This document shows, one piece after another, positions 1 through 64,000 of a stretch of 64,000 bases of DNA; within the stretch, counting starts at the first letter, position 1; each line of letters opens with the position of its first letter. The stretch is taken from positions 20,585-84,584 of the forward strand of contig JBJFGI010000041.1 in assembly GCA_051892535.1 (NCBI GenBank), in the 5' to 3' direction. A program made the translations under genes and the position numbers. The notes beneath the pieces are model-generated. The model had not been told where the DNA came from. It made no database searches and worked only from the letters and a program-made list of their open reading frames with translations. This DNA comes from Candidatus Coproplasma sp. (GTDB taxonomy: Bacteria > Bacillota > Clostridia > Christensenellales > Borkfalkiaceae).

Positions 1-534
1 ATGGGGCTGAAGAGGGTGTACTACTCCTCCTATATCCCCGTCGTTCAGAGCCCGCTCCTCCCGCAGGTTGGGGCAGGGCTTTTGCGTGAACACAGGCTGT
101 ATCAGGCAGACTGGCTCATTCGCTTTTACGGGTTCGACGTGGACGAGATTTGCGGCGAGGGCGAAAACCTCTCCGCAGAGCTTGACCCGAAGTGCGCCTG
201 GGCGTTAAGACATATGGAGCTCTTCCCCGTGGAGGTCAACACCGCACCGCTGGAGAGCCTTCTGAGGGTTCCCGGAATCGGGGCGAGGGGGGCTTATCGC
301 ATAACCGAAGCGAGAAAATATACCACCCTCGACTTTGATAATCTTGCAAAAATGCGCATAATACTTAAGAGGGCGAAGCACTTTATCACCTGCAAGGGGA
401 AATTTTACGGCTCTGAGAACGTAAGTGCGGTTAACGCATCGCTTATGCTTCAGGAACGCAACGGCAACGCTGAACAACTTTCCATGTTCTCCTCCCCTTC
501 GGTTGCTCTTTCCGCCCTTACCGGTGAGATATGA
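1..534 (+). CDS. Putative DNA modification/repair radical SAM protein, C-terminal part (5' end lies outside the window)
   Basis: The ORF is open at the left edge. It contains REHRLYQADWLIRFYGF and an HhH-like LLRVPGIGARGAY segment, typical of the radical SAM family that pairs with a DUF4130/UDG-like gene. That partner follows 3 nt downstream. Confidence 0.7.
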   Translation: MGLKRVYYSSYIPVVQSPLLPQVGAGLLREHRLYQADWLIRFYGFDVDEICGEGENLSAELDPKCAWALRHMELFPVEVNTAPLESLLRVPGIGARGAYRITEARKYTTLDFDNLAKMRIILKRAKHFITCKGKFYGSENVSAVNASLMLQERNGNAEQLSMFSSPSVALSALTGEI

Positions 535-537
535 GAT

Positions 538-1266
538 ATGACCTATTATATTACAGACGGCAGCGAGGACTGCTTTTATACAGCCGTCTTTGACGCCTAT
601 AAAGACGAGGACTGTATTATAACCTCTTCCTGCGACGTTCAGCTGGGGCTGGGGTGCGAGCTTAAAGAAGTTATCGCAGACGGGCAAAAGGCTGAAAGGG
701 TAAGGAGAAAACTTAATTTGTTGGATACGGGAGCATTAAACGACGTTAAACTTATGCTCAGAAGTTGCGATGCCCTTAAGGAGAATATAGCCTTCGTTTA
801 CGTAAAGCTTATCGTAAAATTTGGCGGTGCGGTGCGCAATATGCAGGCTGACCCGAGGGTGCTGGAAGCGACGGACTTAATACACAAAGTGACGGGCGAA
901 AATCACCGTATGAAGGGGTTTTTACGGTTTATGGAGAACGCCGACGGCGTGCTGTACGCCCCCTATTCGCCCGACAACGATATAACCGATATGCTCGCCG
1001 TACACTTTGCCGACAGGCTTGGCGGACAGAAATTCGTCATACACGACGTAAAGAGGAAGATTGCCGCCCTGTATGACGGGAACGAGATTGTTATGACGAG
1101 GGTCGAAGACGCTGAAATTTACCTTTCGGAATACGAGAAGTATTTTGAGGACTTGTGGAAGCTGTACTATAAATCGGTCAACATTCTATCCCGTCCGCAC
1201 GAAAAGCAGATGAAAGGGTATATGCCCGTACGGTACTGGAAATTCCTCCCTGAAAAACGTGAATAA
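538..1266 (+). CDS. DUF4130-type putative DNA metabolism protein (partner of the radical SAM repair protein)
   Basis: 242-aa ORF tightly coupled to the upstream radical SAM ORF. The N-terminus (YYITDGSEDCFYTAVFDAY) and the C-terminal half (GFLRF...YAPY.PDNDI) match my recollection of this family. Confidence 0.65.
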   Translation: MTYYITDGSEDCFYTAVFDAYKDEDCIITSSCDVQLGLGCELKEVIADGQKAERVRRKLNLLDTGALNDVKLMLRSCDALKENIAFVYVKLIVKFGGAVRNMQADPRVLEATDLIHKVTGENHRMKGFLRFMENADGVLYAPYSPDNDITDMLAVHFADRLGGQKFVIHDVKRKIAALYDGNEIVMTRVEDAEIYLSEYEKYFEDLWKLYYKSVNILSRPHEKQMKGYMPVRYWKFLPEKRE

Positions 1267-1327
1267 TCGAAAAATAAAATTAGCCCTGCAGGATATCCTG
1301 CAGGGCTTAATTATGTATTAATTTAAA

Positions 1328-2113
1328 TCAGACGTTATCGTCGCCTCCGAACTTGCTTACCTTGGAGTCATCTTCAGCGTCCTCTACGGGAGCAGCTTCA
1401 ACCACAACGTCTTCGGCAGGCTGCTGGGGAGTATCTTCAACCACAGTTTCTTCAACTACAGCCTCTTCAACCACTACTTCTTCGGCAGGCTGCTGGGGAT
1501 CAGACTGAGCGAAAGTATTGGCATTTTCGCCATTCTTTTCCCTTAAAATCTCCTCATAGAAAGCGGCATATGCGCACTGTCTGTAAGGTTGTACCCAAAA
1601 ACTGAGTATGCCGCAGGTGAGTATACACAAAATACCCCAGCCGATAAAGCTTAAATCAAGGCAGAATAAACGCCATTTGTTGCCGTCCATCAACTCGATT
1701 GAACGCTTACGTGCCTGGCTGATATCCATATTGGGATTATCGGCTAATATGTAGTGGCTCATGCTGTAGGCATACGCCTTTACTATACCGGGGATAATGA
1801 AGAGTAACGACCAAAGGGCAATAAAAATTTCGTTAACGAGCGAGAGTAAAAACGCATTGGCGAAGTTTTTAAAACCTATGAAAGTATCCCCCACATCAAC
1901 TTTATAACCACGTACTACCTTGAGTGAAATTATTGCTATGGAAAGGGTAATCGGACCGATAACCAATAACAATGCAATTGCGCCAACACCTATTACGCTT
2001 AAGCCCGAAAGTACACCCTGAATAAGGGAAATTATCAGCGTAATGACTACAAGTGTTCCCCATTTGCCGTTTAAACTGTTCCAAGCCCTAACTCTGAAAT
2101 CTTTTGCCTTCAT
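1328..2113 (-). CDS. DUF975-family multi-pass membrane protein with an acidic V/E/P-rich C-terminal tail
   Basis: The N-terminus MKAKDFRVRAWNSLNGKWGT is typical of DUF975, and several TM segments follow. I moved the start to the ATG at 2113, which has a GGAGA SD, rather than the track start at 2191. Confidence 0.65.
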   Translation of the reverse strand: MKAKDFRVRAWNSLNGKWGTLVVITLIISLIQGVLSGLSVIGVGAIALLLVIGPITLSIAIISLKVVRGYKVDVGDTFIGFKNFANAFLLSLVNEIFIALWSLLFIIPGIVKAYAYSMSHYILADNPNMDISQARKRSIELMDGNKWRLFCLDLSFIGWGILCILTCGILSFWVQPYRQCAYAAFYEEILREKNGENANTFAQSDPQQPAEEVVVEEAVVEETVVEDTPQQPAEDVVVEAAPVEDAEDDSKVSKFGGDDNV

Positions 2114-2404
2114 ATTATCTCCTTTTTTTCGACGGTATTTGCCGTCATAATTTACACATATTATACTCTCAAATAATTTATTAGTCAACAAGCTTTGACA
2201 AATTACACCAGCTATATAGCTTAATATATTACGTACTGCTGTGTAAAATATATTTTACGTGCGTTAATTATAAAAAATAATCAAAAAACTTTAATTGTTA
2301 AAACAATTTATTATTCCCACCTTGACAAATGCACCGTATACCTATATACTTTATGACAGTACATATAAGATGTACAGCATTTTTTTACAAAAGGAGAACA
2401 GAAT

Positions 2405-2620
2405 ATGAAAACAGCAGCAAAGGTATTTATTATTATCGGTATGATTTTGGGCGCTTTAGGTATTTTACCTATAGTTTTCGGCGCTATCACGCTCAGCAAA
2501 ATGAAATCGGCGAAAGACGTATCCGAACTTACGGTTTGGGGCGTTTTAACCCTTCTTTTCTGTAGCTTGTTGGGCGGTATTTTCGTACTTTGCATGAAGA
2601 ACGAAGACTTAGCTAAGTAA
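2405..2620 (+). CDS. Small two-TM membrane protein (71 aa), function unknown
   Basis: An AAAGGAGAA SD lies 6-8 nt upstream of the ATG. There are two hydrophobic helices, and a hairpin plus T-run terminator follows. Confidence 0.5.
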   Translation: MKTAAKVFIIIGMILGALGILPIVFGAITLSKMKSAKDVSELTVWGVLTLLFCSLLGGIFVLCMKNEDLAK

Positions 2621-2648
2621 TCAATCCAACAACAGATTTCCGATTATT

Positions 2649-2682
2649 AACCCGTAAGATAAAACCTTCTTACGGGTTTTTG
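2649..2682 (+). terminator. Rho-independent terminator of the small membrane protein gene
   Basis: Stem cccgtaaga / tcttacggg followed by a T-run. Confidence 0.7.
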
Positions 2683-2687
2683 CTACC

Positions 2688-2726
2688 GTAAAAAAACAGG
2701 GTTGCCGTCATTGCAAGCAACCCTGT
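2688..2726 (-). terminator. Rho-independent terminator downstream of the mrp-like gene
   Basis: The minus strand reads agggttgc-ttgcaatgacg-gcaaccct followed by gttttttt. Confidence 0.7.
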
Positions 2727-2730
2727 AAAT

Positions 2731-3564
2731 TTATTTGTTTAACGCTTTATCTATCTTGTCGAAGAAGTCCTGAAGATAGTTGTTCTCTATATCTTCGATT
2801 CTTCCGCTGTCGGCAAGGTTAGTGAGCTCACTGTCTACAGGCACCTTCGCTACTGCAGGAATGTTATACTCAAGTGCGAGGGCGTCTGCCTTGCTGTCGC
2901 CGAAGATGCTGATCTTTCTTCCGCAGTCGGGGCAGGTGATGTAGGACATATTCTCCACGATACCTAAAATGGGTATGTTCATCATCTTCGCCATGTTGAC
3001 TGCCTTCTGAACAATCATACCCACCAAGTCCTGAGGGGTGGTGACGATTATTATACCGTCCAAAGGCAGGCTCTGGAAGATGGTTAAAGGTACGTCGCCC
3101 GTTCCGGGAGGCATATCGATAAACATTATATCTACAGCTTCCCAGATGACGTCCGTCCAGAATTGAAGGACGGTACCTGAAATGAGTGACCCCCTCCATA
3201 CTACGGGTTCGTCCTCGTGCTCCAACAGCACGTTCATACTCATAACCTGTACGCCGTACTTGGAATCGACGGGGAGTATTCCCTTTTCACTGCCCATTGC
3301 CCTATCGTGTATGCCGAACATTTTTGGTATGGAAGGACCTGTTATATCTGCATCCATCAAGGCTGCATTATATCCACGCCTCTGCGCTGAAACAGCGAGC
3401 ATTGCACTCGTCATTGATTTGCCTACGCCGCCCTTGCCTGATACGACGGCGATAACCTTTTTAACCGTGCTTAACTCGTGCGGTTTTTTCTTTAGACTCT
3501 CGGCCTTGCGTGAAGAACAACTCTCACCGCAAGACGAACAATCGTGATTACAATTTTCTGCCAT
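2731..3564 (-). CDS. Mrp/NBP35 (ApbC-like) Fe-S cluster carrier ATPase
   Basis: Walker A motif VVSGKGGVGKS, a Cys-rich N-terminus (CNHDCSSCGESC) and a C-terminal CPDC. The start is set at the ATG at 3564, which has a GGAGG SD. Confidence 0.85.
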   Translation of the reverse strand: MAENCNHDCSSCGESCSSRKAESLKKKPHELSTVKKVIAVVSGKGGVGKSMTSAMLAVSAQRRGYNAALMDADITGPSIPKMFGIHDRAMGSEKGILPVDSKYGVQVMSMNVLLEHEDEPVVWRGSLISGTVLQFWTDVIWEAVDIMFIDMPPGTGDVPLTIFQSLPLDGIIIVTTPQDLVGMIVQKAVNMAKMMNIPILGIVENMSYITCPDCGRKISIFGDSKADALALEYNIPAVAKVPVDSELTNLADSGRIEDIENNYLQDFFDKIDKALNK

Positions 3565-3646
3565 AATACCTCCGTTTTTTTGCAAGCTATATTTTAGTGT
3601 ATCACCATATAAAAGTCAAGTTATTTGTCTTAAGACAAAAATTTAC

Positions 3647-3675
3647 TTGCAATGTTTGAATTAATTTGTTATAAT
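3647..3675 (+). promoter_or_regulatory. Sigma-A type promoter for the SRP RNA gene
   Basis: TTGCAA at 3647-3652, a 17-nt spacer, then TATAAT at 3670-3675. Confidence 0.6.
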
Positions 3676-3680
3676 GCCTT

Positions 3681-3950
3681 TACCGTGCTAAGTGGGGAGT
3701 TAGCGGTGCCCTGTACCCGCAATCCGCTATAGCGGGACCGAACCGCCCCTCTCGACGACTAAAGTGGAAAGCAGTCCTTTATAAGGAGTGTTGATAACAA
3801 GGTCTTATGCAACTTTTCGCCGTGAACCGTGTCAGGATAGGGATATAGCAGCACTAAGCGGAGTGACGAGTGTGCCATAAGGTAGCCTTGTAGTAGCCAC
3901 CTGTAAAGGTAACGTTTCGGCTTTATTCGGCAAAAGGGACTGCACGGCTT
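3681..3950 (+). ncRNA. ffs: Signal recognition particle RNA, long Bacillus/Clostridium form with Alu-like domain (scRNA)
   Basis: CCCTGTACCCGCAATCCGCT matches the B. subtilis scRNA Alu-domain segment CCUGUAACCCGCAGUCCGCU. GTGTCAGG...GGGA...AGCAGCACTAAG matches the domain IV consensus GUCAGGUCCGGAAGGAAGCAGC. The 5' ACCGTGC pairs with the 3' GCACGG, and a T-run follows. There is no ORF. Confidence 0.85.
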
Positions 3951-3963
3951 TTTTTGAAAGATT

Positions 3964-3993
3964 AACCCGACTGTGTATGCAGTCGGGTTTTTA
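3964..3993 (+). terminator. Hairpin terminator downstream of the SRP RNA
   Basis: aacccgactg-tgtatg-cagtcgggtt followed by ttt. Confidence 0.6.
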
Positions 3994-4010
3994 CTTGCTT
4001 TGATAATTTT

Positions 4011-4038
4011 AAACCCGTCTGCATCGGCAGACGGGTTT
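4011..4038 (-). terminator. Hairpin terminator downstream of uppP
   Basis: aaacccgtctgc-atcg-gcagacgggttt, located 20 nt after the uppP stop. Confidence 0.55.
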
Positions 4039-4057
4039 AATAATTATGTTAATCTAA

Positions 4058-4885
4058 TTAGAACAAACCGCAGCAGTAGAGCACTATGCAGGTTATTGAA
4101 AGCAGAACGAGATACAGGCTGAACCACTTGTAATTTGCCTTCTTGATTGCCTGAAGCATAACCTTAATGGCAAACAGACCTGCGATTGCAGAGATTATAA
4201 AGCCTATCGCTATACACCAGCCGAACTGGTCGCCTGCCACCTGGAAGGAATATGCAAAGCTCTCCTCCCCCGTCTTGACCAAACCCTTGACAAGCTCCAC
4301 TAAAAAGCCGCCTAAGATTACCGGAATTGACATTAAGAAAGAGAAATGTGCAACCTCGTCGTTGTCGCCGCCGGCAAAAATACCTGCGGCTATGGTTGAA
4401 CCACTGCGTGAAATTCCCGGCAAAACGGCTATCGCCTGAGCCAAGCCCATCGGAATGGTCGTACGCCAACTCAAGGGCAAAACCTTTTTCCTGCGTTTTG
4501 CGTAAATCTCGGTTGCAAACAGTACGCCTGCCGTAACGAGGAAGAATACTGCAAGAATTATTCCTGCATACGAACCGCCGATAAGATGTTCTTCGATGAC
4601 GTCGTCCAAAAGGAAGCCCACGAGTGCCGCAGGAATTGACGCAACGATAAGATACAGCAGTGTTTTAAAGGGTTTTTTGAAGAGATCTAAGATATCCCTC
4701 CAGAATATTACGCACACCGCAACCAACGTGCCGAGGTGCAAAATAAGGTTGAAAAAGAGTTCCGCCCCACCGATATTAATGCCAAGCACCCTCTGTAAAA
4801 AGGTCAGGTGTCCCGAAGAGGATACAGGCAAAAATTCAGTTAATCCTTGCGTTAAACCTAATACAATCGCTTGCCACCACTGCAT
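4058..4885 (-). CDS. uppP: Undecaprenyl-diphosphate phosphatase
   Basis: N-terminal GLTQGLTEFLPVSSSGHL and the PGISRSGSTI motif, in a polytopic membrane protein of 275 aa. Confidence 0.9.
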   Translation of the reverse strand: MQWWQAIVLGLTQGLTEFLPVSSSGHLTFLQRVLGINIGGAELFFNLILHLGTLVAVCVIFWRDILDLFKKPFKTLLYLIVASIPAALVGFLLDDVIEEHLIGGSYAGIILAVFFLVTAGVLFATEIYAKRRKKVLPLSWRTTIPMGLAQAIAVLPGISRSGSTIAAGIFAGGDNDEVAHFSFLMSIPVILGGFLVELVKGLVKTGEESFAYSFQVAGDQFGWCIAIGFIISAIAGLFAIKVMLQAIKKANYKWFSLYLVLLSITCIVLYCCGLF

Positions 4886-4891
4886 AAATCA

Positions 4892-7021
4892 TTAACCTAA
4901 CTCAGATAAATCTTTATAGACGTTCTTATCCGTCTTGACAGTATCGTCGTTGAACAAATTACGTATAATTTCATCACGCTTAAGCGTCGCTTCGTTGGTT
5001 AAATCGGATTCCTTAATCCACTCGTAGAAGCGGTTTTCAAAGGTACCTTCCTTTTCAACGTTTTCCTGACTGAATACGGGAACGTAATCCGCACCGCCTT
5101 CACAGGTGAACGTGTCGGTTACGTAGATGATGTGCCAGCCGTAGTCGCCTGCGCAGACCTTGAAGGTACCGACGCCTTCCCTTAACGCCTGTTGTGCGGC
5201 GTACTCGAACTCCTTAATATAGTTGGTTGAATATGCGGATACGGAATAGCCGATATACTGTGAAAGCACACCCGTATCGGTGGTGTATGCGTACTGCAAC
5301 TCGTTTACTGCGCAGAGTGCCTTGTAACGCTCGCTATCCTTTTTAAACATATTCTGGTCGGAAATATCGTCGAGAGTAACCTTACCGGTTGCATACACGA
5401 GCTTGGAGTAGTCAATCTCGTCCTTGTCGTCTTCCTTTGTGAAATCGGTTGTTGTGTAGTAACCATCGGTCTTAGTGTAACTTGCTTTATCACCGTCGAG
5501 AACGTAGTTGACATATGCAACGAACTCACCCAACATATCGTCGATATTGAGCTTTTTAGGCGTAAGCGTGTAGCTGCCGTCTGCATTCTTCTTGACCGTA
5601 CCGTTGTAGCTGTATCTGCCGTCGTACTTATCCAAAGCTTCGTACTTGTCGGTCTTTGTCAAGTTGTTTTCAAAGAAAAGATAATCTCTTCCGCTGTCTT
5701 CGCTGTCCTTACCGTAGTACTCAAGCGAAGTTTCGCTTGCCTTGAAGGAATAGTCGGTTGTACCGTTAAACCAAGCAGAACGCTGGTCGGTCGTCGTAAT
5801 ATTTTTTAACAGCTTATTCCTTTCAACAAAATAGTCGCTGTCGGATATACCGCTGTTGTTGTCACGGTAATACTGTAACTCGGTGAGCTTATTGGACTGC
5901 TGCTCGTTGAAGGGAAGCAAGATGTTGTAAACGTAACCGAAGGTTCCGTACGTGCCATCAATCTCATCGGTATCGTCCTTGGTTGAAGGGCTGTAGAGTA
6001 TAAACGTGGAATCAGATAAATTACCCATAGCCGTTTCGAACGAAGAGCTATCTTTATATGAGGAAACCTGTTCCTCGTAGATTTTCTGATATCTGCCGTC
6101 AATGTAAGTGTAGATACCGTCCTCCACAGTGGTAATTATCTTTTCTCTGTCCTCTTCGAACAAATCGCTGAACTCGGAGACAATCTCTTGCTTGAGCTGA
6201 GATACATATAAATCCTGTACGTATTTTAAGTTGTCGATTTTTGTGTTGTCGGTCTCGTTTACGTCTATAAGATAGTTATTCTTAAGATAGTTTATGAAAG
6301 CCGAATAAGCTTTACGGCGAGTGGTGCGGTTGGTACCGTCCAAGGGCTCGTAATCGTCGCCGGCGTCTGCAAGGAGGTTGCCGGTATAGCCGGTGTACAC
6401 GTTATAATTCGCAGGAATGTAGTCATCCTTGAGCGTATCTACTCCCGTGGGGGTTGTACGGGAAGAGGTGCCGCTGTAGCTCTCGTCTTCGTCAGCGTTG
6501 ATATAACCCTTTTCATAGCTGTCCAGCACGTTGTTAAGCGAAGAATATAAAGAGTACTTTGCACTCCTTACACCATCCGAATCCTCACCGCCGAGGAGAC
6601 ATTCGTACTTCTCCTTTTCGGTAGTCTTTGAGTTATATTCATCAAGGCTGATATCGCCTGCCTCAACCTTACTCTTCAATACGTAGACCGTAGCATACTG
6701 GGTAACCACTGCGTTTTCAGCCAACGCTTCTGAGAGCATATCGAATACCACTGCATAGGAATAACCCTGCTGTGTATAACTGGAACCCGTATTAAGATAA
6801 GATACGATTAAGTCCATCTTGGTGACGTATTCGTCTTCAACTACGTCTGCATAGTCGCCAAATTCCGCCCTAAAGTCAGCGCTTGCCGATATGTTTACCG
6901 TAGATACGATCTGCTTCGTATCCTTTTCGTTCAACGTTACGCAACCGCCAAGCGTAGCCCCCATAGTTATAGATACGGCTACTGCCGCAATTGCAATAAG
7001 TCTGCTTTTAAATTTCTTCAT
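4892..7021 (-). CDS. Large lipoprotein with a C-terminal parvulin (PpiC/PrsA)-like signature
   Basis: Signal peptide with a lipobox (MKKFKSRLIAIAAVAVSITMGATLGGC). The C-terminus FKVCAGDYGWHIIYV resembles the GYHII end of parvulin domains. It sits downstream of mfd, as prsA-like genes do in Clostridia. The start is set at the internal ATG at 7021. Confidence 0.5.
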   Translation of the reverse strand: MKKFKSRLIAIAAVAVSITMGATLGGCVTLNEKDTKQIVSTVNISASADFRAEFGDYADVVEDEYVTKMDLIVSYLNTGSSYTQQGYSYAVVFDMLSEALAENAVVTQYATVYVLKSKVEAGDISLDEYNSKTTEKEKYECLLGGEDSDGVRSAKYSLYSSLNNVLDSYEKGYINADEDESYSGTSSRTTPTGVDTLKDDYIPANYNVYTGYTGNLLADAGDDYEPLDGTNRTTRRKAYSAFINYLKNNYLIDVNETDNTKIDNLKYVQDLYVSQLKQEIVSEFSDLFEEDREKIITTVEDGIYTYIDGRYQKIYEEQVSSYKDSSSFETAMGNLSDSTFILYSPSTKDDTDEIDGTYGTFGYVYNILLPFNEQQSNKLTELQYYRDNNSGISDSDYFVERNKLLKNITTTDQRSAWFNGTTDYSFKASETSLEYYGKDSEDSGRDYLFFENNLTKTDKYEALDKYDGRYSYNGTVKKNADGSYTLTPKKLNIDDMLGEFVAYVNYVLDGDKASYTKTDGYYTTTDFTKEDDKDEIDYSKLVYATGKVTLDDISDQNMFKKDSERYKALCAVNELQYAYTTDTGVLSQYIGYSVSAYSTNYIKEFEYAAQQALREGVGTFKVCAGDYGWHIIYVTDTFTCEGGADYVPVFSQENVEKEGTFENRFYEWIKESDLTNEATLKRDEIIRNLFNDDTVKTDKNVYKDLSELG

Positions 7022-7106
7022 TGAAAATCCCCTGAATGGCAATTATCGTTATAATTCGATTATCTGTATTATTATATACTATAAAAAGGTTAAAGACAAA
7101 TTATTT

Positions 7107-10100
7107 TTAAGTATTTTGGTTAAAACTTAGTGCAAATTTCAAAAATTTTGTCATTCCCAACATAGTTTTTGTCTGCGTTGACTGCGGTTTGAAAACAACT
7201 TGCGGTGCTTTTGCCATAGAAAGAGTTATATCCCTTTTGTAATAGTCGATTGCAGAGGCTAAGCGATTGTCGTGCAAACTGTTTATCGACGGCAATTCCA
7301 GACAACCGCCCTGCGGGTCAACCGTAATCTTTTTGACGTTAAACTTGGCGGCGTAACTTTTCAGCACTGCGATAATCAGAAGGTTTAACACCTCGTCGGG
7401 AACCTGACCATAGTTATCCTCCATACTGCGGAGTACTCGTTTATAGTCGTCAACCGAACGTATTTCGGCAATTTGCTTGTAGCAGTCCATTCTGCCCGCA
7501 CTGCTTTCGATATAGCCTTCGGGAATGTATGCGCCAGCCTTGATATCCAGCTCGGCGACAAACTGCTTTTCGCCCGAAACCTCTTCCTTCAAAATCTTGG
7601 AGTACAGTTCGTAACCTACCTTATCCATATGTCCGTGTTGCTCTGCGCCGAGGACGTTACCTGCACCCCTTATCTCCAGATCACGCATTGCGATTTTAAA
7701 GCCTGAACCGAGCTCGGTAAATTGCATAATCGCCTTTAACCTCTCGGCGGCGTCGCTCGTCATGACCTTTTCGGGCTTGAAGGTGAAGTATGCAGAGGCA
7801 AGGCGTGACCCCCTGCCCACTCTGCCACGGAGCTGATAGAGCTGGGAAATGCCCAGTCTGTCTGCGTCGATAACTATTATAGTGTTGGCGTTGGGCAGGT
7901 CGATGCCGTTCTCGATTATCGTCGTGGTGACGAGGACGTTTTTTTCACCCCTGTAGAAGGAGAAAACGTTGCCCTCAAGGAGGTTTTTATCCATTCTGCC
8001 GTGGGCGTAAACTACTTTTGCCTCGGGGATAATTCTCGCTATCTTCCCTGCAAATTCGGAGATGCTCTCCACACGGTTATACAGAATAAATACCTGACCG
8101 CCACGGGTTATCTCCCTCAATACCGCATCCCTTATAAGCGTTTCGCTCTCCTCGACGACGTAGGTCTGTACGGGCAATCTTCTCCCCGGGGGAGTGTTTA
8201 TCGTACTTATATCCCTTATGCCCGAGAGCGACATATGCAGCGTTCTGGGTATGGGGGTTGCCGTCATTGTAAGACAGTCGATGTTGTTCTTTATGTGCTT
8301 AATCTTCTCCTTATGCTCCACGCCGAAACGCTGTTCCTCGTCGAGAATAAGCAGACCTAAATCTTTGAATTTTACGTCGGAGGAGAGCAGCCTGTGGGTA
8401 CCTATGATTAAATCGACTTCACCCTTTTCAAGACGTCTTAACGTCTCCTCCTGCTGTTTGGGAGTTTTAAAGCGGTTGAGCTTTTCAACACACACCCCGA
8501 AGTCCTCAAACCTCTTTACTGCGGTATTGAAATGCTGTTCGGATAAAATGGTGCTGGGGCACATTAATGCCGCCTGCTTGCCGCCGAGTATGCACAGGTA
8601 TGCGGCACGGAGAGCTACCTCCGTCTTGCCGTAGCCCACGTCTCCGCAGAGCAGTCTGTCCATAACTTTATCCGAACACATATCCCCCTTTATCTCTTCG
8701 ATACAAGTGAGCTGGTCGGGGGTCTCTTCGTATTCAAAGGCGTTCTCGAACTCCTCCATCATAACGGCGTTTTCAGGGAAGGCAAAGCCCTTTCTCTCCC
8801 CCCTTTCGGCGTAGAGTAGCTTTAAGTCGAACGCAAGCTTGCGCACCGACTGGCGAACCCTCTCTTTTACCCTTTCAAACTCCGCACCGCCGATTTTGGA
8901 CAGCGTGGGGTTATCCTCACCTACGTACTTGGAGAGGGTGTCCATCTGCTCTACGGGGACGTACAACACGTCGCCGCCACGGTAGGCAATGGCTATATAC
9001 TCCTTGATACCGTCCGTCGTTTCAATCTTTTTAGTGCCTGTAATTTTGCCCACGCCGTGTTTTTCGTGTACGGCGAAGTCACCCACCTCGGGGGCGGAGA
9101 ACATATCGCCCCTGCGCTTTTTAATACGCTTTTGCGTGGTTTTGGTAAAGACGTTACCGCTGCCGACTATCGCAAGCTTTGCGTCGTGCAGGATAAATCC
9201 CTTGGACAAAGCCTCGGAAGATACGCACACGTCCAAAAGTGCGTCAAGGCGGTCGGGTACGGCGTTAACCCCTATATATGCCTCGTGCAACACCTCGCAC
9301 AGCCTCTCGTAATGGTTGACGCCGTCGGCGAAAATCAACACCCTGTAACCGCCTGAAAGCCAGTGTTTGACGTCCTCGGCAAGCAGCGGCACGTTGTTTA
9401 AATATGAGGGCGAGGGAACGTGTTTTAGGTTGTACGTCTTTAAGGGTTTAAAGAAGGGTATCTGCGTTGTAAAGGTCTGCAACGCCATGTTTAAATACCT
9501 GTTTGCTCCGCCGATAAATTGCTCCTCGGTCAGAAATTGGTTTTGGGAAAAACTGCATACCTCTCCGCCCGAATACAGTTCTTTAAACCTCTCTGCATGC
9601 TCCTTTTCGAGCACCCTTAACCTGTCGGACACGGGCTTGCACTCGTCGAAAATTACTACCGTTTCGGGGGGCAGTATATCGAAGAGCGTTCTGGCGCAAT
9701 TGAGTTTGGGATATAAAAAGTCCTGACCTGCAAACGGCGTTGCAGCGGCAAGCTTTTCGGCAAGCGTTGAACACAGCGAGGAAAGGCGTTTGTACTGGGC
9801 GTCGCTCTTGCAGGCTTTTAACTCCCTGTTCAGGTCGGCAATGAGCTTCTCTCCCTCCCCCTCGTCTATATAACAGTCAATCGCAGGCATAATCACTACG
9901 CCGTCGATATCGGGCAGCCTTTCTCCGCTTGCCATATCGTAGGGGCGGATGCGCTCCGCCTCGTCGCCGAAGAAATCTACCCTGACGGGGTTCTCCGCAC
10001 CGACGGGGAATATATCTAAAATATCGCCCCTGACGGCAAAGGCACCCTTGCTCTCTACGGTATATTCACGGGTATAACCCATTTTTACAAGCAGGGCGGG

Positions 10101-10529
10101 AAGGGAGGAATAGTCGTACTCGCACCCCTTTTTAATTGCTATGGCGGGGAGTTTATCGGGCACAAGCTGAAGTGCCGCCTCCACGTCGCAGACGGTAATT
10201 TCGGCACCGCCTAATACTCCGCATAACCCCTCTATCCTCTTAAACAAGGCATCCTTGGACACGGCGGATTTGTAGAGTAATACGTCGTCCTTAGGGGTAA
10301 GGTGGGCACACCTTTTGCCCGATAAAGTAGATATGCCTGCATAGGCTTGCGCCGCCTCGACGGGGGTTGCACATACGTATAAAACAGGTTTTTCGCACAC
10401 CGAGGCGATTAGATATTTTAAACTGTCCGCAACGCCGAAAACCGCCGTCGGCACGCCGAGGCGGATATCTTCTTTTATGGAGGGGAATTCCCCTTGTAAA
10501 AATTCAGGGTTGAAAAAACCTCTTTTCAT
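7107..10529 (-). CDS. mfd: Transcription-repair coupling factor
   Basis: 1140 aa with superfamily 2 helicase motifs (GDVGYGKTEVALRAA, DEEQRFGV), a CarD-like segment (DFAVHEKHGVGK) and a pth-mfd arrangement. Confidence 0.95.
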   Translation of the reverse strand: MKRGFFNPEFLQGEFPSIKEDIRLGVPTAVFGVADSLKYLIASVCEKPVLYVCATPVEAAQAYAGISTLSGKRCAHLTPKDDVLLYKSAVSKDALFKRIEGLCGVLGGAEITVCDVEAALQLVPDKLPAIAIKKGCEYDYSSLPALLVKMGYTREYTVESKGAFAVRGDILDIFPVGAENPVRVDFFGDEAERIRPYDMASGERLPDIDGVVIMPAIDCYIDEGEGEKLIADLNRELKACKSDAQYKRLSSLCSTLAEKLAAATPFAGQDFLYPKLNCARTLFDILPPETVVIFDECKPVSDRLRVLEKEHAERFKELYSGGEVCSFSQNQFLTEEQFIGGANRYLNMALQTFTTQIPFFKPLKTYNLKHVPSPSYLNNVPLLAEDVKHWLSGGYRVLIFADGVNHYERLCEVLHEAYIGVNAVPDRLDALLDVCVSSEALSKGFILHDAKLAIVGSGNVFTKTTQKRIKKRRGDMFSAPEVGDFAVHEKHGVGKITGTKKIETTDGIKEYIAIAYRGGDVLYVPVEQMDTLSKYVGEDNPTLSKIGGAEFERVKERVRQSVRKLAFDLKLLYAERGERKGFAFPENAVMMEEFENAFEYEETPDQLTCIEEIKGDMCSDKVMDRLLCGDVGYGKTEVALRAAYLCILGGKQAALMCPSTILSEQHFNTAVKRFEDFGVCVEKLNRFKTPKQQEETLRRLEKGEVDLIIGTHRLLSSDVKFKDLGLLILDEEQRFGVEHKEKIKHIKNNIDCLTMTATPIPRTLHMSLSGIRDISTINTPPGRRLPVQTYVVEESETLIRDAVLREITRGGQVFILYNRVESISEFAGKIARIIPEAKVVYAHGRMDKNLLEGNVFSFYRGEKNVLVTTTIIENGIDLPNANTIIVIDADRLGISQLYQLRGRVGRGSRLASAYFTFKPEKVMTSDAAERLKAIMQFTELGSGFKIAMRDLEIRGAGNVLGAEQHGHMDKVGYELYSKILKEEVSGEKQFVAELDIKAGAYIPEGYIESSAGRMDCYKQIAEIRSVDDYKRVLRSMEDNYGQVPDEVLNLLIIAVLKSYAAKFNVKKITVDPQGGCLELPSINSLHDNRLASAIDYYKRDITLSMAKAPQVVFKPQSTQTKTMLGMTKFLKFALSFNQNT

Positions 10530-10589
10530 CTAAATATTTACCGAAAAAAGCTTTCGGTTGAGTCAGGCGAGTCGATTTGTTTTAAGCGG

Positions 10590-11153
10590 TCAGCCGTTAA
10601 ACGAGGTCATAACCTGCTCTATAGGCGTGCCCTTAGCAAAGGCTATCGCCGCCTGCGCCGCCCTGTTGCACGAGCCGATAAATAAATCGTAGTCCTCCGC
10701 CCTGACGTTGGATAAGACGTAGTTGATTATGGGAACGTTGACCTCTTCGTCACGAATGCCTATGCGTATACGGGCAAACTTCTGGGTGCCTATCTCTGCA
10801 ATTATCGAACGCATACCGTTGTGAGTGCCTGCACTCCCCTCTGGGCGAATGCGGATTTTACCCTTGGGAATGTCGTAGTCGTCGTACATTACGATTAAAT
10901 CCTCTGCGCTTGCCTTGTACTTGGCGAGAAGCTGTTTAACCGCTCTGCCCGAATTGTTCATATAGGTGAGCGGCTGGGCTAAAATGACCTTTTCACCGTT
11001 AATATACGCTTCGGCGGTCTGCGCCTCGCACTCCTTCTTTTTGAACTTTACACCCAGGATATTTGCGGCGTCGCCGACGGCAAGCCAGCCCATATTGTGG
11101 AAGGTCTTTAAGTACTGCTGTTCGGGATTGCCCAAACCTACTATAATATACAT
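10590..11153 (-). CDS. pth: Peptidyl-tRNA hydrolase
   Basis: MYIIVGLGNPEQQYLKTFHNMGW and GTHNGMRS motifs, 187 aa. Confidence 0.95.
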   Translation of the reverse strand: MYIIVGLGNPEQQYLKTFHNMGWLAVGDAANILGVKFKKKECEAQTAEAYINGEKVILAQPLTYMNNSGRAVKQLLAKYKASAEDLIVMYDDYDIPKGKIRIRPEGSAGTHNGMRSIIAEIGTQKFARIRIGIRDEEVNVPIINYVLSNVRAEDYDLFIGSCNRAAQAAIAFAKGTPIEQVMTSFNG

Positions 11154-11226
11154 CGTCTGTCCTTAATCTTTTATTAAAAAGTAAGCCACGGTCAGCCCGT
11201 GGCTTGTATATGTATCGTTTGAATAA

Positions 11227-12174
11227 TCAGTCGTAAATCTTGGACATGGGTTTGTCAAGATATACGTTTTCGATTGCGCTCGCAAATATGTTTGCGGTGG
11301 AGATGATCTTGAAGATGGGGAGCATCTTTTCTTCAGGGATATTGATGGTATCCAAGATTGCAAGCTCGGTTATGGGAGAAGCTGCAAGTCTGTCGATTGC
11401 AGGACCGGAGAGAACGCCGTGTGAACAGCAAGCATAGATCTCCTTTGCGCCTGCTTCCTTTAAAGCCTTAGCGCCCTGAACGATTGTACCTGCGGTGTCA
11501 ATCATATCGTCGACCATAAGGCAGTTCTTGCCCTCCACGTCGCCGATGATGTTCATAACCTCCATCATGTTTGCCTTGGGACGACGTTTGTCGATAATAG
11601 CCATCTTTGCGTCCATCTTTGCAGCGACCTTTCTCGCCCTTGCTACCGAGCCGATGTCGGGGGAAACGACTACGAAGTTGTCGTCTACCTTGGGTTTGAA
11701 GTAGTTGTACAAGGTGGGACCGCCGACGAGGTTATCCAAGGGGATATCGAAGAAGCCCTGAATCTGCAGACAGTGCAAATCCATAGTTAAGATTCTGTCT
11801 GCGCCTGCACTCGTCAAAAGGTTTGCAACAAGCTTTGCGGTGATGGGTTCTCTTGAACGTGCCTTTCTGTCCTGACGGGCATAGCCGAAGTAGGGGATAA
11901 CCGCAGTTATTCTGCCTGCGCTTGCACGCTTTGCGGCGTCAATCATAATGAGCAGTTCCATCAGGTTTACGTTGACGGGATAGCTCGTAGACTGGATTAA
12001 GAATACGTCCTTGCCACGAACCGTTTCGTCATAACGAACGTAGATTTCGCCGTCGGAAAAGTGGGTTACTTCCATCTCGCCGAGGGTTGTGTTGAGCTGT
12101 GCGGCTATTTTTTCTGCCAAAGGTCTGTTGGAGTTGCCAGAAAAAATCTTAATTTCGTTGCCGTGGTTAATCAT
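11227..12174 (-). CDS. prs: Ribose-phosphate pyrophosphokinase
   Basis: The PRPP-binding loop [10 protein letters not shown] and [10 protein letters not shown], 315 aa. Confidence 0.95.
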
Positions 12175-12323
12175 TGGGGTTGCTTCCTCCGATAATAATT
12201 TATTTTCACGGGTTGTCTTCCGTTTAATACTTATTCAGCCTTGATTGCAATAACTTTTACCTGCTCTTTGCAACCGTGGCAAACGCTTAACCTAACTTAA
12301 ACTTATATATTAATTATATATTA

Positions 12324-12352
12324 ATTGTACTTTTTTGTAAACTCAATGTCAA
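12324..12352 (-). promoter_or_regulatory. Sigma-A type promoter upstream of prs (leader of about 140 nt)
   Basis: On the minus strand, TTGACA at 12352-12347, a 17-nt spacer, then TACAAT at 12329-12324. Confidence 0.5.
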
Positions 12353-12431
12353 ACGACTGTCTCACATTAATAATTTTTATTTAAAATGTTAATTTGTAAC
12401 TTTAAAATTGAAAAGTTTCGGGGCGGTGTGA

Positions 12432-12923
12432 TTAATCGTCGTCGCCCTGCGCCTGCTCTTCCTGCGCTACCTTTGCCTTCTCCCGCTTGCGCATGGAGGA
12501 GAAAAAGTCGGATAAAATCTTTCTGCACTCCTCTTCCATCACTCCGCCCTCGACCTCTACAGTGTGGTTTAAAAGGTTGGCACTCGCTATCTGTGCGGTG
12601 AGTGAACGACCTTTATCCTCTCTTGCGCCGAAGTACACCTTTTTAATCCTTGAATTGAGCACCGCACCCATACACATGGGACAGGGCTCTAAAGTTACGT
12701 ACAGCTCGCAATCGGGTATGCGCCAGCTCTTTAATTTTTTGCAGGCTTTTTCTATCGCCTCAATCTCGGCGTGAGCGGTGGCAATCTGTCTGCCCGTCCT
12801 GCGGTTGTGTCCCCTTGCAATGACTTTACCGTCTAAGACGACGACTGCGCCGATGGGTACCTCACCCTCGTCAAACGCCTTTTGCGCACACTTTAACGCT
12901 GCACTCATATACTTGTTTTTCAT
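12432..12923 (-). CDS. tadA: tRNA adenosine(34) deaminase
   Basis: The deaminase zinc motifs HAEIEAI and PCPMCMGA. There is a short charged C-terminal extension. Confidence 0.9.
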   Translation of the reverse strand: MKNKYMSAALKCAQKAFDEGEVPIGAVVVLDGKVIARGHNRRTGRQIATAHAEIEAIEKACKKLKSWRIPDCELYVTLEPCPMCMGAVLNSRIKKVYFGAREDKGRSLTAQIASANLLNHTVEVEGGVMEEECRKILSDFFSSMRKREKAKVAQEEQAQGDDD

Positions 12924-12937
12924 AAGTTTCCTTAAAG

Positions 12938-13693
12938 TTATATTTTTTTTAAACCGCCACGTTCGGCGCTGTAATTATCGAAAAAATAGGTGAGCAGACC
13001 AAAGCACTCGCTGATATCCTTTATTCGGGTGACGGGGTGGGTTAAGCCGTCGCTGCCGCACTCTATCGTGTAGGCGGGAATGGACAACTTCTTTATACAC
13101 CAATCCTTATAGCCGCCTGCGCTGCCCTTTATTACTTTGGGATGATAGCCCGTGTATGCAGAGATGATATTTGCCCCCGATTTATCCCCGAAGCCGCCGT
13201 ACTCCCAGTAGATTTCTCCGCCCTTGGTGTGAAAGCTTAACGTGACGAATGGCGCAACTCGGGTTGTGAAACGAGCTAACGAAGCCGATTCGGGTTCGGA
13301 CAAAGGATAGTCGCCTATACAGTTTTCGGCACCCCTCACCGTGGTATTGAGGACGCCTGTCCCCCAGTCGGCATCGAAATTACAGTTGAGGTCGACCCCA
13401 CGAAAATTTGCCTTCCATAGCGGTTTTTTCGTTTGGGATATCACGGCTCCGTCGGGGTTTAAAAGGGGAATTATCCAGCCGCCGCAAGCCACCTTTTGTC
13501 TGATAAACTTCAAGGCGAGCCGTGAACATATCCACTCCCTTGCGTGGGTCGTACTGACGGCTATGAACTGTCTGCCGTAATTTTTGCCGACGTGAAAGGC
13601 GTATATTTCCCTGCCCTGACAGGAATAACCTATCACACACTTTTTGCTCTTGTAAGAAGCGTATGCCGCAACTACCTCTTCGTAAATGTCCAT
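12938..13693 (-). CDS. M14-family zinc carboxypeptidase-like protein (gamma-D-glutamyl-diamino acid peptidase-like)
   Basis: An HxxE zinc motif (THAREWI) and NPDG, 251 aa. No SD is visible in front of the ATG. Confidence 0.65.
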   Translation of the reverse strand: MDIYEEVVAAYASYKSKKCVIGYSCQGREIYAFHVGKNYGRQFIAVSTTHAREWICSRLALKFIRQKVACGGWIIPLLNPDGAVISQTKKPLWKANFRGVDLNCNFDADWGTGVLNTTVRGAENCIGDYPLSEPESASLARFTTRVAPFVTLSFHTKGGEIYWEYGGFGDKSGANIISAYTGYHPKVIKGSAGGYKDWCIKKLSIPAYTIECGSDGLTHPVTRIKDISECFGLLTYFFDNYSAERGGLKKI

Positions 13694-13730
13694 ACGACAT
13701 TATACGAAAATAATATTAGTTGTATGATTA

Positions 13731-13964
13731 GATAGACGAAACCGCCCCATCGCTGATTGTTTTAAGCAGAAAAAATTTTGATAGACACAAAAGCAGTTTT
13801 TTTTGTATTTTTTCTGCTTAAAACCGCAAAGCGTCTTGAATAGAAGATTTTTGATCCTGCCAAGGCGAGTGGTTGCAGGCGTACACGGACGTACGTCAGG
13901 ACCGCTCAACACAGGCAGGGGCAAAAAGATACATTCAAGAAATTAGTGCTTGGAGTGGTTTTGT
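13731..13964. repeat. Copy A of a structured repeat family of about 230 nt (130-nt core at 13821-13950)
   Basis: It aligns along its whole length with 40099-40331. The core is 122/130 identical and folds into a long hairpin spanning 13834-13940. It fills the whole rlmH to M14-peptidase intergenic region, starting right after the rlmH TAG. Confidence 0.85.
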
Positions 13965-14402
13965 CTATTTATGATATTCGCTGCCGCCGTTAATCATAAA
14001 GGCTCTGTATATTTGCTCTAAGAGAATTACCCTCATCAATTGGTGGGGGAAGGTCATATCCGAAAAGGACAGTTTTAAATTTGCCTGAGCCTTTACGCTG
14101 TCGTCCAGACCGCAGGACGAGCCTATTATAAAGGTTATTTCCTTGCCGCTGTCGCACAGCGACTTAACCGTCGATGCGAGCCGTTCGCTCGAGTACTTTT
14201 CACCCTCTACGCACAGAGCTATTTTATAACCCGTACACGCCTTTAAAACGATGGGAGCCTCCTCCTTTAAACTTTTCCCCTCTGCAAGCTCTTTAATCTC
14301 CAGCTTACAAAAACGGGAGAGACGTTTGGAGTACTCGGCAATAGCCTCCCTTAAATAACCCTCTTTAATTTTACCTATACAGACGATATTGACCTTAATC
14401 AT
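13965..14402 (-). CDS. rlmH: 23S rRNA (pseudouridine1915-N3)-methyltransferase
   Basis: N-terminal IVCIGKIKEGYLREAIAEYSKRL and C-terminal PHQLMRVILLEQIYRAF are typical of RlmH. Confidence 0.9.
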   Translation of the reverse strand: MIKVNIVCIGKIKEGYLREAIAEYSKRLSRFCKLEIKELAEGKSLKEEAPIVLKACTGYKIALCVEGEKYSSERLASTVKSLCDSGKEITFIIGSSCGLDDSVKAQANLKLSFSDMTFPHQLMRVILLEQIYRAFMINGGSEYHK

Positions 14403-15319
14403 ACGAATAAATTTAATATCCAGGTGAGGGCGGTTACCGCAATACCTATCAAGCCAAAGAGGAAAAAGCCCTTTAAATTACCCTTCTCTCCCTTAACCAA
14501 ACCGAATTTAATATGCCTGTCGAGTATAAGCCATACTATTGCACCCACAAGGCAGACGGCGGACGTCACAGTTATCGCTATGTTGCCCCCTTGGGAGATT
14601 ATCAAGTCCCCGTTTGCGTCAAGCGCACCGACCGAATAGAGCACTAAAATCAAGGCATTGTTGATAAAGTGAATGAGTACGACGGGGGTTATCGACCTTG
14701 AACGAATGGCGAGCAGGGCGAACAGACAACCGCAAATAAACTGGTAGACAGTCTGCTCCACCGAGCCGTGATAGAGACTGAATAAAAAGCCCACTAAAAA
14801 TACCGTTCTGACCGAGCCTAACTCACCCTCGATATTGTTGAGGATAATACCCCTGAAAAGCCATTCCTCAAACACGGCGGGCAGGACGGCGATAACTAAA
14901 ATTGCAGGGACTAAATTCCAACCCGAAAGATTGGGCAGAGTGCTTTCACTGCGGGTATAACCCATAAGCTCGAAGAGCTTTATCAAATAGCCGTTCAGCG
15001 AATTTAAGGAGAACAGCAAGCCGTAGATGAGTAAAAGTCCTATGAGGATATACTTGGGATTACACTTTATCGGAGTGAGTTTGCGCAGGGGTTGATTAAA
15101 CAGAAATTTCATCAACAGTACGGTGATTATAAGCGCAATCGGCGAGGTTAAATAACCGATATACTTTGCGGCGTCAGTGCCGCCGAGTCCGCTTGCACCT
15201 ATGATAACCGAGGCAATCAAACCGACAAATATGTTTATTACGACCGCTATGGTAAAAGCAAGTCCGCCCCCTCTTGCTGAAAGGGGAAGCTGTTTATTGT
15301 TATAACTTTTAATTTCCAT
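14399..15319 (-). CDS. CPBP-family intramembrane glutamic endopeptidase (CAAX protease-like)
   Basis: EEWLFRG and HFINN motifs in a polytopic membrane protein. Confidence 0.8.
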   Translation of the reverse strand: MEIKSYNNKQLPLSARGGGLAFTIAVVINIFVGLIASVIIGASGLGGTDAAKYIGYLTSPIALIITVLLMKFLFNQPLRKLTPIKCNPKYILIGLLLIYGLLFSLNSLNGYLIKLFELMGYTRSESTLPNLSGWNLVPAILVIAVLPAVFEEWLFRGIILNNIEGELGSVRTVFLVGFLFSLYHGSVEQTVYQFICGCLFALLAIRSRSITPVVLIHFINNALILVLYSVGALDANGDLIISQGGNIAITVTSAVCLVGAIVWLILDRHIKFGLVKGEKGNLKGFFLFGLIGIAVTALTWILNLFV

Positions 15320-15401
15320 CGCTATAATTATACATTAACGGGGCGTTTAAAGTAAACGAAAAGAGTTTACTTTTAATAAAAAATATATTAAAATTTATGT
15401 T

Positions 15402-16241
15402 ATGAGAACGTTAGATACTAAACAGATTGCAGACGTCGTTTATTCGCTTGCGCTTAAAGCGGGTGTCAATTTAACCCCGTCTTGCAAAAGTGCATTGAAT
15501 AATGCCTACGAAATCGAGGACGAGGGCGCCGCAAAGTTTGCGTTAAAAACCCTGATAGACAACCATATCACCGCATCGGAGAACGGGCTGCCCGTGTGCC
15601 AGGATACGGGTATGGCGGTCGTTATTCTTGAAATAGGTCAGGAGATATTCCTGACGGGTGAACTATTGGAGGACGCCGTAAACGGCGCCGTAAGGCGTGC
15701 GTACGAGGACGGTTATTTCCGTAAATCGGTCTGCGACCCCATCACGAGAAATAACACGGGGGATAATACCCCTGCGGCGATACATACCCATATATGTGCC
15801 GGCGACAAGGTTAATATAACCTTCCTGCCCAAGGGGTTCGGCAGCGAAAATATGAGTGCAATGTATATGCTTAAACCCTCCCAGGGCGTTAACGGCATAA
15901 TCGACGCCATAGTTGAAACGGTTAAAAAAGCAGGTTCACGCCCCTGTCCCCCCGTCTATATCGGCGTGGGCATCGGCGGTAGCTTCGATACCTGTGCATA
16001 CCTCGCTAAAAAGGCGTTGACAAGGGACGTCGGCACTCATAACCAAAGGGAGGATATCGCCGAGATCGAAAAGGTTGCTCTTGAAAGGGTAAACGCTCTG
16101 GGTATAGGCTGTCAGGGCTTCCACGGCAAGACGACGGCGCTGGGGGTCAGCTGCGAATGGGCTTACACCCACATTGCAGGTCTGCCCGTTGCCGTTAACA
16201 TTCAATGCCATTGTATTCGTTGCGAGAAGGCTCAATTATGA
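15402..16241 (+). CDS. Fe-S hydro-lyase alpha subunit (class I fumarate hydratase / tartrate dehydratase family)
   Basis: PVCQDTGMAVV and GIGGSFD motifs. It is coupled through an ATGA overlap to the beta subunit gene. Confidence 0.85.
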   Translation: MRTLDTKQIADVVYSLALKAGVNLTPSCKSALNNAYEIEDEGAAKFALKTLIDNHITASENGLPVCQDTGMAVVILEIGQEIFLTGELLEDAVNGAVRRAYEDGYFRKSVCDPITRNNTGDNTPAAIHTHICAGDKVNITFLPKGFGSENMSAMYMLKPSQGVNGIIDAIVETVKKAGSRPCPPVYIGVGIGGSFDTCAYLAKKALTRDVGTHNQREDIAEIEKVALERVNALGIGCQGFHGKTTALGVSCEWAYTHIAGLPVAVNIQCHCIRCEKAQL

Positions 16242-16756
16242 AAAAACTTACCTTACCTTTGACTAAAGAACAGATCAGCACTCTACACGCCGGCGACAGC
16301 GTTACCATTTCCGGCTACATATATACGGCGAGAGATTGTGCGCATAAGCGCCTGTGCGAGATGATTGCAAGGGGCGAGAAGCTGCCCTTTGATATTAAGG
16401 ACGCAATAATCTACTACGCAGGTCCCTGCCCTGCAAAACCCGGCTACGCAAGCGGCAGCTGCGGCCCCACCACCTCCGCACGAATGGACGCCTACGCCCC
16501 CACCCTTTTAGATATCGGGCTGGGCGGAATGATAGGCAAGGGCGAGATGAGCGAAGAAGTTACAGCCGCCCTTGAACGCAACGGCTGCGTATACTTTGCG
16601 GCTATCGGCGGTGCGGGTGCTCTGTACTCCAAATCAATTCTTTCAAGCGAACTTATCGCCTTCCCCGAGCTGCTCTCCGAGGCAATAAGAAAGCTGGAGG
16701 TTAAAGATTTTCCCGCAGTCGTTGCAACCGACTGCCATGGAAAAACCATTTATTAA
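16238..16756 (+). CDS. Fe-S hydro-lyase beta subunit (class I fumarate hydratase / tartrate dehydratase family)
   Basis: GYIYTARDCAHKRL, GPTTSARMD and GKG motifs. The start is set at the ATG at 16238, which overlaps the alpha stop codon. Confidence 0.85.
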   Translation: MKKLTLPLTKEQISTLHAGDSVTISGYIYTARDCAHKRLCEMIARGEKLPFDIKDAIIYYAGPCPAKPGYASGSCGPTTSARMDAYAPTLLDIGLGGMIGKGEMSEEVTAALERNGCVYFAAIGGAGALYSKSILSSELIAFPELLSEAIRKLEVKDFPAVVATDCHGKTIY

Positions 16757-16917
16757 GATAATAAACACCCTTAATATGCCATTATTTGTCATATTTAAAG
16801 GTTAATTTTTACAAAATTTCAAAATTTTTTTAAATTTTTTTGTGTTTTTTATGGCAATTAACAATTACCTATGCTATAATGAAAACACAAAACAGTTAAA
16901 CTATAAGGAGAAGAGAA

Positions 16918-17493
16918 ATGCAAATTGTTGACTGGATTGCGCTCGGTATTATATTACTCGTAGCATTAATTGGTATCATGCTCGGATTCGGCAAGTGCCT
17001 TAAGATTTTCACGGGCGGAGTTGTTGGTATTATTATTTCCGTTGTGGTTACCTACTTCCTTATCGGTATAGTCGGAAGTTGGGGATTCGTAAACAACTTG
17101 CTCACCAGCTTTAAAACTTTACTGGCTGAAAGCGGAAACGGCATCCTTATATTCTTAAACAATATCGGCATTGAAACGATAGTACTTGCAATAGTTCTGT
17201 TTATTATCGTACAACTTTTAAGAATACTTATCGTCAATATTATTCAGGGTATAGCTGAAGCCGATAACGTAGTTATGAAAATAATCAATAAGGGTCTGGG
17301 TATGATTTTTGCACTTGCGTTCTTCATTATGATTGCCCTTATCGTATTCCAGATTATTTACCTTATCGGCGGTGATACCGCAGATAACTTCAGAGAATAT
17401 CTTACGGGTGCGTTTAAGCTTAACTACGTATTCGATAATAACCCTCTTCACGTAATCGCTGATATGTGGCTTGGCACCCCCGCTGCTGCATAA
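16918..17493 (+). CDS. CvpA-like integral membrane protein
   Basis: AAGGAGAAG SD and four or five TM helices. The N-terminus IVDWIALGIILLVALIGIMLGF resembles the CvpA family. Confidence 0.45.
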   Translation: MQIVDWIALGIILLVALIGIMLGFGKCLKIFTGGVVGIIISVVVTYFLIGIVGSWGFVNNLLTSFKTLLAESGNGILIFLNNIGIETIVLAIVLFIIVQLLRILIVNIIQGIAEADNVVMKIINKGLGMIFALAFFIMIALIVFQIIYLIGGDTADNFREYLTGAFKLNYVFDNNPLHVIADMWLGTPAAA

Positions 17494-17586
17494 TCGCTTA
17501 TTTGCAGCTTGGCAAGTAATTACTTATAATTGAATAAAATTTTATGCGACAGGCAATTTTAAAGGGTCTGTCGCATATATTTTTAT

Positions 17587-17955
17587 ATGGAATTTTTATT
17601 CAGCAAGCTTAAAAAGATGGACGTCGTCTCCATTACCGACGGCAAAAACCTGGGCAAGTTTTGCGACGTCACCTTTACCCTGCCCGAAGGCAAAATTAAA
17701 GGCTTTACCGCAACGGGGTGTAAGGGCATTAAGTTGACAAAGACCGAAATCTTTATCCCCCTTTCGGATATCGTTAAGGTTGGCGAAGACGCCGTTCTGG
17801 TTAAAACGGGTGAAAAGCCCAAAAAGGGCAAGGGCGACAAGCACGACTGCCCTCCGCCCGACCCGTGCAGACGGTGCCCTCCCCCTGACCCGTGCGATCC
17901 CTGCACCCCCTGTAACCCGTGCGACAGCCGCAGGAGCTTTGACGACTACGAGTAA
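17587..17955 (+). CDS. YlmC/YmxH-family (PRC-barrel) sporulation protein with a Cys/Pro-rich C-terminal tail
   Basis: The first 80 aa or so (KKMDVVSITDGKNLGKFCDVTF...GKIKGF) fit the YlmC/YmxH PRC barrel. The tail reads CPPPDPCRRCPPPDPCDPCTPCNPC. Confidence 0.7.
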   Translation: MEFLFSKLKKMDVVSITDGKNLGKFCDVTFTLPEGKIKGFTATGCKGIKLTKTEIFIPLSDIVKVGEDAVLVKTGEKPKKGKGDKHDCPPPDPCRRCPPPDPCDPCTPCNPCDSRRSFDDYE

Positions 17956-17960
17956 TTTTT

Positions 17961-17995
17961 TAAGGCGTAGCGGAGAATTTCTCCGCTACGCCTTA
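17961..17995. terminator. Bidirectional hairpin between the convergent ylmC-like gene and sigG
   Basis: A perfect 16-bp stem, taaggcgtagcggaga-attt-ctccgctacgcctta. Confidence 0.7.
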
Positions 17996-18053
17996 AGTTG
18001 TATTTGACTGACTATTTAAAGTTTAAAAGATTGAGTTGCCTCGCCGTAACTGC

Positions 18054-18824
18054 CTAACCCATATCCGAGCGAATACGCTTTAAGGCAGATTTTTCCAGAC
18101 GGGAGACCTGGGCTTGCGATATGCCTACCCTCTGGGATATCTCGGTCTGCGTCTTGCCCTCGAAGTAGCGCAAAAAAAGCACGTTTCTCTCCCTTTCGCC
18201 CAGGCGGGACAGCGCCTCGTAGAGTGCCGCCTTCTCCGTCCACGTTTCGTCGTTGTTCTTCGGGTCGGAGAGCTGATCCATGAGTAGGAGGGTGTCGCCC
18301 TGTTTGTCGTACACGGGGTCGTATAATGAGACGGGGTCGGAGATTGCGTCTAAGGCGTAAGCCACCTCGGAGACGGCTACGTTCATCTCTTTGGCAATCT
18401 TATCGTACGTTACGTCCTCGTCGTCAGCCTCCAGCTTCTCCCTTACCTTTAAAATCTTATACGCCGTATCCCTGATTGAACGGGATACCCTTAATGAGTT
18501 TCCGTCACGGATATACCTCTTTATTTCGCCTAATATCATCGGGACGGCGTAGGTGGAGAACTTGACCCCGACGGAGACGTCGAAGTTATCTATCGCCTTG
18601 ATAAGCCCGACGCAACCGACTTGAAACACGTCGTCGGCGTTGGCTCTTTTAGACCAGAAGCGTTTGACTAAGGACAGCACTAAACGCATATTGCCGATAA
18701 TGAATTTTTCCCTCGCCTCATTGTCCCCCGCCTTGAGCTTAAGCATCAGCTCCTCCTGCTCCTTTTGCGTAAGCTTGGGCAATCCTGAAGTCTCTACTCC
18801 GCAAATAACAACTTTATCGTACAT
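18054..18824 (-). CDS. sigG: Sporulation sigma factor G
   Basis: It is collinear with B. subtilis SigG (VVICGVETSGLPKL, FQVGCVGLIKAIDNFD, KFSTYAVPMILGEIKRY) and lies directly after sigE. Confidence 0.9.
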   Translation of the reverse strand: MYDKVVICGVETSGLPKLTQKEQEELMLKLKAGDNEAREKFIIGNMRLVLSLVKRFWSKRANADDVFQVGCVGLIKAIDNFDVSVGVKFSTYAVPMILGEIKRYIRDGNSLRVSRSIRDTAYKILKVREKLEADDEDVTYDKIAKEMNVAVSEVAYALDAISDPVSLYDPVYDKQGDTLLLMDQLSDPKNNDETWTEKAALYEALSRLGERERNVLFLRYFEGKTQTEISQRVGISQAQVSRLEKSALKRIRSDMG

Positions 18825-18858
18825 ACTTTATTACCTCCATATGTACGAATGTAAGATG

Positions 18859-19554
18859 TCAGATTTGTCTGGAGATATCCTTTTTAAGCTTGGCTATAAT
18901 CTTCTTTTCAAGCCTTGATATGTAGCTTTGGGAGATGCCTAAGCAATCGGCTACGTCCTTTTGAGTCATCTCCTCTCCGCCGTCCAGCCCGAAGCGCATA
19001 CGCATAATCTTCTGCTCCCTCGGGCTAAGGTTCTGAAGCGATTTTTTGAGCAATTCTCTCTCCACTCCGCCCTCTACTCTTGAATAGACGGCGTCGGCAT
19101 CGGTACCCATTACGTCGGATAAAAGCAGCTCGTTGCCCTCCCAATCGGTGTTTAACGGTTCGTCAAAGGACACCTCCTGCTTGGAGCGGGATATTCGCCT
19201 TAAATACATTAATATTTCGTTTTCAATGCAGCGTGAGGCGTAGGTGGCAAGCTTGATATTCTTGTCCGTTTTAAAGGAGTCAATTGCCTTGATAAGACCT
19301 ATCGTTCCGACCGACACGACGTCGTCGCCGTCCACCCCTGCACCCTCAAACTTTTTGGCTATGTAGACGACAAGGCGTAAATTGTGCTCCACGAGCTGAG
19401 CCTTCGCCTCCTCGTCGCCCTGCTCCATAAGGGTTAACTGACGTTTCTCCTCCTCGGCGGTAAGGGGCAGAGGCAACGCCTCCGTACCGCAGATGTAGTC
19501 TAAGGTGTTAAGACCCAAAATCGAACGGAAAAAGTTTTTAATTTTTTCAAACAT
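18859..19554 (-). CDS. sigE: Sporulation sigma factor E (pro-sigma-E)
   Basis: [12 protein letters not shown] pro-sequence junction, LIKAIDSF and [18 protein letters not shown]. It follows spoIIGA. Confidence 0.9.
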
Positions 19555-20339
19555 TAATCAACCTCCGAAAGGTCGGGGTGAAGCACGAATTTTGATATGT
19601 GCTTTGGCGATACCCCGATTAATACGTTGTTTATTGCCTTGATTTTTTTGCCGTCGTCAATCTCCATTTTGTCGGCGTAAAATACGGGAAGCTTCCCCTC
19701 CCCTGCAACAGTATGTATAGGTGCAAAGGTTTTTATGAGCGTGATATCGACAAGCTGAACTGCTATATGCCTCGGCGCAACACAGACGGGTACGCCGTTT
19801 AAATAGACCTTGTTTCCGCTGTCGTAAAAGGCGTTAGTTGCCACATACTTGCCACCCGAATAGATTTTACACCTCACCTCTATAACCTTTGTATTAACCC
19901 TCTTTGCCGATATCTTTTTGATTGCAATCGCCAGGCAGATTACCGCAAAAAAAGGAATGCCCACGGGGACTGAAGAGAGGATATAACCTCCGCCGTCAGT
20001 GTAGCTTATTCCCGTTAGGGTAAACACTGCAATGAGAGCTCCGCCGCTTAAAAAGGTTGCTAAGATGAACGCAAGGGCAAATTTTATATAGCCTTTAAAG
20101 CTTTGAAACCTGCCTGCAACGGCTGCGATTGCTAAACCTGAAAACACCTTGACGACGACCGTCAAGACATCTGAAAGGTTAAAGAGCGGAAAGCACACCG
20201 CAAACGTAGCTCCTATCGCCGAGGCGAAGGCTATGCGCAGATAACTTGCAGGGTTTTTAACCGCCACCTTTGCACAGGTTAATAGGGCAAAGTCCATACA
20301 AAAATTTTCTATCAAGGCAAACTCTATATAGATTTGCAT
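19554..20339 (-). CDS. spoIIGA: Sigma-E processing peptidase
   Basis: The N-terminal [20 protein letters not shown] resembles B. subtilis SpoIIGA. There are five TM segments and the aspartic protease motif YDSGN. Confidence 0.85.
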
Positions 20340-20456
20340 CGTGTAAGCATTATATATTCTGCGCCAGGTCGAAAAAGTAAACTTTACGTCGAATTAAGGT
20401 TTTTTATGGAAAAGCGGAAAGGTTGTTAAATGTAAGAATTTGTTTACCTCTCCCCC

Positions 20457-20485
20457 TTGATTTTTTTAACGTATGATGTTATAAT
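20457..20485 (+). promoter_or_regulatory. Sigma-A type promoter heading a leader of about 450 nt toward aspS
   Basis: TTGATT at 20457-20462, a 17-nt spacer, then TATAAT at 20480-20485. Confidence 0.55.
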
Positions 20486-20946
20486 ACTCTATGAGGTGAG
20501 GGAAAACCCCAAACCGTTAAAACTTAATAGAAAAAAATTTCTGCTGTGTGCGTGATATGATTGATGCTTAATCCACTAAGTTATTTAAGGGAGCGGTAGT
20601 TTGCAGGAATAGGCAAGGTCTGAAACAGAATTCGGAAAGTCCGACTTTCTCTGCTCCTCCGCACCCACCTGCGAGATGCGGGTTAATACTTTTTCATACA
20701 CGGCATAAGCGGATTTTTTTATTTTGCAAATTATCTATTTGCGATTTTATTTAGTTGATTTTTAGGCTGTATTGCCGTAAAATTATATCTATATTAATAC
20801 GGTAAGCGTTTTAGCTTCTCTCTTGTGGGAGAGTAAGGCGAGAACCGACGGCGGGAGCGTACTCTTGTGAGTACGTTACCGGAGCGTAGTCTGACACAGC
20901 AAAAGCGATGTTTATCGCACAAGAATATTTAAAAGAGGTAAAGTTT

Positions 20947-22278
20947 ATGGAAGAGATGACAGGCGTATTGCCTAACTACACCACTCCCTACTCCGAGTTT
21001 TCAAAGCATGTAGGCGAAGTGGTTACTATCAAGGGCGCAGTGCATAACATTAGGGATATGTCCGACTTTGCGTTCATAATCATAAGAACTGCAAGGGAGA
21101 CCATTCAGTGCGTCTATTCACCCGAATTCTCCGACTACCGCAAGGACGACAAGCTTGTCGAGCAGTGTTCGGTTAAAGTTACAGGCAAGGTAGTTAAAAG
21201 CGAAACCCGTGACGGCAGCGAGAGATACGAGTTGCAGATTCACAATATCGAAATTCTCTCCACCCCTGCCGCTATTCCCCCCGTCGTCATCTCCAAAAAG
21301 CAGATCAATGCCGATTTGAGCGTTAACCTCGACTACCGCCCCGTTACTTTAAGAAACCCCAAGGAGAGGGCTATCTTTAAAATTCAGGAGGGTATTCAGA
21401 GGGGCTTCAGAGAGTATCTGACAATGCAGGGCTTTACCGAAGTACACACCCCCAAGATTAACTTTGCAGGTGCAGAGGGCGGAACAAACGTGTTCAAGCT
21501 GGACTACTTCGGCAAGCAGGTCTACCTTGCTCAGAGCCCTCAGCTGTACAAGCAGGCGTTGGTGCCTGTTTACGAGAGAGTATTTGAGATTGCACCCGTA
21601 TTCAGGGCTGAACATCACGACACCTCCCGCCACCTCAACGAGTACATTTCAATGGACTTCGAGATGGGCTTTATAGACAGCTTTACCGACATAATGAATA
21701 TGGAGACGGGCGTTTTAAAGTACATTATGGAGTTATTAAAGAAGGAATACGCAAACGAGATCGACCTGTTGAAGTGTGAAATTCCTGAAATTACCACCAT
21801 TCCCTGCATCCGCTTTAAGGACGCTAAGGAATTGTGCGTAAAGAAGCTTAAAAATATTACCGATATGAAGGACTTCGAGCCCGAAGAAGAGGCGTTCCTC
21901 GGCAAGTGGGCAAAACAGCAGTATAACTCCGACTTCTTATTCGTCACCCACTACCTCTCCAAAAAGCGTCCCTTCTATACTATGGACGACCCCGAGGACC
22001 CCGAAGTTACCCTCTCTTTCGACCTTTTGTTCAGGGGCATAGAGATTACCAGCGGCGGTCAGCGTGTACACGACTACAACATGCAGGTTGAGAAGATGAA
22101 AAAGCTCGGCATGAACCCCGAGGAGTTCGAAACCTACCTTATGCTTCATAAGTACGGCGCACCCCCTCACGGCGGTCTGGGTCTGGGACTTGAAAGGCTT
22201 ACGATGCACTTACTTGGATTCAAGAACGTGCGTAATGCCGCTATGTTCCCCAGAGATATCAACAGAGTTACTCCTTAA
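20947..22278 (+). CDS. aspS: Aspartate--tRNA ligase, archaeal/eukaryal type (possibly non-discriminating)
   Basis: Class IIb motifs FRAEHHDTSRHLNEYISMDFEM and GAPPHGGLGLGLERL, ending in FPRDINRVTP. I prefer the ATG at 20947, which has an AGAGG SD 8 nt upstream, over the track start at 20908. Confidence 0.8.
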   Translation: MEEMTGVLPNYTTPYSEFSKHVGEVVTIKGAVHNIRDMSDFAFIIIRTARETIQCVYSPEFSDYRKDDKLVEQCSVKVTGKVVKSETRDGSERYELQIHNIEILSTPAAIPPVVISKKQINADLSVNLDYRPVTLRNPKERAIFKIQEGIQRGFREYLTMQGFTEVHTPKINFAGAEGGTNVFKLDYFGKQVYLAQSPQLYKQALVPVYERVFEIAPVFRAEHHDTSRHLNEYISMDFEMGFIDSFTDIMNMETGVLKYIMELLKKEYANEIDLLKCEIPEITTIPCIRFKDAKELCVKKLKNITDMKDFEPEEEAFLGKWAKQQYNSDFLFVTHYLSKKRPFYTMDDPEDPEVTLSFDLLFRGIEITSGGQRVHDYNMQVEKMKKLGMNPEEFETYLMLHKYGAPPHGGLGLGLERLTMHLLGFKNVRNAAMFPRDINRVTP

Positions 22279-22294
22279 ACTTAAAATTAATTTC

Positions 22295-22326
22295 GGCGGT
22301 ACTGAAAAAGTACCGCCTCTTGTTTT
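22295..22326 (+). terminator. Rho-independent terminator of aspS
   Basis: ggcggtac-tgaaaaa-gtaccgcc followed by tcttgtttt. Confidence 0.75.
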
Positions 22327-22330
22327 GGGT

Positions 22331-22409
22331 GATGATAAGCGCCGTCCGCAATTACTTGTTGCGTCTGGTAGATGATAAGCGCCGTCCGCAAGAATTTGCG
22401 GACGGCGCT
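22331..22409. repeat. Terminator-like hairpin preceded by an exact 21-nt duplicate of its left arm
   Basis: gatgataagcgccgtccgcaa occurs at 22331-22351 and again at 22371-22391. Only the second copy is completed by ttgcggacggcgct, giving the hairpin at 22378-22409. Confidence 0.85.
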
Positions 22410-22430
22410 TTGCCATTAACTTTTTTAATT

Positions 22431-23147
22431 TTAAAACTCCTTGGGTTTTTCCTTGTATATTACAAAGAGTACCGAGCCGACTGCCGCACCGACGGCTAAC
22501 ACTGCGCAGATAACGACGGCAAGCCAGGGCAGGGGCAGAGTTTCAAACAGCTCGTAAATTTCCGCACGGAGAACCACTCCTTCTGCGCCCGTCTGTACAA
22601 GGTTTGCCAAAAGCACGTTTCCGCCAAAATATACGGCAAGATACGCCGCCACGGCGATTATAAAATTCTTTGTCTTTTCTATACGGGCAATTGCAGACAG
22701 CACTGCAAACATTAAAACCGACTTAAAGAAAGAAAACAGGTATGCGTTTGCGGAGAGGTTTGCGATGGCTTCGGTTTTTTCTGCAACAAAGATACTTTCG
22801 CCTGTAGCTATAAATGCAATCGCACCAAATATTCCGAAAATAATGAGTATCCCAACCCAAAAAATTAATAAACCTAACAGAGTAAAAATTACGATATCCA
22901 GATAATAATATACCACTCTTTTTTTGTAGCTTATCGGCACAACCCTAAAAAGCGTAGTTTTACCGCAAAAGGCAGACGATATTGCAATAGAGCCTATGCC
23001 AAACACCAGCCCTAATCCTTCAAAAACAGGTACGGTTCCTTCCGTAAGAGTAAGCATAATCAAAAATAGAATGAATACAGCCGATAATTTAGAAAAGCCA
23101 AGCGAATTAGACATTGAACTATTTGTAAGAGAGAAAAACTTTTTCAT
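22431..23147 (-). CDS. Membrane permease component of a YtrA-type ABC module
   Basis: About six TM helices, with no recognisable motifs. It overlaps the 3' end of the ATPase gene. The start is set at the ATG at 23147, which has a GGGGG SD. Confidence 0.55.
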   Translation of the reverse strand: MKKFFSLTNSSMSNSLGFSKLSAVFILFLIMLTLTEGTVPVFEGLGLVFGIGSIAISSAFCGKTTLFRVVPISYKKRVVYYYLDIVIFTLLGLLIFWVGILIIFGIFGAIAFIATGESIFVAEKTEAIANLSANAYLFSFFKSVLMFAVLSAIARIEKTKNFIIAVAAYLAVYFGGNVLLANLVQTGAEGVVLRAEIYELFETLPLPWLAVVICAVLAVGAAVGSVLFVIYKEKPKEF

Positions 23148-23160
23148 ATTGTACCCCCTT

Positions 23161-24060
23161 TTAAATACCGAATATATCTTTACTGTCTGCATTATCTTCC
23201 GACAATGCGTTGTAGGGATTGGTCTTGTCGTAGGTCAAATGTACGAACAGCTCTTCAATAGTTGGAATTTTGCTCTTTATATTCTCACCCGAAAGTGAGG
23301 TATCGGTTGTTATAAAGGTATAGCCGAACATACTCTTTTTAACGCCTATAGCACAATTTTGCATCTCTTCGGTGAGCTCGTCGGTCTGCACAAGGCGGTA
23401 CCTTTCGGCAAGCGTTTCCTTGTCCTCGTTCAGCGTTACTTTGCCGCCGTCCATCATTACTATGTAGTCGGCAATCTTGTCTAAATCTTCGGTGATATGG
23501 GTGGAGAATAACACCGTCTTGCTCTCGTCGAGCATAAACTCCTGAATAAGCGACACCACCTCTCCCCTGTCGAACGGGTCTATTCCCGAAGTGGGTTCGT
23601 CCAAAATGAGAATATCCGCACCCTGACACAGGGCTAAGATAAGGCAGTATTTGCGCTGCATACCCAAAGAATATTTGGTTATTTTTTTGTCGGAGGGCAG
23701 ATTGAACTTTTCCATAAGTTCGTTGTACCTCTGCAAGTCGAACGACGGGTAATAGCTCTGATATATTTTAACCAGCTTTTTGGGCTTGACAAAAGTATTG
23801 AAATGGGGACTATCGAACACACAGGCAATTTGGGAGAGTATCTCCACCTCGTTTTCGGCAAAGCTCTTACCGTTATATAAAATCTTTCCGCCCGAAGCGT
23901 TGTACTGACGCATTATCGTCTTTATAAGCGTCGTTTTGCCTGCGCCGTTCTTGCCGATAAGCCCCGTTATTGCGCCCTGCTTAATTTCAAGGTTAATATC
24001 GTCGAGCTTGAAGCCGCCAAGGTCTACCGTTAAATTTTTGATTTCAAGACCGTTACTCAT
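23161..24060 (-). CDS. ABC transporter ATP-binding protein
   Basis: Walker A GKNGAGKTT, signature YSLGMQRK and Walker B ILILDEPTSG. Confidence 0.9.
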   Translation of the reverse strand: MSNGLEIKNLTVDLGGFKLDDINLEIKQGAITGLIGKNGAGKTTLIKTIMRQYNASGGKILYNGKSFAENEVEILSQIACVFDSPHFNTFVKPKKLVKIYQSYYPSFDLQRYNELMEKFNLPSDKKITKYSLGMQRKYCLILALCQGADILILDEPTSGIDPFDRGEVVSLIQEFMLDESKTVLFSTHITEDLDKIADYIVMMDGGKVTLNEDKETLAERYRLVQTDELTEEMQNCAIGVKKSMFGYTFITTDTSLSGENIKSKIPTIEELFVHLTYDKTNPYNALSEDNADSKDIFGI

Positions 24061-24434
24061 AAGTTTTCCTCGCTACACACTTTTTCAACTATTTCGGTGA
24101 ATTTTTCCTTGGGTAGGTTATTGAGCTTTGCCGCCTGCACCGCAAGCCGCAACTGCTTTTCAATTTCAAGGTAGGAGATTTTGTCTATTTTCTCCCTTGT
24201 GAGATTGGCGACAAATACGCCCTTTCCCTGCACTGAGTAGGTAAAGCCCTCCGCCGCAAGGTCGTCGTAGGCACGTTTTGCCGTGATTATCCCCACCTGT
24301 AACTCCTTTGCCAGCATACGTATCGAGGGCAACATCTCGTTGGGAGCCAGACTGCCGTTTAATATCTGTTCCTTTATCTGCCCCTTTATCTGTTCGTAAA
24401 TGGGACCTTTTTCCAAGTCTAAAAGAATGTGCAT
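24057..24434 (-). CDS. GntR-family (YtrA subfamily) transcriptional regulator
   Basis: PIYEQIKGQIKEQILNG....LPSIRMLAKELQVGIITAKRAYDDL is a winged HTH with a short C-terminal part. The start is set at the ATG at 24434. Confidence 0.85.
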   Translation of the reverse strand: MHILLDLEKGPIYEQIKGQIKEQILNGSLAPNEMLPSIRMLAKELQVGIITAKRAYDDLAAEGFTYSVQGKGVFVANLTREKIDKISYLEIEKQLRLAVQAAKLNNLPKEKFTEIVEKVCSEENL

Positions 24435-24466
24435 ACTTTCACCGATTATCAAGTGTTTCTACTGTT

Positions 24467-24494
24467 ATTATACAATAGATACAGTTATTGTCAA
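24467..24494 (-). promoter_or_regulatory. Sigma-A type promoter of the GntR-ABC operon
   Basis: On the minus strand, TTGACA at 24494-24489, a 16-nt spacer, then TGTATAAT with the hexamer at 24472-24467. The direct repeat ACACTTGA(C/T)AAT flanks it and is a candidate operator. Confidence 0.55.
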
Positions 24495-24520
24495 GTGTTT
24501 TATATATATTTTTTAACTTT

Positions 24521-24595
24521 GTTGACAAAACCGCCGTCCGAATGTGTTTCGGAGTTGACAAAACCGCCGTCCGAATGTGTTTCGGACGGCGGTTT
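24521..24595. repeat. Terminator-like hairpin preceded by a tandem 33-nt duplicate of its left arm
   Basis: gttgacaaaaccgccgtccgaatgtgtttcgga occurs at 24521-24553 and at 24554-24586. Only the second copy is completed by cggcggttt, giving the hairpin at 24560-24595. Confidence 0.85.
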
Positions 24596-24608
24596 GAATT
24601 AAGCTTAT

Positions 24609-25232
24609 TTATCTTATAAAGTTGGTCTTAACCTTATTTATGATTACGGGTTTTTCAAGGTCGGTACCCTTTGCAGAGTCGAGCAGTTTTAAAAGCCATA
24701 CCATATTGGAGGCGATTGCCCTCATAATTGTTATGCCCTCCTCGTCCTTTGCCGCATCGGCGGCGTTTGCGCCGAAGGTCATATTCCAATAGGTTGAGGG
24801 AACCTGAAGCATTGAGTTAATCTGTATGTACTTGTTTAATACGTCGTAGGAAGCAGACGTGCCTGCCCTACGTGCCGCAACTACGCTTGCGGCGGGCTTG
24901 AACTTCATATACTTGCCGTATGCGTAGAACAGTCTGTCTAAAGTTGCCACCATTGCGCCAGAGGGCGAAGCATAGTGAACGGGTGAGGCGAAGATATAGC
25001 CGTCAGCCTCCTTGACCTTTTGACCGATTGCATTTACGGGGTCGTCGTCGAATACACACTTACCCGTCTTCTGGCAGCTTAAGCAGCCCATGCAGCTGTG
25101 CACGGCGGCGGTGCCTAAACATACCACTTCGCTGTCTACACCCTGCGCCTTTAACTCGTTTACTATCGTATCCAAAGCGAAACTCGTCGTTCCGTCCTTG
25201 TGCGTACTGCCGTTAATCAATAATACTTTCAT
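24609..25232 (-). CDS. Flavodoxin-fold NAD(P)H-dependent FMN reductase-like protein (iron-sulfur flavoprotein-like)
   Basis: MKVLLINGSTHKDGTT together with the Cys cluster CMGCLSCQKTGKC. Confidence 0.65.
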   Translation of the reverse strand: MKVLLINGSTHKDGTTSFALDTIVNELKAQGVDSEVVCLGTAAVHSCMGCLSCQKTGKCVFDDDPVNAIGQKVKEADGYIFASPVHYASPSGAMVATLDRLFYAYGKYMKFKPAASVVAARRAGTSASYDVLNKYIQINSMLQVPSTYWNMTFGANAADAAKDEEGITIMRAIASNMVWLLKLLDSAKGTDLEKPVIINKVKTNFIR

Positions 25233-25234
25233 TG

Positions 25235-25915
25235 TTATAACTCCTTAATCTTTGCCTCGATGAGTGGCATATACTTCAGCTCGTAGCCCAAAGCGTTGGG
25301 GTGGGTACAGTCCCCCCTGCCCCAGCCGTAGCTGTCGAACGTGAACAAATCTCTGTGACTTTCCAAAAAGGTGTTCATACCGCTTTCGGAATAGATATCG
25401 ACGTAGGCAACGCCCCATTTTCTGCAAAGGGTCAATGCCCTTTCGCCGTACAGCTTCTGCAATTTGTCGTCCCTCCTGCCCATATTGTGGGGGCGGAAGA
25501 AGAGAATTTTTGCCTTGGGGAAGGTGGTCATAAAGGTGTAAAGAAGGGTTTCAAAACAGTAACTGAAGGTGTCCTCCTTTGTTACCTTATCGATATCAAA
25601 ACCCGAATACCCCTCTGATATTTCGCCTAAAGGAACGTCGGATCCCGTCGCTCCGTCGGAGATATTGCAGTCGTTGGTAAAGCCGTTAAACACGATATAG
25701 TCGGGGGTTATTCCCTCTGCTATTGCCTTTTTAACCTGCTCTATAACCCAGCTCTTGCCCTGCTTATATCCTACCCTTGCGCCGCCGACGGTGTACTTTT
25801 TAAGCTGAAAACCCAAATCCTTCTGAAGGTATTCCCCCACGCCGAACTCGTTGTTCCCCGAACCGTTGGCTATGCTGTCGCCGAAAATTGCAAGTAATTT
25901 ATCCGAATAATCCAT
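25235..25915 (-). CDS. SGNH/GDSL-family hydrolase
   Basis: Block I FGDSIANGSG, and block V-like DCTHPN near the C-terminus. Confidence 0.75.
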   Translation of the reverse strand: MDYSDKLLAIFGDSIANGSGNNEFGVGEYLQKDLGFQLKKYTVGGARVGYKQGKSWVIEQVKKAIAEGITPDYIVFNGFTNDCNISDGATGSDVPLGEISEGYSGFDIDKVTKEDTFSYCFETLLYTFMTTFPKAKILFFRPHNMGRRDDKLQKLYGERALTLCRKWGVAYVDIYSESGMNTFLESHRDLFTFDSYGWGRGDCTHPNALGYELKYMPLIEAKIKEL

Positions 25916-25920
25916 CTTAG

Positions 25921-26625
25921 TTACGCTTTTCTGTATAAAAATCTGTGGCAGTTTTCACACTCTACTATGCTGCCGCCTGCCGTTTTATCCTTGTCTGCAA
26001 TGGAGAGCTCTATTCCGCATTTAGAGCACCTGTCGTTCCTTATCTCACAGATGATGGGGAAGATACGCTCCGAACGTTTGACCTGATATTTGCGTAATAC
26101 TTCGGGGTCAATAGAAGCAGCAAGCGAAGCAAGCTCTGCAGAAATGGCGTCCATTGCAACCTGCTTTGTCTTTTTAACCGCCTTGTATGCAGCATCGATT
26201 TCGGGAATTTGCTTTTGGGTAGCAATGACCTTTTTCTTCAATGCCTGATACTCTTCCGTCGTCTCTTTAGCCGCTGCAATCAAGGCGTTAATCTCTGCCC
26301 TGAGGGTCTTTAATTTTTCTGCAATCTTCGATGCGTTGCGCTGGTAGAAGGAAACGTCTGCACCATCTTCGACGAGTTCGTCAAGATGCTCAAAGTCCTT
26401 TAAAGTTTCTGCAATCTCGTTATAGTTCTGTTCAAGCGCTTCAAGGCGGGTTAAAAGGCTGTTGCTCTTTGCGTCAAGCTGATCCAACCTCTCCGACGCC
26501 TTTTTCATAAAGCTCTGCGTCTGCACAAACTTCTTACGCTCTTCCGAGGCCGAAACCTCCTGTTCAAGCTTTAAAAGCTCGGAATCCTTTTCCTGATAGA
26601 GCAAAAGCTGTGATATTTGTGACAT
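25921..26625 (-). CDS. Coiled-coil protein with a C-terminal C4 zinc ribbon (COG1579-like)
   Basis: A long heptad-rich region followed by CSKCGIEL...CENCHRFL. It lies next to the nif3-like gene, which is usual for this family. Confidence 0.6.
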   Translation of the reverse strand: MSQISQLLLYQEKDSELLKLEQEVSASEERKKFVQTQSFMKKASERLDQLDAKSNSLLTRLEALEQNYNEIAETLKDFEHLDELVEDGADVSFYQRNASKIAEKLKTLRAEINALIAAAKETTEEYQALKKKVIATQKQIPEIDAAYKAVKKTKQVAMDAISAELASLAASIDPEVLRKYQVKRSERIFPIICEIRNDRCSKCGIELSIADKDKTAGGSIVECENCHRFLYRKA

Positions 26626-26640
26626 ATATATTTCCTCCCG

Positions 26641-27429
26641 TTATGCATACCTCTCGTCGAAAAAGTAGGACGAAGGTACTTTTATGCTTTCTTTTATATT
26701 TTCGTAAATGCGGTTAAAACCGTAGTTTTCCGCACAGTAATGGGTGAGGTGCAACACACCTACTCCCCTTTCAATAAGTTCGAATATTTCGTGATGCTTC
26801 AGATCGGAAGAGACGAAGACGTCACACCCGTTGTCTAAGCTGAAGTGCAGATTAGTATCGTCAAACCCGGCACCGCAGAAGGATGCAACTTTGCAGATTG
26901 TTGCGTTTTCGTCTCCGTAATAAACCGCCCTGTGCGTTTTAAACGTGGTTGCAACCCTCTCTAAAAATTCTTTGACCGTTACGGGCTCCACCTCGTAAAC
27001 CCTGCCGTAGCCGCCGCCCGACACAGTGGCGCAGACCTTGCAGTCTCTTCCGCCCAGCCCACACATTAAATGATAGTCTATACCTTGGGGGGCAGCGTCG
27101 AAATTGAGGTGCATCGAGATGACCGAAATACCGTTTTTTATGCACTTTTCGATTGCGACCGACTTGGGATCGCCCGTTACGTCTATGCGGTTGATTGCGC
27201 TATATATTGCAGGGTGATGGGTGACTATAAGGTTATACCCCTTTTCTATTGCCCTGTCTACCGCCTCTGCAGAGAAGTCGAGCGAGAACAGCGCACCCGT
27301 AACCTCGTTATTGCAATTTATAATTATTCCGCTGTTGTCGTACATCTTGTACTTTGCACAGAACTCGTCCGACAACGCAACGGGGGCTATACGCTCTTCT
27401 AAAATATGTAAAACTTCCTCAACCGTCAT
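26641..27429 (-). CDS. Nif3-like dinuclear metal centre protein
   Basis: LIVTHHP and HLTHYCAE motifs, 262 aa, in the conserved trmK-nif3 context. Confidence 0.8.
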   Translation of the reverse strand: MTVEEVLHILEERIAPVALSDEFCAKYKMYDNSGIIINCNNEVTGALFSLDFSAEAVDRAIEKGYNLIVTHHPAIYSAINRIDVTGDPKSVAIEKCIKNGISVISMHLNFDAAPQGIDYHLMCGLGGRDCKVCATVSGGGYGRVYEVEPVTVKEFLERVATTFKTHRAVYYGDENATICKVASFCGAGFDDTNLHFSLDNGCDVFVSSDLKHHEIFELIERGVGVLHLTHYCAENYGFNRIYENIKESIKVPSSYFFDERYA

Positions 27430-28046
27430 TGCAATGATGCCGCCTTTTTAATAAAATCAATCTTGCTATCTAGTGCAGAGTTTACGTTGTAAGATATGAG
27501 TTTTTCCACCTCTTTTTGCGCAAACTCCTTGAACACGGGGTTTTTTAAACTGTCCCTGCCGAACGCAAACTCTTCCTCGCTATACCCTTCCGTGCCGCCT
27601 GTGCGTTCACCCTTTATTATGAAGTAATAATTGCCATCGAAGAAGATGTCGTCGGCGGTGAGTTTACAGCCCTTTGAAATTAAAAATCTTCTCAGCTCCT
27701 CACTGTTTTTCATCGGCTGGAAGATAAATTTTCGGGGAATGAACCCCTCGCTTAAAATCTTTATTATCTCCATTCCGCCCATGCCTGCGATTAACACCTG
27801 CTGACAATCGTCATCGATTTCCTGCAAGCCGTCGCAACATACCGACGTACACCTGCCCTGTTCGATATAGCTCTTTAAAAGCCTCTCCGCCTTGGCAAGC
27901 GATTTTGCCGACACGTCTGCAATTACGGCACGCTGACACTTACCGCTCTTTAAGGCGTAAAGCGTGCAATAGCCGTGGTCACAGCCGATATCGGCAAAGC
28001 TTTCGCAGTAATCTATATAGGAGCAGATTTCCTCTATCCTGCCCAT
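27426..28046 (-). CDS. trmK: tRNA (adenine22-N1)-methyltransferase
   Basis: The SAM-binding DIGCDHGY and AGMGG motifs. It lies downstream of sigA as in Bacillus (yqfN). Confidence 0.8.
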   Translation of the reverse strand: MGRIEEICSYIDYCESFADIGCDHGYCTLYALKSGKCQRAVIADVSAKSLAKAERLLKSYIEQGRCTSVCCDGLQEIDDDCQQVLIAGMGGMEIIKILSEGFIPRKFIFQPMKNSEELRRFLISKGCKLTADDIFFDGNYYFIIKGERTGGTEGYSEEEFAFGRDSLKNPVFKEFAQKEVEKLISYNVNSALDSKIDFIKKAASLQ

Positions 28047-29104
28047 CAGGTATCGAGGAAGTCCTTTAAATGCTTGGAACGTGAAGGGTGACGGAGCTTT
28101 CTTAATGCCTTAGCCTCAATCTGCCTTATACGCTCCCTCGTTACGTTGAACTCCTTACCTACCTCTTCAAGAGTTCTGGGTCTGCCGTCGTCTACGCCGT
28201 AACGGAGACGCAAAACCTTTTCCTCACGAGGGGTTAAGGTGCTCAACACACTTATTAAAGTCTCTTTGAGCATTGTGGATGATACGCTGTCCGAAGGGGT
28301 TATCGCCCTGTCGTCCTCGATAAAGTCGCCAAGGTGGGAATCCTCTTCCTCGCCTATGGGGGTTTCCAACGATACGGGGTCCTGGGCAATCTTCTGAATT
28401 TCCCTCACCCTCTCTTCGGATACGTTCATCTCCGCTGCGATTTCAGCAGGAGTGGGTTCACGGCCTAAGGTCTGCAAAAGTACCCTTGAAACTCTGGTCA
28501 ATTTGTTGATTGTTTCGACCATATGCACGGGGATACGAATGGTCCTTGCCTGGTCTGCAATAGCCCTTGTTATTGCCTGCCTTATCCACCAGGTGGCATA
28601 AGTTGAGAACTTGAAGCCCTTTTCGTAGTCGAACTTCTCGACAGCCTTCATAAGGCCCATGTTGCCCTCCTGAATTAAATCCAAAAAGAGCATACCTCTG
28701 CCGACATAGCGCTTTGCAATCGAGACGACAAGCCTTAAGTTTGCCTCCGAGAGCTTCCTCTTAGCCTCCTCGTCGCCCTCCTGTATACGCTTAGCCAACT
28801 CTATCTCGTCGTCTGCGGAGAGCAGGGGAACCTCGCCTATATCCTTTAAATACATTTTAACGGGGTCGTCCAAGCTGATGTCCGAAAGGGCTTGTTCATA
28901 CAACTCTCTGTCCCTCTCGGCTTCGTCGATAATCTGAATACCGACTTCTGCAATCGACTTGTAGACGTAGTCAACCTGTGCCGGAGTCGTGTCGTACTTT
29001 TCCAGCACGTCGCATAAAGCGTTGGTAGTTATCGCACCCTTGAAGGAGTATGCGTCGATAATCTGCTTTAAAATTTCGTTAAGTTTCTGGTCGGATATAC
29101 TCAT
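28046..29104 (-). CDS. sigA: Primary RNA polymerase sigma factor
   Basis: Regions 2-4 are intact ([67 protein letters not shown]). It follows dnaG. Confidence 0.95.
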
Positions 29105-29107
29105 TTT

Positions 29108-30892
29108 TCACCTACTTTTGATTTTCTCTTTTTGTTTTGCCAATTCGTTAATCTGTTGGGCTACCTTTGCCCTTTCAATTAAATCTTCAATGCCTGAAAG
29201 GCTCTTGGTCAGTGCCTTTATCTCCTCGTCGATTGCATTTATTTTAAGCTTGATAATGCAGTCGTTGAAGAATTTTTCGCCGACTTCGCCCTCCAGTCCG
29301 CCTCCGTCGGCATAGTCTAATATCCTGCCAAGTTCCTCGTATTCGGGGCTTTCCGCGTCGAAGAAGTCGAAGAGTTCGCTTAAGCGTATCGGCTCTTGCA
29401 TCAGCTGTTTGCTGCGGATATATTTGGCTATGATTATATGCACGTCGCTGACAAACTTTATGGAAGATACGTCCACGTCCTGCGCATAATCCTCGTTAAA
29501 CAGCAGCCCTGCAATGACGAACCGTGAAGCCTTTTGAATGACGTCTGCCGTATCCTTTTTCTGCGGTGGCGGCGTACTCTGTACGGGTTTTTCGGGGCGT
29601 TTGGCGTTTAAGTCTTTTTTTAAAGCTTCAAGCGATACGCCCGTCTGCGTACGGAGTTGCTTTAAAAGTTCTTCCTTCTCCGTTTCACTGTCGGCAGTCC
29701 TTATAACGTCCAACGCCTCGGCAATGCAGGAACGCTTGTCCACCGTGTCCGATACGTTGTACTTGCTCATAACGACTTTCAACTTGTAGTCTATAAGAGG
29801 CATTGCGCTGTCTAAGCACTTCTGATAGCCCTCCGCACCCTGCTGTTTGATGATGTCGTCGGGGTCAAGACCTTCGGGAAGGGGTACCACTTTGACGTTT
29901 AACCCCTCGTCCTTTAGTATGTCCATACCCTTGAGGTTGGCGTTCTGCCCTGCGGAGTCGCCGTCGTAGCTAATATAGACGGTATCTACGTACCTCTTTA
30001 AAAGCCTTGCCTGCTCCTGCGTGAGCGAGGTACCCATGCTGGCAACGACGTTTTTAAACCCTGCGCTGTACAGCGAGATGACGTCCATATACCCCTCTAC
30101 CATGATTATCTCCTTAACCGTGGTAGTACGCTTGAGCTTTTTAACTAAATTTATATTATACAGGTTGTTACGCTTGTTGAAAACCAGCGTGTCCCTTGTG
30201 TTGACGTATTTTGCAAAATTTGCTTTTTTAAGTAACCTGCCGCCGAAGGCTATTACCTCGCCGTAGGAGTTTATGATGGGGAATATCAGCCTTCCGCCCT
30301 GTGCGTCGGACAGTCTGCCGTTAGCCTCGTTTACCACTCCGCTATCCAAAATCTGTTGCTTTGTATAGCCCTTTGAGAGCAGATAGCGGGGTAAATCGTC
30401 GTAGTTTAGACTGGCACCCAAGCCGAACGTCCGCACCATGCTGGGGGATATTTGCCTGTTCATTATATAGTTGACGTGCGCATCCGCCTTGCCGGAGGAG
30501 AGGTTGTTCAAATAAAAGTGTGCGCAATCGTTGAGTATTTTAAGTATGGTATCCTTTTTCTTTTTGAGCTCCGCCGCCCGTCCGTCGTCGTCCGCCATCT
30601 CGGGCATGGGAATCTGAGCCCTTTCGCAAAGCAGCTTGACCGCACCCATAAAATCGAGCGTCTCCATCTCGCTGACTAAACGTATGACGTCGCCCGATAC
30701 TCCGCAGCCGAAGCAGTGATAAAACTGCCCTGCCTCGTTAATGGAAAAGGAAGGAGTCTTTTCATGGTGAAAGGGACAGCATGCCCAATAGCTTGCCCCC
30801 TTCTTCTCCATTGTAAAGTAGCTCTCCGCTATCTCTACGATATTAACTTTTTCCTTTAAAGTTCTTATGAACTCCTTGTCTATTCCGCTCAT
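29108..30892 (-). CDS. dnaG: DNA primase
   Basis: Zinc ribbon CPFHHEKTPSF...CFGCG and a TOPRIM region (EGYMDV), 594 aa. Confidence 0.95.
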   Translation of the reverse strand: MSGIDKEFIRTLKEKVNIVEIAESYFTMEKKGASYWACCPFHHEKTPSFSINEAGQFYHCFGCGVSGDVIRLVSEMETLDFMGAVKLLCERAQIPMPEMADDDGRAAELKKKKDTILKILNDCAHFYLNNLSSGKADAHVNYIMNRQISPSMVRTFGLGASLNYDDLPRYLLSKGYTKQQILDSGVVNEANGRLSDAQGGRLIFPIINSYGEVIAFGGRLLKKANFAKYVNTRDTLVFNKRNNLYNINLVKKLKRTTTVKEIIMVEGYMDVISLYSAGFKNVVASMGTSLTQEQARLLKRYVDTVYISYDGDSAGQNANLKGMDILKDEGLNVKVVPLPEGLDPDDIIKQQGAEGYQKCLDSAMPLIDYKLKVVMSKYNVSDTVDKRSCIAEALDVIRTADSETEKEELLKQLRTQTGVSLEALKKDLNAKRPEKPVQSTPPPQKKDTADVIQKASRFVIAGLLFNEDYAQDVDVSSIKFVSDVHIIIAKYIRSKQLMQEPIRLSELFDFFDAESPEYEELGRILDYADGGGLEGEVGEKFFNDCIIKLKINAIDEEIKALTKSLSGIEDLIERAKVAQQINELAKQKEKIKSR

Positions 30893-30902
30893 TTAAAAAT
30901 TA

Positions 30903-31937
30903 TTAATTCTGTTCGTCTGTAAAATTCCAGCCCTTGGGTACGAATATGCGGTTAAAGGTGTACACTGCGTACCTGTCCGTCATTGAGGAGAGATAGTCGC
31001 AGATGACCTGCTCCTTTTTATATTTGTCCATTAATTTAATGTAGGTCTGAGGCAACTGCTCGGGGTACTTTTCATAGTAAGAGTAGAGTGCGGACAGCAT
31101 CCTCTCCGCCTTCTCCTCCTCTTTGAGAGCATACTCGGTCAAGTAGACGTTTTCAAACATAAAGCTTCTCAGCTTTTCGCTTGCCGCCTCCACCTCTTCT
31201 CCTAAAGCTACGAAGGGCTTGCCTACGCTGGTCTTGTATGCGGAGGTGACGGCGGTGTTAATCCTCTCCCTCGACGAAGAGCCTAAAACGGCTATTACGT
31301 CCTTGGGGATATCGTTTTCCGTCAGAATTCCTGCACGGATTGCGTCGTTTAAGTCGTGATTTATGTAGGCAACTCTGTCGGCAATGTTTACGCACATTCC
31401 CTCAAGCGTGGCGGGCTTTAACCCCTTTTTGTGGTTTAAAATTCCGTCCCTGACTTCGTAGGTTAAATTTAAGCCGTTGCCGTCCTTTTCCAACACGTCG
31501 ACAACCCTTACTGACTGCTCGTTATGCTTAAAGCCCGTGGGGGAGAGTTTTGAGAGTATTCTCTCTCCGCTGTGACCGAACGGGGTGTGACCTAAATCGT
31601 GACCGTAGGCGATAGCTTCGGCTAAGTCTTCATTTAGGCTTAACGCCCTTGCAAGAGACCTTGCAATCTGCGATACGTCCAACGTGTGAGTTAAACGGGT
31701 TACGTAGTGGTCGCCCTCGGGCGAGAAAAAGACCTGCGTCTTGTTCTTTAAACGGATAAAGGCTTTGCTGTATACAATTCTGTCACGGTCACGCTGATAC
31801 TCCGTACGCATTTCGCACGGGGTTTCCTCTTTTGCCCTGCCCTTGGTGTCCGCCGATTTTGCGGCATAGGGCGAGAGATATCTGTCCTCTAAGTCGTAAC
31901 GGTTTTGTAATATGCTATCGAATTTATCCATTTTCAC
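30903..31937 (-). CDS. dGTP triphosphohydrolase-like HD-domain protein
   Basis: RLTHTLDVSQIAR and YGHDLGHTPFGHSGE motifs. Confidence 0.85.
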   Translation of the reverse strand: MKMDKFDSILQNRYDLEDRYLSPYAAKSADTKGRAKEETPCEMRTEYQRDRDRIVYSKAFIRLKNKTQVFFSPEGDHYVTRLTHTLDVSQIARSLARALSLNEDLAEAIAYGHDLGHTPFGHSGERILSKLSPTGFKHNEQSVRVVDVLEKDGNGLNLTYEVRDGILNHKKGLKPATLEGMCVNIADRVAYINHDLNDAIRAGILTENDIPKDVIAVLGSSSRERINTAVTSAYKTSVGKPFVALGEEVEAASEKLRSFMFENVYLTEYALKEEEKAERMLSALYSYYEKYPEQLPQTYIKLMDKYKKEQVICDYLSSMTDRYAVYTFNRIFVPKGWNFTDEQN

Positions 31938-32049
31938 TTAATATATACGAAAAAATTTTCCGTTTTCCTTTATTTTTGGCAAAATTTTTTGAATTTTTTT
32001 GTGAAATTTCTGTTCGGGGTGGTTTGCACTGAAGTTGATTAACCCTTAT

Positions 32050-32775
32050 TTACTTTGCAAAGCCACCGCCGACGGAGAGCACCTCGCCAGTGACGTAGGT
32101 GTTCTGCGCAAGATACAGACAGGCTTTCGCCACGTCCTCGCCCGTGCCCATACGCCCTAAGGGGATTTCGGAGATGAGCTCTTCCGCCTCCACCTCGGAA
32201 AGGTGAGAATTCATCTGGGTGTCGATAACCCCGGGAGAGACGCTGTTTACACGAACGTGAGAGGGGGCAAGCTCCTTGGCAAGTGCCTTGGTAAAGGCTA
32301 TTACCGCACCCTTTGAAGCTGAATACGCCACCTCACAGCTGGCACCCACCTCTCCCCAGATTGAGGAGATGTTGATTATACAGCCGCTGCCCGAGCAAAT
32401 CATATTGTCTACAACCTCTTTGCTGCAGAGGAATACGCCCTTCATATTTACGTTGAATATCTGCTCGAAGTCGTAGAGCGAGGTCTCCTGAATGACCCTT
32501 ATCTTTGATATCCCTGCATTGTTTATAAGCACGTCTACCCTGCCGTAGATGCGGAATATCTCTTTGAACATCTCTTTGACCTGCCCCTCGTCGGACACGT
32601 CGGCTCTCATTAAAACGGGACAGTAGCCCTGTTGATTAAACTCCGCCTGGGTGTTGAGCGCAGCCTCCTCGTCGTGGCAGTAGTTGAGTATAACCTCGTA
32701 GCCGTTTTGCAGAAATTCCTGCGCAATAGCCTTGCCTATGCCCTTTGTTCCACCCGTTATCAGCACTGTTTTCAT
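32050..32775 (-). CDS. SDR-family oxidoreductase (FabG-like)
   Basis: TGGTKGIGKA, NNAG and YSASKGA motifs. Confidence 0.75.
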   Translation of the reverse strand: MKTVLITGGTKGIGKAIAQEFLQNGYEVILNYCHDEEAALNTQAEFNQQGYCPVLMRADVSDEGQVKEMFKEIFRIYGRVDVLINNAGISKIRVIQETSLYDFEQIFNVNMKGVFLCSKEVVDNMICSGSGCIINISSIWGEVGASCEVAYSASKGAVIAFTKALAKELAPSHVRVNSVSPGVIDTQMNSHLSEVEAEELISEIPLGRMGTGEDVAKACLYLAQNTYVTGEVLSVGGGFAK

Positions 32776-33269
32776 TATATTTTTTCCCTTATTTTCCGTG
32801 CAATCGTTTCGGGGGTAAACTCGTCGGTGTCGATGACGTAGTCGGCAACGCCCTCGTAGACAGCCGAGCGGTTTGCCAGAATGGTGTTAACCCTCTCCTC
32901 TAAATCGCCCTGCAAAAGGGGGCGTGTGCTGTCGCCTTTCAATCTTTTAATTATCGTCTCCGCCTTAGTGCGAAGGTAGAAGATTTTACCCGTCTGTTTT
33001 AACGCCTCGACGTTTTCGCTGCGCAGTACACAGCCGCCGCCGAGGGATATTACCGCATTGTCGTAACAAGAGGCTACCTCTTTGGCTATCTGAGTTTCTA
33101 TATCACGGAACGCCTGCTCGCCCTGCGTTGCAAAGATTGCATTAATCTCGCCGTAGCGCTCTACTATTACGGCGTCGGTGTCCACCTTTTTTACGCCGAA
33201 AAGGAGAGAATACGCCTCGGACACTGCCGTTTTACCGCAGCCCATCATTCCACAGAGAACTACGTTCAC
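32775..33269 (-). CDS. aroK: Shikimate kinase
   Basis: P-loop GMMGCGKT and LGGG, in the aro operon context. Confidence 0.85.
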   Translation of the reverse strand: MNVVLCGMMGCGKTAVSEAYSLLFGVKKVDTDAVIVERYGEINAIFATQGEQAFRDIETQIAKEVASCYDNAVISLGGGCVLRSENVEALKQTGKIFYLRTKAETIIKRLKGDSTRPLLQGDLEERVNTILANRSAVYEGVADYVIDTDEFTPETIARKIREKI

Positions 33270-33676
33270 AGCTTAAAACTCTCCGCTGCTAACACGTAGC
33301 TGTTTTTACCGAAGCCGAGAATTTCACCCTTGCATACGGGGGTTAAGACGGAGTTGCGTCTGAACTCTTCCCTGGCGTGTACGTTGGACATATGCACCTC
33401 GACTACGGGTATCTTTATCGATGCGATTGCGTCACGGATGGCGTAGCTGTAATGGGTGAACGCACCTGCGTTTAATATTATTGCGTCTGCCTCTGCCGAC
33501 TGAATTGCCGAACAGATTTCACCCTCTATATTGCTCTGGAAGAACTCGCACTCGTCGCCTGAAAGCTTGTCTGCGATATACTTGTTTATCTCTTCCAACG
33601 TCTCGGTGCCGTAGACACCCTTTTCACGTATTCCCGTCATATTGAGGTTTACGCCGTTGATGAATAAAAATTTCAT
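33266..33676 (-). CDS. aroQ: Type II 3-dehydroquinate dehydratase
   Basis: INGVNLNMTGIREKGVYG and HMSNVHAREEFR. The start is set at the ATG at 33676, which has a GAGGAA SD. Confidence 0.85.
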   Translation of the reverse strand: MKFLFINGVNLNMTGIREKGVYGTETLEEINKYIADKLSGDECEFFQSNIEGEICSAIQSAEADAIILNAGAFTHYSYAIRDAIASIKIPVVEVHMSNVHAREEFRRNSVLTPVCKGEILGFGKNSYVLAAESFKL

Positions 33677-33704
33677 ACTCTTTTCCTCTGTCTTATTTTC
33701 GCTC

Positions 33705-34502
33705 TTAATATATTTTTGCGTACTCTTCGTACAGCTTTGCCGCAACGGCAGGGTCGGGAGTCAAGCCGAAATAGTAGCAGTCGGAATAATACGCCTGATA
33801 AAAGAGCATTGAAGCACCGTTCAAGGTCTTTTTACCGAGGCTTTCGGCTATCCTTAAAAACTCGCTCTGGGCGGGAACGTAGATTAAGTCCACCGCCGTG
33901 TCGCATAAGCTTAACACCTTATCGTCCACGGGGGAGATGCCCTCCGTCTTGTGCATACCCACTCCCGTTGCGTTTATGATTACGTCCACGGGGTGGGGCG
34001 TTACTTCGTTTAAAACGGTGATATTGCCGAACTCGTTTGCAACGTTTACTGCGTTCTGTGTGAACCTGTCGTATATCTCCACCGTTGCTCCGCCATCGAC
34101 GAGCTTTTTAGCTACGCTTCTGCCTGCACCGCCTGCACCCAACAAAAGAACCTTTTTGCCGCAAACCTCGATACCTGCGGCGTTGAGCATCTGCATAAAG
34201 CCCAGTCCGTCGGTGTTGTAGCCCGTTAAGGTCTTTGAAACTACCGTGTTGACCGCACCGAAGCATTTTGCGTCGTCTACTAATTCTCTAAGGTGGGGAA
34301 TTACGGTGAGTTTATAGGGTATGGTGAAATTCATACCGTCGTACTCTTTTAATAAACCCTCTATTTCCTTTTCAAACTGCTCTTCGGGAATGGAGACCTT
34401 GTCGTATGAAATCTGCACACCTAATTTTTTTGCGATGAAAAGATGTATCTGCGGACTCGCCGATTGAGATACGTCCTTGCCCACTACTGCAAGCTTAATC
34501 AT
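33705..34502 (-). CDS. aroE: Shikimate dehydrogenase
   Basis: SPQIH, NFTIPYK, NTDG and GAGGAGR motifs. Confidence 0.85.
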   Translation of the reverse strand: MIKLAVVGKDVSQSASPQIHLFIAKKLGVQISYDKVSIPEEQFEKEIEGLLKEYDGMNFTIPYKLTVIPHLRELVDDAKCFGAVNTVVSKTLTGYNTDGLGFMQMLNAAGIEVCGKKVLLLGAGGAGRSVAKKLVDGGATVEIYDRFTQNAVNVANEFGNITVLNEVTPHPVDVIINATGVGMHKTEGISPVDDKVLSLCDTAVDLIYVPAQSEFLRIAESLGKKTLNGASMLFYQAYYSDCYYFGLTPDPAVAAKLYEEYAKIY

Positions 34503-35563
34503 TTCTTCTCCTTTATTCTTTGAGCTATCTGACCGATTGCCTCTGCATATTCGCCCAAAGGCATCTTGATTTCCGCACTTTTCCCCTCGGTTGCGGGGAC
34601 GACCATCGATACGGTGGACTGCTCGTCGTTCTTCTTGTCAAACTTGGCGGCAAGCGCTGCCTCCCTAATATCGTCATAGGCAGGAATATTTTTAATCACC
34701 TTGCCGATAAGCGTCTTTAAATTTTTGGCGTATTCGCCGCCGCAGATGCCCTTGCTCTCGGCAATGAGCAGTTCGTAATACATACCGATTAACACAAACT
34801 CGCCGTGCGATTTGCGTTTATAGTACAGCTCGAAGGCGTGACCCGTTGTGTGACCTAAATTCAAGGTCTTTCTCAGACCGTTCAAATCCTTTTCATCCCC
34901 TGCGACTACGTTTGCCTTGTGCTGTATGCAGGGGGAGGTTATGCTCTCCATAAACTCTAAATCAAACAGCCTGTCCCTGTTTTGCCAGAGCGTCTGATAG
35001 ATTTCTTTATCCAGACCGCCGTACTTGATTATTTCGCCCAGACCACACCTCAGCTCCCTTTTAGGCAGGGTTTCAAGGAACATGGGGTCGACTATTACTT
35101 CGCCGGGCTGATAGAATGCGCCGATTGCGTTTTTAACGCTGTTTAAGTCCACCGCCGTCTTGCCGCCCACAGAGCTATCCACCTGGGATAAAAGGGTTGT
35201 GGGTATCTGCACGAGCTTTACGCCCCTCATAAACAGACAAGCCGCAAGCCCTGCAATGTCGCCGACTACGCCGCCGCCGAGGGCGACAACCGTGTAGGCA
35301 CGTGTCGCTCCGCTATCCAGCATATGCTTTAATATGGCAATTAACGTTGAATACGTCTTGCTCGCCTCGCCTGCCTTTATAACGTGGACGGGGGAATTAC
35401 CGAAAGTCTTTTCTATTAAATCTCTATAGATTGCGTAGACGTTGGAGTCCGTCACGATAAACAGCTTCCTGCCGTCTAATTCCTTTGTATATCTTTCAAA
35501 CGCACCCTTACCGCAGTGAATTACGCTCTTCTGCGTGGGGGTGTTGATAACTATATCCTGCAT
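34499..35563 (-). CDS. aroB: 3-dehydroquinate synthase
   Basis: GGGVVGDIAG, GEIIKYG and LNLGHTTGHA motifs. Confidence 0.9.
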   Translation of the reverse strand: MQDIVINTPTQKSVIHCGKGAFERYTKELDGRKLFIVTDSNVYAIYRDLIEKTFGNSPVHVIKAGEASKTYSTLIAILKHMLDSGATRAYTVVALGGGVVGDIAGLAACLFMRGVKLVQIPTTLLSQVDSSVGGKTAVDLNSVKNAIGAFYQPGEVIVDPMFLETLPKRELRCGLGEIIKYGGLDKEIYQTLWQNRDRLFDLEFMESITSPCIQHKANVVAGDEKDLNGLRKTLNLGHTTGHAFELYYKRKSHGEFVLIGMYYELLIAESKGICGGEYAKNLKTLIGKVIKNIPAYDDIREAALAAKFDKKNDEQSTVSMVVPATEGKSAEIKMPLGEYAEAIGQIAQRIKEKK

Positions 35564-35564
35564 A

Positions 35565-36692
35565 TCAGTTTAAAAGCGAATAACGCTTTATTACCTCCCC
35601 GATATTGTCGCCGCCGAGGCGTTTTGCAACTACTTCGGCTAAAGCAGTGCAGACCACGCTCTCTAAAATAATTTCGCAGGCACAGATTGCCGCAACGTCG
35701 CTGCGCTCGCCTGCCGCAGTGGTGGCTTCGCCCGTGGCTGTATCCACAGTCTTTAACCCCTTCATAAGCGTGGGAATGGGCTTCATAACCGCACGGAGAA
35801 CTATCTCCTCGCCGTTGGACATACCGCCCTCTATTCCGCCTGCGTTGTTGGTGGTACGGCTGTATCTGCCGTCTTGTAAAACTATTTCGTCGTGCACCTT
35901 ACTGCCCGGGAGCATACCTGCTTCAAAACCCATGCCGACCTCTACGCCCTTAATCGCCTGAACGCTCATTAACGCTGCGCAGAGCGTTGCGTCTAATTTT
36001 TCGGAGTAGGTCATACAGCTGCCGAAACCGCTTTTAAGTCCCTTAACACGCACCTGAACGATACCGCCTGCCGTGTCGCCCTGAACCTTTAAGCTGTCAA
36101 TAAGCTCCATCGCCTCAGCCTGTTTCTGCCCGTCGAGCATAAACAACGGCTGTGACTTTGCCGCCTCCAACTCACCGAAGGAATGGTAAGCGCCGTCCTG
36201 CACGCCGCATACGCACTCAACGTAGCCCGAAACCTCTACGCCTAACGCACGGAGGTACTGCCTTGCTATCGTTCCGCCTGCAACCCTTACCGCCGTCTCC
36301 CTTGCGCTTGCACGCTCCAAAATATTTCTTGCGTCGGTCTGGTCGTATTTGATCATACCCGTAAGGTCTGCATGCCCGGGACGTACACGGGTCAATACCC
36401 TTTGGGTTACGTCTGCACCCTCGGGTGCCATTGTACCCTGCCAATTGGCGTAGTCGGCGTTTTTAACGCAGAACGAGAGAGGACTGCCCAGCGTTTTAAG
36501 ATTGCGGACGCCCGACAAAATTTCCACCTTGTCGGTCTCTATCTTCTGTCTGCCGCCTCTGCCGTAACCGCTTTGACGGAGGGCGAGATATCTGTTTATT
36601 TCGTCTATATCGATTTGCATATTGGAGGGCAACCCCTCAATTATGCCCAAGAGCATTTTTCCGTGAGATTCTCCAGCAGTAGTAAGTCTCAT
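35565..36692 (-). CDS. aroC: Chorismate synthase
   Basis: MRLTTAGESHG, RPGHAD and GGMSNGE motifs. Confidence 0.95.
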   Translation of the reverse strand: MRLTTAGESHGKMLLGIIEGLPSNMQIDIDEINRYLALRQSGYGRGGRQKIETDKVEILSGVRNLKTLGSPLSFCVKNADYANWQGTMAPEGADVTQRVLTRVRPGHADLTGMIKYDQTDARNILERASARETAVRVAGGTIARQYLRALGVEVSGYVECVCGVQDGAYHSFGELEAAKSQPLFMLDGQKQAEAMELIDSLKVQGDTAGGIVQVRVKGLKSGFGSCMTYSEKLDATLCAALMSVQAIKGVEVGMGFEAGMLPGSKVHDEIVLQDGRYSRTTNNAGGIEGGMSNGEEIVLRAVMKPIPTLMKGLKTVDTATGEATTAAGERSDVAAICACEIILESVVCTALAEVVAKRLGGDNIGEVIKRYSLLN

Positions 36693-36707
36693 AATTTCTC
36701 CTTAATG

Positions 36708-37727
36708 TCAGTTGTGTGTCCAGCCCTGCCCGGTTACGCAGAACTCTACGTTGCCGCTCTCCGAGGTTAGTAATATCTGCGCACCGACGCCCGTCGCATT
36801 GGAAAGCGGTATCGCCGAAGGATAACCGCCGTAGTTTAAACCAACGCTGACTACTGCGTATTGAGGTTTAGTCAAATCGAACCACTCTACACAGGCGTTC
36901 TTCTTTCCGCCGTGGGCAGGAATTGTGGATACGTCGCACTCCTCCAGCAGTACGCCTTTGCCGTTATACGGGCAGAAGTCATTGCCTAACGACTTCTGCA
37001 GATTATAGTCTGCAATCACCCTGTTTAGCGCATCGCTGCGCACGTCCGAGCAGAATACGAACTTTTTGCCCAGACAGTCCAGCCAGCATATTGCCGATGC
37101 GTTGTCGATATTTTCATCGTTGGGATTTGTGTTGAGAGCCGAGTACTCGGACTCGGGACTTAAATAGCTTGACGGCGATAAAAATGTGAAAAAGTAATCC
37201 TCTCCTTCAAACCCCGTCGAGACGTCTGCAATTACGTTCGGAATATCTTTTTCATTAAGTGCCGATATGAAGGCGTAGTACTCGTCGGTTACCCTCTCGT
37301 TCAGACAGTAGGGAATATATGCACAGCCAACCCCTTTAAGCTGCAGGATTTCAGTTAACCCGCCGCAATGCTCCTTTTTGACGGAGGAACAGACGAGATA
37401 GTCGATATACTCCACCCCGTGACTGTTTAACGTCTTTAAAAGCTTTAATTGGTTGGGATAACTGCCGTCGCCGCCGTCGATTAACACCGTTTTACCGTCG
37501 GGGAGTTCGATTAAAGTACTGTCTCCAAACCCCACGTCTACGTAAGTAACCCTGAGCTGACCTCGCTCGTTTTTATCCGCCTTGACTGCATACGCCGAAA
37601 GATATCTTACGGGGAAAAAGGCGTTTACTATAAGCAGCGCAATAGTTAACACCGCAAATATCGCAAGAATAACTATCGTAACTATGGCAGAAACGGAAAG
37701 TTTTCTTCTTTTTCTTTTGTTTGCCAA
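36708..37727 (-). CDS. Membrane-anchored MBL-fold hydrolase (ComEC C-terminal domain-like)
   Basis: An N-terminal TM helix followed by VTYVDVGFGDSTLIELPDGKTVLIDGG. Confidence 0.65.
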   Translation of the reverse strand: MANKRKRRKLSVSAIVTIVILAIFAVLTIALLIVNAFFPVRYLSAYAVKADKNERGQLRVTYVDVGFGDSTLIELPDGKTVLIDGGDGSYPNQLKLLKTLNSHGVEYIDYLVCSSVKKEHCGGLTEILQLKGVGCAYIPYCLNERVTDEYYAFISALNEKDIPNVIADVSTGFEGEDYFFTFLSPSSYLSPESEYSALNTNPNDENIDNASAICWLDCLGKKFVFCSDVRSDALNRVIADYNLQKSLGNDFCPYNGKGVLLEECDVSTIPAHGGKKNACVEWFDLTKPQYAVVSVGLNYGGYPSAIPLSNATGVGAQILLTSESGNVEFCVTGQGWTHN

Positions 37728-37747
37728 AATGCTTAACCTGTCTCTTC

Positions 37748-39661
37748 TTACTCTTCCGAGGTACCCGTAGTTGTCGTATCTTCCGTAACGGGAGTTTCTT
37801 CTTCAGCCGTTGTATCTTCCGTAACGGAAGTTTCTTCGGTGGTTGCCGTTGTTTCTTCAACGGGTGTTGCCTCTGCGGTTGCCGTTGTCTCTTCTACGGG
37901 TGTAACTTCGGTAACTGCCGCTGCTTCTACTGCAACGGGAGTTGCTTCGGTAATTGCCGCTGTCTCTTCAACGGGAGTTGCCTCTGCGGTTGCCGTTGTC
38001 TCTTCTACGGGTGTAACTTCGGTAACTGCCGCTGCTTCTACTGCAACGGGAGTTGCTTCGGTAATTGCCGCTGTCTCTTCTTCTACGACGGGAGTTTCTT
38101 CCGCAGCTGCCGCCACCTCTTCAAAGAACTCTATGCGGAGCGAGGGAAGGCGGTAGAAAATCTTTTGAGGCTTTAACTGCCTTTCAAGCGCCTTGGGCAC
38201 GTTTGCAAGGTGGAGCGAAACGCAACCTACAAACGCCTGTCTGCCTATGCGCCTTACCGATTGAGGTATGTCTATTGCCACAAGCGATCTGCAGTTTAAA
38301 AAGGCTACTTCGCCGATATCCGTCAAGCCGTTGGGCAGGTTGATTTCACGCAGTTCATAGCAGTCTGCAAACGCCCATTCGCTGATTGATACGAGGGTTT
38401 TAGGCAATACCACCTTTTGCAGGTTTTCGCAGTGGGAGAATATACCCTCTGAAAGGGAAGTGATACTCTCGGGAATAACAATGCTTTCAAACGAAATGCA
38501 GAAGTCGAACGCCCTGCGGCTGATGGTCTTTAACGATGTGGGGAGTACAATCTCCTTTAACGCACTGCACGCCCTGAATGCGTCTGCACCGATAAATTCA
38601 AGCGAGTCGGGCAGGGTAATACTTTCAAGCGAACGGCACGAAGCGAATGCACCGTCGTCAATCATTTTCAGCGCCTGAGGCAGGTTGATTTTCGTGAGCT
38701 TATCGCACCACGAGAATGCGTTTTTGCCGATAGTGTTGAGTTCTTCGGGGAGTTCAACCGAGGTTATAGCGCAGTTAGAGAATGCGTCTGCACCGATAGA
38801 ACGGATATATACGGGCACCTTGATATCGGTTGCCGAACCGATATACTTAACCACCTTGTCCTCTTCGATTAAAAAGCCGTTGTCGTTGACGAGATTTTTA
38901 TGGGTTGCGCCTGCATCTCTATCCACCATGGGAATGATAGCCGACATTCTGTCCTCTAAGCTCTCGTCCTCGTCAATGCCGTCGAGGGTGATGTCTTCGT
39001 GAGGTCCTATCTCCTCTTCCTCTTCTTCCTCTTCTTCAACCTGCTCTTCGGGCTGTGCCTGTACGGGCTGTTCCTGTACGGGCTGCTCTTCGGAAACCTG
39101 TTCGGGTTGTTCCTCTTCCGTCTCCTGAACGGCGGATTGTTCTTCAACGACCTCTTCGGGTTCATCTTCGGGCGTGTTTTCAGGCTGGGCAGGCTGCTGT
39201 GTGGGAGCGACCTGTTGAACGATATTGTTGTTGACAATTACGTAACCGCCGAAACGGCCGACTGCGTCGAACATATCCTCGTCCCTTATTCCCGAACTTA
39301 AGTATGCGTCTACCGTGTCGAAGTAGTCGGAATAATCCTCGTCCTCCGCAGGTGCGTCGGGGGAGGCGTAAAAACGGAAATAGATATTTGCGTTTTCAGG
39401 GAACACCTTGCCGCCCTTTGCCCTTGCAAAAAGTCTGCCGGGAAGCGTGACGTCCTCTAAATTGTCACACCCGAAAAACGCCCCTTTGCCTATTGAAAGA
39501 AGCTTGTAGGGAAGGACTACCTTCCTTAAAGTTTTACAGCCGGCAAAGGCGAACGGCGCAATACGCAAAACGTCCTTGGGCAAAACAAGTTCTTCCGCCT
39601 TGCCCGTATACCTTAACACCGTAGCCTTTTCAATACGTAATCCGTTAATGTTTTCAGCCAT
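37748..39661 (-). CDS. BspA-type leucine-rich repeat protein with an acidic linker and T/E/A/V-rich C-terminal tandem repeats
   Basis: Repeated units of the form I...AF..C..L..I.LP in two blocks. A poly-E/Q/P linker separates them, and the C-terminus contains 37-aa tandem repeats. I see no signal peptide. Confidence 0.7.
   Translation of the reverse strand: MAENINGLRIEKATVLRYTGKAEELVLPKDVLRIAPFAFAGCKTLRKVVLPYKLLSIGKGAFFGCDNLEDVTLPGRLFARAKGGKVFPENANIYFRFYASPDAPAEDEDYSDYFDTVDAYLSSGIRDEDMFDAVGRFGGYVIVNNNIVQQVAPTQQPAQPENTPEDEPEEVVEEQSAVQETEEEQPEQVSEEQPVQEQPVQAQPEEQVEEEEEEEEEIGPHEDITLDGIDEDESLEDRMSAIIPMVDRDAGATHKNLVNDNGFLIEEDKVVKYIGSATDIKVPVYIRSIGADAFSNCAITSVELPEELNTIGKNAFSWCDKLTKINLPQALKMIDDGAFASCRSLESITLPDSLEFIGADAFRACSALKEIVLPTSLKTISRRAFDFCISFESIVIPESITSLSEGIFSHCENLQKVVLPKTLVSISEWAFADCYELREINLPNGLTDIGEVAFLNCRSLVAIDIPQSVRRIGRQAFVGCVSLHLANVPKALERQLKPQKIFYRLPSLRIEFFEEVAAAAEETPVVEEETAAITEATPVAVEAAAVTEVTPVEETTATAEATPVEETAAITEATPVAVEAAAVTEVTPVEETTATAEATPVEETTATTEETSVTEDTTAEEETPVTEDTTTTGTSEE
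37841..38085. repeat. Tandem 111-bp (37-codon) repeat, about 2.3 units, inside the LRR protein gene
   Basis: The units start at 37878 and 37989 and are identical over the first 96 nt or so. A partial unit begins at 37841. A separate 36-bp repeat lies at about 37775-37845. Confidence 0.9.
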
Positions 39662-39756
39662 AATTTTACCCCTTAATTGGACTAACTATATAATTTGGTA
39701 AGTTAAATTATAGCACATAACATTTTAAAAGTAAACGTTAATAATATAATTATTAT

Positions 39757-39798
39757 TAAAAAAGTAGGCACTAAACGCTTTTTTTACGTTTAGTGCCC
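39757..39798 (-). terminator. Rho-independent terminator of the pfl operon
   Basis: The minus strand reads ggcactaaacg-taaaaaaag-cgtttagtgcc followed by tactttttt. Confidence 0.8.
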
Positions 39799-39834
39799 GA
39801 ATAAATTAGCGAATATTAAATTTTTATGCACAAG

Positions 39835-40065
39835 TTACAAGCTCTCGTGAATGGTACGGGAGATAACCTCGTCCTGCTGTTCCTTTGTGAGCTTGTTGAA
39901 GTTTACCGCATAGCCCGATACCCTGATAGTGAGCTGAGGATACTTTTCGGGGTGTGCCTGTGCGTCGAGAAGGGTCTCCCTGTTGAAGACGTTGACGTTT
40001 AAATGATGACCGCCGTCTGCTACGTATGCGTCCAACATCGTTACTAAATTATCTGCTCTTGACAT
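39835..40065 (-). CDS. Glycyl-radical domain polypeptide (C-terminal 76 aa of pyruvate formate-lyase, GrcA-like) encoded as a separate ORF
   Basis: [45 protein letters not shown] is collinear with the E. coli PflB and GrcA C-termini and includes the radical glycine motif RVSGYAV. Its own AAGGAG SD lies 7 nt upstream of the ATG. Confidence 0.85.
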
Positions 40066-40331
40066 ATCTGTTTTCTCCTTTTTGTTATTTTGTGTTGGTA
40101 GATGGAATTGCCCTTATCGCTAATTGTTTTAAACAAAAAATTCTTTGCTGAATTTATGGACAATTGTATTTGTAAATTTTTTGCTTTAAACCGCAAAGCG
40201 TCTTGAATAGAAGATTTTTGTTCCTGCCAAGGCGAGTGGTTGCAGGCGTACACGGACGTACGTCAAAACCGCTCAACGCCTGCAGGGGCGAAAAGATATA
40301 TTCAAGAAATTAGTGCTGAGGGTAATTTCGT
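40066..40331. repeat. Copy B of the structured repeat family, forming the 266-nt spacer that splits pflB (130-nt core at 40188-40317)
   Basis: It is homologous to 13731-13964. The core is 122/130 identical, and a second hairpin and a further block are also shared. It starts directly after the TAG that ends the 676-aa ORF. Confidence 0.85.
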
Positions 40332-42362
40332 CTACTCGTCTTTGCCTAAGCTTGCAGGGGTTACCGAGAAGGTGTTGGAAATGCCGTCTCTGCTGTATTC
40401 GTAGGGCAGTTTTGCAACCGACTCCAGCGAAGCCAGAGCGCCGTTCGTATCCCTGCCGTGCATGGGGTTGGCACCGGGGGCTAAGGGGGTTCCCGCCCTT
40501 CTTCCGTCGGGGGTGTTGCCCGTCTTTTTGCCGTAGACTACGTTGGAGGTAATTGTCAGAATCGAAGTCGTGGGAATGGAGTTGCGGTAGGTATAGTGGC
40601 TTGATATCTTGCTCATAAAGGTCTTGACCAGCCATACCGCTATATCGTCCGCCCTGTCGTCGTTGTTGCCGTACTTGGGGAAGTCGCCTTCCGTCCTGAA
40701 ATCAACTACCAACCCGTCCTCGTTGCGGATGGGATATACCTTGGCGTACTTGATTGCGGAGAGCGAGTCGACCGCACAGCTTAAGCCTGCTATACCCGTT
40801 GCAAAGAAACGGCGTACGTTGGTGTCGTGCAGCGCCATTTCAAGCGCCTCGTAGGAATATTTATCGTGCATATAGTGTATGAGATTTAATGTGTTGACGT
40901 ATAGACCTGCAAGCCAATCCATCATCTGCTCGTACTTCTCTATTACGTCCGCATAATCGAGGGCGCCGTCGCCTGTGATAGGTGCGTATTTGGGGGATAC
41001 TTGCAGGGGTTTGCCCGTCTTTTTGTCACGGGTGAGCTCGTCTGCGCCGCCGTTGATTGCATATAAAAGGCACTTTGCAAGGTTAGCCCTTGCGCCGAAG
41101 AACTGCATGTCTTTACCCACTCTCATACAGCTTACGCAGCAGGCTATGCAGTAGTCGTCACCCATCTCGGGTCTCATCAAATCGTCGCTCTCGTACTGAA
41201 TCGCAGACGTTTCGATAGACGTCTCTGCGCAGAATTTCTTAAATGCGTAGGGCAGATTTTTAGACCAGAGGACGGTGAGGTTGGGCTCGGGTGCAGGACC
41301 TAAATTTTTTAAGGTGTGGAGAATTCTGAATGAACTCTTGGTGACCAACGTTCTGCCGTCTATACCCATACCGCCGATTGACTCGGTTACCCAGGTGGGA
41401 TCGCCTGAGAACAGCTCGTTGTAGTCCTTGATACGCATAAACTTAACAATCCTCAGCTTCATTACGAAGTGGTCGATAAGCTCCTGCGCCTCTACTTCGG
41501 TTAACCTGCCCTCCTTTATATCCCTTTCGATATAGATGTCGAGGAAGGTGGAGTTTCTGCCGATGGACATCGCTGCGCCGTTCTGATCCTTGACCGCACC
41601 GAGATAGCCGAAGTACAGCGCCTGAATAGCCTCCTGTGCGGTGCGTGCAGGCTTGGAGATATCCTTGCCGTAGATCTGCGCCATCTCCTTTAAGGCTTTA
41701 AGGGCTTTAATCTGGTCGGAGAGCTCCTCCCTGTCCCTTACCCTGTCGGGGGTCATATCGCCGAGCATTAACTCCTTATCGTGCTCTTTATGCTTGATAA
41801 GGTAGTCCACGCCGTAGAGGGCAACCCTTCTGTAGTCGCCTACGATTCTGCCCCTGCCGTACGTGTCGGGCAGACCGGTGAGGATATGTGCAGTACGGGC
41901 ACGGCGCATTTCGGGAGTATAGGCGTCGTACACACCGTCGTTGTGCGTCTTGCGGTACTTGGTGAATATGTCCTTGACCTCGCTGTCGAGCTCGTAGCCG
42001 TACATATTCAGCGCCTGCTCGCTCATCTTAATGCCGCCGAAGGGCTGAAGGGCACGTTTAAAGGGCTCGTCGGTCTGTAAACCGACAATCTTTTCAAGGT
42101 CTTTATCTATATACCCTGCGCCGTGGCTGGTGAGCGTGGAGATGGTTCTTACGTCGGCTTTTAATACACCGCCAGCCTCCCTCTCCTTTTTGGTAAGTTC
42201 CATAACCTCCGCCCAGAGCTTTTTAGTCGCTTCGGTGGCGTCGGCTAAAAAGCTCCCGTCGCCTTCATAGGGGGTGTAGTTGTGCTGAATAAAGTCCCTT
42301 ACGTTTACTTCGTCTTCGCTCCATTTACCGGGCGTAAAGCCCTCCCATTGTTCAAACTGCAT
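40332..42362 (-). CDS. pflB: Pyruvate formate-lyase, N-terminal 676 aa (catalytic barrel, lacks the glycyl-radical domain)
   Basis: It is collinear with PflB and contains the catalytic Cys-Cys motif (IACCVSCM). It ends ...SLGKDE-TAG, where E. coli PflB continues GKDDEVRKTNLAGL. Confidence 0.9.
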
Positions 42363-42404
42363 CTTTATATCCTCTTTAAAGTTTTTCCGTTTAGTTTGTG
42401 TGGT

Positions 42405-42680
42405 TTAACCTAATTTGGCTTCCACCCAGAGCTCTAAAATCTCCTGCGGTTGATAGCCCGAACACTGTGCTAAAATTTTGCCTTCGTCCCATAATATTAT
42501 GGAGGGAATGCGGTCTACGTTAAAATTTTTAACCTGCTCCGCATCCTCTTCAATATCAAGCTTTACGAAGTTTAAATTAAAGCTTTCGGCGACCGCTTTG
42601 CAGTTGGGCATAACCGCCAGACAGCCTACGCAACTGTCGCCGCCAATCTCTATTAAACACTTTCCCTTTAATTCTTTCAA
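42405..42680 (-). CDS. Thioredoxin-fold protein with a CVGC motif
   Basis: 91 aa with a CxxC motif at positions 17-20 and a cis-Pro-like RIPS segment, lying between pflA and pflB. Confidence 0.55.
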   Translation of the reverse strand: MKELKGKCLIEIGGDSCVGCLAVMPNCKAVAESFNLNFVKLDIEEDAEQVKNFNVDRIPSIILWDEGKILAQCSGYQPQEILELWVEAKLG

Positions 42681-42684
42681 CTCG

Positions 42685-43404
42685 TCACCTGTTGCAAAGT
42701 ATCGCCTTTGCGTTTTTTACCCTCTCCGCCGTGGGAGGCTGTACCCCCTCGAGCGGATAGCTCAGCCCAAGCTTTTCATACTTGACGACGCCCATCGTGT
42801 GGTAGGGCAGAATCTCTACCTTTTCCACCGTCTTTAAGCTTCCGATAAAATCCGAAAGGCTATATAGGTATTCGTCGTTATCGGTTATCCCCGGCACTAA
42901 TACGTGCCTTATCCACATCGGCTTGCCTATGTCGGAGAGGTGTCGGGCAAAGGCTAAGATATTTTTATTGTCCCTCTCCGTGAGGCGTTTATGCTCCTCG
43001 GGGTCGATATGCTTGATATCAAGTAAGACAAGGTCGGTATAGCTTAACAGCCCGTCTATCCCGTCTTTGTTCGCCTCGGAGAATACCGCGCCCGAAGTGT
43101 CTAACGCTGTGTGAACGCCGTTTGCCTTAAGTAAAGAAAACAGCTCCTTGACAAACTCCGTCTGAAGCAGGGGCTCGCCGCCGGAGACGGTGACTCCTCC
43201 GCCGTTTGCAAAATAGTTTTTATACCTAAGTGCGTTTTTTGCAACCTGTTCCGCCGTGTACTCCGTACCGCCGCTCACTGCCCAGGTGTCGGGGTTGTGG
43301 CAGTATTTACACCGCATAGGGCAGCCCTGCATAAACACTACGAACCTTATTCCCGGCCCGTCTACGGTGCCGAACGATTCAAACGAATGTATCCGCCCTG
43401 TCAC
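42685..43404 (-). CDS. pflA: Pyruvate formate-lyase activating enzyme (radical SAM)
   Basis: DGPGIRFVVFMQGCPMRCKYCHNPDTW and GGVTVSGGEPLLQ motifs. It has a GTG start with an AAGGGGG SD. Confidence 0.9.
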   Translation of the reverse strand: MTGRIHSFESFGTVDGPGIRFVVFMQGCPMRCKYCHNPDTWAVSGGTEYTAEQVAKNALRYKNYFANGGGVTVSGGEPLLQTEFVKELFSLLKANGVHTALDTSGAVFSEANKDGIDGLLSYTDLVLLDIKHIDPEEHKRLTERDNKNILAFARHLSDIGKPMWIRHVLVPGITDNDEYLYSLSDFIGSLKTVEKVEILPYHTMGVVKYEKLGLSYPLEGVQPPTAERVKNAKAILCNR

Positions 43405-43429
43405 TTTTTACCCCCTTAAATCACCCGTT

Positions 43430-43584
43430 AAAAAAAGGGCAATCTACTTAAATTACCTTTAAGTGATTTGCCCAGACGAACGGCTAAAAAAGGTTATCAA
43501 GACGAAAAGTCGAAAAATCCACTTTGCCTTACGCCACTCCCCTGCGGTAATTTCCGCTAATGCCTCGTCAGTTATGGCGCACCC
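43430..43584 (-). promoter_or_regulatory. ZTP (pfl-motif) riboswitch with an intrinsic-terminator expression platform
   Basis: The minus strand has P1 GCGCCA/UGGCGU, a junction UAACUGACGA, P2 GCGG-AAAUUA-CCGC, then AGGGGAG. After a linker comes CCGUUCGUCUGGGCA. For comparison, the Thermosinus aptamer as I recall it reads UGACUGGCGAA...GUGGGAAACCAC-CGGGGAG...CCGCCUGGGC. The GGGCAA is the 5' arm of a roughly 15-bp terminator followed by U7 (43430-43473), directly upstream of the pflA SD. Confidence 0.75.
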
Positions 43585-43599
43585 TTGATTTGTGAAATG

Positions 43600-43629
43600 A
43601 TTATAGCACACCCCCATTTACGTTGTCAA
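43600..43629 (-). promoter_or_regulatory. Sigma-A type promoter (extended -10) of the pfl operon
   Basis: On the minus strand, TTGACA at 43629-43624, an 18-nt spacer, then TGCTATAAT with the hexamer at 43605-43600. Confidence 0.65.
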
Positions 43630-43699
43630 TAGTTTTATATCAAAATATTGATTGAAATTTTTTACCAAAACACAACATATTGTGGTTAGGCGTAACAAT

Positions 43700-43898
43700 C
43701 TCTACCCCTAATTGTTCTAAGCGAAAAATTCAAGCGTTCCGCTTGACCAGAGTATCTTAATTGCTGGTGGATTGATTGTATAATCACTAATCAAACAAAT
43801 CCTTTTGCAGTACGTCACTGTTCAGCTGCAAGAACATCCACAACTTTCTCTTTGAATTTTTCAGCTTATAACCGCAAAGCGTCTTGAATAGAAGTGCT
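43700..43898. repeat. Copy C of the repeat family, lacking the core hairpin and carrying an enlarged second-hairpin loop
   Basis: 43864-43898 (gcttataaccgcaaagcgtcttgaatagaagtgct) matches both flanks of the core in copies A and B joined together. The second-hairpin arms (aagcgaaaaatt at 43720-43731 and aatttttcagctt at 43856-43868) and the taattgtt block are shared. It starts 29 nt after the spoVAC stop. Confidence 0.6.
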
Positions 43899-43927
43899 AT
43901 AATTTGCCATATATTAGCCATATTTTG

Positions 43928-44377
43928 TTAAATAAAGGAATATATAAGCCCGACCAGCACTCCCGAAAACACGCCGAAGACTATTATTGCACCTGCAACG
44001 GTGAACATCTTCGCCGCCATACCGTATATCCAGCCCTCGGTTTTGAACTCTATCGCAGGGGAGGCGACCGAGTTGGCAAAGCCCGTGATGGGTACGATTG
44101 AGCCTGCGCCTGCGTACCTGCCTATTCTGTCGTATACCCCTAAGCCCGTTAAAAGGCAGCCGAAAAATATGAGTATTGCCGAGACCGAGCCTGCAAGCAC
44201 GTCGCCCGACAGCCCTGCAAATTCCAGCATATAGCGGAAGAACTGACCTATACAGCAGATAAATCCGCCCACGCCGAAAGCGGCAAGACAGTTTTTGAAA
44301 TGCTTTGTCGGCGGATCCTGCGCATTGACGTAGTTTAAATAATTGGCGTTAAAATTGTCCCTATGCTTTCCAGTCAT
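43928..44377 (-). CDS. spoVAC: Stage V sporulation protein AC
   Basis: It is collinear with B. subtilis SpoVAC (KNCLAAFGVGGFICCIGQ, GLGVYDRIGRYAGAGSIVPITGFANS). Confidence 0.85.
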   Translation of the reverse strand: MTGKHRDNFNANYLNYVNAQDPPTKHFKNCLAAFGVGGFICCIGQFFRYMLEFAGLSGDVLAGSVSAILIFFGCLLTGLGVYDRIGRYAGAGSIVPITGFANSVASPAIEFKTEGWIYGMAAKMFTVAGAIIVFGVFSGVLVGLIYSFI

Positions 44378-44469
44378 TTTTTTGCCCCGTCTGCTTTACT
44401 CCCTTGTACAGCGTCTCCCTCTCGTCACGGCGTGATAAATCGTACTCCTTTTTCAACGTAGCCCTCATA

Positions 44470-45360
44470 TTATTGCTTAAACATCTTAGCGTTTAAGTAT
44501 GCCGTGAATTTTTCGGGCATAACCCTTGTGGCAAACCTTTTAACAGTGTTTTTAGCTCCGCACGTCTTGATTATGGGAGGGTTTTCCTCTGTCAATATCC
44601 CGTAGATATCCTCGGCTACACGGCAGGGCTTCATACCGCTCTGCTCCATATTGGCGAGAGCGGCTACCGCCCTGTTGACGGGTTTGGAGTACGAGCCGTT
44701 CTCCTCCTCCGAATACACCTTTCTCTTGAACGAAAAGTTGGTTGCCGTACCTCCCGGCAGCAGCGCAGTGGTCGAAATGCGGTAGGGCGACAGCTCTATG
44801 TTAGCCGAACGGGCGAGCATCTCCAGCGCAGCTTTGCTGCAGGAGTAGAAGGCGTCGAACACAATGGGCACGTCGCCGCCCAAAGAGCCGACTAAAACTA
44901 TCTTGCCACCCCTCTTCTTCATATGGGGGATAGCCGCCTGCATCGCCTTTAACGCACCGAAGTAGTTTACCTCGAAAAGGTATTTGTAATCGCTCTCCTT
45001 TGCGTGTTCGATAGGTGCTGCCATTGAAAACCCTGCGCAGTACACAAGTGCCGACAGCCCGTACTTTTTGGCGGTTGCGCCTATTGCGTCGAACGCCTCC
45101 GACCCAAACGCCACGTCTGCCGTTACGTTGTTGACCTTTGCATTCTTGCAGGGTGTGCGTGATATATTGGTTACCGCCCAACCACGGTTAACCAGACGGT
45201 TGCAGGTTTCGTAACCTATTCCCGAGCTTCCGCCCACTACCACTGCGGAGGGGCGAACTACCTTTGCTTTACTCTTATTTTCCATACCCATAGTTTGGTA
45301 AATGCGTAAGAAATTATGCGTTGCAATCTTTGATTTAACCGATTGGGGAGGTTTTTGCAT
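44470..45360 (-). CDS. SDR-family oxidoreductase
   Basis: VVGGSSGIGYE and YSCSKAA motifs. The true start is uncertain (ATG at 45360, 45291 or 45285), and none of these has a clear SD. Confidence 0.7.
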   Translation of the reverse strand: MQKPPQSVKSKIATHNFLRIYQTMGMENKSKAKVVRPSAVVVGGSSGIGYETCNRLVNRGWAVTNISRTPCKNAKVNNVTADVAFGSEAFDAIGATAKKYGLSALVYCAGFSMAAPIEHAKESDYKYLFEVNYFGALKAMQAAIPHMKKRGGKIVLVGSLGGDVPIVFDAFYSCSKAALEMLARSANIELSPYRISTTALLPGGTATNFSFKRKVYSEEENGSYSKPVNRAVAALANMEQSGMKPCRVAEDIYGILTEENPPIIKTCGAKNTVKRFATRVMPEKFTAYLNAKMFKQ

Positions 45361-45413
45361 ACTATGTAGGGCATAGCCATATTTAGGCTAATACTTTTAC
45401 GGGAGCAAAAGTT

Positions 45414-46184
45414 TTGGATTGGTTTATTTCACTTGACGGTTATCTTCAGGCGTTACTTGCTACAACTTTTACCTATCTTTTAACGGCGTTAGGGGCGTCG
45501 TTCGTGCTCTTTTATAAAAAGGTGGGCAAGACTGCATTTTGCTTAATGCTGTCTGGGGCGGCAGGGATAATGCTTGCCTCCTCCTTCTTCTCGCTGCTGC
45601 TCCCTGCGCTGGAGCAGGGCGGTGAGTTTGCCTACTTAACATTGACCTGCGGTTTTATCCTGGGCGGGTTAATCATTATTCTATGCGATACTTTGATTAA
45701 ACTTTTCAGCAGGAACGGCGGCGGAGCCAACCGCAGTAACGCCGTTATGTGCATTGCCGTAACCGTACATAACGTGCCCGAGGGGTTGGCTATAGGCGTG
45801 GCGTTCGGGGCGTTATCGTCAGGCGGCGGTGTGGGCGTAGTTGCTGCGATGATGCTCGCCTTGGGGATAGGTATACAGAATTTCCCCGAGGGTATGTGCG
45901 TTGCCTTCCCCTTAAGGGCAAACGGAATGGGCAGGTTCAAGAGCTTCTTTTTCGGTCAGCTCTCGGGTGCGGTGGAGATTGTTGCCGGCGTTTTAGGCGC
46001 CGTAGCCGTCTCGTTTATAAGCGGAGTTCTGCCCTTTGCCCTGGCATTTTCCGCAGGGGCGATGATTGCGGTGGTCTGCTCCGAACTCGTGCCCGAAAGC
46101 TTTGCAAGCGATAAGCTTAAGGCGACGATAGGCGTCGTGTTCGGCTTTGCACTTATGATGATTTTGGATATTGCCCTCGGTTGA
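45414..46184 (+). CDS. ZIP-family divalent metal transporter (ZupT-like)
   Basis: HNVPEGLAIG and IQNFPEG motifs, eight TM segments, and a TTG start with a GGGAG SD. Confidence 0.8.
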   Translation: MDWFISLDGYLQALLATTFTYLLTALGASFVLFYKKVGKTAFCLMLSGAAGIMLASSFFSLLLPALEQGGEFAYLTLTCGFILGGLIIILCDTLIKLFSRNGGGANRSNAVMCIAVTVHNVPEGLAIGVAFGALSSGGGVGVVAAMMLALGIGIQNFPEGMCVAFPLRANGMGRFKSFFFGQLSGAVEIVAGVLGAVAVSFISGVLPFALAFSAGAMIAVVCSELVPESFASDKLKATIGVVFGFALMMILDIALG

Positions 46185-46243
46185 CGGGCGATTAAAAATA
46201 GTTATTACGCCGGGGTGACGGGGCGAAAAATTTAACGCATAGA

Positions 46244-46274
46244 AAAAAGGTGTGCCGATTAAGCACACCTTTTA
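46244..46274. terminator. Bidirectional hairpin between the convergent ZIP transporter gene and acpP
   Basis: aaaaaggtgtgc-cgattaa-gcacacctttt. Confidence 0.7.
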
Positions 46275-46295
46275 TAAATTTTAAATTAATTTAAA

Positions 46296-46517
46296 TTATA
46301 ACTTTTCGATAACTTCAACAAGCTCGCCAACCGTCTTGATTTTAGTAACCTCATCGTCGGGAACGGTCTTGCCGGTTGCGTCCTCAAGCTGCATCAAAAG
46401 CTCGACAACGTCAAGGGAGTCTGCGCCGAGGTCGTCGACAATCCTGCTCTCCAAAGTAATCTTGGACTGGGGAATACCGAGCTGTTCTGAAAGCATTTCA
46501 ACTATTTTATCAAACAT
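46296..46517 (-). CDS. acpP: Acyl carrier protein
   Basis: The phosphopantetheine attachment motif DLGADSLDVVELLM, 73 aa. Confidence 0.9.
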   Translation of the reverse strand: MFDKIVEMLSEQLGIPQSKITLESRIVDDLGADSLDVVELLMQLEDATGKTVPDDEVTKIKTVGELVEVIEKL

Positions 46518-46637
46518 ATTTTTTCTCTCCTGAATTTGGATTTGTTAGCGTATTAATTATAAATCAACCCTTGCCGTTTGTCAAGACTTTTTATGACAAT
46601 ATGTTTTGTAGTGACATATTAAGCCGATTGTATGACT

Positions 46638-48797
46638 TTACGCACGTTCCGACTTCTTACACTGTTTGATTGAAAGACCTATCCTCTGCTTCTTTACGTC
46701 GAGATTGATTATTACCGCCGTTACGTGCTGACCTACCTTTAACACGTCGGAGGGGTGTTTGATGTATTTGTCGGTTATCTCGGACACGTGTACAAGCCCG
46801 TCCTGATGTACGCCGATGTCGATAAACGCACCGAAGTCGCACACGTTGCGCACCGAACCCTCTACCACCATTCCTACTTTTAAGTCCTCTATGCCCAGAA
46901 TGTCCCTGCGGAGTACGGGAGGGGGAAGACTGTCACGGATATCCCTGCCGGGTTTAAGCAATTCGGTTACCACGTCGGAGAGCGTCGCCTCGTCCAGTCC
47001 GCTGAGCTGTGCCGCCTTGCTTGCACCGAAGGCTTTAATCTTTGCAGGCAGATCTTTTATGTTGCCCTCCTGCACGTCCTTTGCAGTATAGCCGAAAAGA
47101 TTTAACAGCTTTTCCGCACCGCCGTAGCTCTCGGGGTGAACGCCCGTGTTGTCAAAGATGTTTGTTCCGTCGGTAATTCTCAAAAATCCTGCACACTGCT
47201 CGAACGCCTTAGCTCCCAGCTTGGGCACCTTTAAGAGCTGTTTACGCTCCGTAAACTTGCCGTTTGCCTCTCTGTAGAGTACAATGCTCTTCGCCGTACC
47301 CGAGTTGAGACCTGCAACGTACTTTAACAGGTGTGCGCTCGCCGTGTTTAAATCGACGCCTACGCTGTTAACGCAGTCCTCTAAAACACCGCCTAAGACG
47401 GCGTCTAACCTCTTTTTATCCATATCGTGCTGGTACTGACCTACGCCTATGGACTTGGGGTCTATCTTAATTAACTCCGCTAATGGATCCTGAAGCCTTC
47501 TCGCTATGGATATCGCCGAACGCTTGGTTAAATCGAGATCGGGGAACTCCTCTGCGGCGAGGGGACTTGCCGAATACACGGAGGCGCCTGCCTCGCTTAC
47601 GACTGCATAGGATACGGGGCGGTCGAGCTCCTTTAAAAGGTCTGCAACGAATATCTCCGTCTCCTTACCTGCCGTGCCGTTACCTATCGAAATGACGTCA
47701 ACTTTATATTTGCTGACAAGGCGTTTAATCGTCGCCTTGCTCTCCTCAATCTTTGCCATAGGGGGTACGGGGAAGATTACGTCGGTGTCCAACACCTTGC
47801 CCGTTGCGTCTACCACCGCTACCTTGCAACCCGTTCTGTAACCGGGGTCGAGACCTAAAGTGACTTTGTTCTTTACGGGGGGCTGCAAGAGCAGGGGGCG
47901 AAGGTTGACTTCGAACATATGAATTGCCTGTTCACTCGCCCTCTCGGTTAAGATTGCACGAACCTCTCTCTCGATTGAAGGTTGAATTAACCTGTCGTAG
48001 CCGTCGGAGGCCGCTTCCTTGATAAGCTCGGCGCAGTCGCCCTTGCTGTGGACGTACTTTGCGGCGCAGACCCTCTTTGCCAGATCGGCGTCGAAGGCGA
48101 TTTTAACCCTTAAGCACTCCTCTTTTTCTCCCCTGTTGATGGCGAGAATTCTGTGGTTTTTAATTTCGGGTACGAGCTCGGCATAGTCGGCGTACATATC
48201 GTAAGTACCCTTGCCGTCGTCCTTAATGAGTTTAACCTGCACTTCGCCGTGGTTTTCTAAAAGCGTTCTCAACTTCTTTCTGAGCTCTGCATTGTCGGAG
48301 ATAATCTCTGCGATTACGTCCTTTGCACCTTGAAGAGCCTGTTGAACGTTTTCCACACCCTTTTCTTCGTCCACATATTTTGCGGCTTCGGCTATGGGGT
48401 CGCCCTCCTGCGCCAAGATGAATTCGGCGAGGGGCTGTAAACCCTTTTCGATAGCTACTGACGCCCTCGTCTTTTTCTTCTGCTTATAGGGGCGGTATAC
48501 GTCCTCTATCTCGGTCATCGTTGCGCAGGCATAGATGGCTTGAGTGACCTCTTCGGTCATCTTGCCCTGCTCGTCGATGGCGGCAGCAACCTCTGCCTTC
48601 CTCTTTTCAAGGTTGGTCAAGTACTCATACCTGTCCGCAAACTGCCTTAAAAGCTGGTCGTCGATGCCGCCCGTCATCTCCTTTCTGTAACGGGCGATAA
48701 AGGGTATGGTGTTGCCCTCGTCCAAAAGCTTGATAACGTTTGCGGCGTGGTCAGGCTTTAAGTTAAATTCCTGCGTTAGTTGTTCGCAAATATTCAT
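46638..48797 (-). CDS. tex: Tex-like RNA-binding transcription accessory protein
   Basis: 719 aa with IPFIARYRKEMTGG at the N-terminus, a YqgF-like centre, an HhH region and a C-terminal S1 domain (GSVRNVCDFGAFIDIG). Confidence 0.9.
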   Translation of the reverse strand: MNICEQLTQEFNLKPDHAANVIKLLDEGNTIPFIARYRKEMTGGIDDQLLRQFADRYEYLTNLEKRKAEVAAAIDEQGKMTEEVTQAIYACATMTEIEDVYRPYKQKKKTRASVAIEKGLQPLAEFILAQEGDPIAEAAKYVDEEKGVENVQQALQGAKDVIAEIISDNAELRKKLRTLLENHGEVQVKLIKDDGKGTYDMYADYAELVPEIKNHRILAINRGEKEECLRVKIAFDADLAKRVCAAKYVHSKGDCAELIKEAASDGYDRLIQPSIEREVRAILTERASEQAIHMFEVNLRPLLLQPPVKNKVTLGLDPGYRTGCKVAVVDATGKVLDTDVIFPVPPMAKIEESKATIKRLVSKYKVDVISIGNGTAGKETEIFVADLLKELDRPVSYAVVSEAGASVYSASPLAAEEFPDLDLTKRSAISIARRLQDPLAELIKIDPKSIGVGQYQHDMDKKRLDAVLGGVLEDCVNSVGVDLNTASAHLLKYVAGLNSGTAKSIVLYREANGKFTERKQLLKVPKLGAKAFEQCAGFLRITDGTNIFDNTGVHPESYGGAEKLLNLFGYTAKDVQEGNIKDLPAKIKAFGASKAAQLSGLDEATLSDVVTELLKPGRDIRDSLPPPVLRRDILGIEDLKVGMVVEGSVRNVCDFGAFIDIGVHQDGLVHVSEITDKYIKHPSDVLKVGQHVTAVIINLDVKKQRIGLSIKQCKKSERA

Positions 48798-48811
48798 ATT
48801 CCCACCTTATA

Positions 48812-49486
48812 TTAAGGGCGTTTAAGCCCCAAAAGATCCGTCTTCTGTTCTTTGGTTATCCTTAAGCTTTCGCAAGCCTTTACAATCGCCTTGTTGTGCG
48901 TAGCCTTGTCAAGCCTGTGTAGTTTTAAATATTCAACGCCGTCGTCGTAGTGCTTTACCAACACCTCGGCGACAAGCCATGCCGCCGCCATATGTACGTA
49001 GTAATAACGGGTATCTGCCATTTCAACACTTTCAAAGATTATGGGTAAATACTCCTTTTCGACGTAAAAATGCAGTAAGGTTACAAGGGCATAGCGTTGG
49101 TAAAATTCGGCGTTAACCCCCAAGTATGCCTCAACGAACGGCAAAAACTCCTGCCTGTGTTTTTGAATACATTTCGCTTTAAAGCAATCACACGTCGCCC
49201 AGTTGTCTATGAGGGAAACACACCCGTCCACCACCTTGATAAACCTTTCGTACGGCAGTCGGGAGGCGACGATAAGCTTTAAAAAGGTCACCTCGTAGTA
49301 CTCGTCGGGAAGGGCAAATAGCCCGTCGAAATCCTGAGCGTACTTCTTTGCAAGCGAACGCAATACGGGGGTGCGAACGCCGATTACTTTAATTTTGGGA
49401 TTGTTCAAAAGTTTGCTGTGAAAGGCGGCGTAACCGCTGTCTGCTACGCCTTTAAGCTCGCCTAAAAGCTCTTCGTAAAGCCCCAT
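48812..49486 (-). CDS. DNA alkylation repair protein (AlkD-like HEAT repeat)
   Basis: It contains GVRTPVLR, ATCD and AAAWLVAE, which I recall as typical of this family. The start is set at the ATG at 49486, which has a GAGGAG SD. Confidence 0.65.
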   Translation of the reverse strand: MGLYEELLGELKGVADSGYAAFHSKLLNNPKIKVIGVRTPVLRSLAKKYAQDFDGLFALPDEYYEVTFLKLIVASRLPYERFIKVVDGCVSLIDNWATCDCFKAKCIQKHRQEFLPFVEAYLGVNAEFYQRYALVTLLHFYVEKEYLPIIFESVEMADTRYYYVHMAAAWLVAEVLVKHYDDGVEYLKLHRLDKATHNKAIVKACESLRITKEQKTDLLGLKRP

Positions 49487-49934
49487 ACCACTCCTCGTCG
49501 TTGCGCCTTGCGTTTGCAGGGCTGGTTGACGGCAATTTTTCATACGGTACGCCAAGCTGCGAAAACTCTTTTACAAACAGCTCGTAAGCCTTGCCGCCGT
49601 TTACAAGTATATACTCAATCGGTGCTTTTTGCAACAAAAAATTTACATCTGCTATCTTGAAATTTTTTATGCTTTCATCACGGGAAGCTACTATTTCACA
49701 CTCTTCTACAACGTCCCATAAAGCTATTTTATGCCTTGATAAAAAGTCCTTTTTCTCTTCAAGCGTAAGCGGCGTTTGTTCCATGAAAAAGGTTGCTAAA
49801 ATCCGCCAGAATGCGTTGCGTGGGTTGCCGTAATAAAAGGACTGCTCCCTTGACTTAACGGACGGAAAACTGCCTAAAATCAATACCTTGCTATCGCCGT
49901 TATAAAAGGGTTGAAAGCCTTTTAATCTTTCCAT
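49452..49934 (-). CDS. DNA-deoxyinosine (hypoxanthine) glycosylase, UDG superfamily
   Basis: VLILGSFPSVKSREQSFYYGNPRNAFWRIL and a C-terminal PSTSPAN. Confidence 0.7.
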   Translation of the reverse strand: MERLKGFQPFYNGDSKVLILGSFPSVKSREQSFYYGNPRNAFWRILATFFMEQTPLTLEEKKDFLSRHKIALWDVVEECEIVASRDESIKNFKIADVNFLLQKAPIEYILVNGGKAYELFVKEFSQLGVPYEKLPSTSPANARRNDEEWYGALRRAFRRA

Positions 49935-49936
49935 TT

Positions 49937-51172
49937 TTAAAACAGGGGCTTGTCCACGTTGCCCACTACTGCGGACGCCATAAATTTAGTATCGAAACTG
50001 CAGTCGATTGCCTCGTTTACGTCGGAGAGCGTTACGGCGTTGAGCTTTGCTACCCTGTCCTCGAAGTCGAACACCCTGTCGGCATAGATAAGCTCTTTGC
50101 CGTAGAGGAGCATTTGCGAGCTGGTACTCTCCTGCGCAAAGACCAGAGAGGAGAGCATCTGCTCCTTACCCCTTTTAAACTCGTCCTCGGTCATATCCTT
50201 TTTCTTTATCTCCTCAATGCACTCGCCTATCGCCTCGATTGACTTTTGATAGTTCTTGGCGTTTACGCCTGCATATACGGTCAGAGCACCCGATTTTTCG
50301 TAGGTTGATAAATAGGAATATACGGTGTAGGCGAGACCTAACTTTTCACGTACCGTCTGGAACAGTCGTGAGGACATACTGCCGCCTAAAACGGCGTTCA
50401 TAATCTGCGTTGCGTCGCAAAGATGCTCGTACCGCTTGAACGAGGGGTAGGCGATTGCCACGTGGATTTGCTCGATATCCTTCTTTTTGAAAAGGTGCGA
50501 GCTGGTGAGCTCTACGTTTAATTCCCTCTTTTCGCAAGTCCTTGCAGGGAGTGAAGCGAAGTACTCTTCCGCCATCTTTTCGGCAAGCTCGAAGGAGATA
50601 TTGCCTGCCATTGAAATGACTATATTGTCGGGCGTATAGCGTGAGTTTAAATATTTTTTAATGTCCTCCCTCGAAAAGCCCGAGACGTTGTCCTTGCTGC
50701 CTAAGATGTTCCTTCCGTAATTCTTCTTACCGAAAAACGCCTCCGAGAGAACGTCTAAACACAAGTCGTCGGGGGTGTCCTCGTTCATAGAGATCTCTTC
50801 GATTACCACTCCCTTTTCCCTGACCATTTCGTCCTCGGGGAACACGCTGTTCAAAAACAGGTCGGATAGGATTTCAAACGCCTCCTCCGCATGGTTGGAG
50901 GTGGACTTTGCGTAGTAGCAGGTGATATCCTTTGACGTAAAGGCGTTTACCTGTGCGCCGATTGCGTCCATTCTGTCCGAAATCTGGAAGGCGGTACGCT
51001 TTGAAGTACCCTTGAACATCATATGCTCGATAAAGTGGGAGATGCCGTCCTCGCTGTCGCTTTCGTATGCGGCACCCGTACCCACAATTATACCCATTGA
51101 AACGGACAAAAGCCCTGACATCTGCTTGACGATAAGCCTTACGCCGTTCGATAACTGTTTGTACTTTACCAT
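49937..51172 (-). CDS. M16-family zinc peptidase (MlpA/YmxG-like)
   Basis: The inverted zinc motif HFIEHMMFKG, 411 aa. It lies next to a polysaccharide deacetylase gene, as in the B. subtilis ylxY-mlpA pair. Confidence 0.85.
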   Translation of the reverse strand: MVKYKQLSNGVRLIVKQMSGLLSVSMGIIVGTGAAYESDSEDGISHFIEHMMFKGTSKRTAFQISDRMDAIGAQVNAFTSKDITCYYAKSTSNHAEEAFEILSDLFLNSVFPEDEMVREKGVVIEEISMNEDTPDDLCLDVLSEAFFGKKNYGRNILGSKDNVSGFSREDIKKYLNSRYTPDNIVISMAGNISFELAEKMAEEYFASLPARTCEKRELNVELTSSHLFKKKDIEQIHVAIAYPSFKRYEHLCDATQIMNAVLGGSMSSRLFQTVREKLGLAYTVYSYLSTYEKSGALTVYAGVNAKNYQKSIEAIGECIEEIKKKDMTEDEFKRGKEQMLSSLVFAQESTSSQMLLYGKELIYADRVFDFEDRVAKLNAVTLSDVNEAIDCSFDTKFMASAVVGNVDKPLF

Positions 51173-51207
51173 TATATTTTCCTCACCGTATGTATATTAA
51201 TTGCTAT

Positions 51208-51903
51208 TTATAGGTTTTGTGAAACCGTAACTGCGTTTAAAGAGTTGTCTTTCATATACTCCAAAATGCCGGGCAGTGCCTGTACAGTTACGTCCTTGGG
51301 GTGCATTAAGATAAATTCCCCGTTTGCTAAGTTTTGAGTTGCCCTGCTGTAAATCAGGTTTACGTCGCCGTCTCTCCAGTCGATTGTATCCCTTGACCAC
51401 ATAATAGTCTTTAGGTTTAACGCCTCCGCCGCCGTCACAGTTGCGTCGCAGTACGCCCCCGAAGGCGGTGCAAAGAGGGTTATTTCATAGCCGAGCATTG
51501 CGTTTAAAAGCTTTACGCTCGGACTTATTTCAGCAAGGTTCTGGGAGTAATTGAGCTTGGAATGGTCCTTGTGAAAATACCCGTGAGAACCCACTTCGTG
51601 CCCACGGTTGCTTACTTCCCTTACGCAGTCGATATTGTCGTCCGCCCAGCATCCACCCATAAAAAAGGTGGCTTTGGCGGAATATTCGTCTAAAATATCT
51701 AAAATTTTATACACGTTCTCCGTACTTTCGTACACGTTGAACATAAGCGAAACGCCGTTTGCGTTTTTAGCACGATAGTAGACGCTTTCGCCGTCCGTCG
51801 CTACCTGCTGAGCCGTACCCGTACCGAAGCCGACAAGGCAGACGCAACCTACGATTGTACAGAGTAATACGTTAACTATAACCGAAATAATTCTATTTTT
51901 CAA
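51208..51903 (-). CDS. Polysaccharide deacetylase family protein (YlxY/PdaB-like)
   Basis: The NodB motifs (TFFMGG, GHEVGSHGYFH) with an N-terminal TM or signal anchor. Confidence 0.8.
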   Translation of the reverse strand: MKNRIISVIVNVLLCTIVGCVCLVGFGTGTAQQVATDGESVYYRAKNANGVSLMFNVYESTENVYKILDILDEYSAKATFFMGGCWADDNIDCVREVSNRGHEVGSHGYFHKDHSKLNYSQNLAEISPSVKLLNAMLGYEITLFAPPSGAYCDATVTAAEALNLKTIMWSRDTIDWRDGDVNLIYSRATQNLANGEFILMHPKDVTVQALPGILEYMKDNSLNAVTVSQNL

Positions 51904-51965
51904 CAGTTTACCCCTAAAAATAATAACTAATACTATTTTATGGGGTAAGTATTATATAATATGAT

Positions 51966-54350
51966 TTATTTTAAGGTTACTATAGTTACGCCTATCTCGC
52001 CCTCGCCATAGGCGCCCGAGCGGAATTCCTTAACACCCCTGTGCCTTTTTAAAAGCTGGGCAATTGCCGCACGGAGTTTGCCCGTGCCGACGCCGTGAAT
52101 TATTTTAACCTGCTCTAAATTGTCGGTAATGGCTTTATCTAAAAAGTTTTCCACCTCGGGCAGGGCTTCGTCAACCGTCATACCTATTACGTTTATTTCA
52201 AAATTGGGATTGGAGGGGGCAAACTTCTTGACCACCTTGACCCTCTCCCGTGAATGGCTGCCTGAGTTTTTAGCCGCCGTACTTGCCCTGCGTGCAGGCT
52301 GAATTTTAAGCGTCTTGATATTTACCCTTAACTTTATCTGTCCGCAGGCTACCTCCGCCTCCCCCTTTGCAGGGTTAAATGAGAGGATTGTGCCGTTTGA
52401 ACCCATACTCTCGACAAAGACTTCTCCGCCGACTACGATATCCTCTTTGGTTGCCTGCCTGAGCCCGATTTCGGGGCGGAGCTCGCCCTCGTCGTAAGCC
52501 TCGTCGGCTATCTGGTTTTTAAGCGTTCTCGCCTTGATTAAATCGGCTTGGGTTACCGTTTCCTTGTTGAATATCTCTTCAAGCTCTTCTAAAAGCTCCG
52601 TAGCCCTTGCCGTACGCTCGCCTATAATTCTGCGGCTTTCGGCTTTGGCACCCGAGGTTAAGCTGTGCCTCTCCCTCTCAAGTGCGGCAAGCGTCTTTTT
52701 TGCCTCGTCGCTCTTCTGCGCCCATTCGCTCTCAAGCGCCCTTGCCCTCTCTAATGCGGCGGTGGCTTCTACCCTTGCATCCTCCGCTCGTTTGATGATA
52801 TTGTCGTACCTACGCCCTTCGTCGGAGAGATATCCATCTGCCTTTTTCAATATCTCGGGGCTCATGCCGAGCCGCCTTGAAATTGCGAGGGCGTTGGAGG
52901 CGCCGGGCATACCTATTTTAATCGTATACAGCGGTTTTAACGTTGCGCTGTCAAACTGCATTGCGGCGTTTTCTATACCGCCCAGGGAATACGCAAACTC
53001 CTTCAAGGCGGTGAAGTGGGTGGTTATTATGCCCTTTGCACCCGCATTGAGCAGGTGTTCGCAAACCGCCGAGGCGAGCGCCTGACCCTCGTCGGGATTG
53101 GTGCCGCCGCCGAGCTCGTCGATTAACACTAAGCTGTCGCCGTCCGCACCGTTGCAGATGTCGATTACCCCCGTCATATGGCTTGAGAAAGTCGATAAAC
53201 TCTCCTCAATGCTCTGGCTGTCGCCGACGTTGCAGAATATCTTTGAAAAGGCACAAACCTCCGTTCCGGGTGCGGCGGGAATAAACAGACCGCACTCCGC
53301 CATAAGGCAAAACAGACCCGTCATCTTCAAGGTTACGGTCTTGCCGCCCGTGTTGGCACCGCTTAAAAGCAGGAAGGAATAGTCCTTACCCAGCTCTAAC
53401 GATACAGGGACGACCTTGTCCTTATCTATTAACGGGTGTCTGCCCTTGACTATGTTTATATAACCACGTTTGTTGACCTGGGGGCAGATTGCCTTAACCG
53501 AATAGGCGTACTCGGCTTTTGCGTAGCAACAGTCGACTTCGGTCAATATTTCGATATCAGTCAATAGCTTGTCCCGCATTGCGCCGACACGTGCCGAGAG
53601 GGCTTTTAAAATCCTCTCCACCTCTTCCCTCTCGTCTATGGTCAGGGCGATGAGCTCGTTATTTAAATTTAATACGTACTCGGGCTCTATGAAAAAGGTT
53701 GCGCCCGACGCCGAACGGTCGTGAATGAAGCCTTTGACCTTACTCTTGCTCTCCGCTTTGACGGGTATGACGTACCTGTCGTTACGCATTGTGACTATGC
53801 TGTCCTGCAGATACTGCGCATCCCTGCCCGAAGCGTATTCGGCAAGCGTCGAGCGGATGCGTTCGTTGAGAATTTTTATCTTTGAACGAATGGTGTAGAG
53901 TGCGTCGCTGGCGTAGTCGCTGACCTTGTCGTTCGATATAATTTTTTCCTCGATGTCTCTCTCCAAGTTTTCGTCAAAGTAGACGTTCTGAACGAGCTTT
54001 TTAAGCAGAGTTACGTCGCCGTCGGTTGCGTTTATTGCACGGAAAGTCGTGCGGGCGGAGCGCAGAAGGCAGTTGACCGAGAGCAGTTCGCCGCAGCTTA
54101 ACGCCGAACCCTTGGAAGAGCGGACGAGCAAATCGGTTACGTCCTCGAAGTACTCCACCTTGCCTACGCCGTACTTGTATAACAGCAGGTCGCCCTCGGC
54201 GGTAAAGCTTAACCGCTCCCTCACCTGAGTTAAATCACCCGTAGGAAGGGTTGCGCAAATAGCACTCTTCGCCGAGTCGAGTACGGCAAAGCTTGCGCAC
54301 GAGGTTAATATTTTATTGAGTTCAAGTCCGCTGTAATTTTGTTGAGTCAT
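51966..54350 (-). CDS. mutS2: Endonuclease MutS2
   Basis: Walker A GANTGGKT and DELGGGTNP, a coiled-coil middle and a C-terminal Smr domain (IHGVGTGKLR). Confidence 0.95.
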   Translation of the reverse strand: MTQQNYSGLELNKILTSCASFAVLDSAKSAICATLPTGDLTQVRERLSFTAEGDLLLYKYGVGKVEYFEDVTDLLVRSSKGSALSCGELLSVNCLLRSARTTFRAINATDGDVTLLKKLVQNVYFDENLERDIEEKIISNDKVSDYASDALYTIRSKIKILNERIRSTLAEYASGRDAQYLQDSIVTMRNDRYVIPVKAESKSKVKGFIHDRSASGATFFIEPEYVLNLNNELIALTIDEREEVERILKALSARVGAMRDKLLTDIEILTEVDCCYAKAEYAYSVKAICPQVNKRGYINIVKGRHPLIDKDKVVPVSLELGKDYSFLLLSGANTGGKTVTLKMTGLFCLMAECGLFIPAAPGTEVCAFSKIFCNVGDSQSIEESLSTFSSHMTGVIDICNGADGDSLVLIDELGGGTNPDEGQALASAVCEHLLNAGAKGIITTHFTALKEFAYSLGGIENAAMQFDSATLKPLYTIKIGMPGASNALAISRRLGMSPEILKKADGYLSDEGRRYDNIIKRAEDARVEATAALERARALESEWAQKSDEAKKTLAALERERHSLTSGAKAESRRIIGERTARATELLEELEEIFNKETVTQADLIKARTLKNQIADEAYDEGELRPEIGLRQATKEDIVVGGEVFVESMGSNGTILSFNPAKGEAEVACGQIKLRVNIKTLKIQPARRASTAAKNSGSHSRERVKVVKKFAPSNPNFEINVIGMTVDEALPEVENFLDKAITDNLEQVKIIHGVGTGKLRAAIAQLLKRHRGVKEFRSGAYGEGEIGVTIVTLK

Positions 54351-54386
54351 AATATTTTTTTTAAGCAGGTCGTGCCCTGCGTTTTG

Positions 54387-56534
54387 TTATAATACGGGGT
54401 TTTCCGCATGGCCTTGCGTGTGGTTTTTATAGGTCGAGGGCGGTACGGTTTTTTCAGTCAATACCCCCGTGAAAGGAGTACGGGTTGCAAGGTCTGCACA
54501 GTTGTAAATTTCGAAACGGCAACCGTTTTGAGGATAGTTGACCTCGTAACGGCGCAGGGGGAATTCCCTGCCGTTTTCGTCGGTTAAGGTGTAAAGCCTT
54601 TTTCTGTCGCAGTCCCTGCACGTCCTGGAAAAAGGACAGTAGATTAAGTCCATAACCTTTATATCGCCGCCGATGAGATAGAAGGTGTTGCTCTGCGCAA
54701 GCGGCTTTGCCTCTGCAACCGAAAGCTCCTTGGAAAGAGAGATATAATCGGCAGGACAAAGGGAAACAGAAATGCTGTTGGATAGGTTAAACCCCACCCC
54801 TGCAAACAGCTTTTTGTTTAGCTGTCGGGCAAGCTCTACAGCGTAATTACCCCCGCAATATATGCCGTCGAACGGGGTTATGAGCGGTATTAATCCCTCT
54901 ATATCCTCACCCGAAAGATAGGGCGGAAGATAGATGAATTTTTCACCTTTAAAGCCCTCAAGCTTTGCGAATAAATCACCTGAATATACGGTGGGTTTGA
55001 GCACTGCAATATCCGCATTTACGCCCTTGAAGTCCTCTGAAATAACGCAGGTTAAGGCGTTCTTTACGGGGTTTGCCGCCGCAGGAAGGGGTTTAACCTG
55101 CTCTATAAGAGGGTTTGTATTTGCCGTCTGACTTGCAAAATAACCTGCGTAAGCCTGTCTGCGGAAGGCGTTCAATTTTGAAACGGGGATAAACGACTTG
55201 CCGTCGGTTGCAACCTCTCCGAAGCTGACCGAAAAGGGATAGTTGTCAATCCTGGAAAAGTTTTTTATTATATCCTCCTGCGAGGTGGGGCGGCTCTGCG
55301 CCTGCTCACAGATAAAGTCTGCAACGAAAGTCTGTCCGTCTATCGTCGCTACGGGTGCCTGACCTGCGTTTACGCTTACTTCGACAAAAATTTTACAGGT
55401 GCGTGTTGCGCTTAAAAGCCTACTGTTTAACGCCGTATCGGTCGTGATAAACGCCTTGTCTCCGTTTTTAAGCCTTGCAGAGCTCTTCAACTCTATTCCG
55501 CCCTTGACCTGAGAGGAATAGTAAGCTCCGCAAATCTCCTCCCCTCCCCTTAAGATTTTGAAGCCGTCGCCCTCGCTGAATCGGGCTGAGGTGCGGACTA
55601 TGAACCTGCCGTTTTCCACGGATACGGTGCCGACAAACTCGCCTATATGCCCCTGAACGGCGGAGGAGAGAAAGCTCTTATCCTGACCGAATGCAAGCCC
55701 TTTTGTGTAATTACCCCTGTTATATGTGCGTTTTAACGCAGAGAGCTGAGCCTTCGCCTCACGCCCTTCAAGCAGGGTTTTATAGTAATTTACCGCTGCG
55801 GCTACGTACTCGGGTCGACGCATACGCCCCTCGATTTTAAAGGAGGCGACGCCTGCGTCAACCAACTTTTCTATGCTCTCGCCGACGGATAAATCGGATA
55901 AGGAGATGCGGTAGGCGTACAAGTCATAGTTTTTGCGGTTGATTTTATACTTCTTTCTGCAGGGCTGTTTGCACTTACCCCTGTTGCCCGAGTTTCCGCC
56001 TGCAAAGGAGGAGAGATAGCACTGCCCTGAAAAACAGGTACACAGCGCACCCTGGACGAAAACTTCGGTTTCGATTATTTTCGCTATCTTTTCAACGTCT
56101 GCAAGCTTAGTTTCCCTTGCAAGTATTACCCTGTCAAAGCCCAGACTTTTTGCATATCTTGCGCCGTACTCGTTGCAGATACCTGCCTGCGTGGAGAGGT
56201 GCAAAACCATTTGCGGATACTCCCTTTTAAGGTAGGCACCTAAAAACAGGTCCTGAATTATTATTGCGCTTGCGCCTGCATTCCACACCCTGACGGCGGT
56301 TTGTACAAAACTTTCTAACTCGCTCTCCTTGACGAGGGTGTTCATTGCAACGTAGATTTTAACGCCGAAAAATTTAGCGTAGGAGATTAACCTTTCCAAA
56401 CTTTCAAAGTCGAAGTTCTGCGCAGAGCTCCTTGCAGAAAAGGCGGTTAAACCTAAATATATGGCGTTGCAACCTGCATTGATTGCGGTGTATGCGCTTT
56501 TTTCATCGCCTGCCGGGGCAAGAATTTCAATCAT
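54387..56534 (-). CDS. U32-family peptidase (long form)
   Basis: MIEILAPAG....A..AGCNAIYLG and the E.FVQGALC motif, 715 aa. Confidence 0.8.
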   Translation of the reverse strand: MIEILAPAGDEKSAYTAINAGCNAIYLGLTAFSARSSAQNFDFESLERLISYAKFFGVKIYVAMNTLVKESELESFVQTAVRVWNAGASAIIIQDLFLGAYLKREYPQMVLHLSTQAGICNEYGARYAKSLGFDRVILARETKLADVEKIAKIIETEVFVQGALCTCFSGQCYLSSFAGGNSGNRGKCKQPCRKKYKINRKNYDLYAYRISLSDLSVGESIEKLVDAGVASFKIEGRMRRPEYVAAAVNYYKTLLEGREAKAQLSALKRTYNRGNYTKGLAFGQDKSFLSSAVQGHIGEFVGTVSVENGRFIVRTSARFSEGDGFKILRGGEEICGAYYSSQVKGGIELKSSARLKNGDKAFITTDTALNSRLLSATRTCKIFVEVSVNAGQAPVATIDGQTFVADFICEQAQSRPTSQEDIIKNFSRIDNYPFSVSFGEVATDGKSFIPVSKLNAFRRQAYAGYFASQTANTNPLIEQVKPLPAAANPVKNALTCVISEDFKGVNADIAVLKPTVYSGDLFAKLEGFKGEKFIYLPPYLSGEDIEGLIPLITPFDGIYCGGNYAVELARQLNKKLFAGVGFNLSNSISVSLCPADYISLSKELSVAEAKPLAQSNTFYLIGGDIKVMDLIYCPFSRTCRDCDRKRLYTLTDENGREFPLRRYEVNYPQNGCRFEIYNCADLATRTPFTGVLTEKTVPPSTYKNHTQGHAENPVL

Positions 56535-57363
56535 TTTTATACCCGAATTTTCTGATTATATCAGCCACCGCACCCTCGTCGCAGGTGGGGGCAACGTAGG
56601 AAGCTATGCGTTTTAACTCCTCCTCGCCGTTGCCTACGGCACAGCCTAACCCTGCAACCTCTATCATAGATATGTCGTTTAAGTTGTCGCCGACGGCAAC
56701 CGTCTTTTCCATAGGGACGTTATACCTCTCGGCAATAAATTTAAGTGCTTCGCCCTTGGTTACGCCCAAAGGAGAAATTTCTATAAGCACTTTTGCACTG
56801 CAGGTTACGTCGAACTCGCCGCCCAAATCGGCTTTGATTTTTTCGTACAACGCCTGCCTTTCGTCCTGATGAACGAGCATTGCCACTTTGCAGAATTGCG
56901 GTTCGACCGTGGTTACAAAGCTTGACAGGGGAATATTAAGGTGCATTGACTTAATGCCGATAATCTTTTCGTATAAGTTCAAGTGCGGTTCGTCCTCGGG
57001 CAGGGTGGAATAAAAACCCTTATCCGAATAGAGCTGGATATTCTGGTTTAACGCCTCTAAATAGGAGCAGATTTTTTTCGCCTGTTGCTGCGTAAATACG
57101 GTATTTTTAATGAGTTCGCCCGTTGCGATATCTGCAATCTGACAGCCCTGAGAGGCGATAAGCAGACCGTTAAACCCCATTTCCCTCACCCTCGGCAAAA
57201 TGCTGGGTAGAATTCTGCCCGTACAAACGGCGAAAATTCCGCCCAGTTCAACATAGTTGTTGACCTCTTCCACCACAAAGGGAGGTACTTCGTTTTTAGA
57301 GTTTGCAAGCGTTCCGTCAAAGTCGGACACGATGAGTTTATAGTTTAATTGTTTCATAGTCAC
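56527..57363 (-). CDS. Cof-type HAD-IIB family hydrolase
   Basis: VSDFDGTL and GDNLNDISM motifs. Confidence 0.8.
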   Translation of the reverse strand: MTMKQLNYKLIVSDFDGTLANSKNEVPPFVVEEVNNYVELGGIFAVCTGRILPSILPRVREMGFNGLLIASQGCQIADIATGELIKNTVFTQQQAKKICSYLEALNQNIQLYSDKGFYSTLPEDEPHLNLYEKIIGIKSMHLNIPLSSFVTTVEPQFCKVAMLVHQDERQALYEKIKADLGGEFDVTCSAKVLIEISPLGVTKGEALKFIAERYNVPMEKTVAVGDNLNDISMIEVAGLGCAVGNGEEELKRIASYVAPTCDEGAVADIIRKFGYKND

Positions 57364-59174
57364 TTTAAATTATTGTTCAAATAGTCCTTAATCTTTTTTG
57401 CAAGCACAATTCCTATGCCTTCGGTTGAAGCTATCTCCTCCTCGGTGGCGTTCATTAAATTGCCGACGTTGGAGAACTTCTGCATCAACGCTATCGACTT
57501 TTGCTTGCCTACCCCGTCGATTTCGGCAAGTACGCTCTTCAATGCGTTTTTGGTGTGAATGGAGCGGAAATACGTCACGGCGAAGCGGTGCGCCTCGTCC
57601 CTTATTCGCTGAACCATTCTGAGCGAATAGTCGCTCTTAGGTATTTTAACGCTGTCTTCAAAGGCGGTAGTAAATATCTCCTCGTCCTGCTTGGCGATTG
57701 AAATTAAATCTATATCTTTAACGTTGAGCTCGTCGAACACCTGCTTGACCGAGGACAACTGACCCTTACCGCCGTCGATGACGATTAAGTCGGGTTTGGG
57801 GAACCTGTCCTCTTCCTCGGTGTTGAGTTTACTTAAACGGCGAAGCAGTACTTCCTTTAACGAGGCGAAGTCGTCTGCCCCCTCTACCGTCTTTATCTTA
57901 AATCTTCTGTACGAGGTCTTGTCCGCCTCCCCGTCGATAAACACGACCATCGAGGCAACCTTATCCACACCCGAAACGTTGGAGATATCGTAGCACTCCA
58001 TTCTGCGTGGATAGCGTGTTAAGCCCAACTGCTCCTGCAATCTTATGCAGGCGTTTACCGTCATGTCGTCCTTATGCTTTATTCTGTCCACCGACTTTTC
58101 TAAATAGTCGGCGACGTTTGCCCTTGCCATATCAAGCAGCTTTGCCTTTACGCCCTGCTTTGCGTAGGTTATGGTTATTGATTTGTTGAGCTTGTCTTTA
58201 AAGAATTTTTCGATTATCTCACCCTCGCAACAGTCCTCGACAATGAGCTCGGCAGGCGGCTCGTGGGCGGAGTAGTACTGCGTTATGAACGAGGTCAACG
58301 CCTCGCCGTCGGACAGGTGGGCGTCGTCTAAGGCAAAGGACGTGCCGCCCTGCATTATGCCCTTTCTCGTTACAAGCAGATTGACTGCGGAATATAACCC
58401 GTTCGTGGCGTATGCAATGACGTCGGCGTCGATGGGTTTGTTTATGGAGGTTATCCTCTTCGCCTCTAATTTAGAGAGCATTGCGAGCTTGTTTTTGTAG
58501 TCGAGCGCAAGTTCGAACGCCTCGTTCTCGGCGGCGGCGAGCATCTTCTCGGTTAAAATCTGCTGTGCCTTTGCGTAGTTGCCGTCTAAAAAGGACAGGG
58601 CAAGTTTAACTTTTTCTGCGTACTCCTCTTTGGAAATCTTGTGGGCGCAGGGGGCGCAACACTTGCCGATGTGGTAGTTTAAACACTCCCTTTTGGGCTT
58701 TGCGCCTATCGCCGTACGGCACAGCCTTACGCTGAAAAGCAGCTGACAGCACTCTAAAATATCCCTGTAGTTTATTCCGCCCATAAAGGGACCGAAGTAC
58801 TTGCAACCGTCCTTTTTAATTTTACGGGTGACGTAAAAGTTGGGGTACTCCTCCCTTAAGTCCACCTTGATATAGGGGTAGGTCTTGTCGTCCTTTAACA
58901 GTATGTTATATTTAGGTTTGTACTTCTTTATAAGGTTGTTTTCAAGGGCTAAAGCGTCTATCTCGGAAGCCGTTATAATGTAGTTGAAGTCGGCAATGTT
59001 CTCCACCATCTTTAAGACCTTTTCGGGCTTAGGCGAGGAGTGGAAATATTGGCGCACCCTGTTTTTGAGTACCCTTGCCTTGCCGACGTAGATGACGTTG
59101 CCGAACTTGTCCAGCATTATATATACGCCCGGGTTTTCGGGCAGAAGTTTTAACTTTTCCTTAACGACGTCCAT
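57360..59174 (-). CDS. uvrC: Excinuclease ABC subunit C
   Basis: A GIY-YIG domain (GVYIMLDKFGNVIYVGKA) with UvrBC-interaction, RNase H-like and HhH regions, 604 aa. Confidence 0.95.
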   Translation of the reverse strand: MDVVKEKLKLLPENPGVYIMLDKFGNVIYVGKARVLKNRVRQYFHSSPKPEKVLKMVENIADFNYIITASEIDALALENNLIKKYKPKYNILLKDDKTYPYIKVDLREEYPNFYVTRKIKKDGCKYFGPFMGGINYRDILECCQLLFSVRLCRTAIGAKPKRECLNYHIGKCCAPCAHKISKEEYAEKVKLALSFLDGNYAKAQQILTEKMLAAAENEAFELALDYKNKLAMLSKLEAKRITSINKPIDADVIAYATNGLYSAVNLLVTRKGIMQGGTSFALDDAHLSDGEALTSFITQYYSAHEPPAELIVEDCCEGEIIEKFFKDKLNKSITITYAKQGVKAKLLDMARANVADYLEKSVDRIKHKDDMTVNACIRLQEQLGLTRYPRRMECYDISNVSGVDKVASMVVFIDGEADKTSYRRFKIKTVEGADDFASLKEVLLRRLSKLNTEEEDRFPKPDLIVIDGGKGQLSSVKQVFDELNVKDIDLISIAKQDEEIFTTAFEDSVKIPKSDYSLRMVQRIRDEAHRFAVTYFRSIHTKNALKSVLAEIDGVGKQKSIALMQKFSNVGNLMNATEEEIASTEGIGIVLAKKIKDYLNNNLK

Positions 59175-59283
59175 AATAACTCATTCTCCATTATAGCACA
59201 TTATAACGGCTTTTGCAATATGGAAAAGCGTAAAAAAATCCCTTTTACATAAAATGCAAAAGGGACTTGAAATCTTCTTTTTA

Positions 59284-59745
59284 TCAGACAGCCAACAAAA
59301 CACCGCCGTACGAAATACCGATAAGGATAATTACAAAGTAAAATACGCATACCAACGCTATCAGACCGAAAAATACCGAAGAGAGAATTATACCCGTCCT
59401 TGAAAGGCTTTGGTTCTTTCCACTGCCCGTACGCTTTGCCTCGTTATTGGCGCATATGCTTAAAATAAGACCGATAAGCGGAGATAAGAAGGTGAATACA
59501 AAACCTAAAATGGTAAGCACAGAATAGCTGTCCGTAGCGGGATTATTAACCGTAGTCTGGGTTGTAGTCGTAGTGCGTCTGCCGCCGTTGCAATACTCCG
59601 ACTCGAACGTCTTTGAAGTACCGCTTTGGCTGTTGGCGTTTTGCGTGCCTTGGTCTGCATCGGGCGTATACACCCTCTTTCCGCAAACAGGGCAGAAAAC
59701 GGCTTCATCGGAAATCTGCTTTCCGCAAAAGGGACAATATTTCAT
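59284..59745 (-). CDS. Zinc-ribbon membrane protein, function unknown
   Basis: N-terminal CPFCG....CPVCG, a T/Q/N-rich linker and two C-terminal TM helices. Confidence 0.5.
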   Translation of the reverse strand: MKYCPFCGKQISDEAVFCPVCGKRVYTPDADQGTQNANSQSGTSKTFESEYCNGGRRTTTTTQTTVNNPATDSYSVLTILGFVFTFLSPLIGLILSICANNEAKRTGSGKNQSLSRTGIILSSVFFGLIALVCVFYFVIILIGISYGGVLLAV

Positions 59746-59777
59746 ATTTTCACCTATTATTTACACTTTAAAATAAA

Positions 59778-61205
59778 TTAATATGCCCTTGCAAAATAGA
59801 CGGTGTGTTTTGCCTTTTTGCCGCAGACTGCGCAAGTCTCGTCTGAAAGCTCGTCACGCATAACCCTTGCGGTGGCGGCGGTTTCAGCCTTGATTTTATC
59901 CTCGCACTCCCTGCAGCCGCACCAGCCGGCTAAGACGAAGTTGCCGCCCTCTACGCCTGCAAGTATGCCTGCCATATCGTTAGCCTTGACTATCCTTTCG
60001 TCTCTCCTTGCCCTTGCAGCCGTCAACATATCCGCCTGAATTGTATCAAGGAGGGCTTTAACCGTCTCTTCAATGCCGTCTAACGCACACTCGTTCTTTT
60101 CACAGGTATCCCTGCGGAAGAGCATAGCCTTGCCCGCCTCGATATCACGGGGACCTATCTCCACTCTTACGGGTACGCCCTTCATCTCCCACTCGTTGAA
60201 CTTCCAACCGGGGGAGTTATCGGTATCGTCTAAAACCACCCTGACGCCTGCCTTTTCCAAAAGGGCTTTAACTTCGGCACACTTTTCTAAAACGCCGGGC
60301 TTCTTTGCTGCGATGGGCACGATGACAGCCTGGTAAGGCGCAACCTTGGGGGGAAGAACCAGACCTCTTGCGTCGCCGTGTGCCATAATAACCGCACCTA
60401 TCATACGGGTGGAAGTACCCCAGCTGGTGGTGTAGGCGTATTTCTGTACGCCGTCTTTATCCAAAAACTTAATGTCGAACGCCTTTGAGAAATTCTGACC
60501 GAGGTAGTGAGAGGTGCCTGACTGTAAGGACTTGCCGTCCTTCATCATTGCCTCCATACCGTAGGTTGCAACCGCACCGGCAAACTTTTCCTTCTCCGTC
60601 TTTTTACCGCAGATTACGGGAATTGCTAAGACGTTCTCGGCAAATTCCTTATAGACCTCAAGCATCTTAACGGTCTCTTCCATTGCCTCTTCCTCGCTGG
60701 CGTGGCAGGTATGACCCTCCTGCCATAAGAATTCGGAGGTACGTAAGAAAGGACGGGTGGTCTTTTCCCAACGCATAACGTTAGCCCACTGGTTGATTAA
60801 TATAGGTAAATCCCTGTAGGACTGAAGCCATTTGGAATACATATTGCCGATAATGGTCTCGCTGGTGGGGCGGATTGCCAAAGGCTCCGCAAGCTCCTCA
60901 CCGCCGGCGTGGGTTACCACTGCAACCTCGGGAGCAAACCCCTCGACGTGCTCTGCTTCCTTGGTGAAAAAGCTCATAGGAATGAGCATGGGGAAATAAG
61001 CATTCTGAACCCCCGTCGCCTTAAAACGGGTATCCATTTCGTGCTGAATATTCTCCCAGATAGCGTAGCCGTAGGGACGAATGACCATGGTGCCCTTTAC
61101 GGGACCGTAGTCGACGAGCTGAGTCTTTTTACAGACGTCGGTATACCACTGGGGGAAGTCGGTTTCAATATCCGCAATATTTTCTACAAAAGTATCCTTT
61201 GCCAT
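59778..61205 (-). CDS. proS: Proline--tRNA ligase (archaeal/eukaryal-like type)
   Basis: 475 aa with RPTSET, FRRD and a C-terminal zinc-binding tail ending FARAY. Confidence 0.9.
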   Translation of the reverse strand: MAKDTFVENIADIETDFPQWYTDVCKKTQLVDYGPVKGTMVIRPYGYAIWENIQHEMDTRFKATGVQNAYFPMLIPMSFFTKEAEHVEGFAPEVAVVTHAGGEELAEPLAIRPTSETIIGNMYSKWLQSYRDLPILINQWANVMRWEKTTRPFLRTSEFLWQEGHTCHASEEEAMEETVKMLEVYKEFAENVLAIPVICGKKTEKEKFAGAVATYGMEAMMKDGKSLQSGTSHYLGQNFSKAFDIKFLDKDGVQKYAYTTSWGTSTRMIGAVIMAHGDARGLVLPPKVAPYQAVIVPIAAKKPGVLEKCAEVKALLEKAGVRVVLDDTDNSPGWKFNEWEMKGVPVRVEIGPRDIEAGKAMLFRRDTCEKNECALDGIEETVKALLDTIQADMLTAARARRDERIVKANDMAGILAGVEGGNFVLAGWCGCRECEDKIKAETAATARVMRDELSDETCAVCGKKAKHTVYFARAY

Positions 61206-61331
61206 AATTCCTCTTTTTTAAATCAATATTTATAAAATTATATCACAAGCTATATAAAAAATAAAGTGTTTAAACGCAGGATAATAAAAATTTTACTACG
61301 CTATTTTAGGCGAATTTTGAGGTATAAACAG

Positions 61332-61360
61332 TTGTAATATGCTTGAGTTTATTGTATAAT
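61332..61360 (+). promoter_or_regulatory. Sigma-A type promoter of the phosphohexomutase gene
   Basis: TTGTAA at 61332-61337, a 17-nt spacer, then TATAAT at 61355-61360. Confidence 0.5.
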
Positions 61361-61387
61361 ATATGTACTATGGAAAGAAAATCGTAT

Positions 61388-62887
61388 ATGCACTTAAAAA
61401 GCGGCAGCGACGTAAGAGGCGTTGCCGTTGCAACCGAACAAGACGAGATAACCTTAACCCGTGAAGCGTTAGGGGATATTACCCGTGCATTTTTAAAATG
61501 GCTTAGCGTTAAGAGCGGTAAAAAGTCGTTGAAGATCGCTATCGGATACGATTGCAGAATTTCTAACGAAGTAATCTTTTCTATCGTTAAGGCTACAACC
61601 CTATCCTGCGGATGCGACGTGGTGGAGTGCGGGTTAAGCACTACCCCCTCTATGTTTATGCTGCTCAAGGACAAAAACTGGGGGTGCGACGCCTCGGTTA
61701 TGATAACCGCCTCCCACCTCCCCTACTATATGAACGGGCTGAAGTTCTTTACACCCGACGGAGGGTTGAGCGGAAGCGAGATAAGCGCTATACTCTCCTA
61801 CGCCGAAGAGGGCGCAAGCCTGCCTTGGGGAGAGGGTAAGTCAACCAAAAAACCCTATATGAACGTCTACTGCAACCATCTTGTTGAGACGGTAAGAAAT
61901 GCTTGCGGTACCGATATGCCCTTATTCGGCAGGGTTATCGTTGTTGACGCAGGCAACGGCGTGGGCGGATTCTTTGCAAGCAAGGTGTTAAAACCTTTGG
62001 GCGCAATCACCTCGGGCAGCGTTAACCTCTGCCCCGACGGAAGGTTCCCCGCTCACATTCCCAACCCCGAACTGCCCGAGGCAATGGAGGCGTTAAAACG
62101 TGCCGTACTCTTTTCAAAAGCTCAGCTGGGCATCTCCTTCGATACCGACGTCGACAGGGCGGCAATCGTAGACGGCGACGGCAACCCCATTAACAGGGAT
62201 AAGCTCATCGCACTCATTTCCGCAACCATTTTGCAGGAGCGTGAGGCAACCATAGTAACCGACAGCGTGACGAGCGACGGTTTATCCAAATTTATCGCCA
62301 ACCATGGAGGTAAACACGTCAGGTTCAAGAGGGGTTATAAAAACGTCATCGACGAGGCTGTGCGCCGCAACGCAAACGGCGAGTACTGCCCCATTGCCAT
62401 TGAGACGAGCGGTCACGCTGCGTTTATTGAGAATTACTTCTTAGACGACGGAGCGTACCTCATCTGTAAGCTTTTGGTGACTTTCTGCAATCAGGCAGCT
62501 AAAAAGCAGAAGCTCGGCGATTTGATTGAAACGCTTGAACTGCCCGTTGAGGAACACGAAATCCGCTTGAAGTTTACACCCGACTGCGAAAACTTTAAAG
62601 AAGAGGGCGAGAGAATTTTAAGGGAGCTTACCTTCTTTACTCAAGCCGATTCAAGGGTGGAGTTCGTGCCTAACAGCTACGAGGGAGTCAGGGTTAACTT
62701 CCGCAAAGGCGACGGCGACGGCTGGATGCTTATCCGCCAGAGCGTACACGACCCCGTTCTGCCCGTAAACTTTGCAAGCCTTTCAGTTGGCGGCGATAAG
62801 CTTATGGCAAAGTATTTATACACCTTTGCCGTCAAATATCCCCACCTCGACGTGAGTGCGTTGGAAGCTTTTTTAAACAGGGAATAA
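61388..62887 (+). CDS. Alpha-D-phosphohexomutase (phosphomannomutase/phosphoglucomutase family)
   Basis: LKSGSDVRGVA, the active-site loop TASHLP and the metal loop FDTDVDR. The start is ambiguous (61343, 61370 or 61388). I prefer 61388 because the predicted promoter overlaps the earlier ATGs. Confidence 0.75.
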   Translation: MHLKSGSDVRGVAVATEQDEITLTREALGDITRAFLKWLSVKSGKKSLKIAIGYDCRISNEVIFSIVKATTLSCGCDVVECGLSTTPSMFMLLKDKNWGCDASVMITASHLPYYMNGLKFFTPDGGLSGSEISAILSYAEEGASLPWGEGKSTKKPYMNVYCNHLVETVRNACGTDMPLFGRVIVVDAGNGVGGFFASKVLKPLGAITSGSVNLCPDGRFPAHIPNPELPEAMEALKRAVLFSKAQLGISFDTDVDRAAIVDGDGNPINRDKLIALISATILQEREATIVTDSVTSDGLSKFIANHGGKHVRFKRGYKNVIDEAVRRNANGEYCPIAIETSGHAAFIENYFLDDGAYLICKLLVTFCNQAAKKQKLGDLIETLELPVEEHEIRLKFTPDCENFKEEGERILRELTFFTQADSRVEFVPNSYEGVRVNFRKGDGDGWMLIRQSVHDPVLPVNFASLSVGGDKLMAKYLYTFAVKYPHLDVSALEAFLNRE

Positions 62888-62968
62888 CCGCATGCTACAC
62901 ACGTTTATCGTGCGGAAAGCGAATAAATTCAAAAATATTTTAGATAATACTATAACAGGAGAAAAAAA

Positions 62969-64000
62969 ATGTCCGTACAACAAAAATGCGTTGACACGAT
63001 AAGAGTACTTTCAGCTGAAGCAATCGAAAAGGCTAAATCGGGTCACCCCGGCATCTGCCTCGGCGCTGCGCCTATCGGCTACGAGCTGTTTGCAGATCAC
63101 CTTTCGTTCAGCTACAAAAACCCCAACTGGGATAACAGAGACAGGTTTATTTTATCCGCCGGCCACGGCTCTATGCTCTTATATTCACTTATGCATATGT
63201 TCGGCTATGACGTTACGATGGAGGATATCAAGAACTTCCGTCAGCTCGGCGCTAAAACCGCAGGTCACCCCGAATACCGCAAGATTGCAGGTATCGAAAC
63301 CTCTACCGGCCCCTTGGGTCAGGGCGTTGCAAACGCAGTCGGCTTTGCCGTTGCAGAGGCACACCTTGCGGCTATATTCAATAAACCCGATTACCCCGTA
63401 GTAGATCACTTCACCTACGTGTTGACGGGCGACGGTTGCCTTGAGGAGGGTATCGGCTACGAGGCTTGCTCCTTTGCCGGTAACCAGAAGCTGGGCAAAC
63501 TCATATTGTTATACGATAGCAACGACATAACCATTGAAGGCGATATCTCCACCACCTTCTCCGAAGATACCGCAACCAGATTTATGGCTCAGGGTTGGCA
63601 GGTTATCAGGGTTAACGACGCAAACAATTTACCCCTTTTGAAGCTTGCAATCGAAAGGGCGAAGAGCGATCTTACAAGACCTTCGGTTATTATCTGCAAG
63701 ACCCAGATAGGCTACGGCTCGCCCTTAGTCGGCAGTGCGGACTGCCACGGCGCTCCCCTCGGCGAAGAGAACGTTAAACTTTTAAAGGAAACCCTCGGCT
63801 GGACGGAAGAACCCTTCACCGTTCCCGCAAGCGTTAAAGCTCACTGCATGGCGATTGCAGAGGAGAAGTGCAAGGCTGAGGAAGAGTGGAACGAGCTGTT
63901 TGCAGCTTACGAAAGAGAGTACCCCGCCCTCGCTGCACAGTATAAGCAGTTTATGAAGGGTGTGGTTGACTTTAACGCCATCGACGGCTTGTACGACTTT
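62969..64000 (+). CDS. tkt: Transketolase, N-terminal 344 codons (3' end lies outside the window)
   Basis: This ORF is absent from the supplied track because it runs off the right edge. It has an AGGAGA SD followed by MSVQQKCVDTIRVLSAEAIEKAKSGHPG, RDRFILSAGHGSMLLYSLMHMFGY and GHPE. Confidence 0.9.
   Translation, partial: MSVQQKCVDTIRVLSAEAIEKAKSGHPGICLGAAPIGYELFADHLSFSYKNPNWDNRDRFILSAGHGSMLLYSLMHMFGYDVTMEDIKNFRQLGAKTAGHPEYRKIAGIETSTGPLGQGVANAVGFAVAEAHLAAIFNKPDYPVVDHFTYVLTGDGCLEEGIGYEACSFAGNQKLGKLILLYDSNDITIEGDISTTFSEDTATRFMAQGWQVIRVNDANNLPLLKLAIERAKSDLTRPSVIICKTQIGYGSPLVGSADCHGAPLGEENVKLLKETLGWTEEPFTVPASVKAHCMAIAEEKCKAEEEWNELFAAYEREYPALAAQYKQFMKGVVDFNAIDGLYDF

Follow-up and report, generated by a model that had tools for sequence, protein, structure and literature searches.

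Results

Copies of a structured repeat at gene junctions in the window

The window, a 64,000-nt stretch of a single Candidatus Coproplasma sp. contig, contains three copies of a non-coding repeat (Table 1). Copy A lies between rlmH and an M14 peptidase gene, copy B lies between pflB-N and a grcA-like gene, and copy C is truncated. A repeat search returned A and B as a 174-nt pair with 88% identity, together with a third, partial copy at 43845-43894 that falls within the full extent of copy C. When the complete elements are aligned, A and B are identical at 197/238 positions, and an exact 34-mer occurs in both (chance expectation 0). An earlier sequence-only reading of this DNA had described a core with 122/130 identical positions (13821-13950 compared to 40188-40317), and the alignment confirms it. 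The reading also had both copies starting at a TAG stop codon on the minus strand, in agreement with the ends of the rlmH and pflB-N open reading frames, and it found no conserved ORF. No frame is open across the copies, and each frame has stops in most of them.

Table 1. Coordinates of the repeat copies, their parts, and the adjoining genes in the window. For copy A, + is the strand with the best fold. TIR, terminal inverted repeat.
Feature	Position	Strand	Remarks
Copy A, complete element	13733-13967	+	235 nt, counting the TA on either side; 17-copy alignment
Copy A, left TIR	13733-13759	+	TAGACGAAACCGCCCCATCGCTGATTG; 5' strand of the closing helix
Copy A, variable hairpin	13759-13824	+	AT-rich 18-bp perfect stem; loop non-conserved
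Copy A, variable hairpin arms	13759-13776/13807-13824		100%
Copy A, small invariant hairpin	13825-13833	+	CGC-AAA-GCG
Copy A, core	13834-13940	+	107-nt irregular hairpin, TCTTGAAT...ATTCAAGA
Copy A, right TIR	13941-13967	+	last three bases CTA are the rlmH TAG stop on the minus strand
Copy A, TIR arms	13729-13749/13951-13971		21 nt, 81%
rlmH ORF	13965-14402	-	
rlmH stop codon TAG	13965-13967	-	formed by the target TA and the element's initial G; TAA in 7/7 empty-site relatives
Copy B, complete element	40099-40334	+	236 nt including the flanking TAs; 17-copy alignment
Copy B, left TIR	40099-40126	+	
Copy B, variable hairpin	40126-40191	+	
Copy B, variable hairpin arms	40126-40142/40175-40191		88%
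Copy B, core hairpin	40201-40307	+	
Copy B, right TIR	40308-40334	+	CTA at 40332-40334 is the pflB-N TAG stop
Copy B, TIR arms	40098-40132/40301-40335		35 nt, 74%
pflB-N	40332-42362	-	neighbor of copy B
grcA-like gene	39835-40065	-	neighbor of copy B
Copy C, truncated	43687-43894	+	left TIR (GGCGTAAC subfamily), long-form variable region, small hairpin, and first 13 core nt; remaining core and right TIR deleted

The boundaries of the element are sharp. Similarity had been thought to fade before the next ATG, and terminal inverted repeats and target duplications to be absent. Instead, 14/17 aligned copies end abruptly in TAGAC...GTCTA, the flanks beyond are unrelated, and each copy has imperfect TIRs of 27-35 bp with TA at both ends. 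The ends read TAGACGAAAC...GTTTCGTCTA. Copy L003 (loci outside the window carry L numbers) ends in AAGAC...GTCTT, which is an inverted and not a direct repeat. The block ttaaaacaat..agcgat..gggc..tcta, which had been singled out as conserved, is the left TIR, which pairs with the right end. Two other predicted parts were recovered: the second hairpin with its conserved arms, and the irregular hairpin of about 107 nt, which is predicted in both copies and on both strands. The apical loop ACGGAC and the internal loops of the core of copy A are conserved.

Copy B occupies the spacer of a naturally split PFL

The sequence around copy B was described as a pflB spacer; it lies between two ORFs that are the body and the separately encoded tail of a PFL that is naturally split. 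The 676-aa ORF aligns to Escherichia coli PflB residues 10-678, and the 76-aa ORF, the glycyl-radical tail, aligns to residues 684-758 and has its own Shine-Dalgarno sequence and ATG. Stand-alone glycyl-radical proteins of 76-80 aa number in the thousands in Clostridia metagenome-assembled genomes (MAGs), and PDB chain 38la_A (687 aa) ends at the same position as the split PFL body. The split is present at every site B that lacks the element, with a stop, a 21-48 nt spacer, a Shine-Dalgarno sequence, and an ATG. A self-splicing intron or an insertion that split pflB was considered and rejected, as the split is ancestral and the empty sites keep the stop, the Shine-Dalgarno sequence, and the ATG. 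The split PFL plus GrcA-like arrangement predates the insertion, and the element entered an existing spacer. For annotators, the pflB 'spacer' is thus an insertion into a naturally split PFL.

The family occurs in a few related gut Clostridia

A 20-mer common to the three window copies was used as the query in an exact scan of one genome per prokaryotic species. The scan located 15 further copies (13 further sites) in six Candidatus Coproplasma-like MAGs. All 15 loci are from MAGs labeled Candidatus Coproplasma or 'uncultured Clostridia', nine of them from the same MAG. The total of 16 independent sites in seven genomes was reached through this one core 20-mer, and copies without that core would escape it. 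Part of the invariance of CCGCAAAGCGTCTTGAATAG is ascertainment because the scan used that 20-mer. The literature reports Coproplasma, a genus of Clostridia, from chicken, grouse, and mouse gut samples. The 17 aligned copies are 179-331 nt long. The variable hairpin accounts for the differences in length: L015 lacks it, L003 has one of 5 bp, most copies have about 65 nt, and the long forms have 110-170 nt.

The family is previously undescribed and confined to a few Candidatus Coproplasma-like gut Clostridia. Copy A, one long form, and one divergent form had no match in Rfam at gathering or permissive thresholds, in line with the earlier failure to place the repeat in a known RNA family; the permissive search gave weak plant and animal miRNA-like matches to the AT-rich hairpin that were far below threshold. 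BLAST against phages and plasmids gave no match to the element, nor did two pattern scans of IMG/VR; one loop-based pattern matched L030-L037, an unrelated phage coding region. The seven loci from a JGI metagenome scan (L016-L022) are AT-rich chance matches unrelated to the element. In the window and related loci neither nhmmer nor a covariance model (R1), a type of search that had been proposed as a check, returned anything beyond the 17 copies and copy C; the core model R1 likewise gave no further copies in about 300 kb. About 330 kb of related sequence yielded no autonomous partner insertion sequence (IS) or transposase with matching ends. Candidate solo ends, or an IS with matching ends, were chance matches only, such as 13 nt at 51994 within the last codons of a 794-aa ORF (51966-54350).

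The fold is maintained by compensatory change

Copy A folds on the + strand with a predicted energy of -99.2 kcal/mol (z = -10.3 compared to shuffles) and on the - strand with -79.4 kcal/mol (z = -6.6). The consensus fold consists of a terminal helix formed by the TIRs, the variable hairpin, the 3-bp CGC-AAA-GCG hairpin, and the 107-nt irregular hairpin. Its consensus cells are 96% paired, and 22/68 pairs have changes on both sides, a result matched by 0/500 shuffles. The compensatory changes fall in three helices. The terminal helix has 15 pairs that are 95% paired across the 17 copies, and 10 of the 15 carry double changes, while in the core alone 11/41 pairs are changed on both sides. The outer 12-14 bp of the TIRs are highly variable between copies with complementarity kept. 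In L002 and L008 about 20 stem positions are replaced, and the loop ACGGAC and its flanking internal loops are retained.

The long forms provide a view of an older architecture. In L001, L005, and L013, the left arm and the right arm in inverted orientation share about 60% identity, and the core covariance model, like nhmmer, matches long-form left arms on the opposite strand. The left arm folds as the mirror image of the right arm with the same loop (A-A/C-GGAC) and different stems. These long-form copies lead us to infer an ancestral near-palindrome built from a pair of inverted core modules, the left of which decayed in the common 235-nt form; the variable hairpin of copy A would be the remnant of the inverted core copy.

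One strand of the element is favored

The pairing is strand specific. Among the consensus pair cells, 875 are Watson-Crick, 83 are G-U on the + strand, and 14 are G-U on the - strand; the terminal helix has 24 G-U cells (+) versus 3 (-). The + strand gives the more stable core in 17/17 copies, regardless of how the neighboring genes are oriented. This independence from host gene orientation means that the wobble asymmetry is a property of the element itself and not the product of local mutation. Wobble pairs so largely confined to one side point to a nucleic acid in single-stranded form, for which cut-and-paste DDE transposition has no need. Orientation was recorded as had been suggested: among the roughly 12 sites that can be scored, the + strand is antisense to the neighboring genes at 8-9 and sense at 2-4, and it lies on the negative-GC-skew strand at 12/16 independent sites (p = 0.08).

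Expression signals were sought in copies A and B. No conserved promoter or intrinsic terminator was found in the element on either strand, and the one promoter-like match per copy falls in non-conserved sequence. Neither copy contains a GC-rich stem followed by a T tract, as an intrinsic-terminator repeat would.

The element inserts into TA dinucleotides

More than 20 orthologous loci in close relatives are without the element and have short ordinary spacers. Site A is empty in seven relatives (L038, L041, L042, L053, L054, L056, and L058), where CA(T/C)AAA-TAA is followed by a 36-63 nt spacer; the filled site in the window and L012 reads CATAAA-TA[GAC...GTC]TA. Site B is empty in L023, L024, and ten more loci (L043-L052). 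The empty site of L023 and L024, which have the same gene order and a GrcA-like protein 97% identical to that of the window, reads GACGAG-TAA-(38 nt with AAGGAG)-ATG, and the filled site in the window and L010 reads GACGAG-TA[G...element...C]TA-(33-36 nt with AAGGAG)-ATG. A short GACGA repeat is present at site B. Site C is empty in L010, L023, and L024, which have ATC-TA-ACC where the window has ...GCC-TA-ACC, and the insertion of copy C is specific to the window genome. The uvrB/uvrA site occupied in L007 is empty in L015.

The empty sites have a single TA (three sites), and TA stands on both sides of the element in 14/17 copies. A duplication of the TA is thereby borne out only in part, since at A and B, where the spacers have diverged, the second TA is not followed by the A expected from TAA, and L003 has AA...TT. 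A 3-bp TAA duplication misfits the junctions at sites A and B. TA is all that the target flanks have in common, with no longer motif, and inspection by eye for guide-like complementarity between the outer TIR and the flanking target revealed no consistent match.

These junctions show that the target TA at rlmH and pflB-N is the TA of a TAA stop codon and that the stop is rebuilt as TAG with the G that begins the element. Insertion at such stops accounts for the pattern by which the repeat seemed to sit right after stop codons. That pattern holds in part. The stop codon is the exact terminal TAG at three independent sites (A, B, and L007) and lies within 5 nt of the end at three more, 5 nt inside the element end in L003 and a few nt outside it in L002 and L006, where the terminal TA is mutated. 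Stop-codon placement is not seen at the remaining sites. The empty spacers contain 4-7 TA each, and by a rough estimate the exact placement (3/9 sites) is not significant alone and the placement within 5 nt (6/9 sites) is only suggestive of a preference.

The copies are located at unrelated loci and in both orientations. Insertions are found between the co-directional genes uvrB/uvrA, nrdD/nrdG, moxR/DUF58, and pflB-N/grcA, 0-5 nt from the upstream stop and with the next start codon 14-58 nt past the other end.

Orthologous copies A and B are nearly unchanged between two species

L012 and L010 are the orthologues of window sites A and B and have about 86% nucleotide identity to the window over 8 kb. 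In this comparison, which covers two loci in one species pair of MAGs, the orthologous copies are 94-98% identical compared to 65-76% for third codon positions. Copy A and L012 differ at 5/235 positions over the whole element, compared to 138/397 third codon positions of rlmH and the M14 gene (Fisher's test, 4e-26), and the adjoining 39-nt spacer is also identical. Outside the variable loop, copy B and L010 differ at 9/206 positions compared to 180/754 third codon positions of pflB-N and grcA (5e-12). The variable loop of B differs at 6/32 positions compared to the 9/206 in the rest of B (0.008), which is a near-neutral rate of divergence between orthologues. The small hairpin plus core of both sites differ at 4/232 positions, compared to 21/125 in a ZTP riboswitch from the same genome pair (3e-7). 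In the terminal helix of B, all four differences keep the + strand pairing, including one swap of G.T to T.G.

Identity of pflB and rlmH places the window as sister to the LOHA07 MAG, if only narrowly, with the empty L023 and L053 lineages next. Given sister genomes that are filled and neighboring lineages that are empty, copies A and B each look like single ancestral insertions. Copy C, found in the window lineage alone, has by contrast already been truncated. A recent interspecies transfer of the element alone could mimic conservation at A, where the loop and spacer are identical; transfer fits B less well because the B loop has diverged.

The near-invariance of A and B in two species indicates that the folded element is under constraint at these sites. 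Together with the covarying termini and the one-sided wobble pairs, it indicates selection on a single strand for its fold, either as RNA or as single-stranded DNA (ssDNA). The strand under constraint seems to be the one that runs antisense to the neighboring genes. At rlmH and pflB the element may have been co-opted as an RNA or DNA module of gene junctions, or its damaged versions may do harm.

Discussion

The sequence-only reading had offered three roles for the repeat. A non-autonomous mobile element fits the dispersed copies, the sharp TIR/TA ends, and the empty sites. The empty sites exclude a host-evolved 3'-UTR element as its origin, and the lack of a conserved promoter or terminator speaks against a small RNA (sRNA) gene. 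We conclude that the repeat is probably a small, non-coding, non-autonomous element of the miniature inverted-repeat transposable element (MITE) type that targets TA and would be mobilized in trans by an IS630/Tc1-mariner-type enzyme (probability about 0.65). The class assignment follows from the small size, the absence of an ORF, the TIRs, the TA termini, the dispersed copies, and the empty sites. Members of the IS630/Tc1-mariner superfamily target TA and duplicate it on insertion. A DDE transposase of this kind, encoded elsewhere in the genome and duplicating TA, would move the element by cut-and-paste in trans. Insertions into the TA of a stop codon would survive, as the upstream protein is not truncated and the downstream ribosome-binding site is untouched. 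The type of transposase is suggested by the TA targeting and by the pairing of RUP with IS630-Spn1 (PMC2229807).

Bacterial MITEs have TIRs, TA termini, lengths of 100-200 bp, and pairing between their 5' and 3' ends, and those with TA termini include Correia/NEMIS of Neisseria, ERIC/IRU of enterobacteria, and RUP of Streptococcus pneumoniae, which is mobilized by IS630-Spn1 (PMC2229807). The element has much in common with these three families: it is small and non-coding, has TIRs and 5'-TA-3' at both ends, inserts into TA, forms a long stem by pairing its ends, and occupies transcribed intergenic regions as well as the interior of operons. In sequence it resembles none of the families. The element is also larger (235-330 bp compared to about 100-170 bp), and its fold is branched with a 107-nt inner hairpin. 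Unlike these families, it has an outer TIR that is hypervariable yet complementary, wobble pairs on one side, and orthologous copies conserved far past neutral expectation.

With the pneumococcal repeats BOX, RUP, and SPRITE it has in common that they are interspersed structured repeats of a Bacillota genome. BOX repeats encode the stop codon, at the extreme 3' end, of 36 genes (Croucher et al. 2011, PMC3049150), and in the same manner the terminal TAG of the element is the stop of rlmH, pflB-N, and uvrB. Unlike BOX, the element owes this overlap to insertion into the TA of TAA, as the empty sites attest, and it does not have the modular boxA-B-C structure in which module copy number varies. 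Integron attC sites (RYYYAAC...GTTRRRY) were considered and set aside on the basis of the element's ends and of the flanking core genes, which are present without the element.

Several observations count against the MITE model. No autonomous partner turned up in the roughly 330 kb searched, the TA duplication is confirmed only in part, and the wobble pairs are strongly one-sided. TIR ends that vary yet stay complementary are unusual for transposase ends read as double-stranded DNA, and ordinary selfish MITE copies should decay at fixed loci, which A and B do not. A plain cut-and-paste MITE does not account for termini that covary, for wobble pairs on one side, or for two fixed copies that have hardly changed. 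It is possible, if unlikely, that the element is used as a folded single strand, either RNA or ssDNA, or is a mobile structured antisense RNA domesticated at operon junctions. Were it used as a folded strand, the TA-flanked ends would have to base-pair with each other, and mobilization would be guided by structure in the manner of attC, REPIN, or IS200-type elements, or would proceed through an RNA intermediate or cofactor. Such a folded strand or antisense RNA would account for the covarying termini, for one-sided G-U pairs that travel with the element, and for the near-invariant orthologues.

It is improbable that the repeat is a mobile structured ncRNA gene, in which a folded + strand RNA of about 235 nt acts in trans, or in cis as an antisense to the 3' end of the upstream gene, and the TIRs merely carry it. 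The compensatory changes in three helices would fit such a gene, as would the loops kept through stem replacement in L002 and L008, the G-U pairs nearly all on the + strand, the pairing-preserving differences in the terminal helix of B with their G.T to T.G swap, and orthologous copies more conserved than the ZTP riboswitch. However, the element has no conserved promoter or intrinsic terminator on either strand, and the variable loop, the only region upstream of the core capable of holding a promoter, is not conserved. At 8-9 of the roughly 12 scorable sites, the + strand runs antisense to operons that are tightly packed, and there is no Rfam relative. The mirror-image second module of the long forms folds better on the opposite strand, a symmetry that suits transposon ends better than a gene.

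It is quite improbable that the element is REPIN- or PATE-like and moves as ssDNA through a RAYT or IS200/IS605-type HUH (Y1) transposase, an enzyme that would recognize folded hairpins and not double-stranded sequence. REPINs are REP doublets mobilized by RAYT, with two inverted self-folding modules that are able to pair with each other. In REPINs, compensatory change keeps the hairpins, and the elements are extragenic and often just past genes. The two inverted self-folding modules inferred here resemble a REP doublet, the pairing is strand-specific with G.T tolerated, the termini vary yet stay complementary, and the orientation bias with GC skew runs to one side (12/16 independent sites). 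However, the base before TAG varies (a/t/g/c), so the conserved GTAG motif of REPs is missing, the modules are about 140 nt compared to 20-40 nt, the element is flanked by TA, and neither a RAYT gene nor any Y1 gene was seen; membership in the REP/REPIN group is therefore not supported. Like IS200/IS605 PATEs and TnpB/IscB omega-RNA scaffolds, the element looks like a non-autonomous derivative with structured, strand-specific ends, and a structured RNA with its end at the right boundary of the transposon would look like an omega-RNA scaffold. Those elements are without TIRs or target duplication and use targets of 4-5 nt, whereas here the ends pair with each other and the target sites have TA alone in common, and the Rfam models for omega-RNA-type RNAs gave no match to the element; assignment to either group was rejected. 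The better-folding strand of the present element is mostly on the leading-strand template, an arrangement opposite to that of IS608-type elements.

A host-evolved, immobile 3'-UTR or intercistronic element for processing and stability, or in the case of copy B an intron-like insertion that splits pflB, would fit the position next to stop codons inside operons, the conservation of A and B, and hairpins that are stable on the mRNA-sense strand too (-60 to -86 kcal/mol), but it is very improbable and as an origin is refuted by the empty sites, given more than 20 orthologous loci without the element, copies at unrelated loci in both orientations, poorer pairing on the mRNA-sense strand, and a split PFL that is widespread without the element and ends at the same residue in 38la_A.

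Taken as a MITE, the element is unremarkable and adds one family from an uncultured genus of the chicken gut. The fixed copies evolve about 10-fold more slowly than synonymous sites, which is not expected of passive cut-and-paste debris. If the unusual features hold, the family would be a tractable case of structure-dependent mobilization, or of the domestication of a mobile hairpin at gene junctions, for which uvrB/uvrA, nrdD/nrdG, and pflB/grcA are the candidates.

Aberrant copies of the element
The copy of the MITE-like structured repeat in relative locus L015 carries ends from two different subfamilies (GGCGTAAC at the left and GACGAAAC at the right), and its ends are therefore unpaired. 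The variable hairpin is wholly absent from this copy, which looks like a recombinant of two element copies. In the flank adjoining truncated copy C, ATATGGC is duplicated locally; L010, where the site of copy C is empty, lacks the duplication. This difference suggests that a small rearrangement accompanied the deletion of the right half of copy C.

Table. Features of the window and the L015 element copy
Feature	Position	Strand	Remarks
Bacterial large SRP RNA gene	3683-3947	+	178 bits, above Rfam gathering score
M14 peptidase gene 5' motif	13691-13710	minus	CGTATAATGTCGT; immediately 5' of ATG
6S RNA gene	20535-20719	+	65 bits, above Rfam gathering score
Perfect 33-nt tandem duplication	24521-24586		Between co-directional minus-strand ORFs 24609-25232 and 24057-24452
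Eight in-frame tandem repeat units, 36-42 nt	37770-38123		Inside ORF 37748-39661 (minus)
Split pyruvate formate-lyase	39835-40065 (GrcA-like tail); 40332-42362 (body)	minus	
ZTP riboswitch	43463-43585	minus	Rfam, 47 bits
Promoter of ZTP riboswitch	about 43601-43631		Near-consensus TTGACA-18-TGcTATAAT; precedes riboswitch
Flank adjoining truncated copy C	43895-43927		ATATGGCTAATATATGGCAAAT
Chimeric element copy	L015 7548-7726		Left end GGCGTAAC subfamily, right end GACGAAAC subfamily

Genes and repeats of the window
The pyruvate formate-lyase around copy B is a naturally split enzyme, made up of a 676-aa body, which stops just short of the glycyl-radical domain, and a 76-aa GrcA-like tail translated separately from its own Shine-Dalgarno sequence and ATG. 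This arrangement is widespread among Clostridia MAGs, and PDB chain 38la_A (687 aa) stops at the residue where the body does. The PFL-activase gene (42685-43404) has the ZTP riboswitch upstream of it. This riboswitch shares 83% identity with the orthologous one in L010 and was used as the functional-RNA benchmark in the conservation comparison. The lowest conservation of any stretch against L010 was found in the BspA-type gene region (46-59% per 100 nt at 39000-39199). The gene codes for a leucine-rich-repeat protein of the BspA type, and the eight tandem units fall within the 3' part of the gene, corresponding to the C-terminal region. The 33-nt duplication is a GC-rich hairpin (AAAACCGCCGTCCGAATGTGTTTCGGACGGCGGTTT) copied in part.

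Start region of the M14 peptidase gene
The motif preceding the M14 peptidase ATG is a -10 box 5 nt upstream, without a Shine-Dalgarno sequence. It is found in the window, in L012 (the orthologue of site A), and in the five relatives with an empty site A whose spacers were read (L038, L041, L042, L053, and L054). These observations suggest that the M14 peptidase mRNA is leaderless.

Follow-up and report, generated by a model that had tools for sequence, protein, structure and literature searches.

Gene order and position of the split

The window, a 64-kb stretch of Candidatus Coproplasma DNA, carries on its minus strand an operon in which pyruvate formate-lyase (PFL) is encoded by two open reading frames (ORFs) instead of one (Table 1). 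The cognate activase gene pflA lies in the same operon as both PFL chains. The operon promoter was conserved in the relatives L007, L011 and L012, and no terminator on the pfl strand was predicted in the 266-nt spacer between the two ORFs. A preliminary description of this DNA had stated that promoter, ZTP riboswitch, pflA and terminator are all kept, and each of them could be located. Two features absent from that description are the thioredoxin-like gene between pflA and pflB and a repeated element that makes up most of the spacer.

Table 1. Features of the pfl locus and copies of the repeat found in its spacer
Feature	Position in window	Strand	Basis
Repeat, third copy, 5'-truncated, long subfamily; right after spoVAC stop, upstream of pfl promoter	43687..43927	-	
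Operon promoter, TTGACA-18-TATAAT with TG extension	43600..43629	-	sigma-70 consensus 12/12
ZMP/ZTP riboswitch (pfl motif), operon leader	43463..43585	-	Rfam RF01750, 47.0 bits vs gathering score 39
pflA, PFL-activating radical-SAM enzyme, 239 aa	42685..43404	-	TIGR02493, 331.9 bits vs cutoff 231.75
Thioredoxin-fold CxxC protein, 91 aa	42405..42680	-	weak thioredoxin matches; conserved motifs
PFL large (catalytic) chain, Cys-Cys site	40332..42362	-	TIGR01255; 1H16 and 38la alignments
MITE-like structured repeat, 236 nt	40099..40334	-	second copy, inverted repeats, empty sites
Residual native spacer with ribosome-binding site of small gene	40066..40098	-	alignable block in relatives
PFL small chain, radical glycine G51 in RVSGYAV, corresponding to E. 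coli PFL 679-759	39835..40065	-	phmmer, NF038360, dN/dS
Intrinsic terminator of operon	39766..39798	-	13-bp stem, then T run
Repeat, second full copy, between rlmH (stop codon TAG from the repeat) and peptidase gene	13733..13967	-	

The large ORF encodes 676 aa and stops in front of the glycyl-radical domain, its C-terminus ...SLGKDE being followed directly by TAG. Downstream of the spacer (40066..40331) the small ORF encodes 76 aa, contains RVSGYAV and represents the remainder of PFL. When both were aligned with E. coli PFL (PDB 1H16), residues 615-676 of the large ORF corresponded to residues 617-678, and residue 6 of the small ORF corresponded to N684, so that its residue 1 is equivalent to residue 679. 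The split therefore lies at 678|679 of the E. coli enzyme, with no residue gained or lost at the junction. The two ORFs and their collinearity with E. coli PFL are thus as first described, whereas the distance from the AAGGAG ribosome-binding site of the small gene to its ATG is 9 nt and not the N7 given earlier. The AAAGGAGAAAA..ATG block of the spacer could be aligned with L007-L012 and L022.

Against the PFL profile TIGR01255 the large ORF scored 1082.5 bits (cutoff 994.2), covering profile positions 1-663 of 744. The catalytic Cys pair (C418/C419 in E. coli) is present as IACCVS, and the ACCVS motif was kept in 119 of its 120 nearest homologues and in 120 of 120 for the Amygdalobacter large chain. 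The radical-glycine motif RVSGYAV does not reside on this catalytic-barrel polypeptide but on the small ORF. In phmmer searches, residues 16-76 of the latter matched residues 67-127 of YfiD (6OWR; 61 residues, E = 1e-23), and a match to residues 684-758 of 1H16 was also obtained. The small ORF remained below the cutoffs for GrcA (TIGR04365; 98.8 vs 170 bits) and GrcA2 (98.3 vs 145 bits), and fell 1.2 bits short of that for GrcA3 (NF038360; 156.8 vs 158 bits), aligning with profile positions 5-78 of 78. It does not contain the ~60-residue N-terminal region of YfiD; its own N-terminus corresponds to PFL 679-695.

Among structures, 38la_A, a PDB entry of 2026, is a natural 666-aa large chain from Amygdalobacter. 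Its alignment to the large ORF of the window stops one residue short of the last residue of the ORF, and the entry contains no radical-domain chain. An AlphaFold2 model of the large chain was poor (pLDDT 50.7, 24-sequence alignment) and served only as a query against Foldseek-PDB, in which it matched E. coli PFL and not 38la or 38lb. As both entries are missing from Foldseek-PDB, they must be later than 2026-04-08.

Conservation of the split and selection on both chains

More than 100 sequence clusters, those of cultured Amygdalobacter and Breznakia among them, show the split at the same codon and a separate ribosome-binding site for the small gene. Among the top 120 matches to the small ORF (85-99% identity), 112 were stand-alone proteins of 76-81 aa and the remaining 8 were longer calls of 90-111 aa. 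Conversely, 115 of the 120 sequences nearest to the large ORF, and all 120 retrieved with the Amygdalobacter large chain, are without RVSGY and end in ...LGK[DE][DE]. A small-ORF search of 50%-identity representatives returned mostly fragments of odd length and was uninformative on the distribution. The gene order pflA, thioredoxin-like gene, large gene, small gene was seen in L001-3, L007-12 and L028-33, and identically in cultured Amygdalobacter nucleatus (L039) and Breznakia pachnodae (L040). In the CxxC protein, C17xxC20, cis-Pro59 and G[YF]QPxEI were invariant in the 7 lineages compared. Every split locus seen has its gene, which is missing from the 3 fused loci examined.

Spacer lengths across the split loci were 15, 20, 21, 27, 30, 40, 46, 56, 86, 266, 295 and 601 nt, with all three frames represented and sequences unrelated to each other. 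An SD-like motif preceded the ATG of the small gene in every spacer sequence read, that is, in all except L039 and L040. The spacer of the relative L028 holds a 12/12 promoter, so that separate expression of the small gene would be possible there. Regarding the question, raised previously, of whether relatives share the arrangement, the split at the same codon is conserved, whereas the long spacer is not, the close relatives of the window having spacers of 15-46 nt only.

For the small ORF, dN/dS was 0.011-0.049 at dS 0.9-2.0, and for the large ORF 0.03-0.10, values that indicate strong purifying selection on both chains. Together with the recurrence of the split in over 100 clusters, the low dN/dS of the small ORF bears out the earlier view of a constitutive two-piece PFL and not a decaying locus. 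Five close homologues were fused proteins of 750-753 aa. Since an NJ tree placed these at scattered points between split forms, the split state is evolutionarily labile.

One 77-aa homologue of the small chain (P0108; L004-6) was unlinked to any PFL gene. This case would fit a different reading, in which the small ORF is a spare part of the GrcA/YfiD type for a full-length PFL encoded elsewhere, and the 676-aa protein an inactive or differently functioning remnant. Close homologues of the small ORF indeed carry the NCBI name 'autonomous glycyl radical cofactor GrcA' or GrcA3, and the genome was seen through a 64-kb window. We nevertheless consider such a division of roles unlikely. A remnant would not be expected to show the constraint measured for the large chain, to keep the Cys-Cys site in practically all homologues or to score above the PFL equivalog cutoff. 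Moreover, the large gene is invariably accompanied by pflA and the small gene in a shared operon, in members of different classes, and the small chain, besides missing the N-terminal region of YfiD, starts exactly where the large chain ends.

A MITE-like repeat in the spacer

The element occupying 236 of the 266 spacer nucleotides begins with TAGACGAAA and ends with ...CCATCTA; its first 3 nt are the TAG stop codon of the large gene. Three copies are present in the window (Table 1). One genome scan added 15 loci, which belong without exception to Ca. Coproplasma MAGs (9 of them to a single MAG); one copy lies between uvrB and uvrA. The element is non-coding and dispersed, and most copies were 233-335 nt long. 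In the pfl spacer it is present in the window and L022 and missing from the syntenic relatives L007-L012; between spoVAC and pflA the window has a copy where L007, L011 and L012 have an empty site; and an orthologue of the copy adjoining rlmH was present in L024.

All full copies have terminal inverted repeats with arms of ~25-30 nt (TAGACGAAAC...CTAA plus complement). Nearly all have TA at both ends. As a candidate target-site duplication this TA is inseparable from the inverted repeat, no empty site of a close relative aligned across the junction, and the reconstructed pre-insertion sequence does not regenerate the stop codons of rlmH and pflB. An internal core of ~130 nt was most conserved; the termini varied between copies and co-varied with each other. 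The fold comprises 77 pairs, 25 of them compensated, compared with 0/500 shuffles, and helix 1 was 96% paired. The plus strand of the window is the more stable one, with a minimum free energy of -97.1 kcal/mol vs -60.4 kcal/mol for the pfl-sense strand; the spacer RNA folded at -65 kcal/mol (z = -2.6). A weak promoter-like site within the repeat (40190..40163, 9/12) was not conserved in other copies.

Searches with blastn against plasmid and phage collections gave no match to the repeat, and neither Rfam over the whole window nor a permissive spacer search (E <= 10, 39980..40420) revealed an intron, a ribozyme or a known sRNA. An integron attC-like or IS200/IS605-like single-strand element was considered and rejected, as the core motifs do not match. 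Like ERIC, Correia/NEMIS and RUP elements, the insert is short, non-coding and multi-copy with terminal inverted repeats, occupies intergenic, often transcribed sites with presence/absence polymorphism, and has TA at both ends and an RNA-type fold that contains G.U pairs and differs between the strands. Unlike these, it shows no similarity to an Rfam family.

The comparison of filled and empty sites indicates that the repeat inserted after the split, between stop codon and ribosome-binding site, and did not cause it. The originally short spacer received the element, and the large gene now uses its TAG as stop codon. Between the window and L022, both with the repeat, the small ORF had a dN/dS of 0.014 at dS 0.40, which points to continued constraint after the insertion. 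In this genome, translation of the small chain could be reduced or uncoupled by the structured 236-nt insert.

These data also bear on a very recent insertional disruption, an alternative named in the preliminary description; here the repeat would have interrupted a formerly complete pflB and left the locus to decay. The spacer does hold a mobile-element-like insertion, the stop codon of the large ORF does belong to it, and fused 750-753-aa versions do exist in close relatives. Nevertheless, recent pseudogenisation is very unlikely, because element-free relatives already have stop codon, ribosome-binding site and ATG at the same position, the split occurs across classes, and the small ORF has remained conserved since the insertion, which is later than the split.

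Still less probable is a single 752-aa PFL made by removing the spacer as a self-splicing intron or by passing over it through translational bypassing, readthrough or frameshifting. The exact collinearity of the ORFs with intact PFL and the structured spacer RNA would be in keeping with this, and a glycyl-radical gene with a group I intron is known, namely nrdD of phage T4. However, no intron or ribozyme match was obtained even at E <= 10, and the same element resides in plain intergenic DNA (rlmH-peptidase gene; uvrB-uvrA). Alleles without the element form no continuous ORF and still have stop codon, SD and ATG, and the small gene has a separate SD and ATG in every spacer sequence read. Orthologous spacers of 15-601 nt contain in-frame stops and, being unrelated in sequence and distributed over all three frames, can be taken to rule out splicing or recoding, including the removal of the spacer at the RNA level suggested earlier.

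Although the match to the window is itself a MAG (P0121, 100% identity, Ca. Coproplasma sp.), an assembly or binning artefact, the concern expressed at the outset, is hardly conceivable, since the arrangement, long spacer included, is the same in the independent MAG L022 (JBJEVD010000048.1), where the element is 6% diverged, and the split recurs in dozens of independent assemblies and isolate genomes.

A probable two-chain PFL compared with known glycyl radical systems

Altogether, the locus very probably encodes a naturally split, two-chain PFL within a conserved module of pflA, a thioredoxin-like CxxC gene, a large and a small PFL gene, in which the 266-nt gap is secondary. Judged from the sequences, the enzyme presumably works only with both chains. 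The 676-aa chain would provide the barrel with the Cys-Cys catalytic pair, but neither its last strand nor the glycine finger. The 76-aa chain, made from its own ribosome-binding site, would supply a short N-terminal helix, the last strand, the RVSG(51)YAV loop and the C-terminal helix. PflA would put the radical on the free small chain, which would then dock in the large chain and complete the active site of the heteromer. Damage by oxygen would cost the small chain only, which might be replaceable, and the thioredoxin-like protein may have a part in this cycle.

Several steps have precedents in E. coli. PFL cut at residue 695 reached wild-type activity with YfiD once activated (PMC8683613), and free YfiD was activated by PFL-AE (PMC13450708). 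Since the truncated E. coli PFL bound YfiD weakly and was poorly activated (PMC8683613), efficient assembly of the two chains described here is an assumption.

Like E. coli YfiD/GrcA and phage T4 Y06I, the small chain is a small separate RVSGYAV polypeptide homologous to the C-terminus of PFL, and like YfiD it should in principle be activatable by PFL-AE and able to complete a PFL without radical loop (PMC8683613, PMC13450708). YfiD, however, has 127 aa, as opposed to 76 aa here, and a disordered N-terminal region of 60 residues through which it binds cleaved PFL (PMC8683613); its gene lies apart from pflB, and it serves as a back-up once oxygen has cleaved a full-length PFL. Unlike in E. coli, the partner PFL is without a radical domain, both in the window and in every split locus seen, and the small chain is co-operonic, begins at E. 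coli position 679 and keeps the 679-695 helix. The engineered tPFL 1-695 used with YfiD (Andorfer et al. 2021, PMC8683613) likewise has a large chain without strand beta-10 and glycine loop that is complemented in trans. That system is artificial, was cut 17 residues downstream of the natural split, and showed poor binding and activation, whereas in the natural split those 17 residues are on the small chain and a thioredoxin-like partner gene is present.

The preliminary description had taken the arrangement to be undescribed. No publication on a natural split PFL was found in a literature search that included GrcA2/GrcA3, YfiD in Clostridia and PFL papers of 2025-26. It is nevertheless neither unique nor unnoticed, because the NCBI GrcA3 model NF038360 (a 78-position profile) and PDB 38la exist as database records of the same protein families. 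The name GrcA3 implies a spare part, not an obligate subunit. 4-Hydroxyphenylacetate decarboxylase and benzylsuccinate synthase are also glycyl radical enzymes (GREs) composed of a large chain and small accessory chains, with the radical glycine kept on the large chain and small subunits that are unrelated Fe-S or regulatory proteins (PMC13450708). Unlike in those enzymes, the small chain of the split PFL is the radical domain itself.

As a more tentative proposal, split PFL modules (PflA, CxxC thioredoxin-like protein, chains of 665-677 aa and 76-78 aa) may form a distinct and widespread class of obligately heteromeric GREs in strict anaerobes, whose radical subunit is consumable, exchangeable and activated off the enzyme, and in which assembly, protection from redox damage or control of the radical depends specifically on the thioredoxin-like protein. 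Independently of this, the spacer insert may represent an undescribed mobile structured RNA family with the functional strand antisense to the pfl mRNA.

GREs must swing the buried radical domain out of the barrel to give the activase access, and cleavage at the glycine by oxygen costs them the entire ~85-kDa protein. A PFL with a separate 76-aa radical domain would be a native system for studies of activation, docking and repair, for which engineered truncations or rescue by E. coli YfiD have been the alternatives so far; in a 2026 review of the field YfiD is still the sole spare-part case. Anaerobes of the gut and the vagina (Coproplasma, Amygdalobacter (BVAB2), Erysipelotrichaceae) commonly have the split arrangement, which affects annotation and counts of PFL and 'GrcA' genes in metabolic reconstructions of microbiomes, where truncated PFLs may be labelled pseudogenes and small chains spare parts. 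The thioredoxin-like gene tied to the split loci provides a concrete, testable lead.

Architecture of the pfl operon

The preliminary description had proposed a pyruvate formate-lyase (PFL) encoded by two consecutive ORFs in an otherwise complete operon. The coordinates of both ORFs, promoter, riboswitch, pflA and terminator (see table) agree with this structure; the SD-to-ATG distance had to be corrected from 7 nt to 9 nt. When aligned with E. coli PFL (PDB 1H16), the final 62 residues of the large ORF matched positions 617-678, and residue 6 of the small ORF was the counterpart of N684. The split therefore falls at 678|679 and neither removes nor adds a residue; the collinearity with the E. 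coli enzyme claimed earlier holds.

Features of the pfl region and other elements (positions refer to the window except for uvrB, which refers to the repeat-bearing locus L019)
Feature	Position	Strand	Remarks
Sigma-70 promoter	43629..43600	-	perfect; first feature in operon order
ZTP riboswitch	43463..43585	-	operon leader
pflA	42685..43404	-	
Thioredoxin-like ORF, 91 aa	42405..42680	-	between pflA and large PFL ORF
PFL large ORF, 676 aa	40332..42362	-	IACCVS catalytic pair; C-terminus ...SLGKDE-TAG
Spacer between large and small ORFs		-	266 nt
Small ORF, 76 aa	39835..40065	-	MSRADNLV...RVSGYAV...
Terminator	39798..39766	-	strong; last feature in operon order
Repeat, pfl spacer copy	40099..40334	-	236 of 266 nt, large ORF's TAG stop included
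Repeat, second full copy	13733..13967	-	between rlmH and peptidase gene
Repeat, 5'-truncated copy	43687..~43927	-	after spoVAC
Repeat TAG as stop, rlmH	13965..13967		
Repeat TAG as stop, pflB-large	40332..40334		
Repeat TAG as stop, uvrB	4364..4366		L019
637-aa protein	37748..39661	-	acidic low-complexity middle
Tandem duplication, 33 nt	24521..24586		perfect; GTTGACAAAACCGCCGTCCGAATGTGTTTCGGA, twice
Bacterial large SRP RNA	3683..3947	+	178 bits; ordinary housekeeping RNA
6S RNA	20535..20719	+	65 bits; ordinary housekeeping RNA

The ZTP riboswitch was found in the pfl leader of the window and of the syntenic locus L012. The syntenic loci L007 and L011 had the same promoter and another leader, which did not align to the ZTP aptamer in a comparison with window positions 43405..43630. 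The 637-aa protein probably corresponds to the LRR_5 surface protein that L011 encodes at this position; its C-terminal tail is encoded by 36-39-nt tandem repeats with TPVEETTATAEA-like units, and the counterparts in L007-L012 vary from 511 to 536 aa. Each unit of the 33-nt duplication holds a hairpin, and an inverted copy follows the pair (24570..24595).

Conservation of the split and selection on both pieces

The 120 top homologues of the small ORF were 85-99% identical to it: 112 were stand-alone proteins of 76-81 aa and the remaining eight were longer calls of 90-111 aa. The RVSGY motif was absent and the C-terminus read ...LGK[DE][DE] in 115 of the best 120 large-ORF homologues (87-100% identity). 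The gene order pflA, thioredoxin-like gene, large chain (675-677 aa), short gap and small chain (76-78 aa) was shared by L001-3 and L028-33 despite otherwise differing genomic neighbourhoods. It was identical in other Candidatus Coproplasma assemblies syntenic with the window (L007-L012), where the gap is just 21-46 nt: stop codon, few bases, AAAGGAGAAAA, then ATG. Cultured carriers, reached via PDB entry 38la, were Amygdalobacter nucleatus (L039; 666 + 77 aa, 56-nt gap) and Breznakia pachnodae (L040; 668 + 77 aa, 15-nt gap), two different classes with one split-PFL module; none of the 120 homologues nearest to the Amygdalobacter large chain had the glycine motif. Judged from these comparisons, the split is conserved and of no recent origin.

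The dN/dS ratio was 0.011-0.049 for the small ORF, based only on comparisons with estimable dS (0.9-2.0), and 0.03-0.10 for the large ORF; purifying selection acts on both PFL pieces. Conserved split and purifying selection together support the earlier preference for a constitutive two-piece PFL over a decaying locus.

A 77-aa GrcA3-like gene (cluster P0108, 342 member sequences) was located beside ABC-transporter genes in L004-L006 (5001..5234). The flanking 5 kb in each direction held no PFL gene, and the small chain is thus kept unlinked in some genomes.

Every split module examined (window, L001, L007-12, L028, L030, L032, L039 and L040) carried a thioredoxin-fold gene between pflA and the large gene, encoding a protein of 90-112 aa with invariant CxxC, cis-proline and G[YF]QPxEI motif. 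This gene was missing from all three fused-pflB relatives examined, which are syntenic with the window (L034, L036, L038). Five fused forms of 750-753 aa, with junctions such as GKDD-ISTRAD-NLV, occurred among the best 120 large-ORF homologues. They were interspersed with split forms in an NJ tree, and state conversion or module replacement therefore occurred more than once.

Spacers and the inserted repeat

Spacer lengths were 15, 20, 21, 27, 30, 40, 46, 56, 86, 266, 295 and 601 nt, with all three frames represented and unrelated sequences, and an SD-like motif preceded the small-gene ATG in every spacer read (all but those of L039 and L040). These features exclude a conserved intron, readthrough and frameshifting, and with them the removal of the spacer at the RNA level that had been considered earlier. 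In L028, the 86-nt spacer holds a perfect (12/12) TTGACA-17-TATAAT promoter (3934..3962), which suggests that separate expression of the small radical-chain gene is possible. The spacers of two closely related genomes, L030 (295 nt, 3706..4000) and L031 (601 nt, 3400..4000), are full of GC-rich palindromic repeat units and differ by two large indels. The intercistronic PFL site seems to gather insertions in several lineages.

A scan with exact 20-mers over a one-genome-per-species collection revealed 15 further loci of the repeat in the window spacer, all in Ca. Coproplasma MAGs and nine of them in one MAG. Most copies measure 233-335 nt, start with TAGACGAAAC... and end with ...GTTTCGTCTA; the inverted termini of ~25-30 nt co-vary around a nearly invariant core of ~130 nt. 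On the strand complementary to pfl mRNA a 77-pair structure fits 15 copies, with 95.5% of cells paired versus 40-48% in slid controls and 25 pairs with compensatory changes versus 11.5 +/- 2.3 in shuffles (0 of 500 reached the observed value). The spacer copy folds at -97.1 kcal/mol on the pfl-antisense strand versus -60.4 on the other. This type of strand folds better in 13 of 15 copies, because several conserved pairs are G.U; the better strand is ahead by 20-35 kcal/mol and antisense to the flanking genes in most loci. No matches were obtained in Rfam, plasmid and phage collections, and no terminator was predicted on the pfl strand of the window spacer. The element is classified as a MITE-like structured intergenic repeat, and its copies may form a new family of MITEs or of mobile structured RNAs. 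Its initial TAG is the upstream gene's stop codon at three independent insertion sites, and it begins 2 nt past the stop codon at two further sites, L014 and L018, which suggests targeting of, or selection for, TA sites near stop codons.

A filled pfl spacer was confined to the window and L022, an independent MAG (LOHA07_bin.016); in L007-L012 the spacer was empty. Between window and L022, flanking genes had dS of 0.40-0.52 and the small ORF a dN/dS of 0.014. The insertion is therefore younger than the split, and the small gene is still under selection; the repeat itself differs by only 6.3%, far less than the synonymous sites, and is constrained or homogenised. Of the recent insertional disruption named earlier as an alternative, the insertion is real but post-dates the split, since L007-L012 are split without the repeat. 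The long spacer specific to the window arose secondarily, when a mobile repeat inserted, and pseudogene, intron or recoding, and artefact are effectively excluded as explanations.

Relation to GrcA3 and YfiD, and a proposed two-chain enzyme

NCBIfam holds a curated model of 78 positions for 'autonomous glycyl radical cofactor GrcA3' (NF038360), with which the small ORF scored 156.8 bits (cutoff 158); the ORF was below the cutoffs of GrcA (98.8 vs 170) and GrcA2. An improbable rival explanation is that the small ORF is a GrcA/YfiD-type back-up for a full-length PFL encoded elsewhere in the genome; tblastn of the 64-kb window found no second PFL-like locus there.

The alignment of PDB chain 38la_A (687 aa, 'Formate acetyltransferase') with the large ORF stops one residue before the last of the ORF. 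Chain residues 23-686 are 100% identical to the natural 666-aa protein P0390 and 99% to the A. nucleatus protein; 38la represents the natural Amygdalobacter large chain, and the ~20 extra residues at its N-terminus presumably stem from an expression tag. 38lb_A (739 aa) is likewise a PFL large chain ending at the split site, with an extension of 52 residues at its C-terminus that bears no relation to the radical domain, and a radical-domain chain is in neither entry. The Foldseek PDB copy of 2026-04-08 lacks both entries, which marks them as recent. Some homologues of the 38la chain have Cys-containing C-terminal tails (…CEGTCK, …CESNLG).

In E. coli, YfiD 61-127 mimics PFL 693-759 (strand beta-10, glycine loop and C-terminal helix), free YfiD is activated by PFL-AE, and PFL cut at residue 695 is fully active with YfiD once activated, with poor binding and poor activation (PMC8683613). 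The small chain corresponds to PFL 679-759 and therefore supplies the YfiD-equivalent elements plus the preceding helix, DNLVxMLDxYV, which is kept among small chains. Most likely, the large chain would fold as a nine-stranded incomplete barrel, PflA would generate the radical at the small chain's G51, and the small chain would insert and complete the active site; cleavage by oxygen would then cost one 76-aa chain only.

Full-text searches turned up no paper on a natural split PFL or on GrcA3. A 2026 field review discusses E. coli YfiD as the sole spare part (PMC13450708), and a 2025 review assigns spare parts to 'some facultative anaerobes' (PMC12288474). The split occurs widely and is already recorded in databases; as a two-chain enzyme it is, as far as found, unpublished. 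The split PFL is of moderate to high relevance for glycyl-radical enzymologists and microbiome annotators.
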